Origin: Candidatus Saccharimonadia bacterium
Lineage (GTDB): Bacteria; Patescibacteriota; SICC01
NCBI GenBank assembly: GCA_025449535.1
Contig: JANWJF010000001.1
Span: 677,136-741,135, forward strand
Length of the DNA stretch: 64,000 nt
Reading direction: 5' to 3'
The first letter of the stretch is position 1. Each line of letters starts with the position of its first letter. Of this stretch, positions 1 through 64,000 are shown one piece after another. The notes under the pieces are model-generated. The model worked only from the letters and a program-made list of their open reading frames with translations, had not been told where the DNA came from and searched no databases. Both the position numbers and the translations under genes were made by a program.

Positions 1-268
1 CGGCGACCGGCTGGGATCCGGCACCAAGGTCGGCCTGACCGGCAAGCTGAAGAAGTTCAAGGAACGTTCGCTCGAGGTCCAGAAGGAACCGATCTCCACC
101 CGGATGCTGGCGGTCGACGGCAACGACCTGATGCGGGAACTGGACCTGAAGCCGGGTCCGGAGGTCGGGCGCGTCCAGGACGCGTTGCTCGAGGAAGTAC
201 TCGACGATCCCAAGCGAAACACCAAGGAGCATCTGCTGGAGCGCGCCAAAGCGCTGCATCGCGGGTGA
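1..268 (+). CDS. 3' end of a gene (start outside window); the C-terminal tail resembles that of CCA-adding tRNA nucleotidyltransferases (…DLKPGPEVGRVQDALLEEVLDDPKRNTKEHLLERAKAL)
   Basis: Open frame from position 2 to the TGA at 266-268; a C-terminal motif typical of CCA enzymes is recognised by eye. Confidence 0.5.
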   Translation, partial: GDRLGSGTKVGLTGKLKKFKERSLEVQKEPISTRMLAVDGNDLMRELDLKPGPEVGRVQDALLEEVLDDPKRNTKEHLLERAKALHRG

Positions 269-316
269 CGGCTCGACGCCCCGGCCGGCTCTCGGTACAG
301 TAGAACGGTATCCGAC

Positions 317-529
317 ATGACCAAGGTCAAAGAAACCACAACCCGGCGCAAGGACTCCGAAGAGGAGTACTTCAAGCGGCACGAGGACCCCTACGTCCTG
401 CCGCCGGAGCTGAACATCAGCATCCGGGACGGCTTCCGGTTCGGGATTGGATTCATCCTGGCGATGCTGATCTTCTGGTCGGTTGTCATGCTCGGCGCGA
501 TCGCGACATTCAGCTTCGGTTTGGTGTAG
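317..529 (+). CDS. small hydrophobic membrane protein (70 aa), hypothetical
   Basis: ORF with a C-terminal transmembrane-like stretch, directly upstream of trxA. Confidence 0.35.
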   Translation: MTKVKETTTRRKDSEEEYFKRHEDPYVLPPELNISIRDGFRFGIGFILAMLIFWSVVMLGAIATFSFGLV

Positions 530-531
530 CC

Positions 532-849
532 ATGGCGCAGGCGGTCACCTCGGCATCGTTCCAGAAGACGGTCCTCGACTCGAAGCAGCCCGTGCTGGTG
601 GACTTCTGGGCGGTCTGGTGCGGCCCGTGCAAGGTGCTGGACCCGATCGTCGATGAGCTCGGCAAGTCCCTCGGCGACAAGCTAGGGGTCGTGAAGGTGA
701 ACGTCGACGAGGAGCCGGAACTCTCGCAGCGGTTCACCGTGATGAGCATCCCGACGCTGATCCTATTCAAGGACGGCCAGCCGGTCGAGACCGTCATCGG
801 CGTCCTGCCGAAACCCGAGCTCGAAGCGAAGATCAAACCGTACCTCTAG
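532..849 (+). CDS. trxA: thioredoxin
   Basis: WCGPC active-site motif; 105 aa; ATG at 532; ends with TAG. Confidence 0.9.
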   Translation: MAQAVTSASFQKTVLDSKQPVLVDFWAVWCGPCKVLDPIVDELGKSLGDKLGVVKVNVDEEPELSQRFTVMSIPTLILFKDGQPVETVIGVLPKPELEAKIKPYL

Positions 850-862
850 GAAAGACCGGGAC

Positions 863-1873
863 ATGGCGGACGCGAAGCAAACAAAACCCCGTGCCTACGA
901 CCTGGCGATCATCGGCGCCGGACCGGCCGGCCTGGCCGCCTCCGTCTACGCCTCGCGCTACAAGCTGTCCAACGTGGTGATCGGGCCGGAGCTCGGCGGC
1001 TATGTCTCGACCACCCACTTGGTCGAGGACTACCTGGGGTTCGAGACGATCACCGGCATGGACCTCGCGAACAAGTTCTCCGAGCACGCCAAGAAGTTCG
1101 GGGCGGAACTGGTCCAGGAGCAGGTTTCCAGCACCTCACGCGACGGCGACGATTGGGTACTTAAGACCTGGACGGACAAGGAGATCCGGGCCCGGGCCGC
1201 CTTGCTGGCCGTCGGCACCAAGCACAACAAGATCGGCGTTCCGGGCGAGGACAAGTTCGAAGGTCGGGGAGTCAGCTACTGCGTGACCTGCGACGCGGCG
1301 TTCTTTAAGGGCAAACCGGTGGTGATCGTCGGCGGCGGTGACTCGGCGCTGAAGGGCGCCTTGCATCTGACCGAGTTCGCGAGCCATCTCTACGTGGTGC
1401 ACCGCCGCAAGGACTTCCGTGCGGAGCCGACCTGGGTGGACCGGGTGAAGGAGAAGAAGAACGTGACGTTCGTGTTGGAGAATGAGCTGGTCGAGGTCCA
1501 GGGCGAACAGAAGGTCACCGGGGTGAAGCTGAAGCGGCCGTTCGAAGGCAAGGATACGCTCGAGGTCGACGGGGTCTTCATCGAGATCGGCTCTACGCCG
1601 GACCCGACGCTGTCCAAGGCGTTCGGCGCGGACATGGACGACGGCCAGTTCGTGCTCGTCGGCGACACCCAGCGTACCACCGCGGAGCGGGTCTGGGCGG
1701 CCGGGGACAACACCACCAACTCGGCGATGTTCCGGCAGATCGGGACCGCCTCGGCGGAAGGATCGGTGGCGGCCGGTGATATCTACGAGTACCTCAACGA
1801 CCCGAAAGCCCGGTGGTCCGACCGTGGCCCGGTCAGCGAGACAGCTCCAGTCCAGCGGATCGTCACGGATTAA
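863..1873 (+). CDS. trxB: thioredoxin-disulfide reductase
   Basis: N-terminal GAGPAG FAD-binding motif, redox CVTCD motif, second GGGDSA NAD(P)-binding motif; 336 aa. Confidence 0.9.
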   Translation: MADAKQTKPRAYDLAIIGAGPAGLAASVYASRYKLSNVVIGPELGGYVSTTHLVEDYLGFETITGMDLANKFSEHAKKFGAELVQEQVSSTSRDGDDWVLKTWTDKEIRARAALLAVGTKHNKIGVPGEDKFEGRGVSYCVTCDAAFFKGKPVVIVGGGDSALKGALHLTEFASHLYVVHRRKDFRAEPTWVDRVKEKKNVTFVLENELVEVQGEQKVTGVKLKRPFEGKDTLEVDGVFIEIGSTPDPTLSKAFGADMDDGQFVLVGDTQRTTAERVWAAGDNTTNSAMFRQIGTASAEGSVAAGDIYEYLNDPKARWSDRGPVSETAPVQRIVTD

Positions 1874-2014
1874 CCACATTCCGTCCACAAGGGGGACAAC
1901 GGCGGCTTGTATAGTGAAAGTGCGACTATCCGTCGTGCCGCGTTTCTACCCGAAACGCTCCCACTCGTCCACGGCATCACTGCCGTGCGTTTCCAAACAG
2001 GAGGAGGAAGGAAA

Positions 2015-2422
2015 GTGGCGACAGCTACCGCTGTAAAAAATGCCACCGCGCCATCCGGTCCGACGGTAGCCCCGGAGACCGCTGGCAGACGGGCAGTACG
2101 AATGCCATCACCCACGGCGCCGCAGCACATGCAGGCCTTGGCCCGCGCGAACCGCGTCCGGCTGGCCCGGGCGGAGCTCAAGCGCTCCATCGCCCGCGGT
2201 GACGCCGATGCGGCTGACGTCATCCGGGAGTGTCCCTGGGAGACCGAGACCATGACGCTGGCCGAGCTGCTCACCAGCCAACGTCGCTGGGGCCGTACCC
2301 GCGCCCGCAAGTTCCTGCTGGGCCTGGCGCTCAGCGAGAACAAGCGGCTCGGCACGCTCACGTCCCGCCAACGCGCCCTGATCAGCACCGAGCTTTCCAA
2401 CAGGAGCTCCGTGCTCGTCTGA
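2015..2422 (+). CDS. integration host factor mIHF-like DNA-binding protein, copy 1
   Basis: C-terminal region resembles actinobacterial mIHF (RARAELKR…TLAELL…GLG.RQR); GTG start after a strong aggaggaggaagga ribosome-binding site; alternative in-frame ATG at 2102. Confidence 0.55.
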   Translation: MATATAVKNATAPSGPTVAPETAGRRAVRMPSPTAPQHMQALARANRVRLARAELKRSIARGDADAADVIRECPWETETMTLAELLTSQRRWGRTRARKFLLGLALSENKRLGTLTSRQRALISTELSNRSSVLV

Positions 2423-2663
2423 GCACTCGAACAACGGCGGCCGGTCGGTCATCAACACGACCCCGGCCGCCCGCGTTCACCTCCTCCTGCTCACACATCT
2501 CGTATCCTTGCTTGCCGATTTACGGCCCGCTTTCGTTTTGCTACCGTTGGAATACGGAACCGCTGAAAACACACGGCGGCTTTCTTTTTGTCCGCGATTC
2601 GCTCTTGATCGGATTGCGTGTCTCACAATCAGGTCAGGAGAAGACGAACGAAGGGAGCAATGG

Positions 2664-3011
2664 ATGAGCCCCGCAGTTGCCGAAGCACCCTCAAGAACCA
2701 AGCTGGGGATTCCGGACCGGTCGCTGGACCAGCGCATGGACGCGCTGAAACATGCCAACGACATCCGGACCGCCCGAGCCAAACTCAAGAAGGACCTCAA
2801 AGCGAGAAAAGCGAGCATCCATGAGTTGCTGCTCGACCCGCCCGAGCACACGCTGACCATGAAGGTCTTCGATCTGCTGCTCGCAGTCCCGAAGTACGGG
2901 CGGATCAAGACCAACCGGGTGCTCAACCAATGCCGGATCTCGCCCTCCAAGACACTCGGCGGACTCTCGGAGCGGCAGCGCCTGGAGCTGGTCAACTATC
3001 TCCGCCGGTAG
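2664..3011 (+). CDS. integration host factor mIHF-like DNA-binding protein, copy 2 (tandem paralog)
   Basis: Same domain architecture as 2015..2422 (ARAKLKKDL…GGLSERQRLEL); ATG at 2664 with a GAAGGGA ribosome-binding site. Confidence 0.55.
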   Translation: MSPAVAEAPSRTKLGIPDRSLDQRMDALKHANDIRTARAKLKKDLKARKASIHELLLDPPEHTLTMKVFDLLLAVPKYGRIKTNRVLNQCRISPSKTLGGLSERQRLELVNYLRR

Positions 3012-3187
3012 GTCCGCCGATGTCCGTGCACGGAGCGGCCGGCCTGGTCAAACTGCGACCCCGCCGGCCGCTCCCCAGCACACCCTCCTGACCTGATTTC
3101 CTGAATACCCTCGTGTCACGCGGGTCGGGTTTCGATATCACACGACTCGCGATTCATTCGCAAGTCGACCCCGAAGCCAGTCGCGTC

Positions 3188-3221
3188 ATACACGTTCGAA
3201 ACCACGGTTTCGAACGTGTAT
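3188..3221. repeat. perfect palindrome with 16-bp arms and a 2-nt spacer (ATACACGTTCGAAACC ac GGTTTCGAACGTGTAT)
   Basis: Read directly from the sequence; lies between convergent genes and at the high-GC/low-GC boundary. Confidence 0.8.
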
Positions 3222-3228
3222 ACAGTCT

Positions 3229-3262
3229 GTGGAGTTGAGCGGGCGTCTTTCGAACCCCGCCT
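3229..3262. repeat. degenerate copy of the tRNA-Ala 3' end (putative att-like direct repeat bounding the islet)
   Basis: gtggagttgagcgggc…tcgaacc…gc matches the plus-strand image of the tRNA-Ala 3' end at 5218-5250 (gtggagctaagcgggctcgaaccgc), 14/16 identical in the first block. Confidence 0.5.
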
Positions 3263-3291
3263 TCAGGCAGAACCTGGCCAAGCTCCTAAGG

Positions 3292-3843
3292 CTAATCCGG
3301 CAGACTCGTTTTTAAATCGTTGAGGAAATCTGCGAGAGATACTATCCGGCAGTTGTACTGCCCAGTGTCTACTGCTTTGAAATCTTTGAGATTAGTGGTT
3401 ACAAGTACGTCACAGCCGAGACGTTCTGCAAGCGAGAAAATGGAAGCATCTGCTTGGCGTTGGTTACGATTCAACCACTGGCGGCTATCCAGTGGTGGTT
3501 TTCCTTGACGCTCGCGCTCCTCGTTGTGTGTGGAGAATGCTGCTTGAGTATCAGCCACTTCACGGCGAATCTCTGAATAGCCGTTTCCTCCTGCGAGTAT
3601 ATCTGGGCCGCCAATAGCTGAGACACCAATTGTGAAGTAACGAGTGTCGTCTTCTGTAAAGCGCTGCTGTAGCAACGTCCAATTACTTTGCCCCGATTCG
3701 GTAAGACGACTCTCGTCAAACTCATCGAGCACTGCACTGACGAGTATGTAATCGTATCCCTCAGGGCTACTGAGGATCGCTTTAGTCATGTGTTGATCCT
3801 GGCAAGCGTCGATTAGGGCGTTAGTGTCAAAAGCGATTAGCAT
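3292..3843 (-). CDS. PIN-domain protein (VapC-like nuclease toxin candidate), ~183 aa
   Basis: N-terminal IAFDTNALID acidic motif and C-terminal GCDVLVTTNLKDF motif typical of PIN domains; ATG at 3843, alternative TTG at 3903; low-GC islet. Confidence 0.6.
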   Translation of the reverse strand: MLIAFDTNALIDACQDQHMTKAILSSPEGYDYILVSAVLDEFDESRLTESGQSNWTLLQQRFTEDDTRYFTIGVSAIGGPDILAGGNGYSEIRREVADTQAAFSTHNEERERQGKPPLDSRQWLNRNQRQADASIFSLAERLGCDVLVTTNLKDFKAVDTGQYNCRIVSLADFLNDLKTSLPD

Positions 3844-3874
3844 CTCGTTTCTAGTATGCTCCAACACAGAGGCG

Positions 3875-4036
3875 CTAACGTTTCTGCTCTCGAACAGCCG
3901 CAAGAACCCTGACTAAATCAGTGAGGTGCCGCTCTCGCTCAACTTTCCGCAAGCTGTATTCGAGCAGCGCCTTCACGTAGCCATCCCAGTCGGGCGGATT
4001 ACGCCGTACGCCCTCGATAGAGAGATCAGAAAGCTT
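3875..4036 (-). CDS. small ORF immediately upstream of the PIN gene (possible antitoxin partner, ~53 aa from a GTG)
   Basis: Position and size fit a type II toxin-antitoxin layout; the N-terminal extension of the 126-aa stop-to-stop ORF looks non-coding (Arg-rich); start uncertain. Confidence 0.2.
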   Translation of the reverse strand, partial: KLSDLSIEGVRRNPPDWDGYVKALLEYSLRKVERERHLTDLVRVLAAVREQKR

Positions 4037-4274
4037 CACGCGCTGCCTCCGGAGCTTCTGTGGCCTCCTTGTTACCACCCAGGTGTATCCGGCAAAGACC
4101 CGAGCGCCGGAATGAAACAGCCGATGCGTGAGCGTGGCACTACAGAAAAGCACCGGTCGTGATCGCCGGCCGGTAGTAAGGGGATAGCGATAGTCAGCCT
4201 GCTGTTTGGAAGCAGTCCCGAACTCGACAGTGCGTGGCTTGCGCGGTCTTCCCACCTACCAACCATACGCTGAC

Positions 4275-4287
4275 GGGGGGGGGGGGG
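4275..4287. repeat. G13 homopolymer tract
   Basis: 13 consecutive G residues ~50 bp upstream of the ATG at 4336, in the divergent intergenic region. Confidence 0.9.
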
Positions 4288-4335
4288 CAATCAAGGTGCC
4301 TTGTAGCGTGTAACTGTCAGTCCTATGCTCGATCT

Positions 4336-5094
4336 ATGAGTAAAGACGATCCGAAGCAAGCCCTAACTACTGTTACAGCAACAGAGCTCAGTGAGCGCAA
4401 GCCAATCACACAGATAATTCACAGGCAGTTAGAAAATCTCCTCCAATACGTTCCAGGTTTACTCGAATCTACAAAGGGCGAGAACGCGACGCGTCTGAGT
4501 CGACTCCTTCAGGCTTTTAATTCTGGTCGATTCATCCAGCAACTTGATAAGGAGCTCGCAGACTTAAGGAAGAGCAGTTCTATTAAGGATGATTATTTCG
4601 TTCAAGAGCAAGCGCTTGAAGGTCTTCAGATTTTATTCGAGTTTATTGACGAGGACTCTCCTGACCTGGTGCGGTTCGAAGCTATGAAACAGGTGTTTCT
4701 AACAATGTGTCAGGAGAAAGACAATTTATCTGACCGAAACGATCCTATTCCTACGCAGTTACTCAGAATCTGCCGAGGACTATCTTCGGGCGAACTGATC
4801 GTCTTGACGACTGCCTATAAATTACGAACCGAAGTAAAAGAAGAACGTAAGCAGGGGAAGCAACCGATTGGGTACTGGCATGAGGAAATTGCGCAGGGCA
4901 GCGGTCTCGTATTTCCAGACCTCGTAGATTTTCACGAAAGAAAACTAATGGACAAGAACCTCATTACTCCGCGGTACCAAAATGACGACCTTATTTATTA
5001 CGGAGCGAAGAATCGTTTAACTGACCTAGGTGAAACACTTTGCGAGTTCATTGGCGAGCTTGATCCCCGCCACCCAAATCCTTTAGCTAAGTGA
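4336..5094 (+). CDS. hypothetical protein, 252 aa, carried on the low-GC islet
   Basis: Long ORF at ~40-45% GC with clear coding periodicity; no recognisable motif. Confidence 0.5.
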   Translation: MSKDDPKQALTTVTATELSERKPITQIIHRQLENLLQYVPGLLESTKGENATRLSRLLQAFNSGRFIQQLDKELADLRKSSSIKDDYFVQEQALEGLQILFEFIDEDSPDLVRFEAMKQVFLTMCQEKDNLSDRNDPIPTQLLRICRGLSSGELIVLTTAYKLRTEVKEERKQGKQPIGYWHEEIAQGSGLVFPDLVDFHERKLMDKNLITPRYQNDDLIYYGAKNRLTDLGETLCEFIGELDPRHPNPLAK

Positions 5095-5218
5095 TCAGTT
5101 TTTGATTTGACGACTGTTCAAGGGTTCGACAAAGGCCCTTTAACTAGTATTAATGGGACAAGAATCGAAACGCCGTAACTGCGGTATTTAATGAATTGTT
5201 CGAGAAACGTTTTGTCTG

Positions 5219-5291
5219 TGGAGCTAAGCGGGCTCGAACCGCTGACCTCCTGCATGCCATGCAGGCGCTCTACCAACTGAGCTATAGCCCC
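5219..5291 (-). tRNA. tRNA-Ala (anticodon GGC)
   Basis: Cloverleaf read from the reverse complement: GGGGCTA acceptor stem, anticodon loop AUGGCAU, T-arm GGTTCGAGCC; CCA not encoded. Confidence 0.9.
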
Positions 5292-5357
5292 AAGTGCATT
5301 TCTTATCCTAGCATCGGCCTCCGCTCTTTCTGTAGGCCATCTCGGCGCCTGCCGGCA

Positions 5358-5390
5358 GGCGGACACCACGATGCCAACTGAGCTATAGCC
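5358..5390 (-). pseudogene. truncated 5' fragment of tRNA-Ala (GGCTATAGCTCAGTTGG) followed by the shared junction motif CATCGTGGTGTCCGCC
   Basis: 17-nt exact copy of tRNA-Ala positions 3-19 lying ~85 nt upstream of the intact gene; the rest does not fold as a tRNA. Confidence 0.5.
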
Positions 5391-5925
5391 TCGCGCGTAA
5401 GAGTATACCGAAGAAAAAAGTTCGACCCGGACATGTCGCGTGAAAGCACACATTCGGGTCGAAGGAAGCCTGGCCCCGCCGCAGCTGGGAATCCACTTGG
5501 CAGTAGAGTGCCGCGGCGGGGCTGGCAAGCGCGTCCGGAGGATCCCTTGACCAGGGACATGTCGATCGCGCAAGTTTCGTGGGTCGTCTATCGGACAGGC
5601 CAAGTGGCTAAAGACGGTTTACAAACCGTCCTCTCCTTGGTGCCAGAGGACGTCCAGCCGGACCCACGCTGTTCGATCTCCAGCAGATGACGCGGCCTAC
5701 CAGCAGACAGGGAGGGATGGCTCGCGTAAATTCACCGCCAAAGAGAACAAGTCTGGTAAGGTGTTGGCAAAAGCCTTACCTTAGTAAAGCCGTTTTTCAT
5801 CATTGCCGCAACCATGTCGACGCGTGATAAGATTGAAGTGATGCATACCGTGAACCGAAACCGCTTTTTCTTTCCCACCTCCGGGCGGTCTTTGGCATGA
5901 GTTAATCACGAACGCATCCGTACGA

Positions 5926-5949
5926 GCCGCCCACCGGGCGGCGTTTTTG
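5926..5949 (+). terminator. intrinsic terminator or attenuator hairpin (GCCGCCC acc GGGCGGC GTTTTT) in the leader of the 5981 operon
   Basis: GC stem followed by a T-tract, 30 nt upstream of the ribosome-binding site and ATG at 5981. Confidence 0.55.
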
Positions 5950-5980
5950 TGAATCAACTAACCAAGGAAAGGAGACCATC

Positions 5981-6187
5981 ATGCATAGCTTCGTACGACG
6001 GATCGAGCAGCTGGATACGCCGGCACCCGCAGACGTGGGCGGCGAGGACTTGGAACCGCAAGTCCGCCAGGCCATCCGGTACGTCGAGCGGGACGACCCG
6101 GAACTGGCCCGGCTGCTGCTTGAGGAATGGCAGGAGCAGCGGGACGGCCGCGAGGCCGGTAATCTGGCGGACGAACCGGTACAATGA
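5981..6187 (+). CDS. small acidic hypothetical protein (68 aa)
   Basis: Strong ribosome-binding site aaggaaaggag; ATGA overlap with the next gene. Confidence 0.5.
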   Translation: MHSFVRRIEQLDTPAPADVGGEDLEPQVRQAIRYVERDDPELARLLLEEWQEQRDGREAGNLADEPVQ

Positions 6188-6648
6188 GACCGATGGCCAA
6201 AGCAAACGTCCTCTACGCCCACCTCGCCGACCAAGCCTTCCCGTCCGAAGGTGGGAAGCTCAACCTGATCGGGATGTTCGGCGGCGTGAACGCGCCGGGC
6301 CGAGTCGGCTTGGCACAGTTCCCGGCGATCTACCCCAGACTGGCTCTGGCGGTAGGCCTCGCTACCACCGAGGACAAGCTTCCGATTACCGTCACGTTCC
6401 GAACCGAGGATGGCAAGGACATCATCCAGCCGTTCAACGGGACGTTCGAGATCCAGCGTCAGGCTGGCGCTCCCAAGAAGGAAGCCGCGAACCTCAGCTT
6501 CAACCTGAACTTCGACACCATCCGGATCGAGAAGGCGGGCAAGCTCTACATCACGATCGAGTCGGAGAAGGACGAGCTGGCCGAGGTCGAGATCGAGGCC
6601 GTCCAGGCGCAGCAACAGCCCCCGCAAGAGTCGCCGAAAAAGCCATGA
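6184..6648 (+). CDS. hypothetical protein (154 aa)
   Basis: Translationally coupled by ATGA overlaps to both neighbours. Confidence 0.5.
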   Translation: MRPMAKANVLYAHLADQAFPSEGGKLNLIGMFGGVNAPGRVGLAQFPAIYPRLALAVGLATTEDKLPITVTFRTEDGKDIIQPFNGTFEIQRQAGAPKKEAANLSFNLNFDTIRIEKAGKLYITIESEKDELAEVEIEAVQAQQQPPQESPKKP

Positions 6649-7136
6649 GCGATTCGCAGAAGCTCCACGAGGTCGCGATCACGGCGATCATCCGGAACGG
6701 CGACGGCCAGTACCTGATCGTCCGGCGTTCGGCGGAGAAGAAGCGGTTCCCGAAGATGTGGACGGTGCCGGGCGGTCGGCTCGAGACCAAGGATTACACC
6801 TCGCTCAAGAAGGACACCAAGGACTACTGGTACAACGTGCTTGAGCGGACGCTGACCCGCGAGATCGATGAGGAAGTCGGGCTCAAGGTCACGCACGTCG
6901 AGTACCTCACCAGTCTGGCGACGGTCCATGCGGACGGCGCACCCTCGCTGGTGATCTCCTGCGTGGCCGACTACGAGAGCGGTGACGTCCGGCTGCAGGA
7001 AGGCGAGACGGATGACTTCGCCTGGGTGAGCTCGGAGGAAGCCAAGGACTACGACCTGATCGACGGGATCATGGACGAGCTGATGATGGCGGACAAGCAC
7101 TTCGCCGGCAGCAAGGCCGAGTGGGCACGTGCGTAG
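6645..7136 (+). CDS. NUDIX hydrolase
   Basis: Nudix box GRLE…REIDEEVG; the track ORF 5949..7136 is an upstream read-through, and the real start is the ATG at 6645. Confidence 0.8.
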   Translation: MSDSQKLHEVAITAIIRNGDGQYLIVRRSAEKKRFPKMWTVPGGRLETKDYTSLKKDTKDYWYNVLERTLTREIDEEVGLKVTHVEYLTSLATVHADGAPSLVISCVADYESGDVRLQEGETDDFAWVSSEEAKDYDLIDGIMDELMMADKHFAGSKAEWARA

Positions 7137-7173
7137 CTGACCCGGACAACGCCACGCGGTACGCTAGGAGGGT

Positions 7174-9639
7174 ATGAAGCGCTACGACCCGCAGTCGATC
7201 GAGCCGAAGTGGCAGGAGATCTGGGAGAAGACCGGGGTGTTCAAGACGCCGGACGAGCCGAAGGACAAGCAGTACGTGCTCGATATGTTCCCGTACCCGT
7301 CGGCGGACGGGCTGCATACCGGCCACCCGCGTGGCTACACCGCCACTGACGTCTTCGCCCACTACCGGCGCTTCACCGGGCACGACGTCCTGCACCCGAT
7401 CGGCTGGGACGCCTTCGGTCTGCCGGCCGAGAACGCGGCGATCAAGAAAGGCGTCCATCCGGCCGAGAACACGGCGCAGAACATCGAGAACTTCCGTCGC
7501 CAGCTCAAGCGGCTCGGGTACTCCTACGACTGGGATCGCGAGGTGAACACCTCCGATCCGGATTACTACAAGTGGACCCAGTGGATCTTCACGGAACTGT
7601 TCAAGGCGGGGCTCGTCTACCGGGCGGCAGGCCAGCAGTGGTGGTGCCCGAAGGACAAGACGGTCCTGGCCAACGAGCAGGTCGTCGACGGCCGCTGCGA
7701 GCGCTGCGGCAGTGAGGTCACCAAGAAGGAGCTGACGCAGTGGTATTTCAAGATCACCGAGTACGCGGACGAGCTGATCGACTCGTTGGACGAACTCGAC
7801 TGGCCGGAGCCGATCAAGGCGATGCAGCGGAACTGGATCGGTCGGAGCGAGGGCCTGTTGTTCTCCGCGCCGGTGAAGGACATGGACCTGGAGATCCAGA
7901 CGTTCTCCGCACACTATGAGGCGTTCCGGGCGGACACGTTCGTGGTGATCGCACCGGACCATCCGCTTCTACCTAGGCTGATCGAAGACACGGAGAACGA
8001 AGCGCAAGTCCGGCAGTTCTGCGACTACCTGATCGAGAAACGGATCAAACGGGGGTTCGAGGAAGAGAAGGAGTCCGAAGGTATCTTCACGGGCCGATAC
8101 GTCGTCGACCCGGTCGGCAACGGCGAACTGCCGATCTGGGTAGCAAGCTACGCATTGGCGGACTACGGAACCGGTATCGTGAAGTGCTCCGCGCATGACG
8201 AACGCGACTTCAAGTTCGCCAAGAAGTACCGGATCCCGCTCAAGGCGGTACTCATGCCGAAGGACGCCAAAGAACGCCGCCAAGTCGAGGCGTTCGAGGA
8301 GTGTTACACGGACTTCGACCAGGGCGTGCTCACTGAACCGGAGGAGTTGGCCGGTAAGCGCGCCCATGACGTCTCCGAGGAAGTGAAGGGCTACGCGGAG
8401 AAGCACGAACTGGCCAAGCGGCAGACGCAGTACAAACTCCGCGACTGGCTGATCTCCCGCCAGCGCTACTGGGGCACGCCGATCCCGATCATCCATTGCG
8501 ACAAGTGCGGCCCGCAGCCGGTGGCGGAAAAAGGCTTGCCGGTGGAGCTGCCGGACGTGAAGGACTACCTGCCGACCGGTGACGGCCGGAGCCCTTTGGC
8601 CAAGGTCACGGACTTCGTGAAGACGACCTGCCCGAAATGCGGGGGTCCGGCCGAGCGGGAGACGGACACCATGGATACCTTCGCCGACTCGAACTGGTAC
8701 TTCCTGCGGTACCCGAATCCGCGCAAGGAGGACGGTGCCTTCGACAAGGAAGCGCTGCGGCAGTGGTTGCCGGTGGACATGTACGTCGGCGGGGCCGAGC
8801 ATGCCGTCCTGCACCTGCTGTACGCGCGGTTCTGGACCAAGGCGCTGGCGGACCGGAAGTACCTCGGGTTCCGCGAGCCGTTCAAGAGTCTTCGCAACCA
8901 GGGGCTGATCATGGCCGAGGACGGCCGCAAGATGAGCAAGTCGCTCGGTAACGTCGTGAATCCGGACGACGTGATCAAGGCGTTCGGCGCGGACACGCTC
9001 CGGTTGTTCGAGCTATTCATCGGGCCGTTCGACCAGCCGGCGGCCTGGGACACCAAGGGCATCGAAGGCAGCTACCGGTTCCTGAAGCGCGTCTGGGCGT
9101 TCGGGCAAGGGTTGCTCGAGGCCCCGGACGGCGTCGACCAGGAGACCGATATCGCCGAGACGGGACTGGAGCGTGCCGTATCCAAGGCCACCAAGCGGAT
9201 CACGTCGTCCATCGAGCAGTTCCGGTTCAATACGGCCGTCAGCGGGCTGATGGAAGCGCTCAACGGCCTCCAGGAACAGGTAGCGAAGACGGGGCCGCAC
9301 GCCGTATACCGGCCGTACTTCGAGCGCTACCTCATCCTGCTGTCGCCATTCGCGCCGCACCTCGCAGAGGAACTCTGGCACGAGCTCGGCCATGAGGAAT
9401 CGATCTTCACGCAGGACTGGCCGACCGTCGATGAGTCGGCGATCAAGGACGAGACGGTCCCGATCCCCGTGCAGGTGAACGGCAAGCTTCGCGCGACGCT
9501 GGAACTGCCGGCGGACGGACTCTCCGAAGCCGTCGTGACCGAGGCAGCGCTGTCCGAAGCCGCGGTCAAGAAGCACTTGGCCGGCAAGCCGAAGAAGGCC
9601 ATCTATATCAACGGCAAGTTGCTGAACCTGGTCGGATGA
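7174..9639 (+). CDS. leuS: leucyl-tRNA synthetase
   Basis: Class I HxGH-type motif (HTGH) and KMSKS; 821 aa; ribosome-binding site ctaggaggg. Confidence 0.95.
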   Translation: MKRYDPQSIEPKWQEIWEKTGVFKTPDEPKDKQYVLDMFPYPSADGLHTGHPRGYTATDVFAHYRRFTGHDVLHPIGWDAFGLPAENAAIKKGVHPAENTAQNIENFRRQLKRLGYSYDWDREVNTSDPDYYKWTQWIFTELFKAGLVYRAAGQQWWCPKDKTVLANEQVVDGRCERCGSEVTKKELTQWYFKITEYADELIDSLDELDWPEPIKAMQRNWIGRSEGLLFSAPVKDMDLEIQTFSAHYEAFRADTFVVIAPDHPLLPRLIEDTENEAQVRQFCDYLIEKRIKRGFEEEKESEGIFTGRYVVDPVGNGELPIWVASYALADYGTGIVKCSAHDERDFKFAKKYRIPLKAVLMPKDAKERRQVEAFEECYTDFDQGVLTEPEELAGKRAHDVSEEVKGYAEKHELAKRQTQYKLRDWLISRQRYWGTPIPIIHCDKCGPQPVAEKGLPVELPDVKDYLPTGDGRSPLAKVTDFVKTTCPKCGGPAERETDTMDTFADSNWYFLRYPNPRKEDGAFDKEALRQWLPVDMYVGGAEHAVLHLLYARFWTKALADRKYLGFREPFKSLRNQGLIMAEDGRKMSKSLGNVVNPDDVIKAFGADTLRLFELFIGPFDQPAAWDTKGIEGSYRFLKRVWAFGQGLLEAPDGVDQETDIAETGLERAVSKATKRITSSIEQFRFNTAVSGLMEALNGLQEQVAKTGPHAVYRPYFERYLILLSPFAPHLAEELWHELGHEESIFTQDWPTVDESAIKDETVPIPVQVNGKLRATLELPADGLSEAVVTEAALSEAAVKKHLAGKPKKAIYINGKLLNLVG

Positions 9640-10124
9640 ACGCGATCGACATCAGGCCGCTCCTGGGGGCGGACCGGGGCGAGTCCCTTCCGTTCGCGCT
9701 TTCCGCCGACCGTCCGAAGCTGCCCGACGTACCGGCCCTGCGGGACTTGAAAGCTTCCGGCGATGTCTCGAAGGTCGACGCCGGGTTCCTGGTCGCCGGC
9801 ACGCTCACGGGAACGATCCGATTGGAATGCGCCCGGTGTCTCAAGCCGTTCGACCATCCGTTGTCACTGGCGTTCTCGGAGGAATTCGCCCTCGAGCCCG
9901 GCGACGAACAGTTTCCGGCCGGCAAGGAACGCCTCGACCCCAGTGCGATGTTCAGGTTCGTCATCCTGACGCACCTGCCCGAGCGGCCGCTCCATGATCC
10001 GGCGTGCCAAGGACTGTGCGCGACCTGTGGCAAGGACCTCAACGAGGAACCGCACGAGCATCCGCCGGAAGATACCGACGAGGACGGGAACCCGTTTTCG
10101 AAGCTCAAAAAGCTCAAGGACTAG
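9636..10124 (+). CDS. yceD: DUF177/YceD-family protein (large-subunit accumulation protein)
   Basis: CxxC…CxxC pairs (ECARC, CATCG); conserved position immediately upstream of rpmF; ATGA overlap with leuS. Confidence 0.75.
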   Translation: MNAIDIRPLLGADRGESLPFALSADRPKLPDVPALRDLKASGDVSKVDAGFLVAGTLTGTIRLECARCLKPFDHPLSLAFSEEFALEPGDEQFPAGKERLDPSAMFRFVILTHLPERPLHDPACQGLCATCGKDLNEEPHEHPPEDTDEDGNPFSKLKKLKD

Positions 10125-10140
10125 GGACTACTACCTCCCG

Positions 10141-10159
10141 GCGACTACCTGTAAGCTAG
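10141..10159 (+). promoter_or_regulatory. 19-nt motif GCGACTACCTGTAAGCTAG containing a TAAGCT -10-like hexamer 7 nt before the rpmF ATG (leaderless promoter candidate); identical copy at 43236-43254
   Basis: Exact 19-nt repeat at two loci, each 5-7 nt upstream of an ATG. Confidence 0.5.
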
Positions 10160-10164
10160 TACGT

Positions 10165-10338
10165 ATGGCCGTACCCAAGCAAAAGAAGTCCAAGTCGCGC
10201 ACTCGCCAGGGCAGGGCGCACTTGGCCGTGAAGCCGGCCGCTGCGGTGAAGACCGCGACGGGCCTCCGTCTCAGCCACCGGGTCGACCCGGATACCGGCA
10301 AGTACCGGGGCCGTGAGGTCGTCAAACCCAAGGACTGA
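10165..10338 (+). CDS. rpmF: 50S ribosomal protein L32
   Basis: MAVPKQKKSKSRTRQGRAH N-terminus; 57 aa. Confidence 0.85.
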   Translation: MAVPKQKKSKSRTRQGRAHLAVKPAAAVKTATGLRLSHRVDPDTGKYRGREVVKPKD

Positions 10339-10670
10339 TGGCGACGATAGACGATTTCGGGAAGCTCGACGTCCGCGTCGGGAAGATCGTGGCGGTCGAG
10401 GACTTCCCGGAGGCGCGGAAGCCCGCGTACAAGCTGCGGATCGACTTCGGCGGCGAGGTCGGCGAGAAGCGTTCCTGCGCCCAGTTGGTCAAGAATTACT
10501 CGAAGGACGACCTGCAGGACAAGCTCGTGCTCGGCGTGGTGAACCTGCCACCGCTCACGGTCGGCCCGGCCGTCTCCGAGGTCCTGGTCCTGGGAGTTCC
10601 CGACGTCGCCGGCGAGTGCGTCCTGGTGGAGCCCGGGAAGAACGTCTCCGTAGGGGCGAAATTATACTGA
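10338..10670 (+). CDS. tRNA-binding domain protein (CsaA/Trbp111-like)
   Basis: GKLDVRVGKIV…ARKPAYKLRIDFG motif typical of the tRNA-binding OB fold; ATGA overlap with rpmF. Confidence 0.7.
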   Translation: MATIDDFGKLDVRVGKIVAVEDFPEARKPAYKLRIDFGGEVGEKRSCAQLVKNYSKDDLQDKLVLGVVNLPPLTVGPAVSEVLVLGVPDVAGECVLVEPGKNVSVGAKLY

Positions 10671-10690
10671 ACTAACGGTAGGCTGGAACC

Positions 10691-11179
10691 ATGGCTAACC
10701 GACACGTGCTCCGTACCATCCTCATGCAGTCGCTGTATGAGCAGGAGTTCCATCCGAAGTCGCCGCTGAAGGACATCGCCGCGCGGTACCTCGGCCGCGA
10801 GCAGGTCAGCGAAGACGAGCGGGCCTACGTCGAGCACGCCGCCGCCGGCCTGGGCAAGCACCAGCAGGCGATCGACAAGCTGATCGTCAAGCACGCGCCG
10901 GAGTGGCCGCTCGACCAGATCGCGTCGATAGACCGGGCGGTGCTCAGGCTCGGCATCTACGAGGTGCTCTATTCCGAGGAGGTCCCGCCGAAGGTGGCGA
11001 TCAACGAGGCGGTGGAGATCGCCAAGGCGTTCGGCGGTGAGAACTCCGGTTCGTTCGTGAACGGGGTGCTCGGGACCGTCTATCGCAGCAGCGACAAGTA
11101 TGATGAGAAGGATGAAGACACAAAGACAACCGAATCCGCGGAAGCCGAAGCGTCCGCGCCGGCATCCGAGCCGGAGTAA
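10691..11179 (+). CDS. nusB: transcription antitermination factor NusB
   Basis: NusB-like fold signature (LRTILMQSLYE…AVLRLGIYE…INEAVEIAK). Confidence 0.85.
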   Translation: MANRHVLRTILMQSLYEQEFHPKSPLKDIAARYLGREQVSEDERAYVEHAAAGLGKHQQAIDKLIVKHAPEWPLDQIASIDRAVLRLGIYEVLYSEEVPPKVAINEAVEIAKAFGGENSGSFVNGVLGTVYRSSDKYDEKDEDTKTTESAEAEASAPASEPE

Positions 11180-11204
11180 CGGCAAGAAGCTGGTCAAGGC
11201 GGCC

Positions 11205-11633
11205 GTGGCTGGCGGCGTGGTGTTCGCCAAGATCGACGGCACGCTGAAGTACCTGATGATCCAGCACGCCTACAACCACCAGTGGTCATTGCCGAAGGGT
11301 CACGTCGACGAGAAGGAACCCACATTGGACGCGGGCATCCGCGAAGTGGAAGAAGAGACGGGGGTGCCGTGCAAAGTGATCGAATTCCTCGGCTTCACTA
11401 ACATCTGGACTTCCCATGAGGGGTATCATTTATTGAGACGGCAACACACCTACCTGATGGAGCCGTCCGGCGACCCGACCATCCACCGCGAGAAGATCGA
11501 TCCCGAGGAAGGCATGATCCGAGACGCCCGCTGGCTCACCTACGAGGAAACCATGCAGAAAGTGAAGTACAAGAATATCCGTCCGTTGATCCGGCAGGCC
11601 CATGCCCGGATAAAGGAGCTCGGCCGTGACTGA
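11205..11633 (+). CDS. NUDIX hydrolase (start uncertain; GTG 11205 or earlier)
   Basis: Nudix box GHVDEKE…REVEEETG; the in-frame ATG at 11100 would overlap nusB by 80 nt. Confidence 0.6.
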   Translation: MAGGVVFAKIDGTLKYLMIQHAYNHQWSLPKGHVDEKEPTLDAGIREVEEETGVPCKVIEFLGFTNIWTSHEGYHLLRRQHTYLMEPSGDPTIHREKIDPEEGMIRDARWLTYEETMQKVKYKNIRPLIRQAHARIKELGRD

Positions 11634-12339
11634 GCCGACCGACCTCAAGGTGCTCCAGAAGTCGCTGGGGCTGCGGTTCAAGGATGACGACCTGCTGCGC
11701 TCAGCGCTGGTCCACCGGAGCTACCTCAACGAGAACCGGGACTTCTCGCTGCCGCACAATGAGCGACTGGAGTTCCTGGGTGACGCCGTGCTCGAGCTCG
11801 TGGTAACGGATCATCTCTACAACACCTACAACCAGCCCGAGGGCGAGCTCACCAGCCTGCGTTCCGCACTGGTGCGCACCGAGCACCTGGCGAAGGTCGC
11901 CGGCGGTCTCGGACTCGGTCAGGCCCTGCTGATGTCCAAAGGGGAGGAGAAGAGCGGGGGACGTGAGCGTCCGGCGCTCCTGGCGAATACCTGCGAAGCG
12001 GTGATCGGCGCGATCTACCTCGACCAGGGGTATGCCACGGTGAACCGGTTCATCCACCAGCGGATCATCAGCGCGCTGGAAGGAATCATCGCCGAGGAAG
12101 CCCACCGCGACCCGAAGAGCCTGCTCCAGGAGGCGGCCCAGGAGCGGTTCAACCGGACGCCGCGCTACAAAGTACTGAAGGCGACCGGGCCCGACCATGC
12201 CAAGCACTTTACGGTGGCGGTCCAGGTCGGGGACAATGTGGTCGGCGAGGGCGAGGGCAATTCCAAGCAGACGGCCGAACGGGCCGCGGCCCAGGCGGCC
12301 CTCGACGGATCGTTCAAGCAACCGGACAAGAAGGGGTAA
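11626..12339 (+). CDS. rnc: ribonuclease III
   Basis: ERLEFLGDAVLE signature plus a C-terminal dsRNA-binding domain; GTG start overlapping the upstream stop. Confidence 0.9.
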   Translation: MTEPTDLKVLQKSLGLRFKDDDLLRSALVHRSYLNENRDFSLPHNERLEFLGDAVLELVVTDHLYNTYNQPEGELTSLRSALVRTEHLAKVAGGLGLGQALLMSKGEEKSGGRERPALLANTCEAVIGAIYLDQGYATVNRFIHQRIISALEGIIAEEAHRDPKSLLQEAAQERFNRTPRYKVLKATGPDHAKHFTVAVQVGDNVVGEGEGNSKQTAERAAAQAALDGSFKQPDKKG

Positions 12340-12355
12340 CCGGCTTTTCGTACCC

Positions 12356-14830
12356 ATGTTCCTGCAATCCTTAGAACTCACCGGTTTCAAATCGTTCGCC
12401 AAGCGGACCAAATTGGAATTCCAGCCCGGCATCACCGGCATCGTTGGCCCGAACGGCTCCGGCAAGTCGAACATCGCCGACGCGATCCGCTGGGTGCTCG
12501 GCGCGCAGTCGAAGAAGGCCGTGCGCGGCAAGGTCTCGACGGACGTGATCTTCTCTGGGACGTCCAAGCGCCCCGCGATGAGCCTGTCCGAGGTCTCGCT
12601 GACGTTCGACAATTCGCGCAAGCTGCTGCCGTACGACTACGACGAGGTCGTCGTCACGCGGCGCCTGTACCGAAGCGGCGACTCGGAGTACCTCGTCAAC
12701 GGCGGCAAGGTACGGCTGACGGACCTGCTGCACGCGTTCGCGGTGGCCGGAGTCGGTGCCGAGAACTACACGGTGATCTCCCAGGGGCTGGTGGACAAGG
12801 TCCTCAGCCAGACGCCGGAGCAGCGGCGCGGACTGTTCGAGGAAGCGGCCGGCGTCCGACAGTTCTACCTGAAGCGCGACGAAGCCAAGCGGAAGCTGGC
12901 GGAGACCGACCGCAACCTCGGCCGGGTGCATGACATCCTCAAGGAGCTCGGCCCGCGGCTGAAGTCGCTGGCCCGGCAGGCGGACGCGTTGGCCAAACGG
13001 GCGGAGGTCGAGCAGCGGTTGAAGGACGCGTTGCTCGGGTTCTACGGCCGCCGGTATCGGGATCTCTCCAAGGACGCGAAGGAGCGTCGCGCCAAGCGCG
13101 AGGAACTCGAGGGTGAGCTGGCCAAGCTCGGCACCGAGCTCGACGCGCTTGGCAAGGAAGTCGACGCGCTGCGATCGCGCCAGCAGGGCCTGACCCTGAA
13201 CAAGCTGTTCGCGGAGCGGAACGGCATCGCGCAAGAACGGGACGAACTGCGCGAACGGACGAACAAAGCGATCACCGCACGGGAGGTCGCCAAGGCGACG
13301 ATCGAGCGACTGCGGTCCGAGCGGAAGAACTTCGAGGCCCGGTTGGAACTGCTGCCGGAAGCCGGCGGCGGCAAGACGGTGGACACCAAGGATATCGATC
13401 GGAAGATAGCGGACGTCGAGAAGCGCATCGAGAGCCTGGAACGCCCCGTGGAAGGCGGATTGCCGTTGCTGCTGGATGAGATCGACGGGCTGGTGCACCA
13501 GTTGGAGGAAGCGGTACGCCGGGGCGATGCGACGGACGCGATCGAGCTGAAGATCGACGGCCTCCGAAACTTGCTCGGCCGGGCAAGGCGGATCGTGGAC
13601 GGCGAGCCCGACGACGCGATCGCGGAGCGCACAAAGCTGCAGGAAGAGCTGGCTTCGCTAAAGGTCCAGCGGGCGTCACGCGCCGAGGCTACCAAGCTGC
13701 GGAACGAACAGGCGAAACAGACCGGGAAGGAACGGGAGACGCTCGTCGCGCGGCTGGCGGAGATAAAGACGGAACTCGCCACGGCGGAACGCACTGTCGA
13801 GGAGTCGGCGACCGCGCTCGGCGGATCCGAGGAGCAGCTCAAGGAGCTCGAGTCCAAGATCGTGGCACTGGACAAGCAGGTCGCGACGGAACAACAGCGG
13901 AGCTTCGGCGAGTCCGACGAACTCAAGGGCAAGGAAGAGGCGCTCCGCGCCAAGCATCGGACGCAGGACGAGTATCGGCGCGAATTGGAAGCGCAGAACC
14001 TGGAGCTGGCCAAGCTGGAGACCAAGCTCGACGACCTCGTCCATGAGGCCAAGGGCAAGTTGGCGACGCTCAAGGGAGATACCGCGTTCCCGATGGCCGA
14101 CGATGTCCAGTTGCCGGCCGAGGAGGTAGACGAGGAGAAGATCGCCAAGCTGGAGCGCAGGCTCATGGAGATGGGCGGGATCGACCCGGCCGTCACCGCG
14201 GAGCACCAGGAGGTCGAGGAGCGACATCAGTTCCTGACGACCCAAGGCGAGGACCTGTCCAAGGCGAAGAAGGACCTCGAGCAGGTGATTCGCGAGCTCG
14301 AGCAGAAGAGCCGGATGCTCTTCACCGACGCGTTCGAGAAGATCGGGGCCGTCTTCAGCGAATACTTCGACAAGCTGTTCGGCGGGGGCAGGGCCTCGTT
14401 GGAACTGGTCGAGCCGAAGCTGGAGGATGTCGAGGAGTCCGAGGGGCCGCGCAAGCTGGACGCCGGCATCGAGATCAAGGCCGTGCCGCCCGGCAAGCGA
14501 CTGAAGTCGCTGGCCCAGTTGTCCGGCGGCGAGCGGGCGCTGACCTCCGTGGCACTGCTGTTCGCGATCCTCAAGGTGAACCCGTCGCCGTTCGTGATGC
14601 TCGACGAGGTCGACGCCGCGCTCGACGAAGCGAATACCGGCCGGTTCGCCAGCGTGCTCTCCGAGATGGGCGAGCTGACGCAATTCCTGGTCGTCACGCA
14701 TAACAGAGACACGATGAAGGCCGCGGCGATGCTCTACGGCGTCAGCATGGACTCCACGGGCGTCTCGACGATGCTGTCGCTGAAGCTGCCGGAAGCGGAG
14801 AAGGTCTCAAGTCCTAAAGTCCGTGCGTAG
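12356..14830 (+). CDS. smc: SMC-family chromosome partition ATPase, compact and hingeless (824 aa)
   Basis: Walker A GPNGSGKSN, ABC signature LSGGERAL, Walker B FVMLDEVDAALD; long coiled coil in between, but no recognisable hinge motif at mid-protein; the conserved rnc-smc adjacency supports the call. Confidence 0.75.
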   Translation: MFLQSLELTGFKSFAKRTKLEFQPGITGIVGPNGSGKSNIADAIRWVLGAQSKKAVRGKVSTDVIFSGTSKRPAMSLSEVSLTFDNSRKLLPYDYDEVVVTRRLYRSGDSEYLVNGGKVRLTDLLHAFAVAGVGAENYTVISQGLVDKVLSQTPEQRRGLFEEAAGVRQFYLKRDEAKRKLAETDRNLGRVHDILKELGPRLKSLARQADALAKRAEVEQRLKDALLGFYGRRYRDLSKDAKERRAKREELEGELAKLGTELDALGKEVDALRSRQQGLTLNKLFAERNGIAQERDELRERTNKAITAREVAKATIERLRSERKNFEARLELLPEAGGGKTVDTKDIDRKIADVEKRIESLERPVEGGLPLLLDEIDGLVHQLEEAVRRGDATDAIELKIDGLRNLLGRARRIVDGEPDDAIAERTKLQEELASLKVQRASRAEATKLRNEQAKQTGKERETLVARLAEIKTELATAERTVEESATALGGSEEQLKELESKIVALDKQVATEQQRSFGESDELKGKEEALRAKHRTQDEYRRELEAQNLELAKLETKLDDLVHEAKGKLATLKGDTAFPMADDVQLPAEEVDEEKIAKLERRLMEMGGIDPAVTAEHQEVEERHQFLTTQGEDLSKAKKDLEQVIRELEQKSRMLFTDAFEKIGAVFSEYFDKLFGGGRASLELVEPKLEDVEESEGPRKLDAGIEIKAVPPGKRLKSLAQLSGGERALTSVALLFAILKVNPSPFVMLDEVDAALDEANTGRFASVLSEMGELTQFLVVTHNRDTMKAAAMLYGVSMDSTGVSTMLSLKLPEAEKVSSPKVRA

Positions 14831-14851
14831 ATCGTATTCAGATAAAACCTA

Positions 14852-15574
14852 ATGGACCTGCTTCTTGTATTTATTGGGGGCTTCTTGGCGGCCTTATTTG
14901 GATCTATGGCTGGGGGCGGTGCTGCTTTCTTTGGTCTTTATGCGCTGCTTTTCTTAGGACTACCGCTTAATGCTGCAATTGCCACGAACAGTTTTGGAAG
15001 TCTCGGGTTTTTCATGACTTCAATTAGGAACTTCTTTAATCAAGGGCTTGTTAACAAGAGCATCATTATTACGCTATTGGCTCTTCAAGGAATAGGTGTC
15101 GCAATCGGAACATTTCTACTTATCCAATTAAGCGGCCTGGCGATTAAAGTCATCGTTACACTAATTATCGCTACGGCATTTTTGTTATTAGCATTTCAAC
15201 GAGGCCAGAACCATTCAGGTAAGGCTAATCCATTATGGAAACCCGTGTACTTTTTTTATGCGCTGTATTCAGGTTTAATCGGGACCGGATCAGGAGCAAT
15301 CAGAACATTTTGCCTCATTAGACTAAGGAAACTTCCTGCCTTACAAGCCGTCGCGAACGGTTTTGTGGCTACATTTCCCTTTGCTTTTTTATCAACTGGC
15401 GCGTTGTTATATGCAGGACTAGTAGACATTAGGCTAGGAGTCATGCTTCTGGCGGGTAATTTGTTAGGAGCCCATATTGGATCCAAAATTGCTATCAGAA
15501 AAGGTAATGATTTTGTGCGCCAGATGGTTTTGGTTTTTATGGTCATAACATTGATAGTGGTATGGACGTTGTAG
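14852..15574 (+). CDS. TSUP/TauE-SafE-family membrane transporter (DUF81), on a low-GC single-gene insert
   Basis: Polytopic membrane protein with a GGGAAFFG motif; GC ~42% against ~65% in the flanks. Confidence 0.7.
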   Translation: MDLLLVFIGGFLAALFGSMAGGGAAFFGLYALLFLGLPLNAAIATNSFGSLGFFMTSIRNFFNQGLVNKSIIITLLALQGIGVAIGTFLLIQLSGLAIKVIVTLIIATAFLLLAFQRGQNHSGKANPLWKPVYFFYALYSGLIGTGSGAIRTFCLIRLRKLPALQAVANGFVATFPFAFLSTGALLYAGLVDIRLGVMLLAGNLLGAHIGSKIAIRKGNDFVRQMVLVFMVITLIVVWTL

Positions 15575-15634
15575 AAAGTTGCCGCCTAGGCCGTTCTCGC
15601 GTAACCTAGACTCCGTACACAGGAGACACAGAAC

Positions 15635-16141
15635 TTGTTGGTTATCAGATTATCCCGAACCGGACGAACGAAGCGCCCCCATTACCGCGTCGTCGTCGCG
15701 GAGAAAAGCGCGGCCGTCAAAGGTCGCTACTTGGAGGTGCTCGGCCACTTCGATCCGCGGACCAAGGAACTGAAGGTCGACGAGGAACGGACCAAGGTCC
15801 GGCTCAAGGACGGTGCCCAGCCGAGCGAGACCGCGGAAATGCTGCTCGAGAAGGCCGGCGTCCTGAAGCGGGACAAGCTCAAGGACGAACACCGTCGCCC
15901 GACGCGCAAGAAGAAGAAGGACATCAAGGCGGAAGCCGAGGGCGGGGACGCGCCGGCCAAGCCCGCGGATGATGTCGCCGCTTCCGATGACGCGGCCGGT
16001 GATTCCAAGGACGACAAGCCGGTTGCAAAGGACGAAGCCAAGAAGGATGAAAAACCCGCCGCGCAGCCGGAAGAGAAGGCCGGGGCGGACAAACCCGAAG
16101 CCAAGAAGGAAGATAAGGATAACGAAAAAGGAGGCTCCTGA
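15635..16141 (+). CDS. rpsP: 30S ribosomal protein S16 with a Lys/Ala-rich C-terminal extension
   Basis: LVIRLSRTGRTKRPHYRVVVA N-terminus; TTG start after an aggaga ribosome-binding site. Confidence 0.9.
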   Translation: MLVIRLSRTGRTKRPHYRVVVAEKSAAVKGRYLEVLGHFDPRTKELKVDEERTKVRLKDGAQPSETAEMLLEKAGVLKRDKLKDEHRRPTRKKKKDIKAEAEGGDAPAKPADDVAASDDAAGDSKDDKPVAKDEAKKDEKPAAQPEEKAGADKPEAKKEDKDNEKGGS

Positions 16142-16659
16142 TGAGCGAAGACCAGGACAGGCAGTTCGTGGAGTTCGTGTTGAAGACCATCGTCGACCGA
16201 CCGGACGATGTAAAGGTGGAACGCACCGTAGATGAGATGGGCGTACTGCTGACCGTCACCGTACACCCGGAGGACATGGGCAAGGTGATCGGCAAGTCGG
16301 GCCAGACGGCCAAGGCGATCCGTTCGCTGCTCAAGGTCGTCGGAGCCAAGAACGACGCCCGGGTGAACATGAAGATCGTCGAACCGGACGGCGGCAAGGG
16401 TCCGAACGGCGGCGCTGCCGCAGTCGCGGGAACGACCGCGGCTGCGGATGACATCCCGGTCCAGGACCGCAGCGAGGAAGAGGCCGCCGCGGAGCAGCAG
16501 CAGACCACGGCCGACCAGCCGGACAACGAGGTGGCGATGGATTCCGACATCGACGACGCTACCGGTCAGCCTGCGGACGCTGCGGACGATGACGCACCCG
16601 AACATCGGGAAGCGGTCGACCAGGGCCTCAACGAGAAATCCCCGCTGGACGAGCTGTAA
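16141..16659 (+). CDS. KH-domain RNA-binding protein (YlqC/UPF0109 family) with an acidic C-terminal tail
   Basis: KH GxxG motif (VIGKSGQTAKAIRSLL); conserved position after rpsP. Confidence 0.75.
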   Translation: MSEDQDRQFVEFVLKTIVDRPDDVKVERTVDEMGVLLTVTVHPEDMGKVIGKSGQTAKAIRSLLKVVGAKNDARVNMKIVEPDGGKGPNGGAAAVAGTTAAADDIPVQDRSEEEAAAEQQQTTADQPDNEVAMDSDIDDATGQPADAADDDAPEHREAVDQGLNEKSPLDEL

Positions 16660-16679
16660 GCGACTCCTACGACCGGGAG

Positions 16680-16712
16680 AAAATGCCCTTGACGAGGGCA
16701 TTTTCTGTTGTT
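16680..16712 (+). terminator. intrinsic terminator (AAAATGCCC ttgacga GGGCATTTT)
   Basis: Perfect 9-bp stem followed by a T-rich tail, just after the KH gene stop. Confidence 0.7.
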
Positions 16713-16749
16713 ACAGTCTTCTGGCTGTCCTTTTAAAACGCATTTTTCA

Positions 16750-16798
16750 CTCACGCGACGCCAGCTGTGCTTATCGAGCATGCCTGGCGTCGCGTGAG
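16750..16798 (+). repeat. large hairpin: 15-bp perfect GC-rich stem (CTCACGCGACGCCAG / CTGGCGTCGCGTGAG) with a 19-nt loop
   Basis: Read directly; no T-tract; 16 nt upstream of the CUA tRNA. Confidence 0.8.
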
Positions 16799-16814
16799 CT
16801 TCACGTGACAACCC

Positions 16815-16910
16815 GGAGGAGTGGCAGAGCGGTTGAATGCAGCGGCCTCTAAAGCCGTCAGTTCCCCGCCGGGGAACTTCCCACCAAGGGTTCGAATCCC
16901 TTCTCCTCCG
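16815..16910 (+). tRNA. type-II (long variable arm) tRNA with anticodon CUA; Ser-like identity (G73 discriminator, GGAGGAG acceptor stem); predicted amber-suppressor tRNA-Ser(CUA), or a pseudogene
   Basis: Manual fold: acceptor GGAGGAG/CTCCTCC (an 8th C-G pair is possible), U8, 3-bp D stem with an AGCGG…GG loop, anticodon stem GCGGC/GCCGU, loop CUCUAAA (34-36 = CUA, A37 A38), ~27-nt variable arm with a GTTCCCC/GGGGAAC stem, T-arm AAGGG-TTCGAAT-CCCTT; one base away from a Ser-CGA anticodon loop. Confidence 0.55.
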
Positions 16911-17510
16911 TTCCGGGTGCTGGCGTTCATCGCTGGAACTCACTGTTTATGAGATTGCGGGTAACACCGCCCCCGGAGTCACTTGCTGCGCAAGCAGCAC
17001 CTGCTGCGTACGGACCCGTTCGACTGGGGACCGTACTCAGGTCGGCGCGTGGCTTTTAGAGCCAGGTCGCGTGCCGGATCTTCTCCCTCGGTCGATCCGA
17101 CCAGGGAAATCGTGCGCCGAACTGTCAGGGACGGCGTCCGCAGCGCGAACGAACCGCGCCGCGACCACGAAGCGATCCATCGGGCGATAGGGGCGATGGA
17201 ATCGCAGCAGTGCCGTCGTTTCGTCCGTGCTCCGAGACGACGGTGGGCCTCAACTCATCAGGCCTATGACGGTCCGGGAGCCGGTATCTGAGACCTCGAC
17301 CTCAGCTGCCACCAAAAGGCTCCCGGACCGGAACTTCCCCCAGCACGCGGCCACGACCCATCTCGGGTTCGACACATCAGCCGCTTTCCGACTTCGCAGA
17401 CCATCCAATCTCCGAAGACTTGAATACGAAGCTCGCAAGCCTTCACCGGCGCCCCACGCGAGCTTCTTTCAATTGTGCTCGGAATCCTGCCGGATAGTAC
17501 GATTAGGGGC

Positions 17511-18203
17511 ATGAAGATCGATGTCGTCACATTGTTTCCCGACTACCTGACCGGACCGCTCGGTCAAAGCATGATGCGCAAGGCCTCCGAATCCGGGTTG
17601 GTCGAGTTCGGCGTGCACGACCTCCGGCAGTGGGGCATCGGCAAGCGCCGGACGGTCGACGGGATCCCGTATGGCGGCGGCGCCGGCATGGTGCTGCGAC
17701 CGGAGCCGCTGTTCAGGGCGTTCACGGAGCTGCAGAGCCCGGACATGCACCGGATCTATCTGACACCGCAAGGCAAGCGGTTCGAACAGTCCGACGCGGA
17801 ACGACTCGCCAAGCACAAGCACCTGATCCTCCTGGCCGGCCGGTACGAGGGGGTCGACGGTCGCGTCCGCGACCGGCTGGTCGACGAGGAACTCTCAATC
17901 GGCGATTACGTCCTCACCGGCGGGGAACTACCGGCGTTGGTGGTGATCGACGCCGTGGTCCGGCACGTGCCGGGCGTGCTCGGCGACGAGCGTTCGAGCC
18001 AGGAAGAGACGTTCTCGGAACCGCTCGGCGGCGGTTTGGAATATCCGCACTATACCCGGCCGGAAATCTTCAAGGATCCCCAGACCGGCAAGCAGCTGAA
18101 GGTCCCGGACGTGCTACTCACCGGGCATCACGCGGACATCGAGAAGTGGCGGAAGGAGCAGTCCAAGGCCGCTACGCGGTCCCGGCGTCCCGACCTGACC
18201 TAG
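17511..18203 (+). CDS. trmD: tRNA (guanine37-N1)-methyltransferase
   Basis: MKIDVVTLFPDY…GYEGVD… SPOUT motifs; ATG at 17511, within the longer track ORF. Confidence 0.9.
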   Translation: MKIDVVTLFPDYLTGPLGQSMMRKASESGLVEFGVHDLRQWGIGKRRTVDGIPYGGGAGMVLRPEPLFRAFTELQSPDMHRIYLTPQGKRFEQSDAERLAKHKHLILLAGRYEGVDGRVRDRLVDEELSIGDYVLTGGELPALVVIDAVVRHVPGVLGDERSSQEETFSEPLGGGLEYPHYTRPEIFKDPQTGKQLKVPDVLLTGHHADIEKWRKEQSKAATRSRRPDLT

Positions 18204-18456
18204 ATTGCTCAAACACCCTATCCGGTGCTTGAATCATCGCGTTACTTACTCCATCGCTCAACGGGTCGATGGCATCCATGCCATGCACCAAACCTTCCCT
18301 GAGCACATGGGCCAAGTCGAACAGCGTCCGATCGAGCTCTTCGCGTGTTTCCGGGTCCAGAGCTTCGAGGTCGAGACCTTCGATTTCGAGCGTCAGTTTC
18401 GCGGCCGGCTTGGCGACCGCTTCGGCTTCGATCCGTCCTGCTGATTCTTCTGCCAT
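18172..18456 (-). CDS. small acidic hypothetical protein (94 aa)
   Basis: ORF whose 3' end overlaps the trmD 3' end in antisense; second gene of a two-gene minus-strand unit. Confidence 0.35.
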   Translation of the reverse strand: MAEESAGRIEAEAVAKPAAKLTLEIEGLDLEALDPETREELDRTLFDLAHVLREGLVHGMDAIDPLSDGVSNAMIQAPDRVFEQSRSGRDAGTA

Positions 18457-18489
18457 GAGCTTATAGGAGGTTCGTGGCCATAGTACCGC

Positions 18490-19206
18490 TCATTTCGTGA
18501 ACGCGTGGAGTGTCAGATGCTTCTCGATGGCCAAGGCGGCCCGGGCCAACCCGTGCCGTCCTTCCGTACCCGCGATCTCGGAGGCCCGCAACCGGACCGC
18601 CATACCCCGGCCTTCCGCTTCGATTTCACCTTGGCCTACCTCGATTTCTGCCAGATTCCTGCCGTTCTCGTCGAAGCAATACTGGGCCAGCACCCGACCG
18701 ATGACGGAGTGTTCCAGTCCCTCCGCTTCGCGTAAGCCGCGCCGTTCCAGCGTCCACTCCGCGTCGGGTCGCACTTGCCACTCCGGTGCCGCTCCCGCGA
18801 GCAATGATTCGAGCATGTCATCGGTGACCACCTCCGGTGCCGAACCTTCCAGGGCGAACTCGGCGCGTTCGATATCGAGTACCCGGGCGGCCACGGCGAC
18901 CTGTTCCGGCGTGGCGGGTTGGTGCGCAGCGGTCTCGATCTCCTCGGCCGTCTTGAGCAGTACCGCGGCCAGGCCCCGACGTTCCCGCGGCACGCGTTTG
19001 AAAAGGCCCTTCTTACGTTTGTCGTCCTTCGCGAAGTCCTTGCGCCAGCGATCGGCCCGCTTGCCCTCGTCGCGTTCCCCGGTTTCCAGCATGATCTCCA
19101 GATGTCGAGGGTCGATCGGCGGGCATCCCGAGTGCTCGCGCAGCCAGTCGTACGTCAGTTCCACCGTCCGACGTGACTGTGGGTCCTCCCGGACGAGAAC
19201 CAGCAA
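18490..19206 (-). CDS. hypothetical protein (238 aa; TTG start, N-terminus uncertain)
   Basis: Coding-like composition; the in-frame upstream stretch has no ATG or GTG. Confidence 0.45.
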   Translation of the reverse strand: MLVLVREDPQSRRTVELTYDWLREHSGCPPIDPRHLEIMLETGERDEGKRADRWRKDFAKDDKRKKGLFKRVPRERRGLAAVLLKTAEEIETAAHQPATPEQVAVAARVLDIERAEFALEGSAPEVVTDDMLESLLAGAAPEWQVRPDAEWTLERRGLREAEGLEHSVIGRVLAQYCFDENGRNLAEIEVGQGEIEAEGRGMAVRLRASEIAGTEGRHGLARAALAIEKHLTLHAFTK

Positions 19207-19392
19207 CGCTTGGATGCCCGGGTTGGCGAACGCTTCCTCGAACGTGTCCCGGTCCCAGGTGCCTGCTTCGCGCTCCTGTTCTCGCCGTGCTTCCCGGTAC
19301 CGGCGTAGCCGTTCCTCCCGTATCGGGTCCCAATCTCCGACTAATCCCTCTATGGTCGTTCCTTTCGCTTAACGGGCTATACTACCCTTCGC

Positions 19393-21396
19393 ATGCCGAA
19401 GTTTAAACTCCATTCCGAGTTCAAGCCCGCCGGCGACCAGCCGCAGGCGATCCGGCAGTTGGTGGCCGGATTAGGGAAGGGCGAGCGCGACCAGACGTTG
19501 CTCGGCGTGACCGGATCCGGGAAGACGTTCACGATGGCGAACATCGTCGAGCAGGTCCAGAAACCGACGCTGGTACTGGCGCACAACAAGACGCTGGCCG
19601 CACAACTGGCCGCCGAGTTCCGGGACTTCTTCCCGGAGAACGCGGTGCAGTACTTCGTGAGCTACTACGACTACTACCAACCGGAAGCGTACGTCCCGCA
19701 GTCCGACACCTACATTGAGAAGGACGCGGACATCAACGAGGAAATCGACAAGCTCCGCCACGCCGCGACGATGAGCCTGCTGACCCGGCCGGACGTCCTG
19801 ATCGTGGCGTCCGTCTCGTGCATCTACGGCCTCGGTTCGCCGTCCGACTACCAGAACGTGCACATCACCCTCAAGAAAGGCGACTCGCGAGATCGCGACA
19901 AACTGCTGCGCCAGATGATCGACCTGCAGTACGAGCGGAACGAGGTAGACTTCCGTCGCGGGCGGTTCCGGGTGAAGGGCGACGTCGTCGAGGTCTTCCC
20001 GGCGTACGAGGACTTCGCGTACAAGATCGACTTCTTCGGCGACGAGATTGAGAAGATCACCGCCATCGACTACCTCACCGGGGAGCTACTGGATGAGAAG
20101 GAGGAGCTGCATCTGTATCCCGCCAGCCACTGGGTGACCACTCCGGAGAAGCTGCCAGGGGCGATCAAGCAGATCGAGGCGGACCTGGACCTGCGGTTGA
20201 AGGAACTCACCGACATGGGCAAAGTCGTGGAAGCGGAACGGCTGAAGAGCCGGACGAACTACGACCTGGAGATGATCCGCGAGACCGGCTTCTGCTCCGG
20301 CATCGAGAACTACTCCCGGTACCTGGCCGGACGGAAGGCCGGGGAGCGCCCGAGCTGCTTACTCGACTACTTCCCGGACGACTACCTGATGTTCGTCGAC
20401 GAATCGCACATGACGATCCCGCAGGTCGGCGCGATGTACGAAGGGGACCGTTCGCGCAAACGGACGTTGGTGGACTTCGGGTTCCGGCTGCCCAGCGCGA
20501 TGGACAACCGCCCGCTCCGCTTCAGCGAGTTCGAGCGGCTCGTGAACCAGTCGATCTACGTCTCGGCCACACCGCGGGACTTCGAGATCTCGCGTTCGAA
20601 GGTCGTCGCCGAGCAAGTGGTCCGGCCGACGGGCCTGCTCGATCCGCCGGTGGACGTCCGGCCGACGGAAGACCAGATCGATGACCTGATCGGCGAGATC
20701 AAGGAGACGGTAAAGAAAGGCCAGCGCGCGTTGGTCACCACGCTGACGAAGAAGATGGCGGAGGACCTCTCCGAGTACCTGAAGGAAGCCGAGGTAAAGG
20801 TGACGTACCTGCACTCCGACATCGAGACGTTTGAACGGACGGAGATCCTGCGCGCCCTGCGGGCCGGCGAGTACGACGTCGTGGTCGGGATCAACCTGCT
20901 CCGGGAAGGCCTGGATCTGCCGGAAGTGTCGCTGGTGGCGATCCTGGACGCCGACAAGGAGGGCTTCCTGCGCAGTGATACCTCCCTGATCCAGACCATG
21001 GGCCGGGCCGCCCGGCACGTGGAAGGGCGGGTGATCATGTACGCCGACCGGGTCACCGACTCGATGCGGCGAGCGATGGACGAGACCAAGCGCCGCCGCG
21101 GGAAGCAGGAAACCTACAACAAGAAGCACGGCATCACGCCGCAAGGGATCAAGAAGAAGATCGCGGAAGGGATCCGAGCCGAGGAGCGCGTGGAGGAAGA
21201 GGAGGTCGCGGAGATACTTGCCGATGCGAAGAAGCACGTCGACCTGCCGCCGGAACAGATGCAGCGGTACCTGCACGACCTCAAGGTGCAGATGGAGATG
21301 GCGGCGGAGAATCTGGAGTTCGAGAAGGCGGCTGCGCTACGCGACAGGATCTCGGAACTCAAGAAGAAGTCGAAGCATACTGGCGCGGCGAAGTAG
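19393..21396 (+). CDS. uvrB: excinuclease ABC subunit B
   Basis: GVTGSGKT Walker A, helicase motifs, C-terminal UVR domain ([14 protein letters not shown]); TATACT hexamer 9 nt upstream of the ATG. Confidence 0.95.
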
Positions 21397-21399
21397 TCC

Positions 21400-21756
21400 T
21401 CACCCCGACGCTTCGCGAAGTACGCGGGTCAAATCTTTAATTAGGTCGAGACTAGCCTTTCGGCCATGCTCGTCGTATAGTCTGCCACCTCTCAGCTCCA
21501 ATTTGGTTGCCTTACCATTGCCGTCAGTATGGGTGGCTCGATAACCGTATACATTCACTTCCCAAGCTTTACGCCACGAATCGGTTGCTTTATCCCAGCT
21601 CGTAGGGATGTCAGTGACGTTGCCTTCTCCATCGTGTGGGATACCAGGACTCCAGGCATGTCCCAGCTCGAGTAGTAAATCGTCACGTTCACTCGGAACG
21701 TTCTGGATTTCGAGATCCTTGCTGCCTTCAATGCCCATGGCAAGCAATCCTTGCAA
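21400..21756 (-). CDS. hypothetical protein (118 aa) on a ~50% GC patch
   Basis: ORF convergent with uvrB; lower GC than the surroundings. Confidence 0.4.
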   Translation of the reverse strand: MQGLLAMGIEGSKDLEIQNVPSERDDLLLELGHAWSPGIPHDGEGNVTDIPTSWDKATDSWRKAWEVNVYGYRATHTDGNGKATKLELRGGRLYDEHGRKASLDLIKDLTRVLREASG

Positions 21757-21771
21757 AGATGAAGAAGGAAA

Positions 21772-22302
21772 TCAACTCTGGAACGGCAACGCGTGGATCA
21801 AGTCGTCTGTCGAGCCGGCGCCCTCCTGGAAGTGTTCATGCTCGGCCGGTGGCAGCCCGATCAACGGGTAGAAGTGGAGCACGTCCGTTCGGACCAGGAA
21901 TCCGATAGCGCCATCCCCGGAGCGCACCGGAGCGGGGGGCATGGCTTTCTTCGCCTGCTGCAGCTTCGTCGCGTAGTCCAGCGTCTCGTCCTTGCCTGCT
22001 GCTTCCGGCAGGCGCAATATGCTGATCGCCCGGTGGCCGGGCCCGTACACGATCGGGCCGTCCTCACCCGGCTCCGCCGTCGCGAAGACGAACTGCGGAT
22101 GGACGGTCTGGCCCGGTTGGGCCTCGGCGGCCGGGACCGTGGCTTCCAGCGCCATCCGTTCGCTGATGTGCGAGAGGTCGGGTACCGGTCGGTTCGGCGT
22201 CACCGACACCGTCAACTCGCCGCGCTTCCCGGAAAACCCGAAGACCACCCGGCGGGTGACGGGGGCTGTGTTTCCGTCTCCCCAGAACTCTCCGGTCATC
22301 AC
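21772..22302 (-). CDS. hypothetical protein (176 aa)
   Basis: ORF with coding composition; adjacent to a small upstream membrane peptide. Confidence 0.45.
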   Translation of the reverse strand: MMTGEFWGDGNTAPVTRRVVFGFSGKRGELTVSVTPNRPVPDLSHISERMALEATVPAAEAQPGQTVHPQFVFATAEPGEDGPIVYGPGHRAISILRLPEAAGKDETLDYATKLQQAKKAMPPAPVRSGDGAIGFLVRTDVLHFYPLIGLPPAEHEHFQEGAGSTDDLIHALPFQS

Positions 22303-22304
22303 GC

Positions 22305-22417
22305 TAGGTGATTAACAGGGCGCCGAGCAGGAGCGAGGAGATGACCACCGGCAGCAGCAGGAGCTTGATCGATCCGGCCGAGCGGTTGTCGAGGTCAGTC
22401 GTGTTTTCGATGTCCTT
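22305..22417 (-). CDS. small membrane peptide (37 aa, MKDIENTTDLDNRSAGSIKLLLLPVVISSLLLGALLIT)
   Basis: Short ORF with a hydrophobic C-terminus directly upstream of 21772..22302 on the same strand; below the track size cutoff. Confidence 0.25.
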
Positions 22418-22562
22418 CATGTGGTGTAAACGGTACCAAGACCCATACTACCCATAGATAGGGTCGGCGCAATATCGCGTACCGGGGCTATAACCTTGAC
22501 CTAGCACGCGATGCGACGATATACTGGGTCAATCTGTGATTGACTTATTTTTGGCTTCGTAA

Positions 22563-25433
22563 ATGCAGAAACTTACCGTCCGAGGTGCTCGCGAGCATAA
22601 CCTCCAGAATGTCGACCTGGAGATCCCGCGTGACAAGCTGGTGGTCTTCACCGGGCTGTCCGGATCCGGCAAAAGCTCGTTGGCGTTCGACACGATCTAC
22701 GCGGAAGGCCAGCGCCGGTACGTGGAGTCCCTGTCCGCGTATGCCCGTCAGTTCCTCGGGCTGATGGAGAAGCCGGACGTGGATCAGATCGACGGGCTCA
22801 GCCCCGCGATCTCGATTGACCAAAAGTCCGCTTCACGCAATCCGCGCTCGACCGTCGGCACCGTGACCGAGGTCTACGACTACCTGCGGCTGCTGTTCTC
22901 CCGGATCGGGACGCCGCACTGTCCGATTTGCACGGCGGAAGTGCGTCGCCAGACGCCGACCGAAGTGGCGGATCAAATCCGTAAACTCCCCGCCGGTACC
23001 AAGCTGATGCTGCTTGGACCGGTGGTCATCGACCGGAAAGGCGAGCACGAGAAGATCTTCGAGAAGCTTCAGAAGGGCGGCTTCTCGCGCGTCCGGGTGG
23101 ACGGTACCGTCCGGGAGCTGGCGGACGACTTCCCGAAGCTCGACAAGAAGAAGAAACATACGATCGAGGCCGTCGTCGACCGACTGATCATCAAGCCGGA
23201 CCTGGGCAACCGCCTGTTCGACTCCGTCCAGACGGCGCTCGGCGTCGGCGAAGGGACGATGTTCGTGGAATCGGTCGAGGGCGCCAAGAAGAAGCCCACG
23301 AAGTGGCGCTTCTCCGAGGATTACGCCTGTCCGAACGGCCACCCGTCGCTGCCGCCGCTGGAGCCGCGCTCCTTCTCGTTCAACAGTCCGCACGGCGCCT
23401 GCCCGCGCTGCACGGGACTCGGCTCGCGTCTGGAGGTCGACCCGAAGAAGTGCATCCCGAACACCCGGCTGACCCTGGCGGAAGGCGCGATCCGGCCCTG
23501 GAGTCGGACCACCTCCCGGATGACCTGGTACTCACGACTGCTCGAGGGCCTGTCGGAAGCGCTCGACTTCTCGCTGGACACGCCGGTCGGCGGCCTGCCG
23601 CCGGGCGTGATCAAGGCGATCTTCCACGGCGTCGAAGGTGAGATCACGGTCCGGCAGGGCAGCCGGACGTTCAAGACGACCTATGAAGGCGTCGCGCCGA
23701 ACCTGGAGCGCCGTCACCGCGAGACGGAATCCGACTACGTCCGCAAGGAGATCGAGAAGTACATGACGTTGAAGCCATGTCCGCTCTGCAAGGGCAAGCG
23801 GCTGCGGCCGGAAATCCTCGGCGTGAGCATCGCCGACAAGTCGATCGTCGACGTGTCCGAGCTACCGGTGGACGAGGCGCAGAAGTACTTCTCGGGACTC
23901 CAGCTCACGGACAAGCAGAAACAGATCGCCAAGCAGATCTGCAAGGAGATCCGGGAGCGCCTGAAGTTCCTGGAGGACGTCGGGCTCGGGTACCTGACCC
24001 TGTCCCGCGCGGCCAACACGCTCTCCGGCGGCGAGGCGCAACGGATCCGCCTGGCGACCCAGATCGGATCGGCGCTGATGGGGGTCCTCTACATCCTCGA
24101 CGAGCCGAGCATCGGCCTGCACCAGCGGGACAACGCCAAGCTGATCGCCACGCTGCAGACGCTGCGCGACCTCGGTAACACGGTGATCGTCGTCGAGCAC
24201 GACCGGGAGACGATGGAAGCCGCGGACTGGCTGGTGGACATCGGCCCGGGCGCCGGTGAGCACGGCGGGAAGATCATCGCCCAAGGTGCACCGAAGAAGG
24301 TACGCGAGTCCAAGCGTTCGATCACCGGGCGGTACCTGCGTGGCGAGGACGACATCGACCTGCCGGCCAAGCGGCGCGAGGGCAACGGTCATGCCATCCG
24401 GGTGGTCGGCGCCAAGGAGAACAACCTGTGTGACCTCACGGTGGAGTTCCCGCTCGGCAAGTTCGTGACGGTGACCGGCGTGTCCGGCTCCGGCAAGAGC
24501 TCGCTGGTCGACCAGATCCTCTCGAAGAAACTCGCCCAACACTTCCATCGGGCGCAGGAAGTCCCCGGGGAGCATGAGGCGGTGGAGGGCCTGGAGCACC
24601 TCAATAAAGTGATTACCATCGACCAGTCGCCGATCGGCCGGACGCCGCGATCCAATCCCGCGACCTACACCGGGGTCTTCACGAACATCCGTGACCTGTT
24701 CGCGGCTACCAACGAGGCGAAGATGCGCGGCTATTCCGCCGGGCGGTTCAGCTTCAACGTGAAGGGCGGCCGCTGCGAGCACTGCCGCGGGGACGGCGTG
24801 ATCAAGATCGAGATGCACTTCCTGCCGGACGTCTACGTTCCGTGCGAGGAATGCCATGGCAAGCGGTACAACAAGGAGGCGCTGGAGATCCACTACAAGG
24901 GCAAGACCATCGCCGACGTGTTGGAGATGACGATCGAGAAGGCGGCCGCGTTCTTCGAGCACATCCCGGTGATCAAGCAGAAGCTCGGCACGCTGAACGA
25001 CGTCGGACTCGGGTACATGCGGCTCGGCCAGCCGGCGACGACGCTCTCCGGCGGCGAGGCCCAACGGATCAAGTTGGCCACCGAGTTGTCCCGCCGGGCC
25101 ACCGGCCAGACGCTCTACATCCTCGACGAGCCGACCACCGGCCTGCACTTCGAGGACATCAAGCGGTTGCTCGAGGTCCTGAACCGACTGGTCGACATGG
25201 GCAACACGCTGCTCGTGATCGAGCACAACCTGGACGTGATCAAGACCGCCGACCACGTGATCGACCTCGGCCCCGATGGTGGCAACGCCGGGGGGCAGAT
25301 CGTCGCCCAGGGGACGCCGGAGACCGTCTCCAAGGTGAAGCAGTCCTACACCGGCAAGTACCTCGTCGACGAGCTCAAGCGCTCCAAGAAGGCGCCGCCG
25401 AAGAAGTACACCAGCCACCCGGTCACGGCGTAA
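22563..25433 (+). CDS. uvrA: excinuclease ABC subunit A
   Basis: Two ABC ATPase modules ([20 protein letters not shown]), LSGGEAQR signatures, zinc-finger CxxC pairs; 956 aa. Confidence 0.95.
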
Positions 25434-25610
25434 CCGGCGATTTGAGCACTTGACGGATAGGCTAAAAAAGCCTATGATTTAGCGCTTTCTGAGTAAGGGA
25501 GGCCGTACGTTAATCTGAGGCGACCGAGGTCGCCTGAGGTAGGCGGACGAAAAACCGTTGCAAGGCGGCGCCTTGCGTAACAACTCACGAAAACGAAAAG
25601 GAGGTGCGTG

Positions 25611-27065
25611 ATGCCACGCATCGACGCCGTACGCGGTTTCTTCTCCAAAAAGAACGAAGCCGAGAAAGACAAGGAAGGCCCCGACCCGCTTCGGCGGATG
25701 ATCGGCACGATCAAAGACCGGGCGGGGCGGAGCGAGGTGCTGGTCCGGATATCCAAGGAGGCACCGGTCTACCTGAAGTACGCTGGAATACCGGTAATCG
25801 CGCTCCTCGGGCTCGTCCTGATGCTCCTCGGTCACATCCCGCTGGTGCTCACGGTGACGGGCCTCGGCCTGATTCTGTACCGGAAGTACCTCTGGGCGGC
25901 CTTGCCGCTGTTCGTCCTCGGTGTACTGGGGATGTTCGGATACGTGCTGGAAGTCGGTTCCGGCGGCATGAGCGAGGACGTCGACAACGGCTTCTTCATG
26001 GCCGCGCTTGGCATCTCGGTGATGCTCGGCGCCGTCGCCTATCTCCTCCGAGAGGACCGTCCGGCGATCCTGCTGGCGGGGCTCCTCGGATTCCTGGAGT
26101 GGGTGGCCTTGCAAGCACTGAGCCTTAGCGACTACAGCAACCTGTTCTACGTGGTCGTGTTCCTGGCCCTCGTGGGGGTCGCCTTCGTGGCGATCCTGCT
26201 GTTCAGCGAGACGTGGGACTCTGCCGCGGTAGCTGCGATCGGCCTGGCGGCGTTCCACGCGCTCTGGCTGCTGCTGAGCTCCGGGTCCGGTACGAACTTC
26301 GACACCCTCGGAGACGGCCGGTTCGAGCAGTTCCTCTGCGGAGGGCTGCTGGTGCTCCTGGCGGCCACGTTGCTGCTCGTACCGCAGCGGACTGGCACCA
26401 AGGACAAGTCGGAGGAAGAGACCGAGGAAACGGAGGAACGGCCGGTCGACGAGCCTCCGGAGGACGAACCGCCCGCGAGGGTGTTCGCGATGCCTCCGGC
26501 GTCGGACGAAGAGCCGCCGTTGGCGGAACCGGAACACGCGATCGAACCGTCACCACCGGAACCCGCGGTGACGCGCTCTCCGGGTGTCGACTACGGGTAC
26601 GTGGAAGACCAGCCCGCCGCGATCCAGCGGATCTGGGCCACACTGACCGACGAGCAGCGGGAACTCATCCCGGAACTGCTCCATTGGCAGCTCTACCGCG
26701 GGCCGGCGGCCAACGGCAGCGACCGGTACAACGAGGCGTTGGACCCTGGCCTCCGGGAACGTGCCGAACGATGTGGCCTGACGCCTCAGCAGTTCGCTGG
26801 AATCGCAGGCTCTAAGGCCGCCACCATCCTGGCCGCGCATGCGGACCGTGATGGCAAAATCCCGGACGGGGTCTGGCACGAGCCAGGTTCGGGACCCAGG
26901 ATCCTCGACCGCCTCATGGGTGGACTCAACAGGTTCGTGGGCGACCGCTACAAAATCGAAAAAGCTCAGCCTGAACCAGACGGCATTCGTCCAGCCATCC
27001 TCACGGAGCTACACATCACTCCGCGGGAGGTCGTCGAAGCGCATCAGCGTTTGGCCTACGGCTGA
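25611..27065 (+). CDS. polytopic membrane protein with an acidic/Pro-rich linker and a C-terminal soluble domain, hypothetical (484 aa)
   Basis: Ribosome-binding site aaaggagg 6 nt before the ATG; ~6 predicted transmembrane segments; lies between uvrA and uvrC. Confidence 0.55.
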   Translation: MPRIDAVRGFFSKKNEAEKDKEGPDPLRRMIGTIKDRAGRSEVLVRISKEAPVYLKYAGIPVIALLGLVLMLLGHIPLVLTVTGLGLILYRKYLWAALPLFVLGVLGMFGYVLEVGSGGMSEDVDNGFFMAALGISVMLGAVAYLLREDRPAILLAGLLGFLEWVALQALSLSDYSNLFYVVVFLALVGVAFVAILLFSETWDSAAVAAIGLAAFHALWLLLSSGSGTNFDTLGDGRFEQFLCGGLLVLLAATLLLVPQRTGTKDKSEEETEETEERPVDEPPEDEPPARVFAMPPASDEEPPLAEPEHAIEPSPPEPAVTRSPGVDYGYVEDQPAAIQRIWATLTDEQRELIPELLHWQLYRGPAANGSDRYNEALDPGLRERAERCGLTPQQFAGIAGSKAATILAAHADRDGKIPDGVWHEPGSGPRILDRLMGGLNRFVGDRYKIEKAQPEPDGIRPAILTELHITPREVVEAHQRLAYG

Positions 27066-27179
27066 AAAAAAGAAAGGGGGAATACGGGGTTGCGTCGCGC
27101 AAGCATTTTTCATGCGCGATGCGACCCCTTTTCCATTTGTGTCCGCTTTCCCGTCGCCGCACCCGGTACAATTGGCCTG

Positions 27180-29000
27180 ATGCATCGCGTATCGCACCAA
27201 CTCGCGACGCTTCCGGCCAAGCCGGGCGTGTACCTGTTCAAGGACGAGACGGGGAAGATCCTCTACGTCGGCAAGGCCAAGCGCTTGCGGACCCGCGTCC
27301 GGAGCTACTTCTCGAAACGGGCCGAGGCCGAGCCGAAGACCCGCGTCTTCGTCCCCAAGATCCACCAGATCGACACGGTCGTCACCAAGAACGAGGTCGA
27401 GGCGTTGCTGCTGGAATCGAACTTCATCAAGCAGTATCGTCCGCCGTACAACGTCCGGCTTCGTGACGACAAGCAATACGTCTTTATCAAGGTGACGCTC
27501 GGCGACCGGTATCCGCGGGTGACCACCACCCGCCGGGTGACTGACAAGCGGGCCCGGTACTTCGGTCCGTACACCGACGGTCGGGCGGTCCGGGCGACGC
27601 TGAAGACGCTACGCAAGGTCTTCCCGCATTGTCTGCCGAACGACCCCTGCGACGACCCGTCACGCTCGCGGCCCTGTCTGTACTTCCACCTGGGGCTGTG
27701 CCCTTCGCCGCAGTACGGCAAGATCTCGGACACGGATTACCGCGCGAACATCGACGGCCTGATGCGGGCGCTGGACGGCAAGACGGACGACGTCCAGGAG
27801 CGGCTACGGACCGAGATGCGGGAGGCCTCGCAGCGGCATGCGTTCGAGCGGGCCGCGGCTTTGCGCGACCGGATCGGGAGCCTGGAAGCGCTACTGGCCC
27901 GACAGCAGGCGGTCGATCCCAAGCTCGCCAATCGGGATGTGATCGGCCAGGCACACGAAGGCCGCCATGCGGCGGCGATCCTGCTCACCGTACGGCAAGG
28001 TCGGGTGGTGGCGCGGAAGGACTTCGACTTCCAGAACGCCGACAAGAGCACCGAGGCCGAGCTGCTGGACGGTTTCCTCGGCCAGTACTACAAGGCCGCG
28101 ACCAATCTACCCGACGAGGTCCTGGTGCCGCTGAAGGTACCGGGCGCGGATACTGTCTCCGAGTACCTTTCGGAACGGTGCGGCCGGAAGGTGTCCGTCA
28201 GGGTGCCGCGCCAGGGTAACCGCCGGCAGTTGCTCGAACTGGCGGAGGAGAACGCGCGTGAGCACTTGGCACGCCTGAAGGCCCGGTGGAACTCCGACGT
28301 TTCCCGTCGTGAGCAGGGGCTGGCCGACCTGTCCCAGGCCCTCGGCATGTCCGCACCGCCGCCCCGGATCGAGTGCTACGACGTCTCGACCCTCGGCGGC
28401 ACCGCGACGGTCGGTTCGATGGTCGTGATGCGGGACGGGGCGCCGTCGCCGGCCCACTACCGACGGTTCCGGATCGCCACGGTGAAGGGAGTGGACGACT
28501 TCGGGGCGATGCGGGAGATGCTGGGCCGCCGGTTCAAACGGGTCAAGCGCAGCTCCGACGACGAATCCTTCGGCGCCTTGCCGGACCTCGTCGTCATCGA
28601 CGGGGGCAAAGGGCAGGTCTCGGCCGCCGCCGGCGTCCTGGAGGAACTCGGCTTGTCCGACGTGCCACTGATCGGCCTCGCCAAGCGGTTCGAAGAGGTC
28701 TGGCGTTGGGACGGGAAGGGGTCGACGCCCGTGCGCCTGCCAAAGGACGCGCCGGGATCGCTCCTGCTCCAGCAGCTTCGGGACGAGGCGCACCGCTTCG
28801 CGATCACCTACGGTCGCAAGACGGCCCGCAAGACCGTCCAAGGCTCCGTGCTGGACCGGGTCCCCGGCGTGGGTCCGGCCAAGAAGAAGCTGCTGATTCG
28901 GCACTTCGGATCGGTGCGGGGCGTCCGGGATGCCGACCTGTCCGCCATCCAGGCCGTCGTGGGCAAGGCGGCGGGACGGGCGGTGAAGGAGAACCTGTGA
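27180..29000 (+). CDS. uvrC: excinuclease ABC subunit C
   Basis: GIY-YIG N-terminus (PGVYLFKDETGKILYVGKAKRLRTRV), UVR domain, C-terminal HhH; ATG at 27180 chosen inside the longer track ORF. Confidence 0.9.
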   Translation: MHRVSHQLATLPAKPGVYLFKDETGKILYVGKAKRLRTRVRSYFSKRAEAEPKTRVFVPKIHQIDTVVTKNEVEALLLESNFIKQYRPPYNVRLRDDKQYVFIKVTLGDRYPRVTTTRRVTDKRARYFGPYTDGRAVRATLKTLRKVFPHCLPNDPCDDPSRSRPCLYFHLGLCPSPQYGKISDTDYRANIDGLMRALDGKTDDVQERLRTEMREASQRHAFERAAALRDRIGSLEALLARQQAVDPKLANRDVIGQAHEGRHAAAILLTVRQGRVVARKDFDFQNADKSTEAELLDGFLGQYYKAATNLPDEVLVPLKVPGADTVSEYLSERCGRKVSVRVPRQGNRRQLLELAEENAREHLARLKARWNSDVSRREQGLADLSQALGMSAPPPRIECYDVSTLGGTATVGSMVVMRDGAPSPAHYRRFRIATVKGVDDFGAMREMLGRRFKRVKRSSDDESFGALPDLVVIDGGKGQVSAAAGVLEELGLSDVPLIGLAKRFEEVWRWDGKGSTPVRLPKDAPGSLLLQQLRDEAHRFAITYGRKTARKTVQGSVLDRVPGVGPAKKKLLIRHFGSVRGVRDADLSAIQAVVGKAAGRAVKENL

Positions 29001-29668
29001 CCGGCATTCCGGATCGGGAGATTAAGATCTGTGGAACGACCACGGAGATCGATCTCCATATCGCAACGGATGCCGGTGCCGATGCGATCGGAATCATCTG
29101 CCCGCCGAAGACCCGGACCCGCCATTCGGTGGATGAAGCGCAGGCGGTACGCTTGGCGAAGGCCGTGCCCGATGGAGTGACGACGGTATTGATTCCACGG
29201 TTTGCCGAGTCCGAGCGGATTATTGAGCTCGCCAAGGCCGTACGGCCCGACCGGTTGCAATTAGGGGAAACGGAGGATTTGGGTGTGCTGAGAACCGTCG
29301 TCCAGGCGGGAGCCGCCCCCGTGGTAGCGCAAGTAATCCATGTCGACGGCCCGTCCGCGGTCGGAAGGGCAAAGGAATTCACCGAGTGGGCGGACGTCAT
29401 CCATCTCGACTCGGTCGGAGAAGAGCCGGGCGGGACCGGGCACGTCCACGATTGGGGTATCAGCCGGCAGGTCGCCGACGCGACGCATGCGCTCGGGAAA
29501 CCGGTCATCCTGGCCGGAGGACTGACTGCAAGAAACGTCGCCAAGGCGGTGGCGATTGTCCGACCGGATGGTGTGGACGTGGAGTCAGGAATCAAAGGCT
29601 CCGGGGCCGCGCACGATCCGGACCAGGTCACAGCGTTCGTACGAGCCGCTCGGGCCGCGTTCGCGTGA
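28997..29668 (+). CDS. trpF: phosphoribosylanthranilate isomerase
   Basis: IKICGTT…GGTGHVHDW…ILAGGLTARNV motifs; GTG start overlapping the uvrC stop (GTGA); no other trp genes nearby. Confidence 0.75.
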   Translation: MTGIPDREIKICGTTTEIDLHIATDAGADAIGIICPPKTRTRHSVDEAQAVRLAKAVPDGVTTVLIPRFAESERIIELAKAVRPDRLQLGETEDLGVLRTVVQAGAAPVVAQVIHVDGPSAVGRAKEFTEWADVIHLDSVGEEPGGTGHVHDWGISRQVADATHALGKPVILAGGLTARNVAKAVAIVRPDGVDVESGIKGSGAAHDPDQVTAFVRAARAAFA

Positions 29669-29714
29669 CGCATTTCGTTGTTAGCCCGGCCGTTTTTCGG
29701 TAAGGTAACGCTAC

Positions 29715-30107
29715 ATGGACTGGACTCGCATCGCCTACGGATTCGCCGCCAACCTGCTTGGCATCTTCGTGGCGGCGATGTTCGGGCTGGTCGACTACGG
29801 GACCAGCTTCCTCACGCTGGCCTTCGCGGCCCTGGCCTTCGGGATCATCAACGTCCTGATCCGGCCGGTGATCACCGTGCTCAGCCTGCCGGCGATCCTC
29901 CTGACGCTCGGCCTCTTCGTCTTCGTGGTGAACGCCTTCATGCTCTGGCTGACCAGCGTGGTCGTGCCGGGCTTCGAGACGCTCGGCTTCTGGCACACGG
30001 TGGCCGCCGCGATCGTCGTCGGTGCGGTGAACTTCGTCCTGCACGCGCTTCTGAAGGACATCACCAGTGACCACCTTGAGAAGGCACGCAAGGGGATCAA
30101 GGCATGA
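29715..30107 (+). CDS. DUF360 / phage-holin family IV-like small membrane protein
   Basis: Four hydrophobic segments; motif …INVLIRPVITVLSLPAILLTLGLF…. Confidence 0.55.
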   Translation: MDWTRIAYGFAANLLGIFVAAMFGLVDYGTSFLTLAFAALAFGIINVLIRPVITVLSLPAILLTLGLFVFVVNAFMLWLTSVVVPGFETLGFWHTVAAAIVVGAVNFVLHALLKDITSDHLEKARKGIKA

Positions 30108-30322
30108 GGACGACGCTCCAGGTCGTCCTGGCGATCGACGCGGTCTGGTTGGTCACGCTGATTCTGCTCCAGAACCGCGGCGTGGCGCTGTCCTCGACGT
30201 TCGGTGGCTCGGACAGCTCCGTGAACTACCAACGGCGCGGAGCGGAGAAGGTCCTGCACTACCTGACGATCGCGGCGGCCGTGATCTTCGTCGGGGTGGC
30301 ATTCGGCATTCTGTTTGTATAA
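30104..30322 (+). CDS. secG: preprotein translocase subunit SecG
   Basis: Two transmembrane segments flanking LLQNRG…FGG; ATGA overlap with the upstream gene. Confidence 0.7.
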   Translation: MRTTLQVVLAIDAVWLVTLILLQNRGVALSSTFGGSDSSVNYQRRGAEKVLHYLTIAAAVIFVGVAFGILFV

Positions 30323-30340
30323 TTGATTAAGTCCGTTCCT

Positions 30341-30424
30341 GCCGGAGTGGCGGAATTGGCAGACGCGCACGGTTCAGGGCCGTGTGGGGGCAACCCCGTG
30401 AAGGTTCGACTCCTTTCTCCGGCA
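30341..30424 (+). tRNA. tRNA-Leu (anticodon CAG)
   Basis: Type II cloverleaf, anticodon loop UUCAGGG, TATAAT hexamer upstream; CCA not encoded. Confidence 0.9.
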
Positions 30425-30443
30425 CAGCTGTTGAAAAAAGGTC

Positions 30444-30851
30444 TTGGTTACGGTACAATACGCAACCATGATTGAGAGTGAAGAAAAGTTCGTAGATCCG
30501 GATCTGGCTCGTGAGCTGACGGGCGAGGAACTTCCGGAGCCTGACCCGGAAGGCGACCCGTCGCTGGAAGAGAAGCCCGTCGAGGACTATGTCGGTGGCG
30601 AGTTCGTCGGCGACCGCCAGCTTACGGTTCTGGTCCGCGAGGACGAGGGTCCGATGGAGTATCGGATCGGGTTCTGCGATCAGGGAATCGTCTATGACAG
30701 ACGCCCTATGGGTACGTCGCCCGCAGACCGGCCGACCCCCATCGATCGGGATGCGGCGCCGAAGCTAGCCCAGGAGGCGGCTGATGGGTTGCTGATGCGG
30801 TATGTGCCGGAGGCCAGGGAAGTGCTCAGGAAACAGCAAGGGGCTGATTGA
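30444..30851 (+). CDS. acidic hypothetical protein (135 aa; the ATG at 30468 is also possible)
   Basis: ORF between two tRNA-Leu genes. Confidence 0.4.
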   Translation: MVTVQYATMIESEEKFVDPDLARELTGEELPEPDPEGDPSLEEKPVEDYVGGEFVGDRQLTVLVREDEGPMEYRIGFCDQGIVYDRRPMGTSPADRPTPIDRDAAPKLAQEAADGLLMRYVPEAREVLRKQQGAD

Positions 30852-30885
30852 GCTGCAAAAGCCCAACCCGTAGACTGGACTACAG

Positions 30886-30970
30886 GCCGAGGTGGCGGAA
30901 CTGGTAGACGCGCAGGCTTGAGGGGCCTGTGGGCATTATGCCCGTGGAGGTTCGAGTCCTCTCCTCGGCA
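30886..30970 (+). tRNA. tRNA-Leu (anticodon GAG)
   Basis: Type II cloverleaf, anticodon loop UUGAGGG, TAGACT hexamer upstream. Confidence 0.9.
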
Positions 30971-30976
30971 CAATCG

Positions 30977-31058
30977 ATATACATTTCCGGAGCCTCGGCT
31001 CCGGAAATGCGAGACGCTACCGGGCTCGGGTCGATTCGCAAGTGAATTGCGAATCGAG
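30977..31058 (+). ncRNA. 82-nt structured element, copy A (ATATAC, 13-bp hairpin, GCGAGACG…GGGCT.GGGTCGA linker, 11-bp hairpin, TCGAG), immediately 3' of tRNA-Leu(GAG)
   Basis: Paralogous to 32021-32102, with compensatory stem changes; function unknown. Confidence 0.45.
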
Positions 31059-31085
31059 ATGGTATCTAATCCCGATTGCATGATG

Positions 31086-31129
31086 TCGATGCTACGATAG
31101 TCTCGTTCGCGGGCACTTAGCTCAGTTGG
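31086..31129 (+). pseudogene. 44-nt duplicate of the tRNA-Val promoter region plus the first 21 nt of tRNA-Val (truncated 5' tRNA fragment), followed by CATCGTGATGTCCGCC
   Basis: Identical to 31186-31229; after GTTGGC it diverges into a 56-nt non-tRNA sequence. Confidence 0.6.
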
Positions 31130-31209
31130 CCATCGTGATGTCCGCCGAGTGAACGAGGGGCGATGCTTTTCCGCTTCTCATCGCGCCGATGCTACGATAG
31201 TCTCGTTCG

Positions 31210-31283
31210 CGGGCACTTAGCTCAGTTGGCTAGAGCGCCTCGTTTACACCGAGGAAGTCGGGGGTTCGAGTCCCTCAGTGCCC
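31210..31283 (+). tRNA. tRNA-Val (anticodon TAC)
   Basis: Cloverleaf with anticodon loop UUUACAC; TACGAT/TAGTCT promoter-like sequence upstream. Confidence 0.9.
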
Positions 31284-31716
31284 ACACGATTGAGTCGGTC
31301 AGTACTGGTTGTTACGATAGGGCTACGCTTTTGCAGCTTCAAAGTTTCACTGGCACGTGTCTTCGCCCAGTTAGTGCTCAGCCCTAGGGCAGTCGACGAT
31401 CCTCCTCTAGGCGAGCTTGGCACACGGCTCGTCATGTCCTGGACGCATCCCTGCCCGTTCAGGAGCGACCAGCCGGTGGAAAAAGACCTTTCGGAATCGT
31501 CTGCGAAGAGCGGCTCCGGAAGGCACCTCTTCAAAACCTTCTTCGACACCCACGGTCCCACACCTGTCGAAGAACCCGGATCCGGTCGTCTTGCGTGGCG
31601 CGAGAAGGGCACATCGCCGACACCCTTCGCTAACCGCGACAGCAGACGACCGGATCCATCTTCATTTTTGGGCATCCCTACGATGACCCTTCCTTCGGAA
31701 AGGGTAGATTGCGGGT

Positions 31717-31896
31717 ATGCCAGAGAAAGCCAAGACGGGAGACGAGGTGCGGACCGGCGGGCAGACCCGGACCGGCGAGGTCAAGAAAGTGAAGCCGGAT
31801 GGGACCCGGGTGATCAAGACGCGCACGGGGACGCTGCAGGAAGACAAGGATCCGCAGAAACCCGCCAAGCTGGACGCCGAGAAGGACGAGGACTGA
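31717..31896 (+). CDS. possible small basic/acidic protein (59 aa, MPEKAKTGDEVRTGGQTRTGEVKKVKPDGTRVIKTRTG…)
   Basis: Short ORF with protein-like composition inside an otherwise non-coding 660-bp tRNA spacer; no strong ribosome-binding site. Confidence 0.25.
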   Translation: MPEKAKTGDEVRTGGQTRTGEVKKVKPDGTRVIKTRTGTLQEDKDPQKPAKLDAEKDED

Positions 31897-31942
31897 GCGG
31901 ACCGGCCGCTTCCGGTATGATTGAGCGTGGATGCGAATCCAC

Positions 31943-32017
31943 GCCGGGATAGCTCAGTGGTAGAGCGCTGGCCTGAAGAGCCAGGCGTCCCCAGTTCGAA
32001 TCTGGGTCCCGGCACCA
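31943..32017 (+). tRNA. tRNA-Phe (anticodon GAA), CCA encoded
   Basis: Cloverleaf with anticodon loop CUGAAGA; TATGAT hexamer upstream. Confidence 0.9.
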
Positions 32018-32020
32018 TCC

Positions 32021-32102
32021 ATATACGTTTTTCAGCGCAAGCGCCGAAAAACGCGAGACGTCACTGGGCTGGGGTCGACTCACGGCGAAGCCGCGAGTCG
32101 AG
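32021..32102 (+). ncRNA. 82-nt structured element, copy B (same architecture as 30977-31058), immediately 3' of tRNA-Phe
   Basis: Shared ATATAC start, GCGAGACG…GGGCT.GGGTCGA core and TCGAG end; both hairpins are preserved by covarying sequence. Confidence 0.45.
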
Positions 32103-32154
32103 CTTCTATTCGATTTCGTGCACACGAGCACTAGTTGCTATACTTTAATCCGTT

Positions 32155-32228
32155 GCGGGTGTAGCTCAGTTGGCTAGAGCGTCTCCTTGCCATGGAGAAG
32201 GTCGTCGGTTCGAATCCGATCACCCGCT
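32155..32228 (+). tRNA. tRNA-Gly (anticodon GCC)
   Basis: Cloverleaf with anticodon loop UUGCCAU; TATACT hexamer upstream. Confidence 0.9.
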
Positions 32229-32233
32229 CAACG

Positions 32234-32256
32234 ACCGCCCTTCGGGGCGGTTTTCT
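32234..32256 (+). terminator. intrinsic terminator (ACCGCCC ttcg GGGCGGT TTTCT)
   Basis: GC stem with a UUCG tetraloop and a T-tract after tRNA-Gly. Confidence 0.7.
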
Positions 32257-32271
32257 ATACAATGACGATAC

Positions 32272-32342
32272 GGCGACGTGGCCGAGTGGTTAGGCAGGGG
32301 TCTGCAAAACCCCGTACGGCGGTTCAATTCCGCCCGTCGCCT
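32272..32342 (+). tRNA. tRNA-Cys (anticodon GCA)
   Basis: Cloverleaf with anticodon loop CUGCAAA; TATACAAT sequence upstream. Confidence 0.9.
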
Positions 32343-32354
32343 CAGGGTTAACAT

Positions 32355-32436
32355 GCCGGGATGGCGGAATTGGCAGACGCAGCGGACTTAAAATCCGCGG
32401 CCGCAAGGCGTGCAGGTTCGAGTCCTGCTCCCGGCA
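32355..32436 (+). tRNA. tRNA-Leu (anticodon TAA)
   Basis: Type II cloverleaf with anticodon loop CUUAAAA; co-transcribed with tRNA-Cys (12-nt spacer, no promoter). Confidence 0.9.
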
Positions 32437-32455
32437 CTGAAGTATAGTGAAAGCG

Positions 32456-32869
32456 ATGAGCGACTATTTCGCACGGGAACTCCTGGCTAGTCTGGACGCG
32501 GACGATCCGAACGCCGTGATGTTGCACTCGAACGCCCAAGCCCGCGCCGCGGGATTCCGCTATCAGGACGACGAGGAAGTCATTGGGCAGCTGCGCTCCG
32601 AGACGGCGGAGTTAATCGAGGCGTTCCGCGGTGGCTCCGTACAGGCGATCGAGGACGAGGGAATCGACGTCGTCCGGGTCGTGCTTGAGATGATCAGGTT
32701 GCGCGGGGGTGACTACCGACGGGCCCAACGGGAGAATATCCGCAAGTACCTGCGGCGTCTGGCATTCGTGGAACAAGAGCTGGAGGATCGCGGACTGGCG
32801 TGGAAAGACGTCAAATGGCCAGACGACATCAAGCCGATCTGGAAGCGGGCCAAGGCGGCCAAGTCCTAG
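32456..32869 (+). CDS. MazG-like nucleotide pyrophosphohydrolase-domain protein (tentative)
   Basis: EAELIEAF…EDEGIDVVRVVLEMIR helix pair resembling the MazG EExxE/D motifs; TATAGT hexamer 7 nt before the ATG. Confidence 0.4.
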   Translation: MSDYFARELLASLDADDPNAVMLHSNAQARAAGFRYQDDEEVIGQLRSETAELIEAFRGGSVQAIEDEGIDVVRVVLEMIRLRGGDYRRAQRENIRKYLRRLAFVEQELEDRGLAWKDVKWPDDIKPIWKRAKAAKS

Positions 32870-32886
32870 TGCGCTAAACTGTCCGC

Positions 32887-33591
32887 ATGGGGGACGAAGA
32901 CCAACAGCAACCGCATTATGTCGGCCGACCCTCGCCAGGTGATCATCCGGATTCGGACAAGCCCGGGTCGGAGGAAGCCGGCCTGCATGAGGAATCCGGA
33001 TCAAGCGTCAGCATGCCCGAATGGGCCGACAGCCTGAGCAAGGGGGTCGGTACTTCCCGGTCGAGGGTAGACGTCGACCTGGCCCGGCGGCTCAGGGAGG
33101 AGGAAGCCCGGATTGCTCGCGAACGCGCCGAAGCGGCCCGTCGCGCGGCGGAAAAAGTCGCCCGGAGGCAAGCCGCCGAGGAAGCCGCCCGCCGCCAGGC
33201 CGCCCAGCAGGCGGCGTCCGCCGAAGCGGCCCGGCGCCCCAAGCGTGTCTCCAAGTGGCCGTCCATGCTGGCGGCGGCCGTCGTGATCCTACTCGGTGCT
33301 TTCGTGGGTCAACGCATCATCAGCTCGGACGAGGTGCCGCAGCAAGCCGGTACGCCGTACCCGATCGTCACGGCGCCTCCGGCGGAGTCGAATCCTCCGG
33401 AGACAACGCCGGCCAAGCCGCCTGCCGGTTCCGGCGGCATTCGTCTGGATACGTACACGGTCAAGCCCGGTGATACACTTGAATCGATTGCCCAGCAATT
33501 CGACCGGACGCCGGTGGAGGTTTCCCAGGCGAACGGGGCGTACGGCGGGCTGATCCGGATACGCACCGGACAAGTGATCAATATCCCCTGA
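32887..33591 (+). CDS. LysM-domain membrane protein (coiled-coil, one transmembrane segment, Pro-rich linker, C-terminal LysM)
   Basis: YTVKPGDTLESIAQQF…IRTGQVINIP LysM motif. Confidence 0.7.
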   Translation: MGDEDQQQPHYVGRPSPGDHPDSDKPGSEEAGLHEESGSSVSMPEWADSLSKGVGTSRSRVDVDLARRLREEEARIARERAEAARRAAEKVARRQAAEEAARRQAAQQAASAEAARRPKRVSKWPSMLAAAVVILLGAFVGQRIISSDEVPQQAGTPYPIVTAPPAESNPPETTPAKPPAGSGGIRLDTYTVKPGDTLESIAQQFDRTPVEVSQANGAYGGLIRIRTGQVINIP

Positions 33592-34049
33592 TGGTACGAG
33601 TACGAATCAGCCAGGACGGCAAGCACCCGGAGCGCCGGCAGCACAAGCCGGAATCCGAAGTCGTCATCCGTGAGGACAAGGAGACGCCCGAGGATCCCAA
33701 AGAGTCCCCGGGTCCGAAGGTCGGCGCTTGGCGCGGGATGTCGGAACGGCAGTGGTTCATCGGTCTGCTGGTGGTGTCCGCATTGCTGCTGCTGGTCGCG
33801 TTTCGCGGTTGCGTGCTGCCGTCCGGGATCGGGCCGAAGGAGCAGGAGAAGCGTCCCGCGCAGCAGGAACAGACGACGCCGACCCCGGTCTCGACCGCCG
33901 CGTCCGGATCCACGTACACGGTCCAAGCTGGCGATAACCTAGGCAAGATCGCCCAGAAGACCGGCGCGTCCATCGACGCGATCGCCGAAGAGAACGGCAT
34001 CACCCGGAACACGATCCTGCGGGTCGGCCAGGAACTGAAGATTCCGTAA
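33591..34049 (+). CDS. LysM-domain membrane protein, second tandem copy
   Basis: YTVQAGDNLGKIAQKTG…LRVGQELKIP LysM motif; ATGA overlap with the upstream gene. Confidence 0.7.
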   Translation: MVRVRISQDGKHPERRQHKPESEVVIREDKETPEDPKESPGPKVGAWRGMSERQWFIGLLVVSALLLLVAFRGCVLPSGIGPKEQEKRPAQQEQTTPTPVSTAASGSTYTVQAGDNLGKIAQKTGASIDAIAEENGITRNTILRVGQELKIP

Positions 34050-34077
34050 GGAACATTTCGGGGTATACTGGCCGGTC

Positions 34078-34560
34078 ATGGCAGAAACCACCGAGCGAGT
34101 CTTCAACTTCGGCACGGTCGATATGCAGGAAGGTTCCCGCGTCGATTCTACGACTGTCCATCTGGACGAGCGCGAGTTTCCGCTCGCGGAGTGCGTCGAG
34201 TCCCATCAGGACCATCCGTTCCGACCTCTGCTTGAACTCGGGTTCGAACAGGTGAGGGTCGGCGGGAACATTACCGATGGCGAAGTCGTCCACTTGCGTA
34301 TCACGGCGTCTCTGTCGATCAGGATTGCCGAAGCGGACTCCGAGTACCAGCTGGAGGCCCACTACGACGAGAACGGGACCCGGCAGTTGTTACTCAGCGG
34401 TGAGCGCACCGGCCCCCAGTCACCGTCGATACCGATTGACCCCGCCGTCTGGGATGCGCTCCAGGAGTTACACGACAGTCTGACCGCATCACTGGTGACG
34501 CCGGAGGTAGCGGCCAAGGCTGAACATGCCACCGCAGCCGTTAACGGCTATGCCACGTAG
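34078..34560 (+). CDS. hypothetical protein (160 aa)
   Basis: ORF with coding composition. Confidence 0.45.
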   Translation: MAETTERVFNFGTVDMQEGSRVDSTTVHLDEREFPLAECVESHQDHPFRPLLELGFEQVRVGGNITDGEVVHLRITASLSIRIAEADSEYQLEAHYDENGTRQLLLSGERTGPQSPSIPIDPAVWDALQELHDSLTASLVTPEVAAKAEHATAAVNGYAT

Positions 34561-34673
34561 CGTTCCCGTGTCAGAGCCCGAAGCCCGTCCGAACACCTCG
34601 GCCAAGCACGAAGGTGAGCCTGCATAGCGAACAGGGACTGGTGCCGTATGGCGATCCAATCCCTGCTGCCCTT

Positions 34674-35084
34674 TCAGTGGGTCTCGGTTGGTTGGCCGTA
34701 GTAGGACGGAAGCCCACCAACTGGGCCGATCGAGAACTCCAGATGCCCGGTTGCCGAAGGGCTGAATGCGGGAGCCCTCCAGGTGAGATAGAGCGCCACG
34801 CCGTCTTGCGGTGATTTGAATTCGTGACTTCGGAACGGGTGGCGCCTTGCCAGCTTCTCGGCTTCGCCATTCTGGATTAGCTCGTTCGCGAACTCCTCGA
34901 ACAAGAGATTGCGGAGGTCAAGCAGTCCGTGACTCTCATCCCAGCGCATCCCGCAAACCAGGGTGCTCGAGTCGCAGATATCGCCCGGTCCCAATGGGGT
35001 GACCCAGCCCGATTCCGCCTGGCGAAACGCCTGTCGGATGGCGTCTTCCAGCCGAACCCTGTCGGTAGCTATAAGGCTCATCAT
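34674..35084 (-). CDS. hypothetical protein (137 aa; ATG at 35084 with a GGAGAGG ribosome-binding site; the track ORF extends further)
   Basis: ORF convergent with the upstream gene; start chosen to avoid overlap with ligA. Confidence 0.4.
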   Translation of the reverse strand: MMSLIATDRVRLEDAIRQAFRQAESGWVTPLGPGDICDSSTLVCGMRWDESHGLLDLRNLLFEEFANELIQNGEAEKLARRHPFRSHEFKSPQDGVALYLTWRAPAFSPSATGHLEFSIGPVGGLPSYYGQPTETH

Positions 35085-35135
35085 ACCTCTCCCTTGGTCG
35101 CGGTTCTCAGGAATAAGATGTGAAAGGGGAGTTAA

Positions 35136-37645
<2,510 letters not shown>

Positions 37646-37649
<4 letters not shown>

Positions 37650-37780
37650 AGTCCCAGCTCCTCGTCGGTTTCCTCGTGCTCAGCGATCTCGTCCGCATGT
37701 TGCAACACGTCGCTGAGCGGGAGCGTGTCTTGCTCGTCGTCGAAGTCGAAAGACTGCTGTTGCTGTTGGTTAGGACCCAT
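37646..37780 (-). CDS. small acidic peptide (44 aa, MGPNQQQQQSFDFDDEQDTLPLSDVLQHADEIAEHEETDEELGL)
   Basis: Short ORF translationally coupled (ATGA) to 37131..37649; below the track cutoff. Confidence 0.25.
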
Positions 37781-37918
37781 GTTCAAGATTTCACTAATTG
37801 GCGAATAATAGCGCAGTTAAGCGGTTTTGTCAAGCCTAGGTAGGCGTCAAGGAGGGTTTTTGACGAATGGACGCACGCCTGCGTTGGTCCGGCGCGGTCG
37901 AGACGCTAAGCTGAGAAG

Positions 37919-38206
37919 GTGGAAATCGACAGACAAGCGGTGGAAAAGGTGGCACGACTGGCGCGATTGGCTCTGTCGGACGATGACGTCGCAGCGAATC
38001 AACGGCAACTCTCTAAGATCTTGGAGTACATCGACCAGTTGAACGAGGTCGATACCAAGGGCGTCCCACCTACCGCCCAGGTGACCGGGACGGTGAACGC
38101 CTTGGCCGACGACGAAGTCAGGAACGAACGTCGGGACGAACTGCCGATCGATGCGCCGGCCACTGACGGCGGCAGCATCAAGGTAAAGGGAGTCTTCGAT
38201 GGCTGA
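37919..38206 (+). CDS. gatC: Asp/Glu-tRNA amidotransferase subunit C
   Basis: [11 protein letters not shown]…[13 protein letters not shown] motif; GTG start. Confidence 0.85.
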
Positions 38207-39557
38207 CGCTGCGAGTCCGTACCTAGGGACCGTCCCGAAGCCGGCGGATATCGGTGTCGCCCGGAAGGCGCTCGACCAGGGCAGCCTGCAGAGCGTGCCG
38301 GTCGCGATGAAGGACATCATCGTCACGGCGGACGGACGGAAGAGTACGGCCGCTTCCAAGATGCTTGCGCCATACGGAAGCCCTTATGACGCGACGGTAG
38401 TGCGGAAGATGCTCAAGGCCGGCGCGGAAGTCGTAGGCAAGACCAATCTTGACGAGTTCGCGATGGGCGCGTCGACCGAGAACTCAGCCTTGGGCAAGAC
38501 CGTAAACCCGTGGGATCCGGAACGAGTACCCGGCGGCAGTTCGGGAGGGTCGGCGGCCGCGGTGGCCAGCCGCTCGGTTCCGGTTGCGCTCGGGACCGAC
38601 ACCGGCGGCTCGGTCCGCCAACCCGCCGCGTTCTGCGGAGTAGTCGGCCTGAAACCGACCTATGGTCGCGTCTCGCGCTACGGCCTGATCGCCATGGCCA
38701 GCTCGCTGGACCAGGCGGGGACGTTCACGACGACCGTCGCCGACGCCGCCACGGTACTCGGTACGATCGCCGGACCGGACCCGTTGGACGCGACCAGCGT
38801 GGACCGGGAAGTACCGGATTACCGCAAGGCGCTGACCGGGGACGTGAAAGGACTCACCGTTGGCATCCCCAAGGAGTACTTTGAGGTCGAGGGCGGCGTG
38901 CAGCTGGAGATCGGCGAGGCGATCGAACAGGCCAAGGGGGATCTCCGGAAGGCCGGCGCGAAGGTCGTTGACGTCAGCCTGCCGCATACGAAGTACGCCG
39001 TCTCGGTCTATTACCTGGTGATGCCCGCCGAGGCGTCATCCAACCTGGCCCGGTACGACGGCATCCGGTATGGCCATTCAGTGGAACGGGACGCGGACTG
39101 GCAGGGATCGCTTGAGGACGTCTACTTCCAGAGCCGGGCCCAGGGCTTCGGACCGGAGGTGCAGCGGCGGATCATGCTGGGTACGTACGCGTTATCCGCT
39201 GGGTACTACGACGCGTACTACAAGAAGGCGATGCAGGTTCGGACGCTGGTGACGCGGGACTTCGAGCAGGCGTTTGAGAAGGTGGACCTGTTACTTACAC
39301 CGACTACCCCGACGACTGCGTTCAAGTTCGAAGAGAAAGCCGATGATCCGCTGGCGATGTACCTGGCGGATATCTTCACGGTACCCGCGAGCCTGGCCGG
39401 CCTGCCGGCGGTCTCGGTCCCGGCTGGATTCGACAAGCAGAACCTGCCGATCGGGCTGCAGTTGATCGGCAAACACTGGGGAGAGGCAACGGTCCTGCGG
39501 GCCGCTCACGCGTACGAACAGCGTCACGACTGGCACACAAAGGAGCCGCCACGATGA
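38199..39557 (+). CDS. gatA: Asp/Glu-tRNA amidotransferase subunit A
   Basis: Amidase signature [12 protein letters not shown]; 452 aa. Confidence 0.95.
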
Positions 39558-39976
39558 TGGAGCTGCTGGTTCTCGTCGTAATCCTGACCGTCGTGGTCGG
39601 CGTCGCGCTGGCAGTACGTCAGCATCAGGCGCTGCCGCGGACGTTGTCCGCCGACGACAAGGGGTTCGCCCACGTGCGCTGGCACGAGATCCAACAGCAA
39701 CTGCAGAAGGGCGGGCCGGCACACCTCCGGCAGGCGGTGATCTCCGCGGACAACCTGATCGACCATTGCCTGAAGGCCCTCGGCGTTCCCGGCGAGACGA
39801 TGGGCGAACGGTTGAAGGCTTCCGGGGGACGCTTCTCCGACCTGGACGGCCTCTGGTCAGCGCACAAGACCCGCAACCAGATCGTCCACGAGGCGGACAA
39901 GGAACTACTGAGCTTCGAGGCGAAGTCGGCGCTCGACAAGTTCGAGCGGGCGCTCAAGGACCTGGGGGCGCTGTGA
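39554..39976 (+). CDS. membrane-anchored protein with a C-terminal Rx4H motif (RNQIVHE; HEPN-like), inserted between gatA and gatB
   Basis: N-terminal transmembrane helix; ATGA/GTGA overlaps on both sides; motif-level resemblance only. Confidence 0.45.
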
Positions 39977-41469
39977 GCGGCGCATCGAGGTACGAAGCCG
40001 TCATCGGTCTGGAGATCCACGTCCAGCTGCGGACGAAGTCCAAGATGTTTTGCCGGTGCGACAACCAGGCGGACGGCGCCAAGCCGAACGAGCTGACCTG
40101 TCCGGTCTGTCTCGGCCTGCCGGGCGCCTTGCCGGTCCCGAACCGGACGGCGGTGGAATGGGCGATCAAGGCGGCGTTAGCGCTCGGTTGCGCGATCCCG
40201 GACGAGTCGAAGTTCGACCGCAAGCAGTACTTCTATCCGGATCTCCCGAAGGGCTACCAGATTTCGCAGTACGACCAACCGTTCGGTGGGCCGGGGACGT
40301 TCGAATTCGACATGGTCGAGGACGGGAAGACCGTCACCAAGCAGATCGGCATCACCCGGCTGCACTTAGAAGAGGACGCCGGCAAGCTGACGCACCCCAA
40401 GGGCGCGGACTACTCGCTAGTCGACCTGAACCGGGCCGGCACGCCGCTGGCGGAGATCGTCACCGAGCCGGACCTGCGCAGTCCGGCCGAAGCGAAGCGG
40501 TTCCTGCAAGAGCTGCGGCGGCTGATGCGGTACCTCGGCATATCGGACGCGGACATGGAAAAGGGGCACCTTCGTGCGGACGCCAACATCTCGCTCCGGA
40601 AGCCTGGCGAGAAGAAGCTCGGCACCAAGACCGAACTGAAGAACCTCAACAGCTTCCGGTTCGTGGAGCGGGGCTTGGCGGCCGAGATCGAACGACAGAC
40701 GGAACTGCTCGATGCGGGCAAGTCAGTGGACCAGGAGACGCGCGGGTTCGACGAGGACGGCAACCGGACGGTCAGCCAACGTGGCAAGGAAGAAGCGCAC
40801 GATTACCGCTACTTCCCCGAGCCGGATATCCCGCCGCTGGAGCCGAAGGCGCTCGGAATTAAAAAGCTTGTCAAAGGGCTGCCAGAACTGCCCGTGGAAG
40901 TTAAGAGGCGGTTTATTACGGAGTATGGACTTCAACCAGATCAAGCTGAGCTTCTCACTGATTCTCTAGATGATGTGGAGTATTTTGAAGCAAGTTTGAA
41001 AGCTGCCATGTCTGGAAAAAATAAAATTAATGATCGAACAAAAGCGGCACAGAATATTTCCAAAATAGCTTATGGGATTGGCAGGCAAATCATGACAAAG
41101 AAAATGCTTAACAGTTTCATGGAATTGGATTGGCCAGGTTCTTATCCTTCTGTGACAGGAGTAGGTGCGCGATATCTGGCTTCTGGTGAATACACAATGT
41201 CGACCTTGAACCCTGTAATGGAAAGAATTTGGGAAGAAGATCTAGATCCCGAAAAAACTTTGGAGAAAGAAAAACCTCAAAAACTTGGACAATCCGATCT
41301 AGACAAGATCATCGACCAAGCCATCGCTGACAACCCCAAGCCAGCTGCCGACTTCAAGGCCGGTAACGAGAACGCCAAGCAAGTGATCGTCGGCGCGGTG
41401 ATGAAGGCGACCAAGGGAGCGGCCAACGCTCGTGAGGTTGCACAACTCGTCGAGAAAAAGTTGTCATAA
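39973..41469 (+). CDS. gatB: Asp/Glu-tRNA amidotransferase subunit B (3' ~430 nt is a low-GC mosaic segment)
   Basis: N-terminal YEAVIGLEIHVQL…CRCDN motifs and a C-terminal YqeY-like tail; GTG start at 39973; GC drops to ~40% across 40860-41290. Confidence 0.9.
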   Translation: MSGASRYEAVIGLEIHVQLRTKSKMFCRCDNQADGAKPNELTCPVCLGLPGALPVPNRTAVEWAIKAALALGCAIPDESKFDRKQYFYPDLPKGYQISQYDQPFGGPGTFEFDMVEDGKTVTKQIGITRLHLEEDAGKLTHPKGADYSLVDLNRAGTPLAEIVTEPDLRSPAEAKRFLQELRRLMRYLGISDADMEKGHLRADANISLRKPGEKKLGTKTELKNLNSFRFVERGLAAEIERQTELLDAGKSVDQETRGFDEDGNRTVSQRGKEEAHDYRYFPEPDIPPLEPKALGIKKLVKGLPELPVEVKRRFITEYGLQPDQAELLTDSLDDVEYFEASLKAAMSGKNKINDRTKAAQNISKIAYGIGRQIMTKKMLNSFMELDWPGSYPSVTGVGARYLASGEYTMSTLNPVMERIWEEDLDPEKTLEKEKPQKLGQSDLDKIIDQAIADNPKPAADFKAGNENAKQVIVGAVMKATKGAANAREVAQLVEKKLS

Positions 41470-41476
41470 CGTTTAG

Positions 41477-41512
41477 TTGACAACGTCCTCGCCTGCTGTG
41501 AGAGAATGGGGG
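41477..41512 (+). promoter_or_regulatory. sigma-70-like promoter (TTGACA, N17, GAGAAT) driving the small acidic gene
   Basis: Perfect -35 hexamer with 17-nt spacing to a -10-like hexamer, ~55 nt upstream of the ribosome-binding site. Confidence 0.4.
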
Positions 41513-41568
41513 TGATGCCGTCTTGGTACGGTATATGTCGTAGCAACTAATTTAGGGAGGGCAACACT

Positions 41569-41748
41569 ATGTTGATCAACCTTCTGGGTGACGCGGGCGA
41601 CGAAGCTGCTGCGAACCCGACCCCTGGCGCCGACGAGAACGACGGCGCCGAAGGCGGCGAGGGCGCAGAAGCCCCCGCCACGGAGGAGACTCCGGCCGAA
41701 GGCGGCGACTCTGACGAGTCCGGCGACGGCGAGACTCCGGCCGCGTAG
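41569..41748 (+). CDS. small highly acidic, disordered protein (59 aa)
   Basis: Strong ribosome-binding site tagggaggg; followed by an intrinsic terminator; below the track cutoff. Confidence 0.45.
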   Translation: MLINLLGDAGDEAAANPTPGADENDGAEGGEGAEAPATEETPAEGGDSDESGDGETPAA

Positions 41749-41766
41749 TTCCGGCTACGTGCCTCG

Positions 41767-41798
41767 AAAAGCCCCGTTCGCGGGGCTTTTCCTTTTTG
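41767..41798 (+). terminator. intrinsic terminator (AAAAGCCCCG ttcg CGGGGCTTTT CCTTTTT)
   Basis: Perfect stem, UUCG loop and T-tract. Confidence 0.75.
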
Positions 41799-41846
41799 TA
41801 GGATCGCACTTGTGCGGCGCCGCGAAACCGCTACGCTAGTAACCAT

Positions 41847-42143
41847 ATGACCGAAGTGCCCAGCGCCATCCTCTGGATCGCCTCGATCGGACTGATCACG
41901 ATGACCGTCCTGATGTGCTTGATGCTGCTGGCGATCACTGTCCTGATCCGCCGGGTGCGGAAGCTGGTAGACAAGCTGTACGAGGTAGCGGAGCCGCTCA
42001 AGGGCGCGGCCGAGCGAGCCGGCGACACCGTCAACGCTTACAGTAGCAACCTGCTGCGGCCGCTGGCGACGGTGGTCGGCGCGCTGGCGGGGTTCAACAA
42101 GGGCGTGAAGTCCGTAAGCCGTAAAGCCAAAGGGAGGAAGTAA
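41847..42143 (+). CDS. small membrane protein (98 aa; DUF948-like, tentative)
   Basis: N-terminal transmembrane segment plus an amphipathic helix. Confidence 0.45.
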   Translation: MTEVPSAILWIASIGLITMTVLMCLMLLAITVLIRRVRKLVDKLYEVAEPLKGAAERAGDTVNAYSSNLLRPLATVVGALAGFNKGVKSVSRKAKGRK

Positions 42144-42145
42144 CC

Positions 42146-42541
42146 ATGGTCAGGACCGAATCACGGACGGAAGTCGAAGAGACGCGTGAAACTAATGCGA
42201 CTAACGCGACCGCCGAGCGGTCCGACGATCGGCGGGTCCGCAAGGTCGAGGACATCATTTGGTTCATTATCGCGGTGATCATCGCCGTGATCCTGATCCG
42301 TTTCGTCCTGCTGCTGTTCGGCGCTCGTACCGGCGTGCCGTTCGTCGACTTCTGGTACGGCATGACTGCGCCGCTGATCGCCCCGTTCGCGGGTATCTTC
42401 GGCAGCCTCGACACCTACAACGATTACACCGGACAGCGCATCGAGCTCGAGGCCCTGGTCGCGATGCTGATCTACGGGGTGCTCGGATACCTGGTGGTCT
42501 GGGCCACCCGGCTGCTGCGCCACGAACCCAAGTCGGAATAA
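42146..42541 (+). CDS. YggT-family membrane protein
   Basis: Conserved FVDFWYG…APFAG motif between transmembrane segments. Confidence 0.6.
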   Translation: MVRTESRTEVEETRETNATNATAERSDDRRVRKVEDIIWFIIAVIIAVILIRFVLLLFGARTGVPFVDFWYGMTAPLIAPFAGIFGSLDTYNDYTGQRIELEALVAMLIYGVLGYLVVWATRLLRHEPKSE

Positions 42542-42557
42542 GCAAGGAGGATTTGAT

Positions 42558-42938
42558 ATGGCCAAACGAGGTAAGTTCGTAAAAGGTACGTTCCTGGGAG
42601 CGCTCGTCGGAGCGGTCGCCGGATTGTTGCTGGCGCCGAAGTCCGGCAAGGAGACCCGTCGGGACATCGAGCGGAAGACCAAGGAAGTCAGCGACGAGGC
42701 CGGCAAGCAGGTGAAGGGCGCCGAACGGCGCGCCCGCCGCGAGGTCAAGCGCGCCAAGCGCACGGCGACCAAGACGGTTCGGCAGGCCAAGCGCACGGCA
42801 GACAAGACCGTCCGGCAAGCGAAGCGGACCGGGCGCCGGGCCAAACGCTCCGCGGACCGGGCGACTCGCGAGGTCAAGCGGACGGCCAAGTCGACGACCC
42901 GCCAAGCCCGGGGTACCCGTCCGCGACGGAGCAAGTAA
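42558..42938 (+). CDS. YtxH-domain protein (Lys/Arg-rich repeats after an N-terminal GxxxGAxxGLLLAPKSGKETR motif)
   Basis: YtxH signature at the N-terminus; repeated KRTA.KTVRQAKRT units. Confidence 0.55.
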   Translation: MAKRGKFVKGTFLGALVGAVAGLLLAPKSGKETRRDIERKTKEVSDEAGKQVKGAERRARREVKRAKRTATKTVRQAKRTADKTVRQAKRTGRRAKRSADRATREVKRTAKSTTRQARGTRPRRSK

Positions 42939-43225
42939 TGGCGAAGCGGAAGCCTTCCCGCGATTCGGCCACCGCAATCGAACAGTTCGCCTTGGCGCTG
43001 GAACGTGGCCGGTTCATCGATTACATCCAGCAGCTCCAGAGCACCCGGACGCTCCTCTGGAAGAACTTCCTGACCGGGCTGGCCCGTGGGTTCGGCGCGA
43101 TCGTCGGGGCGACCGTGGTCGTGGCCATCGTGGTGACGATCCTCGGACTGCTGGGCGACAACCTGCCCGGCGAATTCGGCGACTTCTTCACGAACACCAG
43201 CAAGCAGATCCAACCGTCGCCGTAG
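42938..43225 (+). CDS. small membrane protein (95 aa), hypothetical
   Basis: ATGA overlap with the upstream gene; one or two transmembrane segments. Confidence 0.45.
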   Translation: MAKRKPSRDSATAIEQFALALERGRFIDYIQQLQSTRTLLWKNFLTGLARGFGAIVGATVVVAIVVTILGLLGDNLPGEFGDFFTNTSKQIQPSP

Positions 43226-43235
43226 CTAGCCGCCA

Positions 43236-43254
43236 GCGACTACCTGTAAGCTAG
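43236..43254 (+). promoter_or_regulatory. second copy of the GCGACTACCTGTAAGCTAG motif, 5 nt upstream of the ATG at 43259
   Basis: Exact 19-nt repeat of 10141-10159. Confidence 0.5.
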
Positions 43255-43258
43255 ACCC

Positions 43259-43867
43259 ATGGCGACCATCGATTGGACCTCCGTCGAGGAGGCGGAGAAG
43301 GAGAACACGGCCAGCTCGTACAAGCTGGCGCTGCTTGAGGCGGCCAAATTGTTCGAAGGCCGGATGTCCGACGAGCGCATCCCGGGCCGTACCCCGGCCG
43401 AACGTTTGGAGGCGGTGAAGTTGCACCTGACGCGTCCGGCGGACGTGACCAAGGCGTACGCGTTCGTCGAGCGACTGCGACACGGCAGCACCGGCGCGCT
43501 CACGAAGGCGCGGGCCAAGGATTACGTGCAGGCGTTTCGGCAAGGCGTCGCAGACCTGAACGACCTGACCCGTCAGCGCGATTCGTTCGGCGCCCAGGCG
43601 AAGCTCTACTGGGGGCTGGTCCGGGCCCGGCAGCGCTGGTTGATCCGCGCCCTGGTCGGCTTGGGCGGGTTCTTCCTGCTCGTCCTGTTCCTGGACGGCA
43701 CGGGAATCGGCCGGGGAATCGTGGACGGGATCGTCAGCCTGGTGCACGGCTTCTTCAGCTGGATCGCGGTGCTGCTCGCGGCCTTGGCGGCCGTCCTGTT
43801 GGCTGTGATCGGCACGGCGGTCTACCTCGACCGGCGCGGCGGGACGGTCCGGGGTGAGGATGAGTGA
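43259..43867 (+). CDS. hypothetical protein with C-terminal transmembrane segments (202 aa)
   Basis: ORF starting 6 nt after the TAAGCT hexamer. Confidence 0.5.
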   Translation: MATIDWTSVEEAEKENTASSYKLALLEAAKLFEGRMSDERIPGRTPAERLEAVKLHLTRPADVTKAYAFVERLRHGSTGALTKARAKDYVQAFRQGVADLNDLTRQRDSFGAQAKLYWGLVRARQRWLIRALVGLGGFFLLVLFLDGTGIGRGIVDGIVSLVHGFFSWIAVLLAALAAVLLAVIGTAVYLDRRGGTVRGEDE

Positions 43868-44318
43868 CGGACCGGCGGTCGTGGCGGCCGACGTCCTGCT
43901 GCTCAAGGATGGGAAAGTCCTGCTTAACTTGCGCGATAACACCTGGGGTGCGGGATATTATGGGGTCCCAGGAGGCCACGTTGAGTCGGGGGAAGACTTC
44001 GAGACCGCCGCGATCCGCGAGATGTCCGAAGAACTCGGGATCACCATACAGAGGCCGGATCTCCGGTTGGTGCATGTCATGTATCGACCCGGGAGCGACC
44101 GGGACAAGGAACGGGTCAATCTAAAGTTCGTCTGCGAACGGTGGAGCGGCGAACCTCGCAACGTCGAACCCGACAAGTCAAAGCACATACTTTGGGTCGA
44201 TCCCCAGGATCTGCCGGAAAACACGTTGCCGCATGAGCGGCAGTTCCTGCAATGCTATCGCGACGGCATCCTGACCTCGAAGTTCACCGGGTACATGTCC
44301 GGTTCCCTGGAACTGTAG
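43854..44318 (+). CDS. NUDIX hydrolase (MutT-like)
   Basis: Nudix box GHVESGEDFETAAIREMSEELGI. Confidence 0.75.
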   Translation: MRMSDGPAVVAADVLLLKDGKVLLNLRDNTWGAGYYGVPGGHVESGEDFETAAIREMSEELGITIQRPDLRLVHVMYRPGSDRDKERVNLKFVCERWSGEPRNVEPDKSKHILWVDPQDLPENTLPHERQFLQCYRDGILTSKFTGYMSGSLEL

Positions 44319-44373
44319 CTCCGTGCCGCTCCAGCAACCAAGCTCCGGGACCTGCCCGGACTCGGTAAGATGA

Positions 44374-47300
44374 ATGGGTATGCCAAAGCCCAAGTTCGTC
44401 CATCTTCACGTCCACTCCCACTACAGCCTGCTGGACGGGCTCAGCAAGCTGCCCGACCTTTCCGCGACGGTGAAGAAGCAGGGCATGGACGCGTTGGCGC
44501 TCACCGACCACGGCGTGCTGTATGGGGCGGTCGAGTTCTACCAAGCGGCCACCAAGGCCGGAATCAAGCCGATCATCGGCTGCGAGGTCTACGTCGCGCG
44601 CCGCGGCCGCAAGGACAAGGATCCGCAGGCCGACGTAAATCCGTACCACCTGATCCTCCTGGCGCAGAACAAGACCGGATACAAGAACCTGCTCAAGCTG
44701 GTGACCGCGGCGCACCTGGAAGGCTTCTACTACAAGCCGCGGATAGACTGGGACCTGTTGCAGGAGCATCACGAAGGACTGATCTGCACCTCGGCCTGCC
44801 TGCAGGGCGAGGTCGCGAACCGCTTGCGCGACAGCGGGGAGGCGGAGGCCAAGAAGGTCGTCGACAAGTTCGCGAAGCTGTTCGGCGACCGCTACTACCT
44901 GGAGCTCCAGCATCATCCGAACATCCCCGAGCAGGGAGAACTCAACGCCGCTCTGGTGCGGATTGCCAAGGAGAAGGGCCTGCCGCTGATCGGCACCAAC
45001 GACGCGCACTACGTCCGGCCCGACGACTCCGAGGCCCAGGACGTCTTGGTCTGCATCCAGACCGGCAAGCAGCTCGACGACACCGACCGGCTCAACATGA
45101 CCAACGAGGACTTCTCGTTACAGACGCCCCAGCAGATGGCGCAGCACTTCGCGGACACGCCGGAAGCCGTCAGTAACACCGCCGCCATCGCCGGCCGCTG
45201 CGACCTGGAGCTCGACCTCGGCAAGATCATCCTCCCGAAGTTCGAGGTGCCGGAGGGCGAGACCGAACGGAGCCTGCTCCGGAAGCAGGTCGCGAAGGGC
45301 GTCGAGACGCGGTACGGTGCATCCCCGGGCAATGAGGTCACCGAACGGATCGAATACGAGCTTGGGGTCATCGAGAAGATGGGCTTCGAGAGCTACTTCC
45401 TGATCGTCGGGGACCTGGTCCGCGAGGCGAAGAGCCGTGGGATCTGGGTCGGACCGGGACGCGGCAGCGCGGCCGGCAGCCTGGTCTCGTACGTGCTCGA
45501 CATCACCACGCTGGACCCGCTGGAGTACGACCTGCTCTTCGAGCGATTCCTAAACCCCGATCGAATCTCGATGCCGGATATCGACATGGACTTCGCGGAC
45601 GATCGTCGACAGGAAGTGATCGACTACACGGCCGAGAAGTACGGCAAGGACCGGGTGGCCCAGATCATCACCTTCGGTACGATGGCCGCTCGGGCGGCGG
45701 TGCGCGACACCGGCCGGGTGATGGGCCTGACGTACGGCGAGGTCGACCAGGTCGCCAAGCTGATCCCGTTCGGCATGGACCTCAAGGAGGCCCGTAAGCA
45801 GCCTGAGCTCAAGGAACTGGCCTCGCAAAGCCAATCGGTGGACCGGTTGCTGGACCTCGCGTCCCGGATCGAGGGGTCCGTCCGGCATGCCTCGACCCAC
45901 GCTGCCGGCGTGGTGATCGGCGACCGGCCGTTGGTCGACCACGTGCCGCTCCAGCACGGCACCCGTGGCGACGACCAGACGATCGTCACCCAATACTCGA
46001 TGTACCCGATTGAGGACATCGGGCTGCTGAAGATGGACTTCCTCGGACTTTCCAATCTGACGATCCTCCGGAACGCGACGGAAATCATCGAGGCCGTGCA
46101 CGGTGACAAGATCGATGTCGAGAAGATTCCGCTCGACGACGCGAAGACGTTCGAACTGCTCTGCGAAGGCCGGACTTACGGCATCTTCCAACTGGAGTCC
46201 GAGGGTATGCGCCGCTACATTAAGGAGCTGCGGCCGACCCAGTTCGAGGATATCGTGGCGATGGTCTCGCTGTACCGGCCGGGCCCGATGCAGTGGATCG
46301 ACTCCTTCATCAAGCGGAAGCACGGCCGCGAGCGGGTGACCTACGTCCATCCCAAGGTCGAGAACGCGCTCAAGGAAACGTACGGCGTGATCGTCTATCA
46401 GGAGCAGGTGATGCAGATATCGAAGGACCTGGCCGGGTTCACGGGCGGGGAGGCGGACACGCTCCGCAAGGCCGTCGGTAAGAAGATCGCCTCGCTGTTG
46501 GCGGAGCAGAAAGAGAAGTTCGTCAGCGGCGCGGTAGAGAACGGTGGGATGGAACGCGGTCAAGCCACCCAGCTCTTCGGGCAGCTCGAGGATTTCGCGC
46601 GGTACGCGTTCAACAAGTCGCACGCTGCCTGTTACGCCCTGATCGCGTACCAGACGGCGTACCTCAAGGCGCGTTACCCGAGCGCGTTCATGGCCGCCCT
46701 GATGACTAGCGAACAGGAGGACCTGGATAAGCTCTCCGCGGCGATCACCGATGCGGAATCGATCGGCATCAAGGTGCTGCCGCCGGACGTCAACGAGTCG
46801 TTCCAGGACTTCGCGGTGGCGTCGGACAAGAAGAGCATTCGGTTCGGCCTTAATGCGATCAAGAACCTCGGCAAGAACACCGCGGCGGCGATCGTCGCTA
46901 GCCGGAAGGCGGACGGTCCGTTCAAGGGCCTTAACGACTTCCTGTCCCGGCTCCCGGACGGGACCGCCAACAAGAAGTCGTTGGAGGCGCTGATCAAGGC
47001 GGGCGCCTTGGACGGCCTGGCGAAACGCGGCCAGCTGCTGGCCGGCCTGGAGGCGATGGCCCGGTACGCCGCCGCCCGTGCCGCGGAGAACCGCAGCGGC
47101 CAATCCAGCCTGTTCGGGGACGCGCCGGATTCCGGTACCGGGTTCACGCTGCCGTCCGGCGGGGAAGTGGACCAACGACAGAAGCTCGAGTGGGAACGGG
47201 AGTTGCTCGGCATGTACGTTTCCGAGCACCCGCTCAGCTCGTACGGCGACGTGGTGAAGCGGTTCGCGGCGATCAGCGTCATCGCCAACCTGCCGGACAA

Positions 47301-47937
47301 GCGGCCGGTGGAGATCGCCTGCCTGGTCTCGATCGCCAAACGGATAAACACCAAGAAGGGCGACCCGATGGCGTTCGTGACGGTCGAGGACCGGAACCGG
47401 AAGATAGAGGTGATCGTCTTCCCGAAGCTGTACCTCGATGTCCGGGATCGCCTGCACCCCGGCACCGCCCTGAAGATCAGCGGCAAGATCTCGCGCAAGG
47501 ACGACGAGCCGAAGATCCTGGCGGACAAGGTCGAACCGTTGGACGAGGAGGCCCGCCCGGAACGGCCGGCGAACCTGGAGCCGGCCGCGGATATCGGGAT
47601 AGACAACCTCGACGCGATGGTCGCCGGCGGCACGCCGACCGCCCCGCACCAAGGCCCGGTCACCGACGCCGAGACCGCCGAGACGTCGGCAGGCGAGGAC
47701 GCGACGATCACCTACGAGTCGCTGACCGTCCGTCTCGGTCCCAACACGACGTTGGCCGTACTGGAGCAGGTGAAGGGCGTGCTCTCCGAACACCGCGGGG
47801 AATCCCCGGTGTACCTGATCCTGACACACGGTGAATCCGAAAAGAAGCTCAAGCTGGCCCACGGCGTGCGGTACTCCAAGGGCCTGATCGATGACCTTGA
47901 GGTGGTCGACTGGAACGTCTCGGTCGAAGCGCGGTAA
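44374..47937 (+). CDS. dnaE: DNA polymerase III alpha subunit
   Basis: PHP domain HLHVHSHYSLLDG; polymerase core; OB fold; 1187 aa. Confidence 0.95.
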   Translation: MGMPKPKFVHLHVHSHYSLLDGLSKLPDLSATVKKQGMDALALTDHGVLYGAVEFYQAATKAGIKPIIGCEVYVARRGRKDKDPQADVNPYHLILLAQNKTGYKNLLKLVTAAHLEGFYYKPRIDWDLLQEHHEGLICTSACLQGEVANRLRDSGEAEAKKVVDKFAKLFGDRYYLELQHHPNIPEQGELNAALVRIAKEKGLPLIGTNDAHYVRPDDSEAQDVLVCIQTGKQLDDTDRLNMTNEDFSLQTPQQMAQHFADTPEAVSNTAAIAGRCDLELDLGKIILPKFEVPEGETERSLLRKQVAKGVETRYGASPGNEVTERIEYELGVIEKMGFESYFLIVGDLVREAKSRGIWVGPGRGSAAGSLVSYVLDITTLDPLEYDLLFERFLNPDRISMPDIDMDFADDRRQEVIDYTAEKYGKDRVAQIITFGTMAARAAVRDTGRVMGLTYGEVDQVAKLIPFGMDLKEARKQPELKELASQSQSVDRLLDLASRIEGSVRHASTHAAGVVIGDRPLVDHVPLQHGTRGDDQTIVTQYSMYPIEDIGLLKMDFLGLSNLTILRNATEIIEAVHGDKIDVEKIPLDDAKTFELLCEGRTYGIFQLESEGMRRYIKELRPTQFEDIVAMVSLYRPGPMQWIDSFIKRKHGRERVTYVHPKVENALKETYGVIVYQEQVMQISKDLAGFTGGEADTLRKAVGKKIASLLAEQKEKFVSGAVENGGMERGQATQLFGQLEDFARYAFNKSHAACYALIAYQTAYLKARYPSAFMAALMTSEQEDLDKLSAAITDAESIGIKVLPPDVNESFQDFAVASDKKSIRFGLNAIKNLGKNTAAAIVASRKADGPFKGLNDFLSRLPDGTANKKSLEALIKAGALDGLAKRGQLLAGLEAMARYAAARAAENRSGQSSLFGDAPDSGTGFTLPSGGEVDQRQKLEWERELLGMYVSEHPLSSYGDVVKRFAAISVIANLPDKRPVEIACLVSIAKRINTKKGDPMAFVTVEDRNRKIEVIVFPKLYLDVRDRLHPGTALKISGKISRKDDEPKILADKVEPLDEEARPERPANLEPAADIGIDNLDAMVAGGTPTAPHQGPVTDAETAETSAGEDATITYESLTVRLGPNTTLAVLEQVKGVLSEHRGESPVYLILTHGESEKKLKLAHGVRYSKGLIDDLEVVDWNVSVEAR

Positions 47938-47965
47938 CTTTTCGTATTTGTTATGATATTCGGTC

Positions 47966-48814
47966 ATGGAAAGTGAAACCCTACAATCTGACTCAGCGGT
48001 CGTTGTTGATGGCGCACGCGATGGCCTGGCCCGGCAAGTCTGGGAAACCGCTCGGAGTGCCTGGGCCGAGTCTCCGAAGGGGGGAAAGGACGAAGCTCTG
48101 GAGTCGGCACTGCGCACCTGTGCCGAAGCTTATCCGGAATTGCTTCCGGGGGTATTCCAGCGTGGCATCGACTCGTCCCGGCCGGCTCCGGAACAACGGG
48201 CATTCGCTGGACAGCTCGTACGGCTGGCAGAGCACGATCCTGGTCAGGCTGCGGACATTTATCGTGAACTGGTAAAGCGGACCGATCGCAAGCCGGGCGT
48301 CGTGACCGCCGCGCTCGGCGCAGTCGAGATGATGCGTGAACGCGACCCGGATACGTTCGCATTGCTGATCGCCGAGACCAAGGTCGTGCTTGGCGTCGAG
48401 AGTGCCGAGTGGAAGAAAGCGCGGTCGCTTCTCTTCGACGGATCGCATTCCGGCTATGCCGCGCACAACGTCATCGAACCGGCGTTGCGCAGCGAGAACG
48501 AGGTAGTCCGACGCATGACGGCCCGGCATCTATTGCCTGAGTTGACGACCAAGGCCCAGTACGGTCGGGAGATTCTAGACATGATCGAAGATCGGCTGGG
48601 ACAGGACGACGATTCATTGACAGTCCGGGCTTGCGTTGCCCACCTTCCGGAAGTGTATGACCGTCGGCCGGGACAAGCACGTCGAATCGCCGAATCGGCC
48701 TATGGCCACTCGATCGCCGTGCGGGAAACTGTGGTTAGGGCGATGACCGAGGCCGGGATGGCTGACAAGCTGCCGATCGGGCAAGGATTTTCTGAGGATT
48801 TACGTCTCGTCTGA
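47966..48814 (+). CDS. hypothetical helical-repeat protein, paralog A (282 aa)
   Basis: ~45% identical to the downstream gene; shared WKKARSLLFDGSHSG…RRPGQARRI…AGMADKLP blocks. Confidence 0.55.
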   Translation: MESETLQSDSAVVVDGARDGLARQVWETARSAWAESPKGGKDEALESALRTCAEAYPELLPGVFQRGIDSSRPAPEQRAFAGQLVRLAEHDPGQAADIYRELVKRTDRKPGVVTAALGAVEMMRERDPDTFALLIAETKVVLGVESAEWKKARSLLFDGSHSGYAAHNVIEPALRSENEVVRRMTARHLLPELTTKAQYGREILDMIEDRLGQDDDSLTVRACVAHLPEVYDRRPGQARRIAESAYGHSIAVRETVVRAMTEAGMADKLPIGQGFSEDLRLV

Positions 48815-48871
48815 GCGCTTCGCCGTCTACTATCTTCTTCAGGTAGAAGTCTTCTTGTATAATGCCCGGTC

Positions 48872-49705
48872 ATGGCTCCTGAAGAACAATCCGACGCCGA
48901 ATCCCCGGTCGACCGCGTTCTTGTAAGTCATGCTGCCGAACGTGCCTGGGAAGACGCTCATATCGCTTGGTCGGACGCACTGCAAGGCGACAAAGGTGAG
49001 ACCGTTCGGGAGTCACTCGGTGTCTGCGTCGAACACGCTCCTGGCTTGCTGCGGAAAGTACTAGAACAGGGCGTCGCCCTGGAGCGGCCGCTCGCGGAGC
49101 AGAGGGCGTTTGCCAGGCAGTTGGATTTGCTGGCGGAGCATGACCCTAGGAGTGCTGAGGCGTTGTACCGAGATATCGTCATGCGTGACGGAGGCAAACC
49201 GACAGTAGTCACTGCTGCCTTAGAGGGAGTTGGTGAAATCAAGGAAATCCACTTGGAGACCTTCGCCATGATGATCGCGATAACCCTGTCCAAGTTCGCG
49301 GAAGGATCTATCGAATGGAAGAGAGCGCGGTCGTTGTTATTCGGCGGGTCACATTCGGGGCAGGCTGCCGTGGACCCGATCACGGAGGGACTCCGGAGCG
49401 AGCGGGAGGACATACGTCGCCTGACCGCCCGCTGGCTACTTCCGGAACTGGCCAAGAAGAAGCAGCTCGGCACAACGATCCTGGATTTGATCGAAGAACG
49501 CTTGGAGGTCGACCGGGATCCGGTGACGGCCCGGCATTGCGTCGAGCAGCTACCCGCGGTGTTCGGTAGGCGCCCGGGCCAAGCACGGCGAATCGTCACG
49601 AAAGCTTGGCACTATCCGGATCCGACCGGCGCGGAAGCCGTGCGGGATGCCCTGGTCCGCGGCATGCACCGGGCCGGCATGGCCGATAAGTTGCCAGTAG
49701 AGTAA
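48872..49705 (+). CDS. hypothetical helical-repeat protein, paralog B (277 aa)
   Basis: Tandem paralog of 47966..48814; TATAAT hexamer 8 nt upstream of the ATG. Confidence 0.55.
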   Translation: MAPEEQSDAESPVDRVLVSHAAERAWEDAHIAWSDALQGDKGETVRESLGVCVEHAPGLLRKVLEQGVALERPLAEQRAFARQLDLLAEHDPRSAEALYRDIVMRDGGKPTVVTAALEGVGEIKEIHLETFAMMIAITLSKFAEGSIEWKRARSLLFGGSHSGQAAVDPITEGLRSEREDIRRLTARWLLPELAKKKQLGTTILDLIEERLEVDRDPVTARHCVEQLPAVFGRRPGQARRIVTKAWHYPDPTGAEAVRDALVRGMHRAGMADKLPVE

Positions 49706-49711
49706 TCAGAC

Positions 49712-50068
49712 TTAAGCAGTCTCAGCCCAGTCACGTTGCTGCTGGGCAAGTTGCCCAATCCAGGCGTCGTTGCCGTTCTCGACCTGCTCCCGCAACCAAC
49801 CTAGGAATTCTTGGTTGGCTTCGCAGCTTGCCGCTAGCCATTGCTGGTTGGCCTGACTTAATTGCAATGGCGTCTCTCCGGCAGTCGTCCGGTACCGCGG
49901 CCAGACCGACGGCAGGCTTCGTTCACCGGAGTGCCAATCGCGCAGCTTCGTTTCCGGGTCTTCTTCCTCCAGTCGGCGCTGGATGTACGCCAGTGCCAAC
50001 TCGGTGTTCTCGGCGTTGCCGGTGGGTTGGGTGCCTTCTGCTGATCCTGGTTCACTCATAACGAACAA
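49712..50068 (-). CDS. hypothetical protein (118 aa)
   Basis: ORF convergent with the paralog pair. Confidence 0.35.
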   Translation of the reverse strand: MFVMSEPGSAEGTQPTGNAENTELALAYIQRRLEEEDPETKLRDWHSGERSLPSVWPRYRTTAGETPLQLSQANQQWLAASCEANQEFLGWLREQVENGNDAWIGQLAQQQRDWAETA

Positions 50069-50112
50069 TCGTAATCCATCGTGGTATCATCGTCTAGTAA
50101 CTTAGATTAGCC

Positions 50113-50649
50113 ATGAGCCAAGCAATCCTCAGGAAGGTCGCGGCCAAGCAGGTCAAACCGATGTTCACGGACGTCAGGTCCGGCGACCGCGTGCGCGTCT
50201 ACACGACCGTCAAAGAAGGTAGCAAGGAGCGGACGCAGTATTTCGAAGGCCTGGTCATCCGCCGCCGCGGCGGTATCGGCCCGGAGGCGACGTTCACCGT
50301 CCGGCGGATCAGCTCCGGTATCGGCGTGGAACGGATCTTCCCGCTACATTCGCCGAAGATCACGAAGATCGAGGTCCAGCGGGCAGCCAAGGTGCGCCGC
50401 GCGAAGCTGCACTACATGCGCGAGCGCGCTGGCAAGGCGGCCCGGATGAAGGAAGTCCCGGTCAAGCAGGCCGACCGCGAGGTCATCCACCCGTGGACCG
50501 AGGTCAAGGCGAAGCCGGCCCCGTCCAGTCAGGCAAGCGACAAGCAGGCGCCGGTGAAAACGGCTACGGTGGAAACGAAGGCGAAACCCGCAGTAGCGAA
50601 AGCCAAGTCCGATGTCGCCGACGAAACGAAACCAGCTGAGAAAAAGTAA
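50113..50649 (+). CDS. rplS: 50S ribosomal protein L19 with a C-terminal Lys/Ala-rich extension
   Basis: Conserved L19 core (…[15 protein letters not shown]…[17 protein letters not shown]…). Confidence 0.9.
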
Positions 50650-51271
50650 CGCGCCGGGAAGGATCCGAGAGCGGCACTGGTCGGGTACCGGTGCGGTCGT
50701 CTGTGGCGTGGACGAGGTCGGCCGAGGGGCCTGGGCAGGTCCGTTGGTGGCCGCCGCGGTGGTGCTTGATCCCGACTCCCGGTTGCACGGTATCCGAGAC
50801 TCGAAGCTGCTCCCTAAGAAGGACCGGGAGCGGATCGCCGCGTACGTCCGCCACCGGGCGGTAGCCGTCGGGGTCGGCACGGTCGACATCGGTGAGTTCA
50901 ACGAGCACGGGTTTTCCTGGGCCTTGCGTGAGGCCGGCCGGCGGGCGGTCGAAGGGCTCGGGGTCGAGCCGGGCCGGGTCCTGCTCGACGGCCACCATGA
51001 CTACTTCGGCGGCATGTATCCCTGCGAGACGATCATCAAAGGCGACCTGACGGAACTGTGCATCGCGGCCGCGTCCGTGGTCGCGAAGGTCCACCGCGAC
51101 GGCCTGATGGCGGAACTCGCCGAGGAGCACCCGCGGTACGGGTTCGCCAGTAACGTCGGATACGGCACGCCGGACCACCGGCGCGCCCTGCAGGAGCACG
51201 GCCCCTGTGCGCTGCACCGCACGGACTGGGCGCCGGTCGCGGCCGCGGCGCAGCAACGGCTCGCCGTCTGA
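50612..51271 (+). CDS. rnhB: ribonuclease HII
   Basis: [23 protein letters not shown]-terminal motif; start overlaps the rplS 3' end by 38 nt. Confidence 0.8.
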
Positions 51272-51287
51272 CTGCTACAATACGCTT

Positions 51288-51629
51288 GTGATAAGCAAGC
51301 GACAGTACGGTGCTCGCGGCGAACTGCGGGCACAGGCATACTTGGTCGGCAAAGGCTTCAGGCCGGTCGCGGCCAACTACCATGCCCGGTATGGTGAGAT
51401 CGACCTGGTCATGCGGGACGGCCGGGAACTCGTGTTCGTGGAAGTGAAGACCCGGCGCGACGGGGCAGCCGGGCACCCGGCCGAGGCGGTCACCGCGACC
51501 AAGCTCCGGAACGCGGTCAGGGCGGCGGTCCTGTTCCGCCGCGAGCACGCCGTCCGGGGCCCGTGGCGGATCGACGTAGTCGCGATCACCGGCGAAGCGG
51601 TCGAGCACTACCGGAACGTGACCGCCTGA
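51288..51629 (+). CDS. yraN: YraN-family (UPF0102) endonuclease-like protein
   Basis: GARGE…AQAYL…GEIDLVMRDG…VFVEVKTR motif; GTG start 6 nt after a TACAAT hexamer. Confidence 0.7.
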   Translation: MISKRQYGARGELRAQAYLVGKGFRPVAANYHARYGEIDLVMRDGRELVFVEVKTRRDGAAGHPAEAVTATKLRNAVRAAVLFRREHAVRGPWRIDVVAITGEAVEHYRNVTA

Positions 51630-51651
51630 CCGTGGTATACTGGCCCCGTAT

Positions 51652-51673
51652 GGAGCCTCAGGCTCCGTTTTTT
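51652..51673 (+). terminator. intrinsic terminator or leader hairpin (GGAGCC tca GGCTCC GTTTTTT) 14 nt upstream of nusA
   Basis: Perfect 6-bp stem plus a T-tract. Confidence 0.6.
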
Positions 51674-51686
51674 ATCATCCGAAATC

Positions 51687-53267
51687 ATGAAACTCGACAT
51701 CGACCCCAAGGCGTTCTCGGAAGCGATCGAACAGATCGCCTACGACCGGAAGATCCCCAAGGAGCGGATCTTCGAGACCGTGGCCTCGGCGATCGCCGCG
51801 GCGTACCGGAAGGATTACGGCTACCCGGAGCAGCACGTCCGGGCCGACTTTAATCCGGAGAACGGCGAGACCAAGCTCTTCATCGTGCACGAACTGGTTG
51901 CCAAGAAGGACGACGTCGAGAACGAACACGTCCAGATGACCGTCACCGAGGCACGCAAACAGGGCGTGAAGAGCCCGAAGGCCGGCGAGAACTGGGAAGA
52001 GCCGGTCGAGCCGCCGTCCGGATTCGGACGGATCGCGGCCCAGACCGCCAAGCAGGTGATCATCCAGCGGATCCGCGAGGTCGAGCGGGAAATCGTCCGC
52101 GACGAGTTTACCGACCGCACGGGCGAGCTGATGACCGGTTCGGTCCAGCGGATCGAAGGTCGGAACGTCTTCGTCGAAGTCGGCCGTGCCGTCGGAGTGC
52201 TCGCCCCCGGCGACCAGATCGAGCGCGAACGCTACTACATCGGCCAGCGCCTGCGGGTGATGCTTCGCGAGGTGGACCCGGAGGGTCGGGCCGCCCAGCT
52301 GCTCTTGACCCGGTCGCATCCGGACTTCGTGCGCCGGCTGTTCGAGCTGGAGGTCCCGGAGATCCACGCCGGTACGGTCGAGATCAAGTCGGTCGCCCGG
52401 GAAGCGGGCGTTCGCAGCAAGGTCGCCGTGGCGTCCAACCAGGAAGGCGTCGACCCGGTCGGCACCTGCGTCGGACAGCGCGGCACCCGGGTCCAGGCGA
52501 TCATGGCCGAGCTCGGCGACGAGAAGATCGACATCGTACTCTTCGACGAGGACTCCAAGACCTACATCGAGAACGCGCTCAGCCCCGCCAAGATCTCGAA
52601 GATCGAACTCGACGAGAAGACGAAGACGGCCACGTTGAAGGTCGCGGACGACCAGCTGTCGCTGGCGATCGGCCGCGGCGGCCAGAACGTCCGCCTGGCG
52701 GGCGACCTTACCGGTTGGCAGATCGACATCGACAAATCGGAGTCACAGCGGAGGGCGGGCGAAGGCGAGGACGCCGACGCGTCCGGCGTGATCGCCAGCA
52801 TCCCGATCGGTACGGTTGACGGCGTCACTGAGGACGAAGCCAAGGCGTTCGACGGCGCGAAGCTCGAATCCGCCCAGAAGATCGTGGCCGCAGAGGACGC
52901 GGACCTCGACAAGATCAAGAGCGTCGAGCCGGACCGTCGCAAGGAGATCCAGCAGCTGGCCGCCCAGGCGGTGAGCGAGGCCGACGACGGCGGGGCCGGG
53001 GAACCGGACGCGGATAAGGCATCGAAGGACGAGAAGGAAGACAAGGACGCGCCGGCCGACCCGAAGGAATCCGACGGTGACGCGTCGGACACCGCTGATA
53101 CGAAGGGCGAGACCTCCGCACCGGCGAAGGACGCCCAGGAAGACGCGCCGGTAGCCGATACGGGCGATACGGACGAAGCCTCCGGAGAAAAGAAGCCTGC
53201 CGAGAAACAGGCCCAGGATTCGGAAGAGAAGGCCGAGCCGTCCGAAGACGAAAAGAAGCCCGAATAG
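51687..53267 (+). CDS. nusA: transcription termination/antitermination factor NusA with an acidic C-terminal extension
   Basis: N-terminal domain, S1 domain, two KH domains; 526 aa. Confidence 0.9.
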   Translation: MKLDIDPKAFSEAIEQIAYDRKIPKERIFETVASAIAAAYRKDYGYPEQHVRADFNPENGETKLFIVHELVAKKDDVENEHVQMTVTEARKQGVKSPKAGENWEEPVEPPSGFGRIAAQTAKQVIIQRIREVEREIVRDEFTDRTGELMTGSVQRIEGRNVFVEVGRAVGVLAPGDQIERERYYIGQRLRVMLREVDPEGRAAQLLLTRSHPDFVRRLFELEVPEIHAGTVEIKSVAREAGVRSKVAVASNQEGVDPVGTCVGQRGTRVQAIMAELGDEKIDIVLFDEDSKTYIENALSPAKISKIELDEKTKTATLKVADDQLSLAIGRGGQNVRLAGDLTGWQIDIDKSESQRRAGEGEDADASGVIASIPIGTVDGVTEDEAKAFDGAKLESAQKIVAAEDADLDKIKSVEPDRRKEIQQLAAQAVSEADDGGAGEPDADKASKDEKEDKDAPADPKESDGDASDTADTKGETSAPAKDAQEDAPVADTGDTDEASGEKKPAEKQAQDSEEKAEPSEDEKKPE

Positions 53268-53430
53268 TCCAGTTGTACAGCAGGCAGGGAAACGCTTGAC
53301 TCTTGGCAGGCTTGCTATACTGTAATGGCGCAACCCAAAATAGGCTGCGTGAACAAAAACCACATTACGATTTTTTAGCAGTCCTTCCAACGAAGGAACT
53401 TCTCGCACCATCCATACTTGAGGAGGAATC

Positions 53431-55944
<2,514 letters not shown>

Positions 55945-55971
55945 GCGAGCTTCCTGGAGTACACTGGTTCC

Positions 55972-56895
55972 GTGGACCAAGACGCGATCCAACTAGTCAT
56001 ATTCATCGGCCTACTGACGGTACTGGCGCTGGTCGTCACCCGACGGATCGTCCGTTCGCACACCAAGTCGCTGTTGACCACGTTCGTCGGGGTGCTGGTC
56101 GGGCTGGTAGTCGGGGCGCTACTATCGCTACCGCTGGCAACCTTGCCGACACCGTATGGCACCGCGCTGCCGATCGCGGTGACGATGATCACCGTGGCGA
56201 TGTTCGGGACGCTGTTCGCGGTCCGCGGGTCGCTGTTCGTCTCGTTCCTCTACCAGGCGGTCACCGGGCGAGGCACGCCCGCTGGCCGGGAGATCGTGGT
56301 GGATACCAGCGCGATCATCGACGCCCGGATGCTCGATGTCGCCAACGCGGGGTTTCTCTCCGGCACGCTGCTGGTCCCCAGGATCGTCCTGGAGGAACTG
56401 CAGCATATCGCCGATTCGACCGATCCGCTGCGCCGTGCCAAGGGCCGCCGAGGACTGGAGACGTTGACCGCCCTGGAGAAACATTCGGAGGTGCTCGTCG
56501 AGATCGTCGAGGTCACCGGCCGGGTGAAGGCGGTGGACAGCAAACTCGTCGAGATCGCCAAGCGCCGCAAGGCCGCGATCATGACCACCGACTACAACCT
56601 CAACCGCGTCGCCGAGATCGAGCGCGTGCCTGTGCTCAACGTGAACGAACTGGCCGGCGCGCTCCGGCCTCCGGTGTTGCCTGGGGAGGAGCTGGAACTG
56701 AAGGTCGTCGGGAAGGGCAAGGAGCGAGGACAAGGCGTCGGCTATCTGCCCGATGGCACGATGATCGTCGTCGAGAACGGCGACAAGCTGGTCGGCAAGG
56801 AAATCACCGGCGAAGTCAGCCGTTCGCTCCAGACCGTGGCAGGCAAGATGATCTTCGTCAGTCCGAAGAAGACGAAACCGGTCCGTCAGAAGTAG
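55972..56895 (+). CDS. PIN/TRAM-domain membrane protein (YacL-like)
   Basis: N-terminal transmembrane segments, a PIN-like core (VVDTSAIIDARM…TDYNLNRVA) and a C-terminal TRAM β-barrel (GEELELKVVGKGKERGQGVGYLPDGTMIVVENGDKLVGKEITGEV). Confidence 0.7.
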   Translation: MDQDAIQLVIFIGLLTVLALVVTRRIVRSHTKSLLTTFVGVLVGLVVGALLSLPLATLPTPYGTALPIAVTMITVAMFGTLFAVRGSLFVSFLYQAVTGRGTPAGREIVVDTSAIIDARMLDVANAGFLSGTLLVPRIVLEELQHIADSTDPLRRAKGRRGLETLTALEKHSEVLVEIVEVTGRVKAVDSKLVEIAKRRKAAIMTTDYNLNRVAEIERVPVLNVNELAGALRPPVLPGEELELKVVGKGKERGQGVGYLPDGTMIVVENGDKLVGKEITGEVSRSLQTVAGKMIFVSPKKTKPVRQK

Positions 56896-57361
56896 GCTCA
56901 TCCTCGCCGAACTCCGCTTCGTAAGCGGCCTCCAGTCTGTCTAGCGTCCTCAGGAGCGGGTCGTGGTTCCGGCCGTTCCGCGGAATCGCTCGCCGTCGCT
57001 CACCGACAGTCCGTCTCAGCGCTTGGGTACGGATATCGCCCTCATGCTCCTGTGCATACCATTCGCCGAACGTCAGCACCATGAGGCCCCGGACCTCCTT
57101 GAGTTCCCGGACGTACGTCTCGTCGAATGCCGTCGCAAGGGCGCAGGCTTCGTACAGGCCCGGCAGGCGGTCCCGTGCCTCAGCCTGTTCCCGTGAGGTC
57201 TCTGCCCCGACGCACGCGTCCATTGCGGCCACGCTCCGTGCCGCAAGCTCGGAGACGCACGCTCGCACCGGTCCGTCCTTCCGGCACCCCTGAAAGTACC
57301 GGACCATGTCGAAGGCCTGTCCGTCGATTCCCTGGACTCCCGCGGCTTCGGTCGGAGTCAT
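56858..57361 (-). CDS. hypothetical protein (167 aa; ATG at 57361)
   Basis: ATGA-coupled to the upstream gene on the same strand; 3' end overlaps the yacL-like gene. Confidence 0.4.
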   Translation of the reverse strand: MTPTEAAGVQGIDGQAFDMVRYFQGCRKDGPVRACVSELAARSVAAMDACVGAETSREQAEARDRLPGLYEACALATAFDETYVRELKEVRGLMVLTFGEWYAQEHEGDIRTQALRRTVGERRRAIPRNGRNHDPLLRTLDRLEAAYEAEFGEDEPTSDGPVSSSSD

Positions 57362-57855
57362 GTGGCGTCCTTGCGGTACAACTTCGATATCTCGCACAGC
57401 GCCGTCAGTTCATGCTGCAGGGGCAGGAGCTTGGTTGCGGCCCGGCTCCTTTTCCTGACCACGTCCTCGAGCGTCCGCGCGATGGCTCGCTCGGGGTTCA
57501 GGATGTCTTCGTCAATTAGTTTTTCCGCCAACTCGCTGAATTCATCGATCAGTCTGACGTAAAGCAGGCCCTGTGCGTACAGTTCCGGGCGCTGGTGGGC
57601 CGTGTGCTGCACTCCGGGACCGGACAACCAGCCACTTACCTGGCGCGGGGCGTTGTTGTCCCGTACCCGAATTGCCCATTCGTACAAATCCTTGATTTGC
57701 GGGCGATGGAAAATGCGTTCGAGTACGGGATCTGGTTCGGCCGTCTCCTGCTCAGAAGCCGTGTCGGATCCTTTCGTCTCCCGGTCCCATAGCTCATCGA
57801 GCCCAGCGCCGACCGCATCCACGGAGAGTCCATCCTGTTTGGCGCGTTTGCTCAT
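57358..57855 (-). CDS. hypothetical protein (165 aa)
   Basis: Well-formed ORF inside the longer track ORF 57358..58464; divergent from tgt. Confidence 0.45.
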   Translation of the reverse strand: MSKRAKQDGLSVDAVGAGLDELWDRETKGSDTASEQETAEPDPVLERIFHRPQIKDLYEWAIRVRDNNAPRQVSGWLSGPGVQHTAHQRPELYAQGLLYVRLIDEFSELAEKLIDEDILNPERAIARTLEDVVRKRSRAATKLLPLQHELTALCEISKLYRKDAT

Positions 57856-57867
57856 CTTGCTTCCTAG

Positions 57868-59091
<1,224 letters not shown>

Positions 59092-59116
59092 GCTGGATTC
59101 CGTGAGGGCAAAAACC

Positions 59117-59521
59117 ATGGCACTGTCGGTCGTAGCGCTGGTAATCGTCGCCGGCGTGGTGGCGTACCTGCTGTCGCAGAACCGCAGCGAGACGGCCGTG
59201 GTCGAGACCGGCGCGCCCACCGCGGCGCCGACCGGTTCGGCGAGCCCGGAGGCGTCGGACATCGTGACGGTCCGGGTCGGCGCGGACGGCTTCGAACCGG
59301 ACCGGATCACGGTCAAATCCGGCGAGGAAATCGTCTTCGTCGCCTCGTCCGAGTTCGAGGTGGCGAGCGAGCCGCATCCTGTACATACCAGTAACAGCGA
59401 ACTGAACATGCCGCCGCTCCAGGCCGGACAGACGGCCCGGGCGACCGTCACCAAGAAAGGGACGTTCGGAATCCACAACCATAACGACTCGTCCCAGAAA
59501 GCGACGGTGGTAGTCGAATGA
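59117..59521 (+). CDS. exported small protein with a cupredoxin-like β-sandwich signature (tentative)
   Basis: N-terminal signal/transmembrane segment; H/N-rich C-terminal motif; low certainty. Confidence 0.4.
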   Translation: MALSVVALVIVAGVVAYLLSQNRSETAVVETGAPTAAPTGSASPEASDIVTVRVGADGFEPDRITVKSGEEIVFVASSEFEVASEPHPVHTSNSELNMPPLQAGQTARATVTKKGTFGIHNHNDSSQKATVVVE

Positions 59522-60048
59522 ACGTCGTCAGCGACCTGCCGATCGGCAACCCGCCCGACGAGATCAACGTGTTGATCGAGATTCCGCGCGGTTCCAAGAA
59601 CAAGTACGAAGTGGACAAGGGCACCGGCCTGGTGACGCTGGACCGCGTGCTGTACAGCTCGTACGCGTATCCGGCGGACTACGGGATGCTCCCGCAGACG
59701 CACTGGCATGACGACGATCCCTTGGACGCGTTGATCATCAACACCGCCGAACCGTACTATCCGGGCGTCGTCGTGCCCTGCCGGCCGATCGCGGTCATCC
59801 GGATGGTCGACGCCGGTGAAAAGGACGAGAAGATCATCTGCGTGCCGCAGGACGATCCGCGCCTGGAACAGCTGAAGGACAAGGGCGACATCGCTCCGCA
59901 CGTCCTCAAGGAGTTCACCGACTTCTACGAGAACTACAAGAAGCTGCAGGGCAAGGAAGCGAAGATCGAAGGCATCGACGGCGTCGCCGCGGCCAAGAAG
60001 GTCATCCAAGAGGCCGTCGCGCTGTACCAGAAAAAGATTGCCGGCTAA
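59518..60048 (+). CDS. ppa: inorganic pyrophosphatase
   Basis: EIPRGSKNKYEVDKGTG…DDDPLDALI motifs. Confidence 0.9.
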   Translation: MNVVSDLPIGNPPDEINVLIEIPRGSKNKYEVDKGTGLVTLDRVLYSSYAYPADYGMLPQTHWHDDDPLDALIINTAEPYYPGVVVPCRPIAVIRMVDAGEKDEKIICVPQDDPRLEQLKDKGDIAPHVLKEFTDFYENYKKLQGKEAKIEGIDGVAAAKKVIQEAVALYQKKIAG

Positions 60049-60652
60049 GAAGCTCCCGCGCTCGTTTTACGTCCGGCCCACGCTGACCGTGGCCCGAGAC
60101 CTATTGGGCAAGCGGATGGTCCGGCGGTACCGGGGTAAGCGGCTCGCCGGGATCATCGTGGAGACGGAAGCGTACATGGGTCCGGAAGACGTCGCGTCGC
60201 ATGCCCGCCACGGCGAGGACTCCAAGGCCGCGCCGATGTTCGGCGAGCCGGGGCATGCGTACGTCTACTTCACTTATGGCATACACTACTGCATGAACTG
60301 TGTCACTGAGCCTAAGGGATCGGGGACCGGTGTGCTGCTCCGGGCGCTGGAGCCGGCCGAGGGCGCCGGGGCCATGCGTCGCAACCGATACCGGCGCAGC
60401 GTCCATCTGAAGGACGCGCCGGATCAGGAACTGACCAACGGACCGGCCAAGCTCTGCCAGGCGCTCAATTTGGACAAGCGTTTGAACCGGGAGGACTTGC
60501 TTGGCGACACGCTCTGGCTCGAGGACGCGCCGGCCGTCCCTTCACACAAGGTGGAGCGATCTGCCCGTGTCGGCATCCGTCGTGGGCGCGAGCATCAGTG
60601 GCGGTTCTATCTCAAGGACAGCCCGTTCGTCTCGGCACATCCGCGATACTAG
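60038..60652 (+). CDS. mpg: DNA-3-methyladenine glycosylase (AAG/MPG family)
   Basis: TEAYMG…PMFGEPGHAYVYFTYGIHYCMN motif. Confidence 0.8.
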   Translation: MPAKKLPRSFYVRPTLTVARDLLGKRMVRRYRGKRLAGIIVETEAYMGPEDVASHARHGEDSKAAPMFGEPGHAYVYFTYGIHYCMNCVTEPKGSGTGVLLRALEPAEGAGAMRRNRYRRSVHLKDAPDQELTNGPAKLCQALNLDKRLNREDLLGDTLWLEDAPAVPSHKVERSARVGIRRGREHQWRFYLKDSPFVSAHPRY

Positions 60653-63315
60653 GCGAACCGCGAACGCCGCTGGTCATCACGGAGGTACCCGAGCGGGTTG
60701 CCAGGCCCGACGGTCACCCCGCCGCCCGATGTCGGTGACGGCTCGGGCGTAGGCTCGTCCCCGCCGACGGTCACTCGCACGGAGTCCGTCGCGGTCTCGG
60801 TATCGCCGGAGTTGCCGAACGAAAGGCCGTGGGCCCGGATCCAAGCCTGGACCGGATCCTCCCAGTTGGGGTTGTTCGGCCGTTCGCTATGCAGGGCGCC
60901 GGCATTGTCGATGTCATCGGTGCAGTCGCCGCCGGTGGCGGTCGCGGTGATGGTGTGCGACCCGTCGCTAAGCGTGGTGCTGGCGGAGAACGGCGGGGCG
61001 GTGTCGGTCGCGATCACGGCACCGTCCACGCTGAACTGGACCTGCTCGATTCCCGCGCCGTCGCGCGGGGTCGTGGCCGTGGCGGAGATATTCACCGTGC
61101 CGGGATCGATCGTGCCGCCGGTCGGGCTGGTCAGGGATACGTCCGGCTTGCATTCCTCGGGGTTCGGACCCTCGCCGGACTCGCTCTTCTGCTTCGGCGC
61201 GTTGCCGTTCGTGAAGACGTCCGTCTTGGTCTGGCGGGTGAATTGGCTCGGCAGCAAGCCGGTCAACCGGTCGACGCGCAGCTCCTTGATGCCGCTCGGA
61301 CGTTCGAACGGCGTTACCGTATCCTCTGCCAGGACGCGCTGCATGAAGTCGTGCCAGATCGGTGCTGCCGCCCGGCTGCCGCCGGTCTCGTTCATCGGGG
61401 TGTTGTCGTTGTTCCCGACCCAGACGCCGGCGGAGAGCTGCGGCGTATACCCGACCGTCCAGGCGTCCCGGAAGCTGTCGGTGGTACCGGTCTTGGCGGC
61501 CGTGTCCGGTCGGCCGGGCAAGGTCAGCGGGCCGCCGCTGCCGAACTGTGGCGCCCGGGCCTGGTCGTCGGAGAGGACATCCGAGATCTGGTAGGCGAGG
61601 TCCTTGGAGACCACCTCCTCGCCCTTCCGGAAGTCCCCGGTGATGTCGTCCGTCACGTCGTCGCCGTCCCGGTCGGTCACCTTGATGATCGCCGTGGCCG
61701 TGGTGTGGGTCCCGTTGGGGTTGCTCCGCCGGACCGCGGCCACGCCCTGGTTGGCCAGGACGTTGTACGCCGAGGTCAACTCGAGCAGCTTCACCTCGCC
61801 GCCGCCGAGTACCAGCGAGTCGCCGTAACGGTCGGGGTCGTTCAGCGTAGTGATGCCGAGCTCATGCGCCAGGTCGGTGGCCGTCCGGACGCCGATCAAG
61901 TCGAGTACCTTCACGGCAGGGACGTTCAACGATTGCTGCAGCGCGTCCCGGGCGCTGACCGGCCCGCGGAACGTGCGGTCGTAGTTGTTCGGGGCGTACC
62001 CGCCGCCGAAGTCCGTCTTCACGTCCCAGAGCAGGGTGGCCGGGTTCATCGCCAAAGGCTTCTCAAGGTTGTTGAGCTGGCCCTTCTTGAACGCGGCCAG
62101 GTAGACGATCGGCTTGAAGGAGGATCCCGGCTGCCGGTCGGCGGTAGACACGTTCACGTTCCCGTCGCCGGCCGTGTCGAAGAAGTCCACGCTGCCGACC
62201 ATCGCCTCGATCTGGCCGTTCTTCGGGTTGACCGCGGTCAGCCCGGCGTTCGACGCGCCGTACAGCCCGAAGTTGCCCCGGGCTTGGGTGATCACGTCCT
62301 CGGCGATATCCTGCTTCTGCGGGTCGAGGGTAGTGACGACCTTGTAGCCGCCTTCCTGGACCGCCTTCGCGCCGAGCTCACGCTCCAGCTGCTGCCGGAC
62401 ATAGAAGACGAAGTGCGGCGCCCTGATGTCCTCGCCCCGGGCGGCCGCGAACTGCAGGCCTTTCTTCACCTGGGCCACGGCCCGGTCGTACTCGGCCTGG
62501 TCGACGTGCTTCTCGTTCTTCATCTGCTCGAGTACGAACAGCGTCCGTTCGCGCAGCCGGTCCTTGTCGCCGATATACGGCGAGTAGAGGCTGGGGGCTT
62601 GCGGCAGCGCGGCCAGCGTCGCGCACTCCGGAAGCGTCAGCGCCGCGGCCGGCTTGGCGAAGTACGTCTGGGAGGCCGCCTCGATGCCGTAGGCGTTGTG
62701 GCCGTAGGGGATCTCGTTGAGGTAGAGCTTGAGGATCTGGTCCTTGGAGAACATCTGCTCGATCTCCAGCGAGAGGATCAGCTCCTTGGCCTTCCGGGTG
62801 TATGTCCGCTCCGGGGAGAGCAAGGCGTTCTTCACCAACTGCTGGGTGATCGTCGAGCCGCCCTGGCTGGTCTGGCCGAACTCCAGGTTGACGATCAGGG
62901 CGCGGGCCATGCCGCGCGGATCGAGTCCCTGGTGCTTGTAGAAGCTCTTGTCCTCGGTGGCGACGGTGGCCTCCTTGATGCACTTCGGCATCTGGCTGAA
63001 GAGGATCCGGCTGCGGTTCTTGTCGCCGCGGATCTTGTAGAGCAGGGTCTTGCCGTCGCGGGCGTAGACCGAGGTCGCTTCGGCCCGGGCGTCGTTGACC
63101 CGGCCGGGCAGGGGGAGGCCGATCGAAGCGATCGCCAGGAACAGGCAGAGCACGAAGAACCCGCCGGAGCCGGAAAGCTTCAGGACGCGCTTCTTGCGCC
63201 ATTGGCCCTGGGCATCCTTCCAGACCTTCCCGCCGTCGGCGGTCAGTCGGTCCTTGGCGAACAGGTCCACGATTGCGTTTTTGATCCTACCCATGTACGG
63301 TGCAGCGCTAGCCAT
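60649..63315 (-). CDS. bifunctional penicillin-binding protein 1A (glycosyltransferase + transpeptidase) with C-terminal Ig-like/Pro-Thr-rich extensions
   Basis: GT51 motifs (EDKSFYKHQG, GGSTITQQL), transpeptidase SxxK/SxN/KTG; ATG at 63315 (the track start at 63342 is a TTG). Confidence 0.9.
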   Translation of the reverse strand: MASAAPYMGRIKNAIVDLFAKDRLTADGGKVWKDAQGQWRKKRVLKLSGSGGFFVLCLFLAIASIGLPLPGRVNDARAEATSVYARDGKTLLYKIRGDKNRSRILFSQMPKCIKEATVATEDKSFYKHQGLDPRGMARALIVNLEFGQTSQGGSTITQQLVKNALLSPERTYTRKAKELILSLEIEQMFSKDQILKLYLNEIPYGHNAYGIEAASQTYFAKPAAALTLPECATLAALPQAPSLYSPYIGDKDRLRERTLFVLEQMKNEKHVDQAEYDRAVAQVKKGLQFAAARGEDIRAPHFVFYVRQQLERELGAKAVQEGGYKVVTTLDPQKQDIAEDVITQARGNFGLYGASNAGLTAVNPKNGQIEAMVGSVDFFDTAGDGNVNVSTADRQPGSSFKPIVYLAAFKKGQLNNLEKPLAMNPATLLWDVKTDFGGGYAPNNYDRTFRGPVSARDALQQSLNVPAVKVLDLIGVRTATDLAHELGITTLNDPDRYGDSLVLGGGEVKLLELTSAYNVLANQGVAAVRRSNPNGTHTTATAIIKVTDRDGDDVTDDITGDFRKGEEVVSKDLAYQISDVLSDDQARAPQFGSGGPLTLPGRPDTAAKTGTTDSFRDAWTVGYTPQLSAGVWVGNNDNTPMNETGGSRAAAPIWHDFMQRVLAEDTVTPFERPSGIKELRVDRLTGLLPSQFTRQTKTDVFTNGNAPKQKSESGEGPNPEECKPDVSLTSPTGGTIDPGTVNISATATTPRDGAGIEQVQFSVDGAVIATDTAPPFSASTTLSDGSHTITATATGGDCTDDIDNAGALHSERPNNPNWEDPVQAWIRAHGLSFGNSGDTETATDSVRVTVGGDEPTPEPSPTSGGGVTVGPGNPLGYLRDDQRRSRFA

Positions 63316-63351
63316 ATAAGTATAGCTATAATGGGATGGCAAGGCAGAGAG

Positions 63352-64000
63352 ATGGCAAATTCCTCAACCAAGGCGGATTCCGAGAAGGACGCGCGTATCG
63401 CGCGGCTGATCGACCGTGGCACGGACACGATCTACCCGTCGCGTGAAGCGCTCCTGAAGCTGCTGCAAGGCAAGCGCAAGCTCAAGGTATACCTCGGGAT
63501 GGACCCGACCTCGCCGGACCTGCACATCGGGCATCTGATCGTGCTGCAGAAGATGCGGCACTTCCAGGAGCTCGGCCACGAGGTGATCCTGGTATTCGGG
63601 GACTTCACGGCCCGGACCGGCGACCCCACCGACAAGCAGGCGACCCGGAAGCCGCTGACCAAGACCCAGGTGGTCCGGAACGCCCGGGCGTACAAACGCC
63701 AGGTGAAGGCCTTCCTCAAGTTCCGCGGCGCCAACCCGGCTCGGGTCGAGTTCAACTCGAGCTGGCTGGAGCCGATGGACTTCGCCGACGTCGCCGAGCT
63801 GGCACAGCACTTCACCGTACAGCAGCTGTTGGAGCGCGACATGTTCGAACGCCGGATGAACCAGAACAAGCCGATCAGCCTCCGGGAGTTCCTCTACCCG
63901 CTGATGCAGGGATACGACTCGGTGGCCCTGAACGTGGACGTGGAAGTCGGCGCCACCGACCAGACTTACAACATGCTGCAGGGCCGGAAGCTCCTCAAGG
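63352..64000 (+). CDS. tyrS: tyrosyl-tRNA synthetase, 5' part (runs off the window)
   Basis: HIGH motif (PDLHIGHL); TATAAT hexamer and an aaggcagagag ribosome-binding site upstream. Confidence 0.85.
   Translation, partial: MANSSTKADSEKDARIARLIDRGTDTIYPSREALLKLLQGKRKLKVYLGMDPTSPDLHIGHLIVLQKMRHFQELGHEVILVFGDFTARTGDPTDKQATRKPLTKTQVVRNARAYKRQVKAFLKFRGANPARVEFNSSWLEPMDFADVAELAQHFTVQQLLERDMFERRMNQNKPISLREFLYPLMQGYDSVALNVDVEVGATDQTYNMLQGRKLLK

Follow-up and report, generated by a model that had tools for sequence, protein, structure and literature searches.

Short inserts with displaced 5′ fragments at the D loop of tRNA-Val and tRNA-Ala in a Candidatus Saccharimonadia genome

Upstream of two tRNA genes of a Candidatus Saccharimonadia bacterium, tRNA-Val and tRNA-Ala, stand truncated copies of the 5′ ends of the same genes, and both copies run into a similar non-tRNA sequence. 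Do these structures record one type of event at two tRNA genes and, if so, which type? An earlier note on this DNA had suggested a single event type, and had named as its possible cause either an element that targets the D loop or a conserved leader or attenuator. The window (the whole stretch of 64,000 nucleotides that was analyzed) is chromosomal Patescibacteria (CPR) DNA of about 63% G+C that carries leuS, smc, uvrABC, ligA, dnaE, clpC and a PBP gene; nine tRNA genes were found in it by ARAGORN and eight by Rfam. Extending the genome by 15 kb added one tRNA and no fragment. Thus, about 79 kb of the ~0.81-Mb genome of one species was inspected, and it holds two copies of the structure, here called cassettes, among 10 tRNAs.

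At the Val locus, the 44-nt direct repeat CGATGCTACGATAGTCTCGTTCGCGGGCACTTAGCTCAGTTGGC was found in two exact copies with a period of 100 nt (Table 1), as had been described, at coordinates one base left of those in the earlier note. The block is composed of CGATGCTACGATAGTCTCGTTCGC plus GGGCACTTAGCTCAGTTGGC. Copy 1 runs on as CATCGTGATGTCCGCC (31131-31146) and then as 40 more bases that are not tRNA sequence. Copy 2 leads into the intact tRNA-Val(TAC), which scores 70.6 bits with the Rfam tRNA model and is spaced 239 nt from tRNA-Leu(GAG).

At the Ala locus, on the minus strand, GGCTATAGCTCAGTTGG is present at 5374-5390 and 5273-5289, with a period of 101 nt. The duplication of 17 nt noticed earlier is an exact repeat; in the gene it corresponds to nt 3-19 of tRNA-Ala(GGC). 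With one mismatch allowed, the repeat covers 19 nt (5374-5392 and 5273-5291) and starts at tRNA +1. The mismatch is GAGG in the orphan fragment versus GGGG in the gene (G2A in the orphan relative to the gene). The orphan fragment is followed by CATCGTGGTGTCCGCC (5358-5373), and a perfect palindrome, GCCTGCCGGCAGGC, lies between this junction motif and the promoter block. The end of the leader, GCACTT (5292-5297, minus strand), directly precedes tRNA-Ala +1 and equals nt 3-8 of tRNA-Val; it is a weak signal, and it may be a relic of a Val-type cassette.

Table 1. Coordinates of the features at the two loci (window positions)
Feature	Position	Strand	Basis
Val repeat copy 1: -10-like block, 11-nt leader, orphan 5′ fragment	31087-31130	+	exact 44-nt match to 31187-31230
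Val copy 1, extended -10-like block	TG 31090-31091, TACGAT 31093-31098	+	sequence reading
Orphan tRNA-Val 5′ fragment, nt 1-20	31111-31130	+	inside the 44-nt repeat
Val segment X, insert-specific, 56 nt, starts with CATCGTGATGTCCGCC	31131-31186	+	unlike the rest of tRNA-Val (p = 0.17)
Val repeat copy 2 (31187-31230) and intact tRNA-Val(TAC) (31211-31285)	31187-31285	+	ARAGORN, Rfam
Val promoter block (putative) GCCGATGCTACGATA	31185-31199	+	before intact tRNA-Val
Orphan tRNA-Ala 5′ fragment, nt 1-19, GAGGCTATAGCTCAGTTGG, displaced ancestral 5′ end	5374-5392	-	upstream flank orthologous to the tRNA-Ala promoter of relatives
Ancestral tRNA-Ala promoter region: terminator-like hairpin, T run, TATACT -10	5393-5460	-	aligns with L068 and L069
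Ala cassette, 82 nt: CATCGTGGTGTCCGCC, palindrome, promoter block, 13-nt leader	5292-5373	-	absent from L068 and L069
Ala promoter block (putative) GCCGATGCTAGGATA	5304-5318 (TG 5312-5313, TAGGAT 5305-5310)	-	part of the Ala cassette
Intact tRNA-Ala(GGC)	5218-5291	-	first 19 nt are the insert-borne copy; body native-like, close to L068

Both tRNA genes are broken at the same point, after GTTGG in the D loop, as the earlier note had it; Val has one extra, ambiguous C. Around the break, tRNA-Val and tRNA-Ala have TAGCTCAGTTGG in common. Both orphan fragments are followed by the junction motif CATCGTGRTGTCCGCC, in which 15 of 16 bases are identical. In a fixed register and at the base composition of the window, this identity has a probability of about 3e-8, so that the similarity pointed out before is significant against base composition. 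The junction motif has no other match with up to two mismatches in the window.

A second common block, GCCGATGCTASGATA, is identical at 14 of 15 positions (P ~1e-7) and, in the alignment of the Val and Ala loci, is written as GCCGATGCTA[C/G]GATA. It lies 44 nt (Val) or 45 nt (Ala) past the first 13 bases of the junction motif and is followed after 11 or 13 nt by the intact tRNA. The window contains it twice at Val, within the 44-nt repeat, once at Ala and nowhere else. The 39 nt in the centre between the two blocks match at only 7 positions. By consensus match, the second block reads as an extended -10 promoter (TGnTACGAT and TGnTAGGAT), and its distance to the tRNA resembles that of the TATACT, TATAAT and TAGACT boxes before the other tRNAs of the window. 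The gap between fragment and gene is 80-82 bp in both loci and contains no ORF, no integrase and no element body. Since two common blocks enclose an unrelated centre, each locus can be described as one unit of about 100 nt, consisting of the junction motif, a variable centre, the promoter block, a leader and tRNA nt 1-19/20. The comparison of the two sequences shows that the Val and Ala cassettes are homologous and of equal length.

A plain tandem duplication does not account for the structures, since the 56-57 nt that follow the fragments are unlike the rest of the tRNA (p = 0.17 for Val and 0.97 for Ala). The idea that this segment is the decayed remainder of a duplicated tRNA was also rejected; its length fits the missing part, but sequence similarity is lacking.

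The orthologous loci of relatives were fetched via UvrC and LeuRS homologues. Both structures are absent from four related Patescibacteria genomes (74-84% protein identity). For the Val locus, GCA_040902515.1 (L063, UvrC 78%) and GCA_964525455.1 (L065, UvrC 74%) have the order tRNA-Leu(CAG), 33 nt, tRNA-Leu(GAG), 23 nt, tRNA-Val, with neither the orphan fragment nor the promoter block. Thus, tRNA-Val of the relatives is the third gene of a tight Leu-Leu-Val cluster and has no promoter of its own, whereas tRNA-Val of the window is preceded by the promoter block, as judged by consensus match. The closest relative (L076, UvrC 85%) is uninformative on Val, because its contig stops exactly at tRNA-Leu(GAG). 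A homologue of Val segment X was sought in the relatives and not found.

For the Ala locus, tRNA-Ala(GGC) is uninterrupted and without a fragment in GCA_030699935.1 (L068, LeuRS 78%) and GCA_040900285.1 (L069, LeuRS 75%, UvrC 84%). Accordingly, uninterrupted empty sites are available from two relatives for each locus. In L068 and L069, a hairpin, a T run, TATACT and a 9-nt leader are located immediately 5′ of tRNA-Ala; in the window, the same stretch is located immediately 5′ of the orphan fragment, with TATACT at 5402-5407, 9 nt before it. At least 48 nt upstream of the Ala orphan align with the native promoter and leader of the relatives, and the gap in this alignment is the inserted unit. 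Since the DNA upstream of it is orthologous to the native tRNA-Ala promoter, the Ala orphan is the ancestral 5′ end, left with the ancestral promoter. The body of the functional tRNA-Ala differs from that of L068 in one compensated pair of the anticodon stem. According to the alignment, about 101 bp were inserted after D-loop position 19 of tRNA-Ala. When all fetched CPR loci were scanned for orphan tRNA ends, only the Val and Ala fragments of the window were detected.

Because both structures are absent from the relatives, they are derived insertions. Together with the homologous ends of the inserts, their equal length and their identical D-loop position, this absence bears out the proposal that the same type of event took place at both tRNA genes.

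As for the nature of the event, we tentatively prefer the reading that the cassettes are scars or miniature non-autonomous derivatives of two related tRNA-targeted elements, one specific for tRNA-Val and the other for tRNA-Ala. In such an event, DNA of about 100 bp would go into the D-loop position of each tRNA gene, carrying in order CATCGTGRTGTCCGCC, about 39 variable nt, GCCGATGCTASGATA, a leader of 11-13 nt and fresh tRNA nt 1-19/20. The original 5′ end would be pushed upstream as a dead fragment, at Ala together with the original promoter, and the tRNA gene would be rebuilt behind the new promoter. The gene would survive because the incoming DNA brings a copy of the displaced part. Sites of recombination or binding would explain the conserved end blocks, of which the right-hand one would double as a promoter. 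A site-specific recombinase would be responsible, larger parent elements would exist or would have existed, and the new promoters are presumably active.

Three observations fit this reading: the identity at Ala starts at tRNA +1, the ends of the cassettes are conserved around a free centre, and a 3′-side scar is present at the same tRNA-Ala. The start at +1 fits a targeted insertion, since only the tRNA part would need to match the target. Neither a recent copy nor neutral decay fits conserved ends around a free centre as well as sites of recombination or function do. An element on the 5′ side would also have to bring a promoter, and the putative promoter block sits before both restored genes.

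The 3′-side scar is a decayed copy of the T-loop-to-3′ end of tRNA-Ala with its trailer, at 3225-3256 (score 31 versus 14 ± 2.3 for shuffles, with 0 of 500 reaching it). Between tRNA-Ala and this copy there are about 2 kb of low-GC DNA (3225-5217, minus strand; 52-58% G+C) with three unassignable ORFs, for which Pfam, PHROGs and PADLOC gave nothing. This region is a classical, integrase-less island remnant. Thus, tRNA-Ala is a recombination hot spot, because a 3′-side integration signature joins the 5′ cassette at the same gene. We also considered whether the Ala 5′ fragment and the 3′ fragment belong to a single tRNA that was interrupted by an element of 2.1 kb with a tRNA-Ala of its own. This was rejected; the stretch before the 3′ fragment is unlike tRNA nt 20-52, and the island and the cassette are therefore treated as separate events. 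Inside the island there is a run of 13 C (4275-4287, minus strand). Among the same-species assemblies, L082 ends at 4287, L080 has mismatches and a gap, and L079 has a 1-nt indel in the compared stretch. The run could be a slippage-prone or phase-variable tract.

Several findings speak against tRNA-targeted elements. No integrase is present among the ORFs tested in the adjacent island, the junction motif has no obvious inverted partner for the D stem, and random internal deletion does not account for two scars of equal size. Furthermore, the identity at Val reaches 24 nt upstream of the tRNA, and the older fragment expected beside tRNA-Leu is absent. Since the Val identity spans promoter and leader and no older fragment is present, Val needs an extra step, either a second round after the gene had been rebuilt or the inclusion of the host promoter in the identity block.

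Further copies were sought by scans with exact patterns, which miss diverged copies; the genome of the window itself is evidently not among the scanned collections. In the GTDB representatives, TTGG N0-1 CATCGTGRTGTCCGCC gave 32 matches, none of them beside a tRNA fragment. In JGI metagenome contigs, AGTTGG N0-1 CATCGTGRTGTCC gave 29 matches, all unrelated and mostly at gene starts. In IMG/VR, the junction pattern gave five matches, at least three of which are apparently on the same contigs as the JGI chance matches, and the patterns of motif 1 followed by motif 2 and of the promoter block followed by the D loop gave 0 matches each. A full-length element with an attP (promoter block, tRNA 5′ part and motif 1) was not found by the exact-pattern scans of the three collections, and blastn of both cassettes against phage records gave no match. 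Thus, of the suggested D-loop-targeting element, the common target position stood, while its support is indirect: an element body, a recombinase, clear terminal repeats and further copies were found neither in the 79 kb nor in the GTDB, JGI and IMG/VR scans. The cassettes seem not to be widespread.

The GTDB matches of the junction pattern lie mostly in thioredoxin-fold genes. This is because the junction motif together with the preceding TTGG spells codons of the thioredoxin-fold active site, (F)WASWCPP(C), at 5356-5377 (minus strand) and 31126-31150 (plus strand). The Ala copy runs on as TGCCGG.CAG, like the next active-site codons. The resemblance could reflect an origin from a pseudogene, or it could be a coincidence.

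This resemblance bears on an explanation that we regard as unlikely, namely an accident of repair or replication with filler DNA. A break or a stalled fork in the D-loop region would be followed by a template switch at the TTGG microhomology, and a foreign stretch and the promoter-proximal part of the gene would be re-copied, the common template lying elsewhere in the genome. Since motif 1 with TTGG reads like FWASWCPPC codons and the Ala copy continues likewise, segment X may be pseudogene-derived filler joined at TTGG; however, the active site of the trxA gene in the window differs from the junction motif at the DNA level. The lengths of the duplications (17-19 versus 44 nt) are unlike an enzyme-defined stagger, and the lack of recombinase genes and of an element body is in agreement with an accident. 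On the other hand, two independent events would have to coincide in their template, in the exact base of entry and in the distance of 44/45 nt to the promoter block. No source sequence was found in 79 kb of the genome or in the relatives, and a single common template would not be expected to yield conserved ends around an unrelated centre. If the structures are repair scars seen twice, they are a curiosity of one species.

It is doubtful that the cassettes are MITE-like elements of about 70-82 bp with an outward promoter, which insert at GTTGG in the D loop and make a long target duplication. Promoter-bearing miniature elements are known; the Correia elements of Neisseria are small, highly repeated and duplicate TA. 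They are similar to the cassettes in having an insert of about 100 bp with imperfect inverted ends and a promoter for the adjacent gene. In our case, motif 1 and the reverse complement of the promoter block form imperfect inverted repeats (10/15 at Ala and 9-10/15 at Val) whose pairing is present in the Val fold, and the length of the element is equal at both loci. However, with offsets taken into account, this signal of inverted repeats is weak (p of roughly 0.01). Between the duplicated bases and the putative right inverted repeat stands a leader of 11-13 nt, different at the two loci, so that the two do not adjoin. The duplication has no fixed length (17-19 versus 44 nt), and at Ala it starts exactly at tRNA +1. 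Unlike the Correia elements, the cassettes number just two in the window, each in a tRNA D loop, and their long duplications lie away from their ends.

The other suggestion of the earlier note, a cis-acting leader in which the tRNA 5′ mimic and the motif serve as an attenuator, a decoy or a processing signal kept by selection, is very improbable. The two conserved blocks around a free centre speak for it, and if transcription from the old promoter read through, base pairing between the fragment and the 3′ half of the following tRNA would be possible. Nevertheless, one of the conserved blocks is simply the promoter block. In folding energy, fragment plus cassette does not surpass shuffled sequences (z = +0.2 to -1.4), and different folds are predicted for Val and Ala. 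Rfam at gathering thresholds and at E<=1 matched tRNAs only. Moreover, the structure is missing from all four relatives, and the Ala fragment already carries G2A. These results do not support a conserved leader or attenuator.

An assembly artefact, through a chimeric join or through strain variants collapsed where tRNA sequence is conserved, is very unlikely. It is true that the contig is metagenome-assembled and that breaks at or near tRNAs are frequent in contigs of the relatives and of this species. But the Ala structure is identical in an independent same-species assembly (L079, Ga0373473), made from a different sample; the Val-adjoining ORF is found with the same neighbours on eight long contigs; and an artefact would not create non-tRNA motifs common to two loci.

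Returning to tRNA-targeted elements, we compared the cassettes with known systems. CIMEs are stretches of DNA stripped of their recombination module and flanked by att-type repeats; they are kilobases long and located at 3′ ends. The cassettes are like CIMEs and other decayed att-flanked remnants in their att-type repeats, and differ in being about 100 bp long and promoter-carrying. Integrative islands at tRNA genes are a closer likeness. In the Islander collection, 159 of 3919 islands displace a 5′ fragment of the tRNA gene, whereas displaced 3′ ends are the rule (PMC4383910). Integrases are known to cross over in tRNA genes at the anticodon loop and at the T loop or its junction, but no known class of them uses the D loop (PMC4383910). 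Like such islands, which are integrated by tyrosine integrases, the two loci pair an intact tRNA with a displaced fragment of the same tRNA gene that has its orientation and lies on the side expected; the insert makes good the displaced part, together with a promoter block of its own, and the site is empty in relatives. Three points set them apart: an insert of about 81 bp that has neither integrase nor cargo, against the minimum of 2 kb set by Islander; a boundary located in the D loop instead of the anticodon or T loop; and two scars of equal size whose ends are conserved. Thus, the cassettes are not members of this class as defined, and a tRNA-gene island with 5′ displacement is their closest working likeness.

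In the tRNA-dependent lysogeny of actinobacteriophages, a complete, separate tRNA gene comes in with the phage, no junction is restored, and the core of about 10 bp lies in the 3′ half (PMC10865867). As in that system, tRNA sequence borne by an element and expressed from element DNA would compensate for a broken host tRNA gene. In contrast to it, a 5′ part supplied by the element would here restore the gene at its site, and there is no phage.

If the targeting reading is right, tRNA genes are hit on their 5′ side at the D arm, and the promoter and the first 19-20 bases are replaced. Island finders, which look for at least 2 kb, require an integrase and use anticodon-loop or T-loop sites, would never report such cassettes. 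The reading would also provide a concrete mechanism for the rewiring of tRNA transcription units in streamlined CPR genomes. The further step, that the cassettes represent an undescribed class of miniature promoter-carrying integrative cassettes which recombine at the tRNA D arm and swap in their own promoter and 5′ end, is speculative and improbable at present. Such cassettes may be mobilised in trans by a recombinase elsewhere, for example that of a CPR phage or plasmid. If this class is real, it would add a fourth sublocation for tRNA-gene targeting, and it would be a route by which small-genome CPR bacteria split tRNA operons into separately transcribed genes. In practice, such orphan fragments can mislead tRNA annotation and break assemblies.

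Other features near the tRNA genes were observed. A two-hairpin module of about 85 nt is present in three copies directly 3′ of tRNA ends, after tRNA-Leu(GAG) (30972-31060, plus strand), tRNA-Phe (32018-32105, plus strand) and the displaced tRNA-Ala 3′ fragment (~3130-3228, minus strand). Its conserved boxes are TATAC, GCGAGACG, GGGCTnGGGTCGA and TCGAG, and compensatory changes are found in 14 of 27 predicted pairs. The module is absent from the orthologous sites of the relatives and has no Rfam match. Homology of the cassettes to the 3′ half of the modules after tRNA-Leu and tRNA-Phe was rejected, since they match in just G..GTC and the Phe-Gly promoter is native.

Upstream of tRNA-Ala, about 450 nt of non-coding DNA (~5440-5900, minus strand) are conserved in L068 (7180-7640, minus strand) and L069 (7750-8210, minus strand), with a terminator end just before the tRNA-Ala promoter. 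A long-range helix with some compensatory changes is conserved in the three genomes, and there is no Rfam match; the region is a candidate unannotated RNA gene. In the relatives, trxB is located 10-20 nt from tRNA-Ala. In the window, two tandem paralogous ORFs (1907-2422 and 2508-3011, plus strand) lie in the interval from trxB to the tRNA-Ala region, where the relatives lack them. They resemble integration host factor of the actinobacterial type, and one of them matches the H2TH_5 domain.

Near tRNA-Val, a homologue search with the 127-aa ORF that adjoins the locus matched the ORF itself alone. A small acidic ORF lies between the two tRNA-Leu genes (30468-30851, plus strand) and also in L076 (4631-4975); it is absent in the 78% and 74% relatives, where these tRNAs are 33 nt apart. 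Finally, a 98-nt tRNA with the anticodon CUA and a long variable arm is encoded at 16814-16911 (plus strand); ARAGORN labels it 'Pyl', and it scores 58 bits with the Rfam tRNA model. This tRNA may be an amber suppressor. At its place, the relatives have other odd tRNAs (L063, 726-977).

Follow-up and report, generated by a model that had tools for sequence, protein, structure and literature searches.

How a tract of low-GC DNA came to lie inside gatB, a core gene of translation, without disturbing its reading frame is the question raised by this locus. The initial annotation of the stretch of DNA analysed here (64 kb, hereafter the window) had proposed that an internal helical segment of GatB was replaced through intragenic recombination or a domain swap. 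Both the composition of the segment and the discordance with relatives described below support that proposal, and we conclude that a ~440-nt tract of the chromosomal gatB was, with high probability, replaced in frame and in register by its counterpart from a divergent, low-GC gatB.

A low-GC tract inside an intact gatB

The gatB gene belongs to a gatC-gatA-orf140-gatB operon (Table 1), and the same gene order is found in those loci of relatives whose flanks reach that far. The orf140 is translationally coupled to both neighbors, through an ATGA overlap with gatA and a GTGA overlap with gatB, the GTG start of which overlaps the upstream stop. A gene of 140-143 aa is called at this position in every relative locus examined, and alignment of eight loci reveals invariant motifs including WHE, GGP, MGERL, AHK.RN, VHE, SFE, and DLG; the Orf140 protein has no match in Pfam or NCBIfam. 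Because the DNA is colinear with that of the relatives through orf140, this gene lies outside the swap.

The gatB product is 100% identical to P0001 (NCBI HEY8108515.1, encoded in a Patescibacteria MAG on an 809,772-bp contig). The closest GTDB match, among the matches listed, is labelled Candidatus Saccharibacteria, and a scan of genome contigs with the cradle domain identified, among the matches listed, one close relative (L004), the genome of the window itself not being among them. The GatB proteins of the subclade are 478-500 aa long, and the statements of the initial annotation that the frame is maintained and that a length of 498 aa is normal hold true. Pfam recognizes GatB_N (residues 10-290) and GatB_Yqey (residues 401-497), and two NCBIfam models, the TIGR00133 equivalog (478.7 bits, cutoff 314.8; residues 6-497 of 498) and NF004012 (555.6 bits, cutoff 338; residues 6-497), each match the protein in a single stretch.

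Table 1. Coordinates of the gatCAB operon genes and of the three portions of the mosaic gatB (positions in the window)
Feature	Position	Strand	Description
gatC	37919..38206	+	95 aa; opens the operon; PF02686 (GatC) called in JGI locus L087, which has 0 mismatches to the window over 7.5 kb; frame open
gatA	38199..39557	+	452 aa; Pfam Amidase, E = 6.8e-143; native composition, GC3 0.81
orf140	39554..39976	+	Conserved 140-aa protein with an N-terminal hydrophobic helix; between gatA and gatB
gatB, mosaic gene	39973..41469	+	GTG start, TAA stop, 498 aa; in frame throughout
Native cradle (catalytic) domain	39973..40854	+	Codons 1-294; GC3 ~0.85
Replaced module (helical domain and inter-domain loop)	40855..41301	+	Codons 295-443; delimited by GC3 changepoints and BLASTN
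Native tail (YqeY-C-like) domain and stop	41302..41469	+	Codons 444-498; GC3 back to 0.7-0.9

The window as a whole has a GC content of 62.8%. Inside gatB, GC measured in 150-nt windows falls from 0.60-0.69 to 0.37-0.45 across ~40850-41350 and then recovers, and only three of the 128 non-overlapping 500-nt bins of the window have a GC content below 0.47, the other two being 4501-5000 and 15001-15500. The drop resides in synonymous positions, which indicates that codon usage is shifted beyond any effect of amino acid composition: GC3 per 30 codons decreases from 0.8-0.93 to 0.23-0.43. A two-changepoint maximum likelihood fit on GC3 places the borders at codons 295 and 443, with GC3 of 0.33 inside, against 0.85 outside (2dLL = 130.2; when the codons of a native relative were shuffled 30 times, it reached 14.7 at most), and the overall GC of the enclosed tract is 0.41. 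The initial annotation, which had called for sliding-window GC and codon usage, located the drop and its recovery at 40860-41290, within ~10 nt of these fitted borders. In composition, the block is thus unlike the host genome, as in genes made mosaic by partial horizontal transfer.

Other low-GC acquisitions in the window are a whole TauE gene (14852-15574) and an island next to a tRNA-Ala gene (3292-5094). A scan of the whole window for internal low-GC3 tracts in additional genes picked out nothing but spurious frames or 5' non-coding extensions, a rough negative given that the median-GC3 filter dropped gatB itself.

Discordance with relatives and breakpoints at domain borders

Comparison with the closest relatives reveals the same block. 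The proteins P0002, P0003, and P0005 share 91-92% identity with the window GatB over residues 1-295 and 78-85% over residues 444-498 but only 18-27% over residues 296-443, so that alignment to orthologs, the means by which the initial annotation had suggested defining breakpoints, yields sharp ones. At the DNA level, the flanks of the closest relatives are 87-96% identical to the window, and the BLASTN alignment stays colinear through 7.5 kb of synteny apart from a single gap, at the gatB tract, where similarity is lost at 40868-40895 and returns at 41307-41312. The segment, then, does not align normally to the DNA of relatives, the outcome that the initial annotation had set against its own proposal. 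In windowed comparisons of the gatB flanks with L001-L003, DNA identity is mostly 0.80-0.96, with a dip to 0.67-0.82 near codons 241-265, and codon-aligned identity in the middle is 0.2-0.6, sinking toward chance along the tract. Nei-Gojobori estimates between the window and the relatives give dS of 0.5-0.85 and dN/dS of 0.07-0.20 for the flanks (0.08-0.10 for the cradle of the window gatB), compared to saturated dS and dN of ~1.0 for the middle. Thus, gatB contains an internal block with discordant signal and definable breakpoints, the pattern expected of a mosaic gene.

The native allele can be recognized in the relatives. P0002, P0003, P0004, and P0006 share a middle, which we denote type A, with 56-83% mutual identity and, in the two loci profiled (L001 and L003), native GC3 of 0.75-0.85. 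With dN/dS of 0.12-0.34, the type A middle appears to be functional and constrained, and a neighbor-joining tree of the flanks puts type A as ancestral to the subclade that includes the window gatB. The middle of P0008 is also of type A and looks AT-rich.

The junctions map to the borders of GatB domains. The left junction is confined to 40855-40895 (codons 295-308), immediately past YFPEPDIPPL, the motif with which the cradle closes, and the right junction lies within 41299-41312 (codons 443-446), at QSDLDK, which aligns with the ISD that opens the tail in Staphylococcus aureus. In S. aureus GatB, the cradle comprises residues 1-294, the helical domain residues 295-407, the inter-domain loop residues 408-411, and the tail residues 412-475 (PMC2811023), and the window tail carries the conserved FKAGN..AK and VGAVMKATKG motifs in alignment with that tail (PMC2811023). 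Given that the breakpoints coincide with domain borders, the swapped unit is the whole helical domain with its linker, and the catalytic cradle is native.

Because the sequence comes from MAGs, we considered whether an assembler could have bridged two genomes through the gatB middle of another organism, all the more so as motifs that hardly vary, such as YFPEPDIPPL and DNPKPAADFKAGN, are encoded in the flanks. However, flanks of 85% GC3 and the genome of a low-GC organism would have no long k-mers in common, frame and register are preserved across the two junctions, and folding is predicted for the product. The same protein is encoded on six JGI contigs, two of which are 0.2-1 Mb long, and on two NCBI contigs; the one contig compared at the DNA level, JGI Ga0373474_0000001 (812,893 bp), shows 0 mismatches to the window across 7.5 kb, and the right junction is crossed by a Logan unitig fragment that encodes residues 416-498. 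Furthermore, analogous mosaics occur in other species sampled by unrelated studies (L002 in two NCBI MAGs; L084/L085 in ENA and Logan). We therefore consider an assembly chimera exceedingly improbable.

A GatB-type insert and recurrent replacement in the clade

The incoming sequence is itself a GatB-type helical domain. It opens with the canonical LPELP..RRF..EYGL..YFE motif, aligns colinearly to Thermotoga maritima GatB (3al0_B), shows 30% identity over residues 1-136 to the ordinary GatB in L089, and is colinear with type A, with a similar gap pattern and length (148 and 145 aa, respectively). An AlphaFold2 model of the window GatB, built from a 119-sequence alignment, has an overall pLDDT of 91.2, and in this model the replaced segment is all-helical, with pLDDT of 90-98 except for residues 381-390 (~75). 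Foldseek aligned the model over 494-499 columns to full-length GatB structures (3ip4_B and 3al0_B; TM 0.74-0.75). Taken together, Pfam, AlphaFold2, and Foldseek recover the three-domain architecture of cradle, helical domain, and YqeY-like tail, and the chimera is accordingly predicted by modeling to fold as a normal three-domain GatB.

We searched for the source of the segment in several collections. When 1.84 billion cluster representatives were searched exhaustively with phmmer, seven matches reached E <= 1e-3, the best of which (45 bits) covers only the first ~54 residues, and these matches amount to weak similarity in the N-terminal motif. One of them, P0123 (765 aa), has a repetitive sequence and is probably a spurious match. 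The library holds one protein per 50% cluster, and because the middles diverge far faster than whole proteins here, a donor could hide behind a representative. Word-index searches, for which the 148-aa segment and the P0005 middle served as queries, returned zero matches and also missed the parent proteins, and so are no evidence of absence. Scans of JGI contigs, viral contigs, phages, and plasmids yielded only remote ordinary gatB genes or short matches and no donor; the matches are 27-30% identical over most of the segment and up to 42% over short stretches. The metagenome collection is incomplete for this purpose, in that its scan missed the known JGI source contig. A viral match of 36 residues at 42% identity (L088) was judged to be due to chance.

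An identifiable donor allele, such as is known for other mosaic genes, was thus not found in the collections searched. The foreign origin of the segment put forward in the initial annotation stands in the sense of composition and phylogenetic incongruence, not in that of a matched source. The length and gap pattern that the insert shares with type A suggest that the donor may have been a low-GC, distant relative rather than a member of a truly foreign phylum.

The same domain has been replaced elsewhere in the clade. Over 7.5 kb, L002 (encoding P0005 and present in two NCBI MAGs) and L001 (encoding P0002) share 94.8% and 94.4% DNA identity except for one gap of ~430 nt, which is located at the same position of gatB and in L002 holds a different low-GC3 sequence (0.25-0.55). 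Identity of the P0005 middle is 15% with type A and 18% with the window segment, and AlphaFold2 predicts this middle to be helical (pLDDT 87 overall and 63-92 in the middle). P0015 (L084/L085) is 90-92% identical to its sisters in the N-terminal part and 75-87% in the tail; its middle, however, is 28-35% identical to theirs, compared to 68-69% among the sisters themselves, and its GC3 is 0.46 over codons 318-428. P0007 carries an unrelated middle at native GC, and P0011 shows a GC3 dip (0.47 vs 0.75). Taken together, at least four lineages (P0001, P0005, P0007, and P0015) carry independently replaced helical domains, three of the four with lowered GC3.

The extent of this turnover can be gauged from pairs of proteins whose cradle domains are 80-90% identical. 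The helical domains of such pairs have a median identity of 58% (minimum 41%) in other phyla and 61% (minimum 40%) in the low-GC CPR group, compared to 24% (minimum 10%) in this high-GC Saccharibacteria clade, whereas identity of the tail domain is similar in the clade (68%) and in the controls from other phyla (67%). Among the pairs compared in other phyla and in low-GC CPR, no such decoupling between cradle and helical domain was observed.

Rapid divergence in place could, in principle, produce a segment of this kind, if constraint on the helical domain had been lost and AT-biased mutation had then lowered its GC, all without foreign DNA. No other part of GatB is as weakly constrained here as the helical domain (the dN/dS range of type A given above, vs 0.10-0.12 for the cradle), the insert and type A are colinear and of similar length, and several relatives have milder GC3 dips in the same domain. 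Nevertheless, between L001 and L002 dS is 0.2-0.3 in the flanks, yet the middles are saturated and unalignable, and neutral drift cannot exceed the flanking dS, which leads us to reject drift under relaxed selection. The borders, moreover, are sharp to within a few codons, the type A middles are under purifying selection and have native GC3 in the loci profiled, and an open frame of 148 codons in 41%-GC DNA together with a confident predicted fold suggests continuous coding constraint. All things considered, divergence in place is a highly improbable explanation.

The breakpoints of P0005 are within ~10 codons of those of the window on the left and within ~3 codons on the right, and nine middle types can be distinguished among 35 clade members at a 35% identity threshold. 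Shared breakpoints of independent events and such a number of types would be compatible with programmed diversification, that is, gene conversion from silent copies, a diversity-generating retroelement (DGR), or the co-conversion trace of a since-lost homing intein or endonuclease. Against this possibility, tblastn and blastn searches of the 64-kb window did not turn up gatB or the segment a second time, in whole or in part, and hence revealed neither a nearby template nor a silent cassette; no repeats flank the segment; and the differences are not adenine-specific and are ~440 nt wide, unlike DGR variable regions. The colinearity of the protein with GatB structures also leaves no remnant of an intein or endonuclease. 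On this evidence, with copies and templates searched for in 64 kb of the 0.81-Mb genome, we regard a programmed mechanism as very unlikely.

Origin of the mosaic and comparison with known systems

The replacement left the native cradle and tail in place, and the new piece forms the arm that joins the catalytic cradle to the tail that binds the tRNA elbow. The chimera most likely still serves as the B subunit of GatCAB. We propose that the helical domain is mainly a structural spacer and a tRNA-contacting arm, such that any homologous helical domain of similar size could be tolerated. As for the route, Patescibacteria have been reported to retain homologous recombination genes and competence machinery (PMC12455944). 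Foreign gatB DNA might have been taken up, these bacteria being thought to be naturally competent, and might then have recombined with the chromosome, after which selection would have retained only those products with junctions at both domain borders. The junctions contain no repeats and no microhomology, and one point against this scenario is that a 63%-GC and a ~40%-GC gatB would share very little flanking DNA identity on which to recombine. Uptake and recombination, followed by selection at the domain borders, is nonetheless the most economical reading.

A broader possibility is that the GatB helical domain is a hot-swappable module in this clade, with at least four exchanges at the same borders among 35 lineages, usually for orphan low-GC versions, and that the turnover is adaptive rather than neutral. 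We put this forward tentatively and consider it rather unlikely. If it were true, the turnover could track changes in the shape of tRNA(Gln) or tRNA(Asn), or could allow escape from a factor encoded by a phage, a host, or a competitor that binds the exposed arm of this essential enzyme. The clade-specific recurrence hints at a lineage-specific pressure or recombination habit.

Many bacteria depend entirely on GatCAB for Gln-tRNA(Gln) and/or Asn-tRNA(Asn), and for this reason gatB normally counts as a core marker with vertical inheritance. The mosaic indicates that a foreign structural domain can enter even such a gene in an episymbiont with a reduced genome, which calls for caution over the use of full-length gatB in CPR phylogenies or MLST-like schemes. 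The clade also offers a natural domain-swap series, in which identical cradles and tails are combined with unrelated helical domains of 124-148 aa, and which could be used to determine whether the helical domain acts only as a spacer or ruler or also participates in tRNA discrimination.

Several known systems resemble parts of this picture. In the HsdS subunit of Type I restriction systems, target-recognition domains are swapped repeatedly at the same conserved-sequence borders; known repeats or recombinases bring about these swaps, and the DNA specificity changes with them. By analogy, the gatB mosaics recall HsdS in their repeated exchange at the same borders, the repeats or recombinases and the change of specificity being established features of HsdS. 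In Wolbachia, gatB is an MLST marker, and recombination there, to our knowledge, involves closely related alleles, with no change of composition or replacement at the level of a domain. A published account discusses gatB among other Wolbachia genes (PMC7719230). The parallel is that of a recombining housekeeping locus: in a bacterium that lives with a host, this very gene undergoes intragenic recombination.

Modular reuse of the helical and tail (YqeY-like) region of GatB is also on record, for example, in the C-terminal YqeY extension of Deinococcus GlnRS (PMC1865053; PMC2811023). The likeness is that the C-terminal tRNA-binding region of GatB behaves as a transferable module that can work on a different catalytic body (PMC1865053; PMC2811023). 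In the Deinococcus protein, the entire YqeY-like region was joined to another enzyme in the distant past (PMC1865053), whereas in the present case only the helical sub-domain was exchanged, within gatB, and recently enough to keep its foreign codon usage.

The closest parallels are genes made mosaic by partial horizontal transfer, such as the ribosomal-protection genes tet(O/W/32) and the aph(3')-IIa mosaics (PMC5181394, PMC4437187, PMC3241670). In these cases, as in gatB, the corresponding piece of a divergent allele took the place of an internal block, the reading frame was preserved, the chimera is presumably functional, and detection relied on incongruent identity and composition along the gene. 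The tet and aph mosaics are accessory or resistance genes with identifiable parental alleles; by contrast, the gatB mosaic affects a core translation gene, encompasses exactly one structural domain, contains an orphan block with 25% identity or less to anything sampled, and recurs in sister lineages. The mosaic gatB therefore represents a familiar type of event, in which partial horizontal transfer gives rise to a mosaic gene, with unusual features: the precision of the exchange at the level of a domain, the orphan insert, and the recurrence of the same swap in an essential gene of translation.

Companion genes of the gat operon

Between gatA and gatB lies a gene for a conserved 140-aa protein (listed in the table with the other features considered here), and a gene of 140-143 aa was called at this position in all the relatives' loci examined. 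Searches of the protein from the window against Pfam and NCBIfam returned no match, and eight aligned copies share invariant motifs, for example WHE, GGP, MGERL, AHK.RN, VHE, SFE and DLG. Carriers of this gene form the same clade in which the GatB helical domain is hypervariable.

On the other side of gatB lies the small acidic ORF, with a terminator-like hairpin 3' of it, near 41770-41795. A counterpart of 54-76 aa was called 3' of gatB in those relatives' loci that include enough flanking sequence. In the gat operon of more distant members of the clade, extra genes separate gatA from the 140-aa gene or from gatB, so that not only domain replacement but also gene insertion takes place in this operon.

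Features in the window and in the gat loci of relatives (L-numbers)
Feature	Position	Strand	Remarks
Low-GC island	3292-5094		Adjoins tRNA-Ala(GGC)
tRNA-Ala(GGC)	5218-5291	-	
TauE/SafE-family membrane protein gene	14852-15574	+	Whole gene low-GC; Pfam E = 7.9e-28
tRNA, anticodon CUA	16815-16910	+	96 nt, type-II (long variable arm); Rfam tRNA 58 bits; ARAGORN
Conserved unknown protein, 140 aa	39554-39976	+	Hydrophobic N-terminal helix; translational coupling to gatA and gatB
Small ORF, 59 aa	41569-41748	+	Acidic, low-complexity, Asp/Glu/Gly/Ala-rich; directly 3' of gatB
NUDIX gene	L084, 2481-3008		Extra in gat operon
Peptidyl-prolyl isomerase gene	L090, L091, L092, about 392-1079		Extra in gat operon

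A tRNA with a CUA anticodon

Downstream of rpsP and a KH-domain gene, the window encodes a tRNA whose CUA anticodon reads UAG. ARAGORN labels it 'tRNA-Pyl'; judged by eye, it resembles tRNA-Ser. It may be a chromosomal amber suppressor. Among the long ORFs with high GC at third codon positions (GC3) in the window, TAG is the most frequent stop (17, vs 12 TGA and 8 TAA); thus, despite the presence of this tRNA, UAG has not been globally reassigned.

Other low-GC segments in the window

The TauE/SafE gene (GC 0.43, GC3 0.40) is located between smc (12197-14830) and rpsP (15635-16141), each with native GC, and was probably acquired horizontally in its own right, apart from other events. The low-GC island (GC 0.44-0.55) contains ORFs of 203 and 286 aa (GC3 0.47-0.50), neither of which had a match in Pfam, and its arrangement, adjoining a tRNA gene, is typical of an integrated element.
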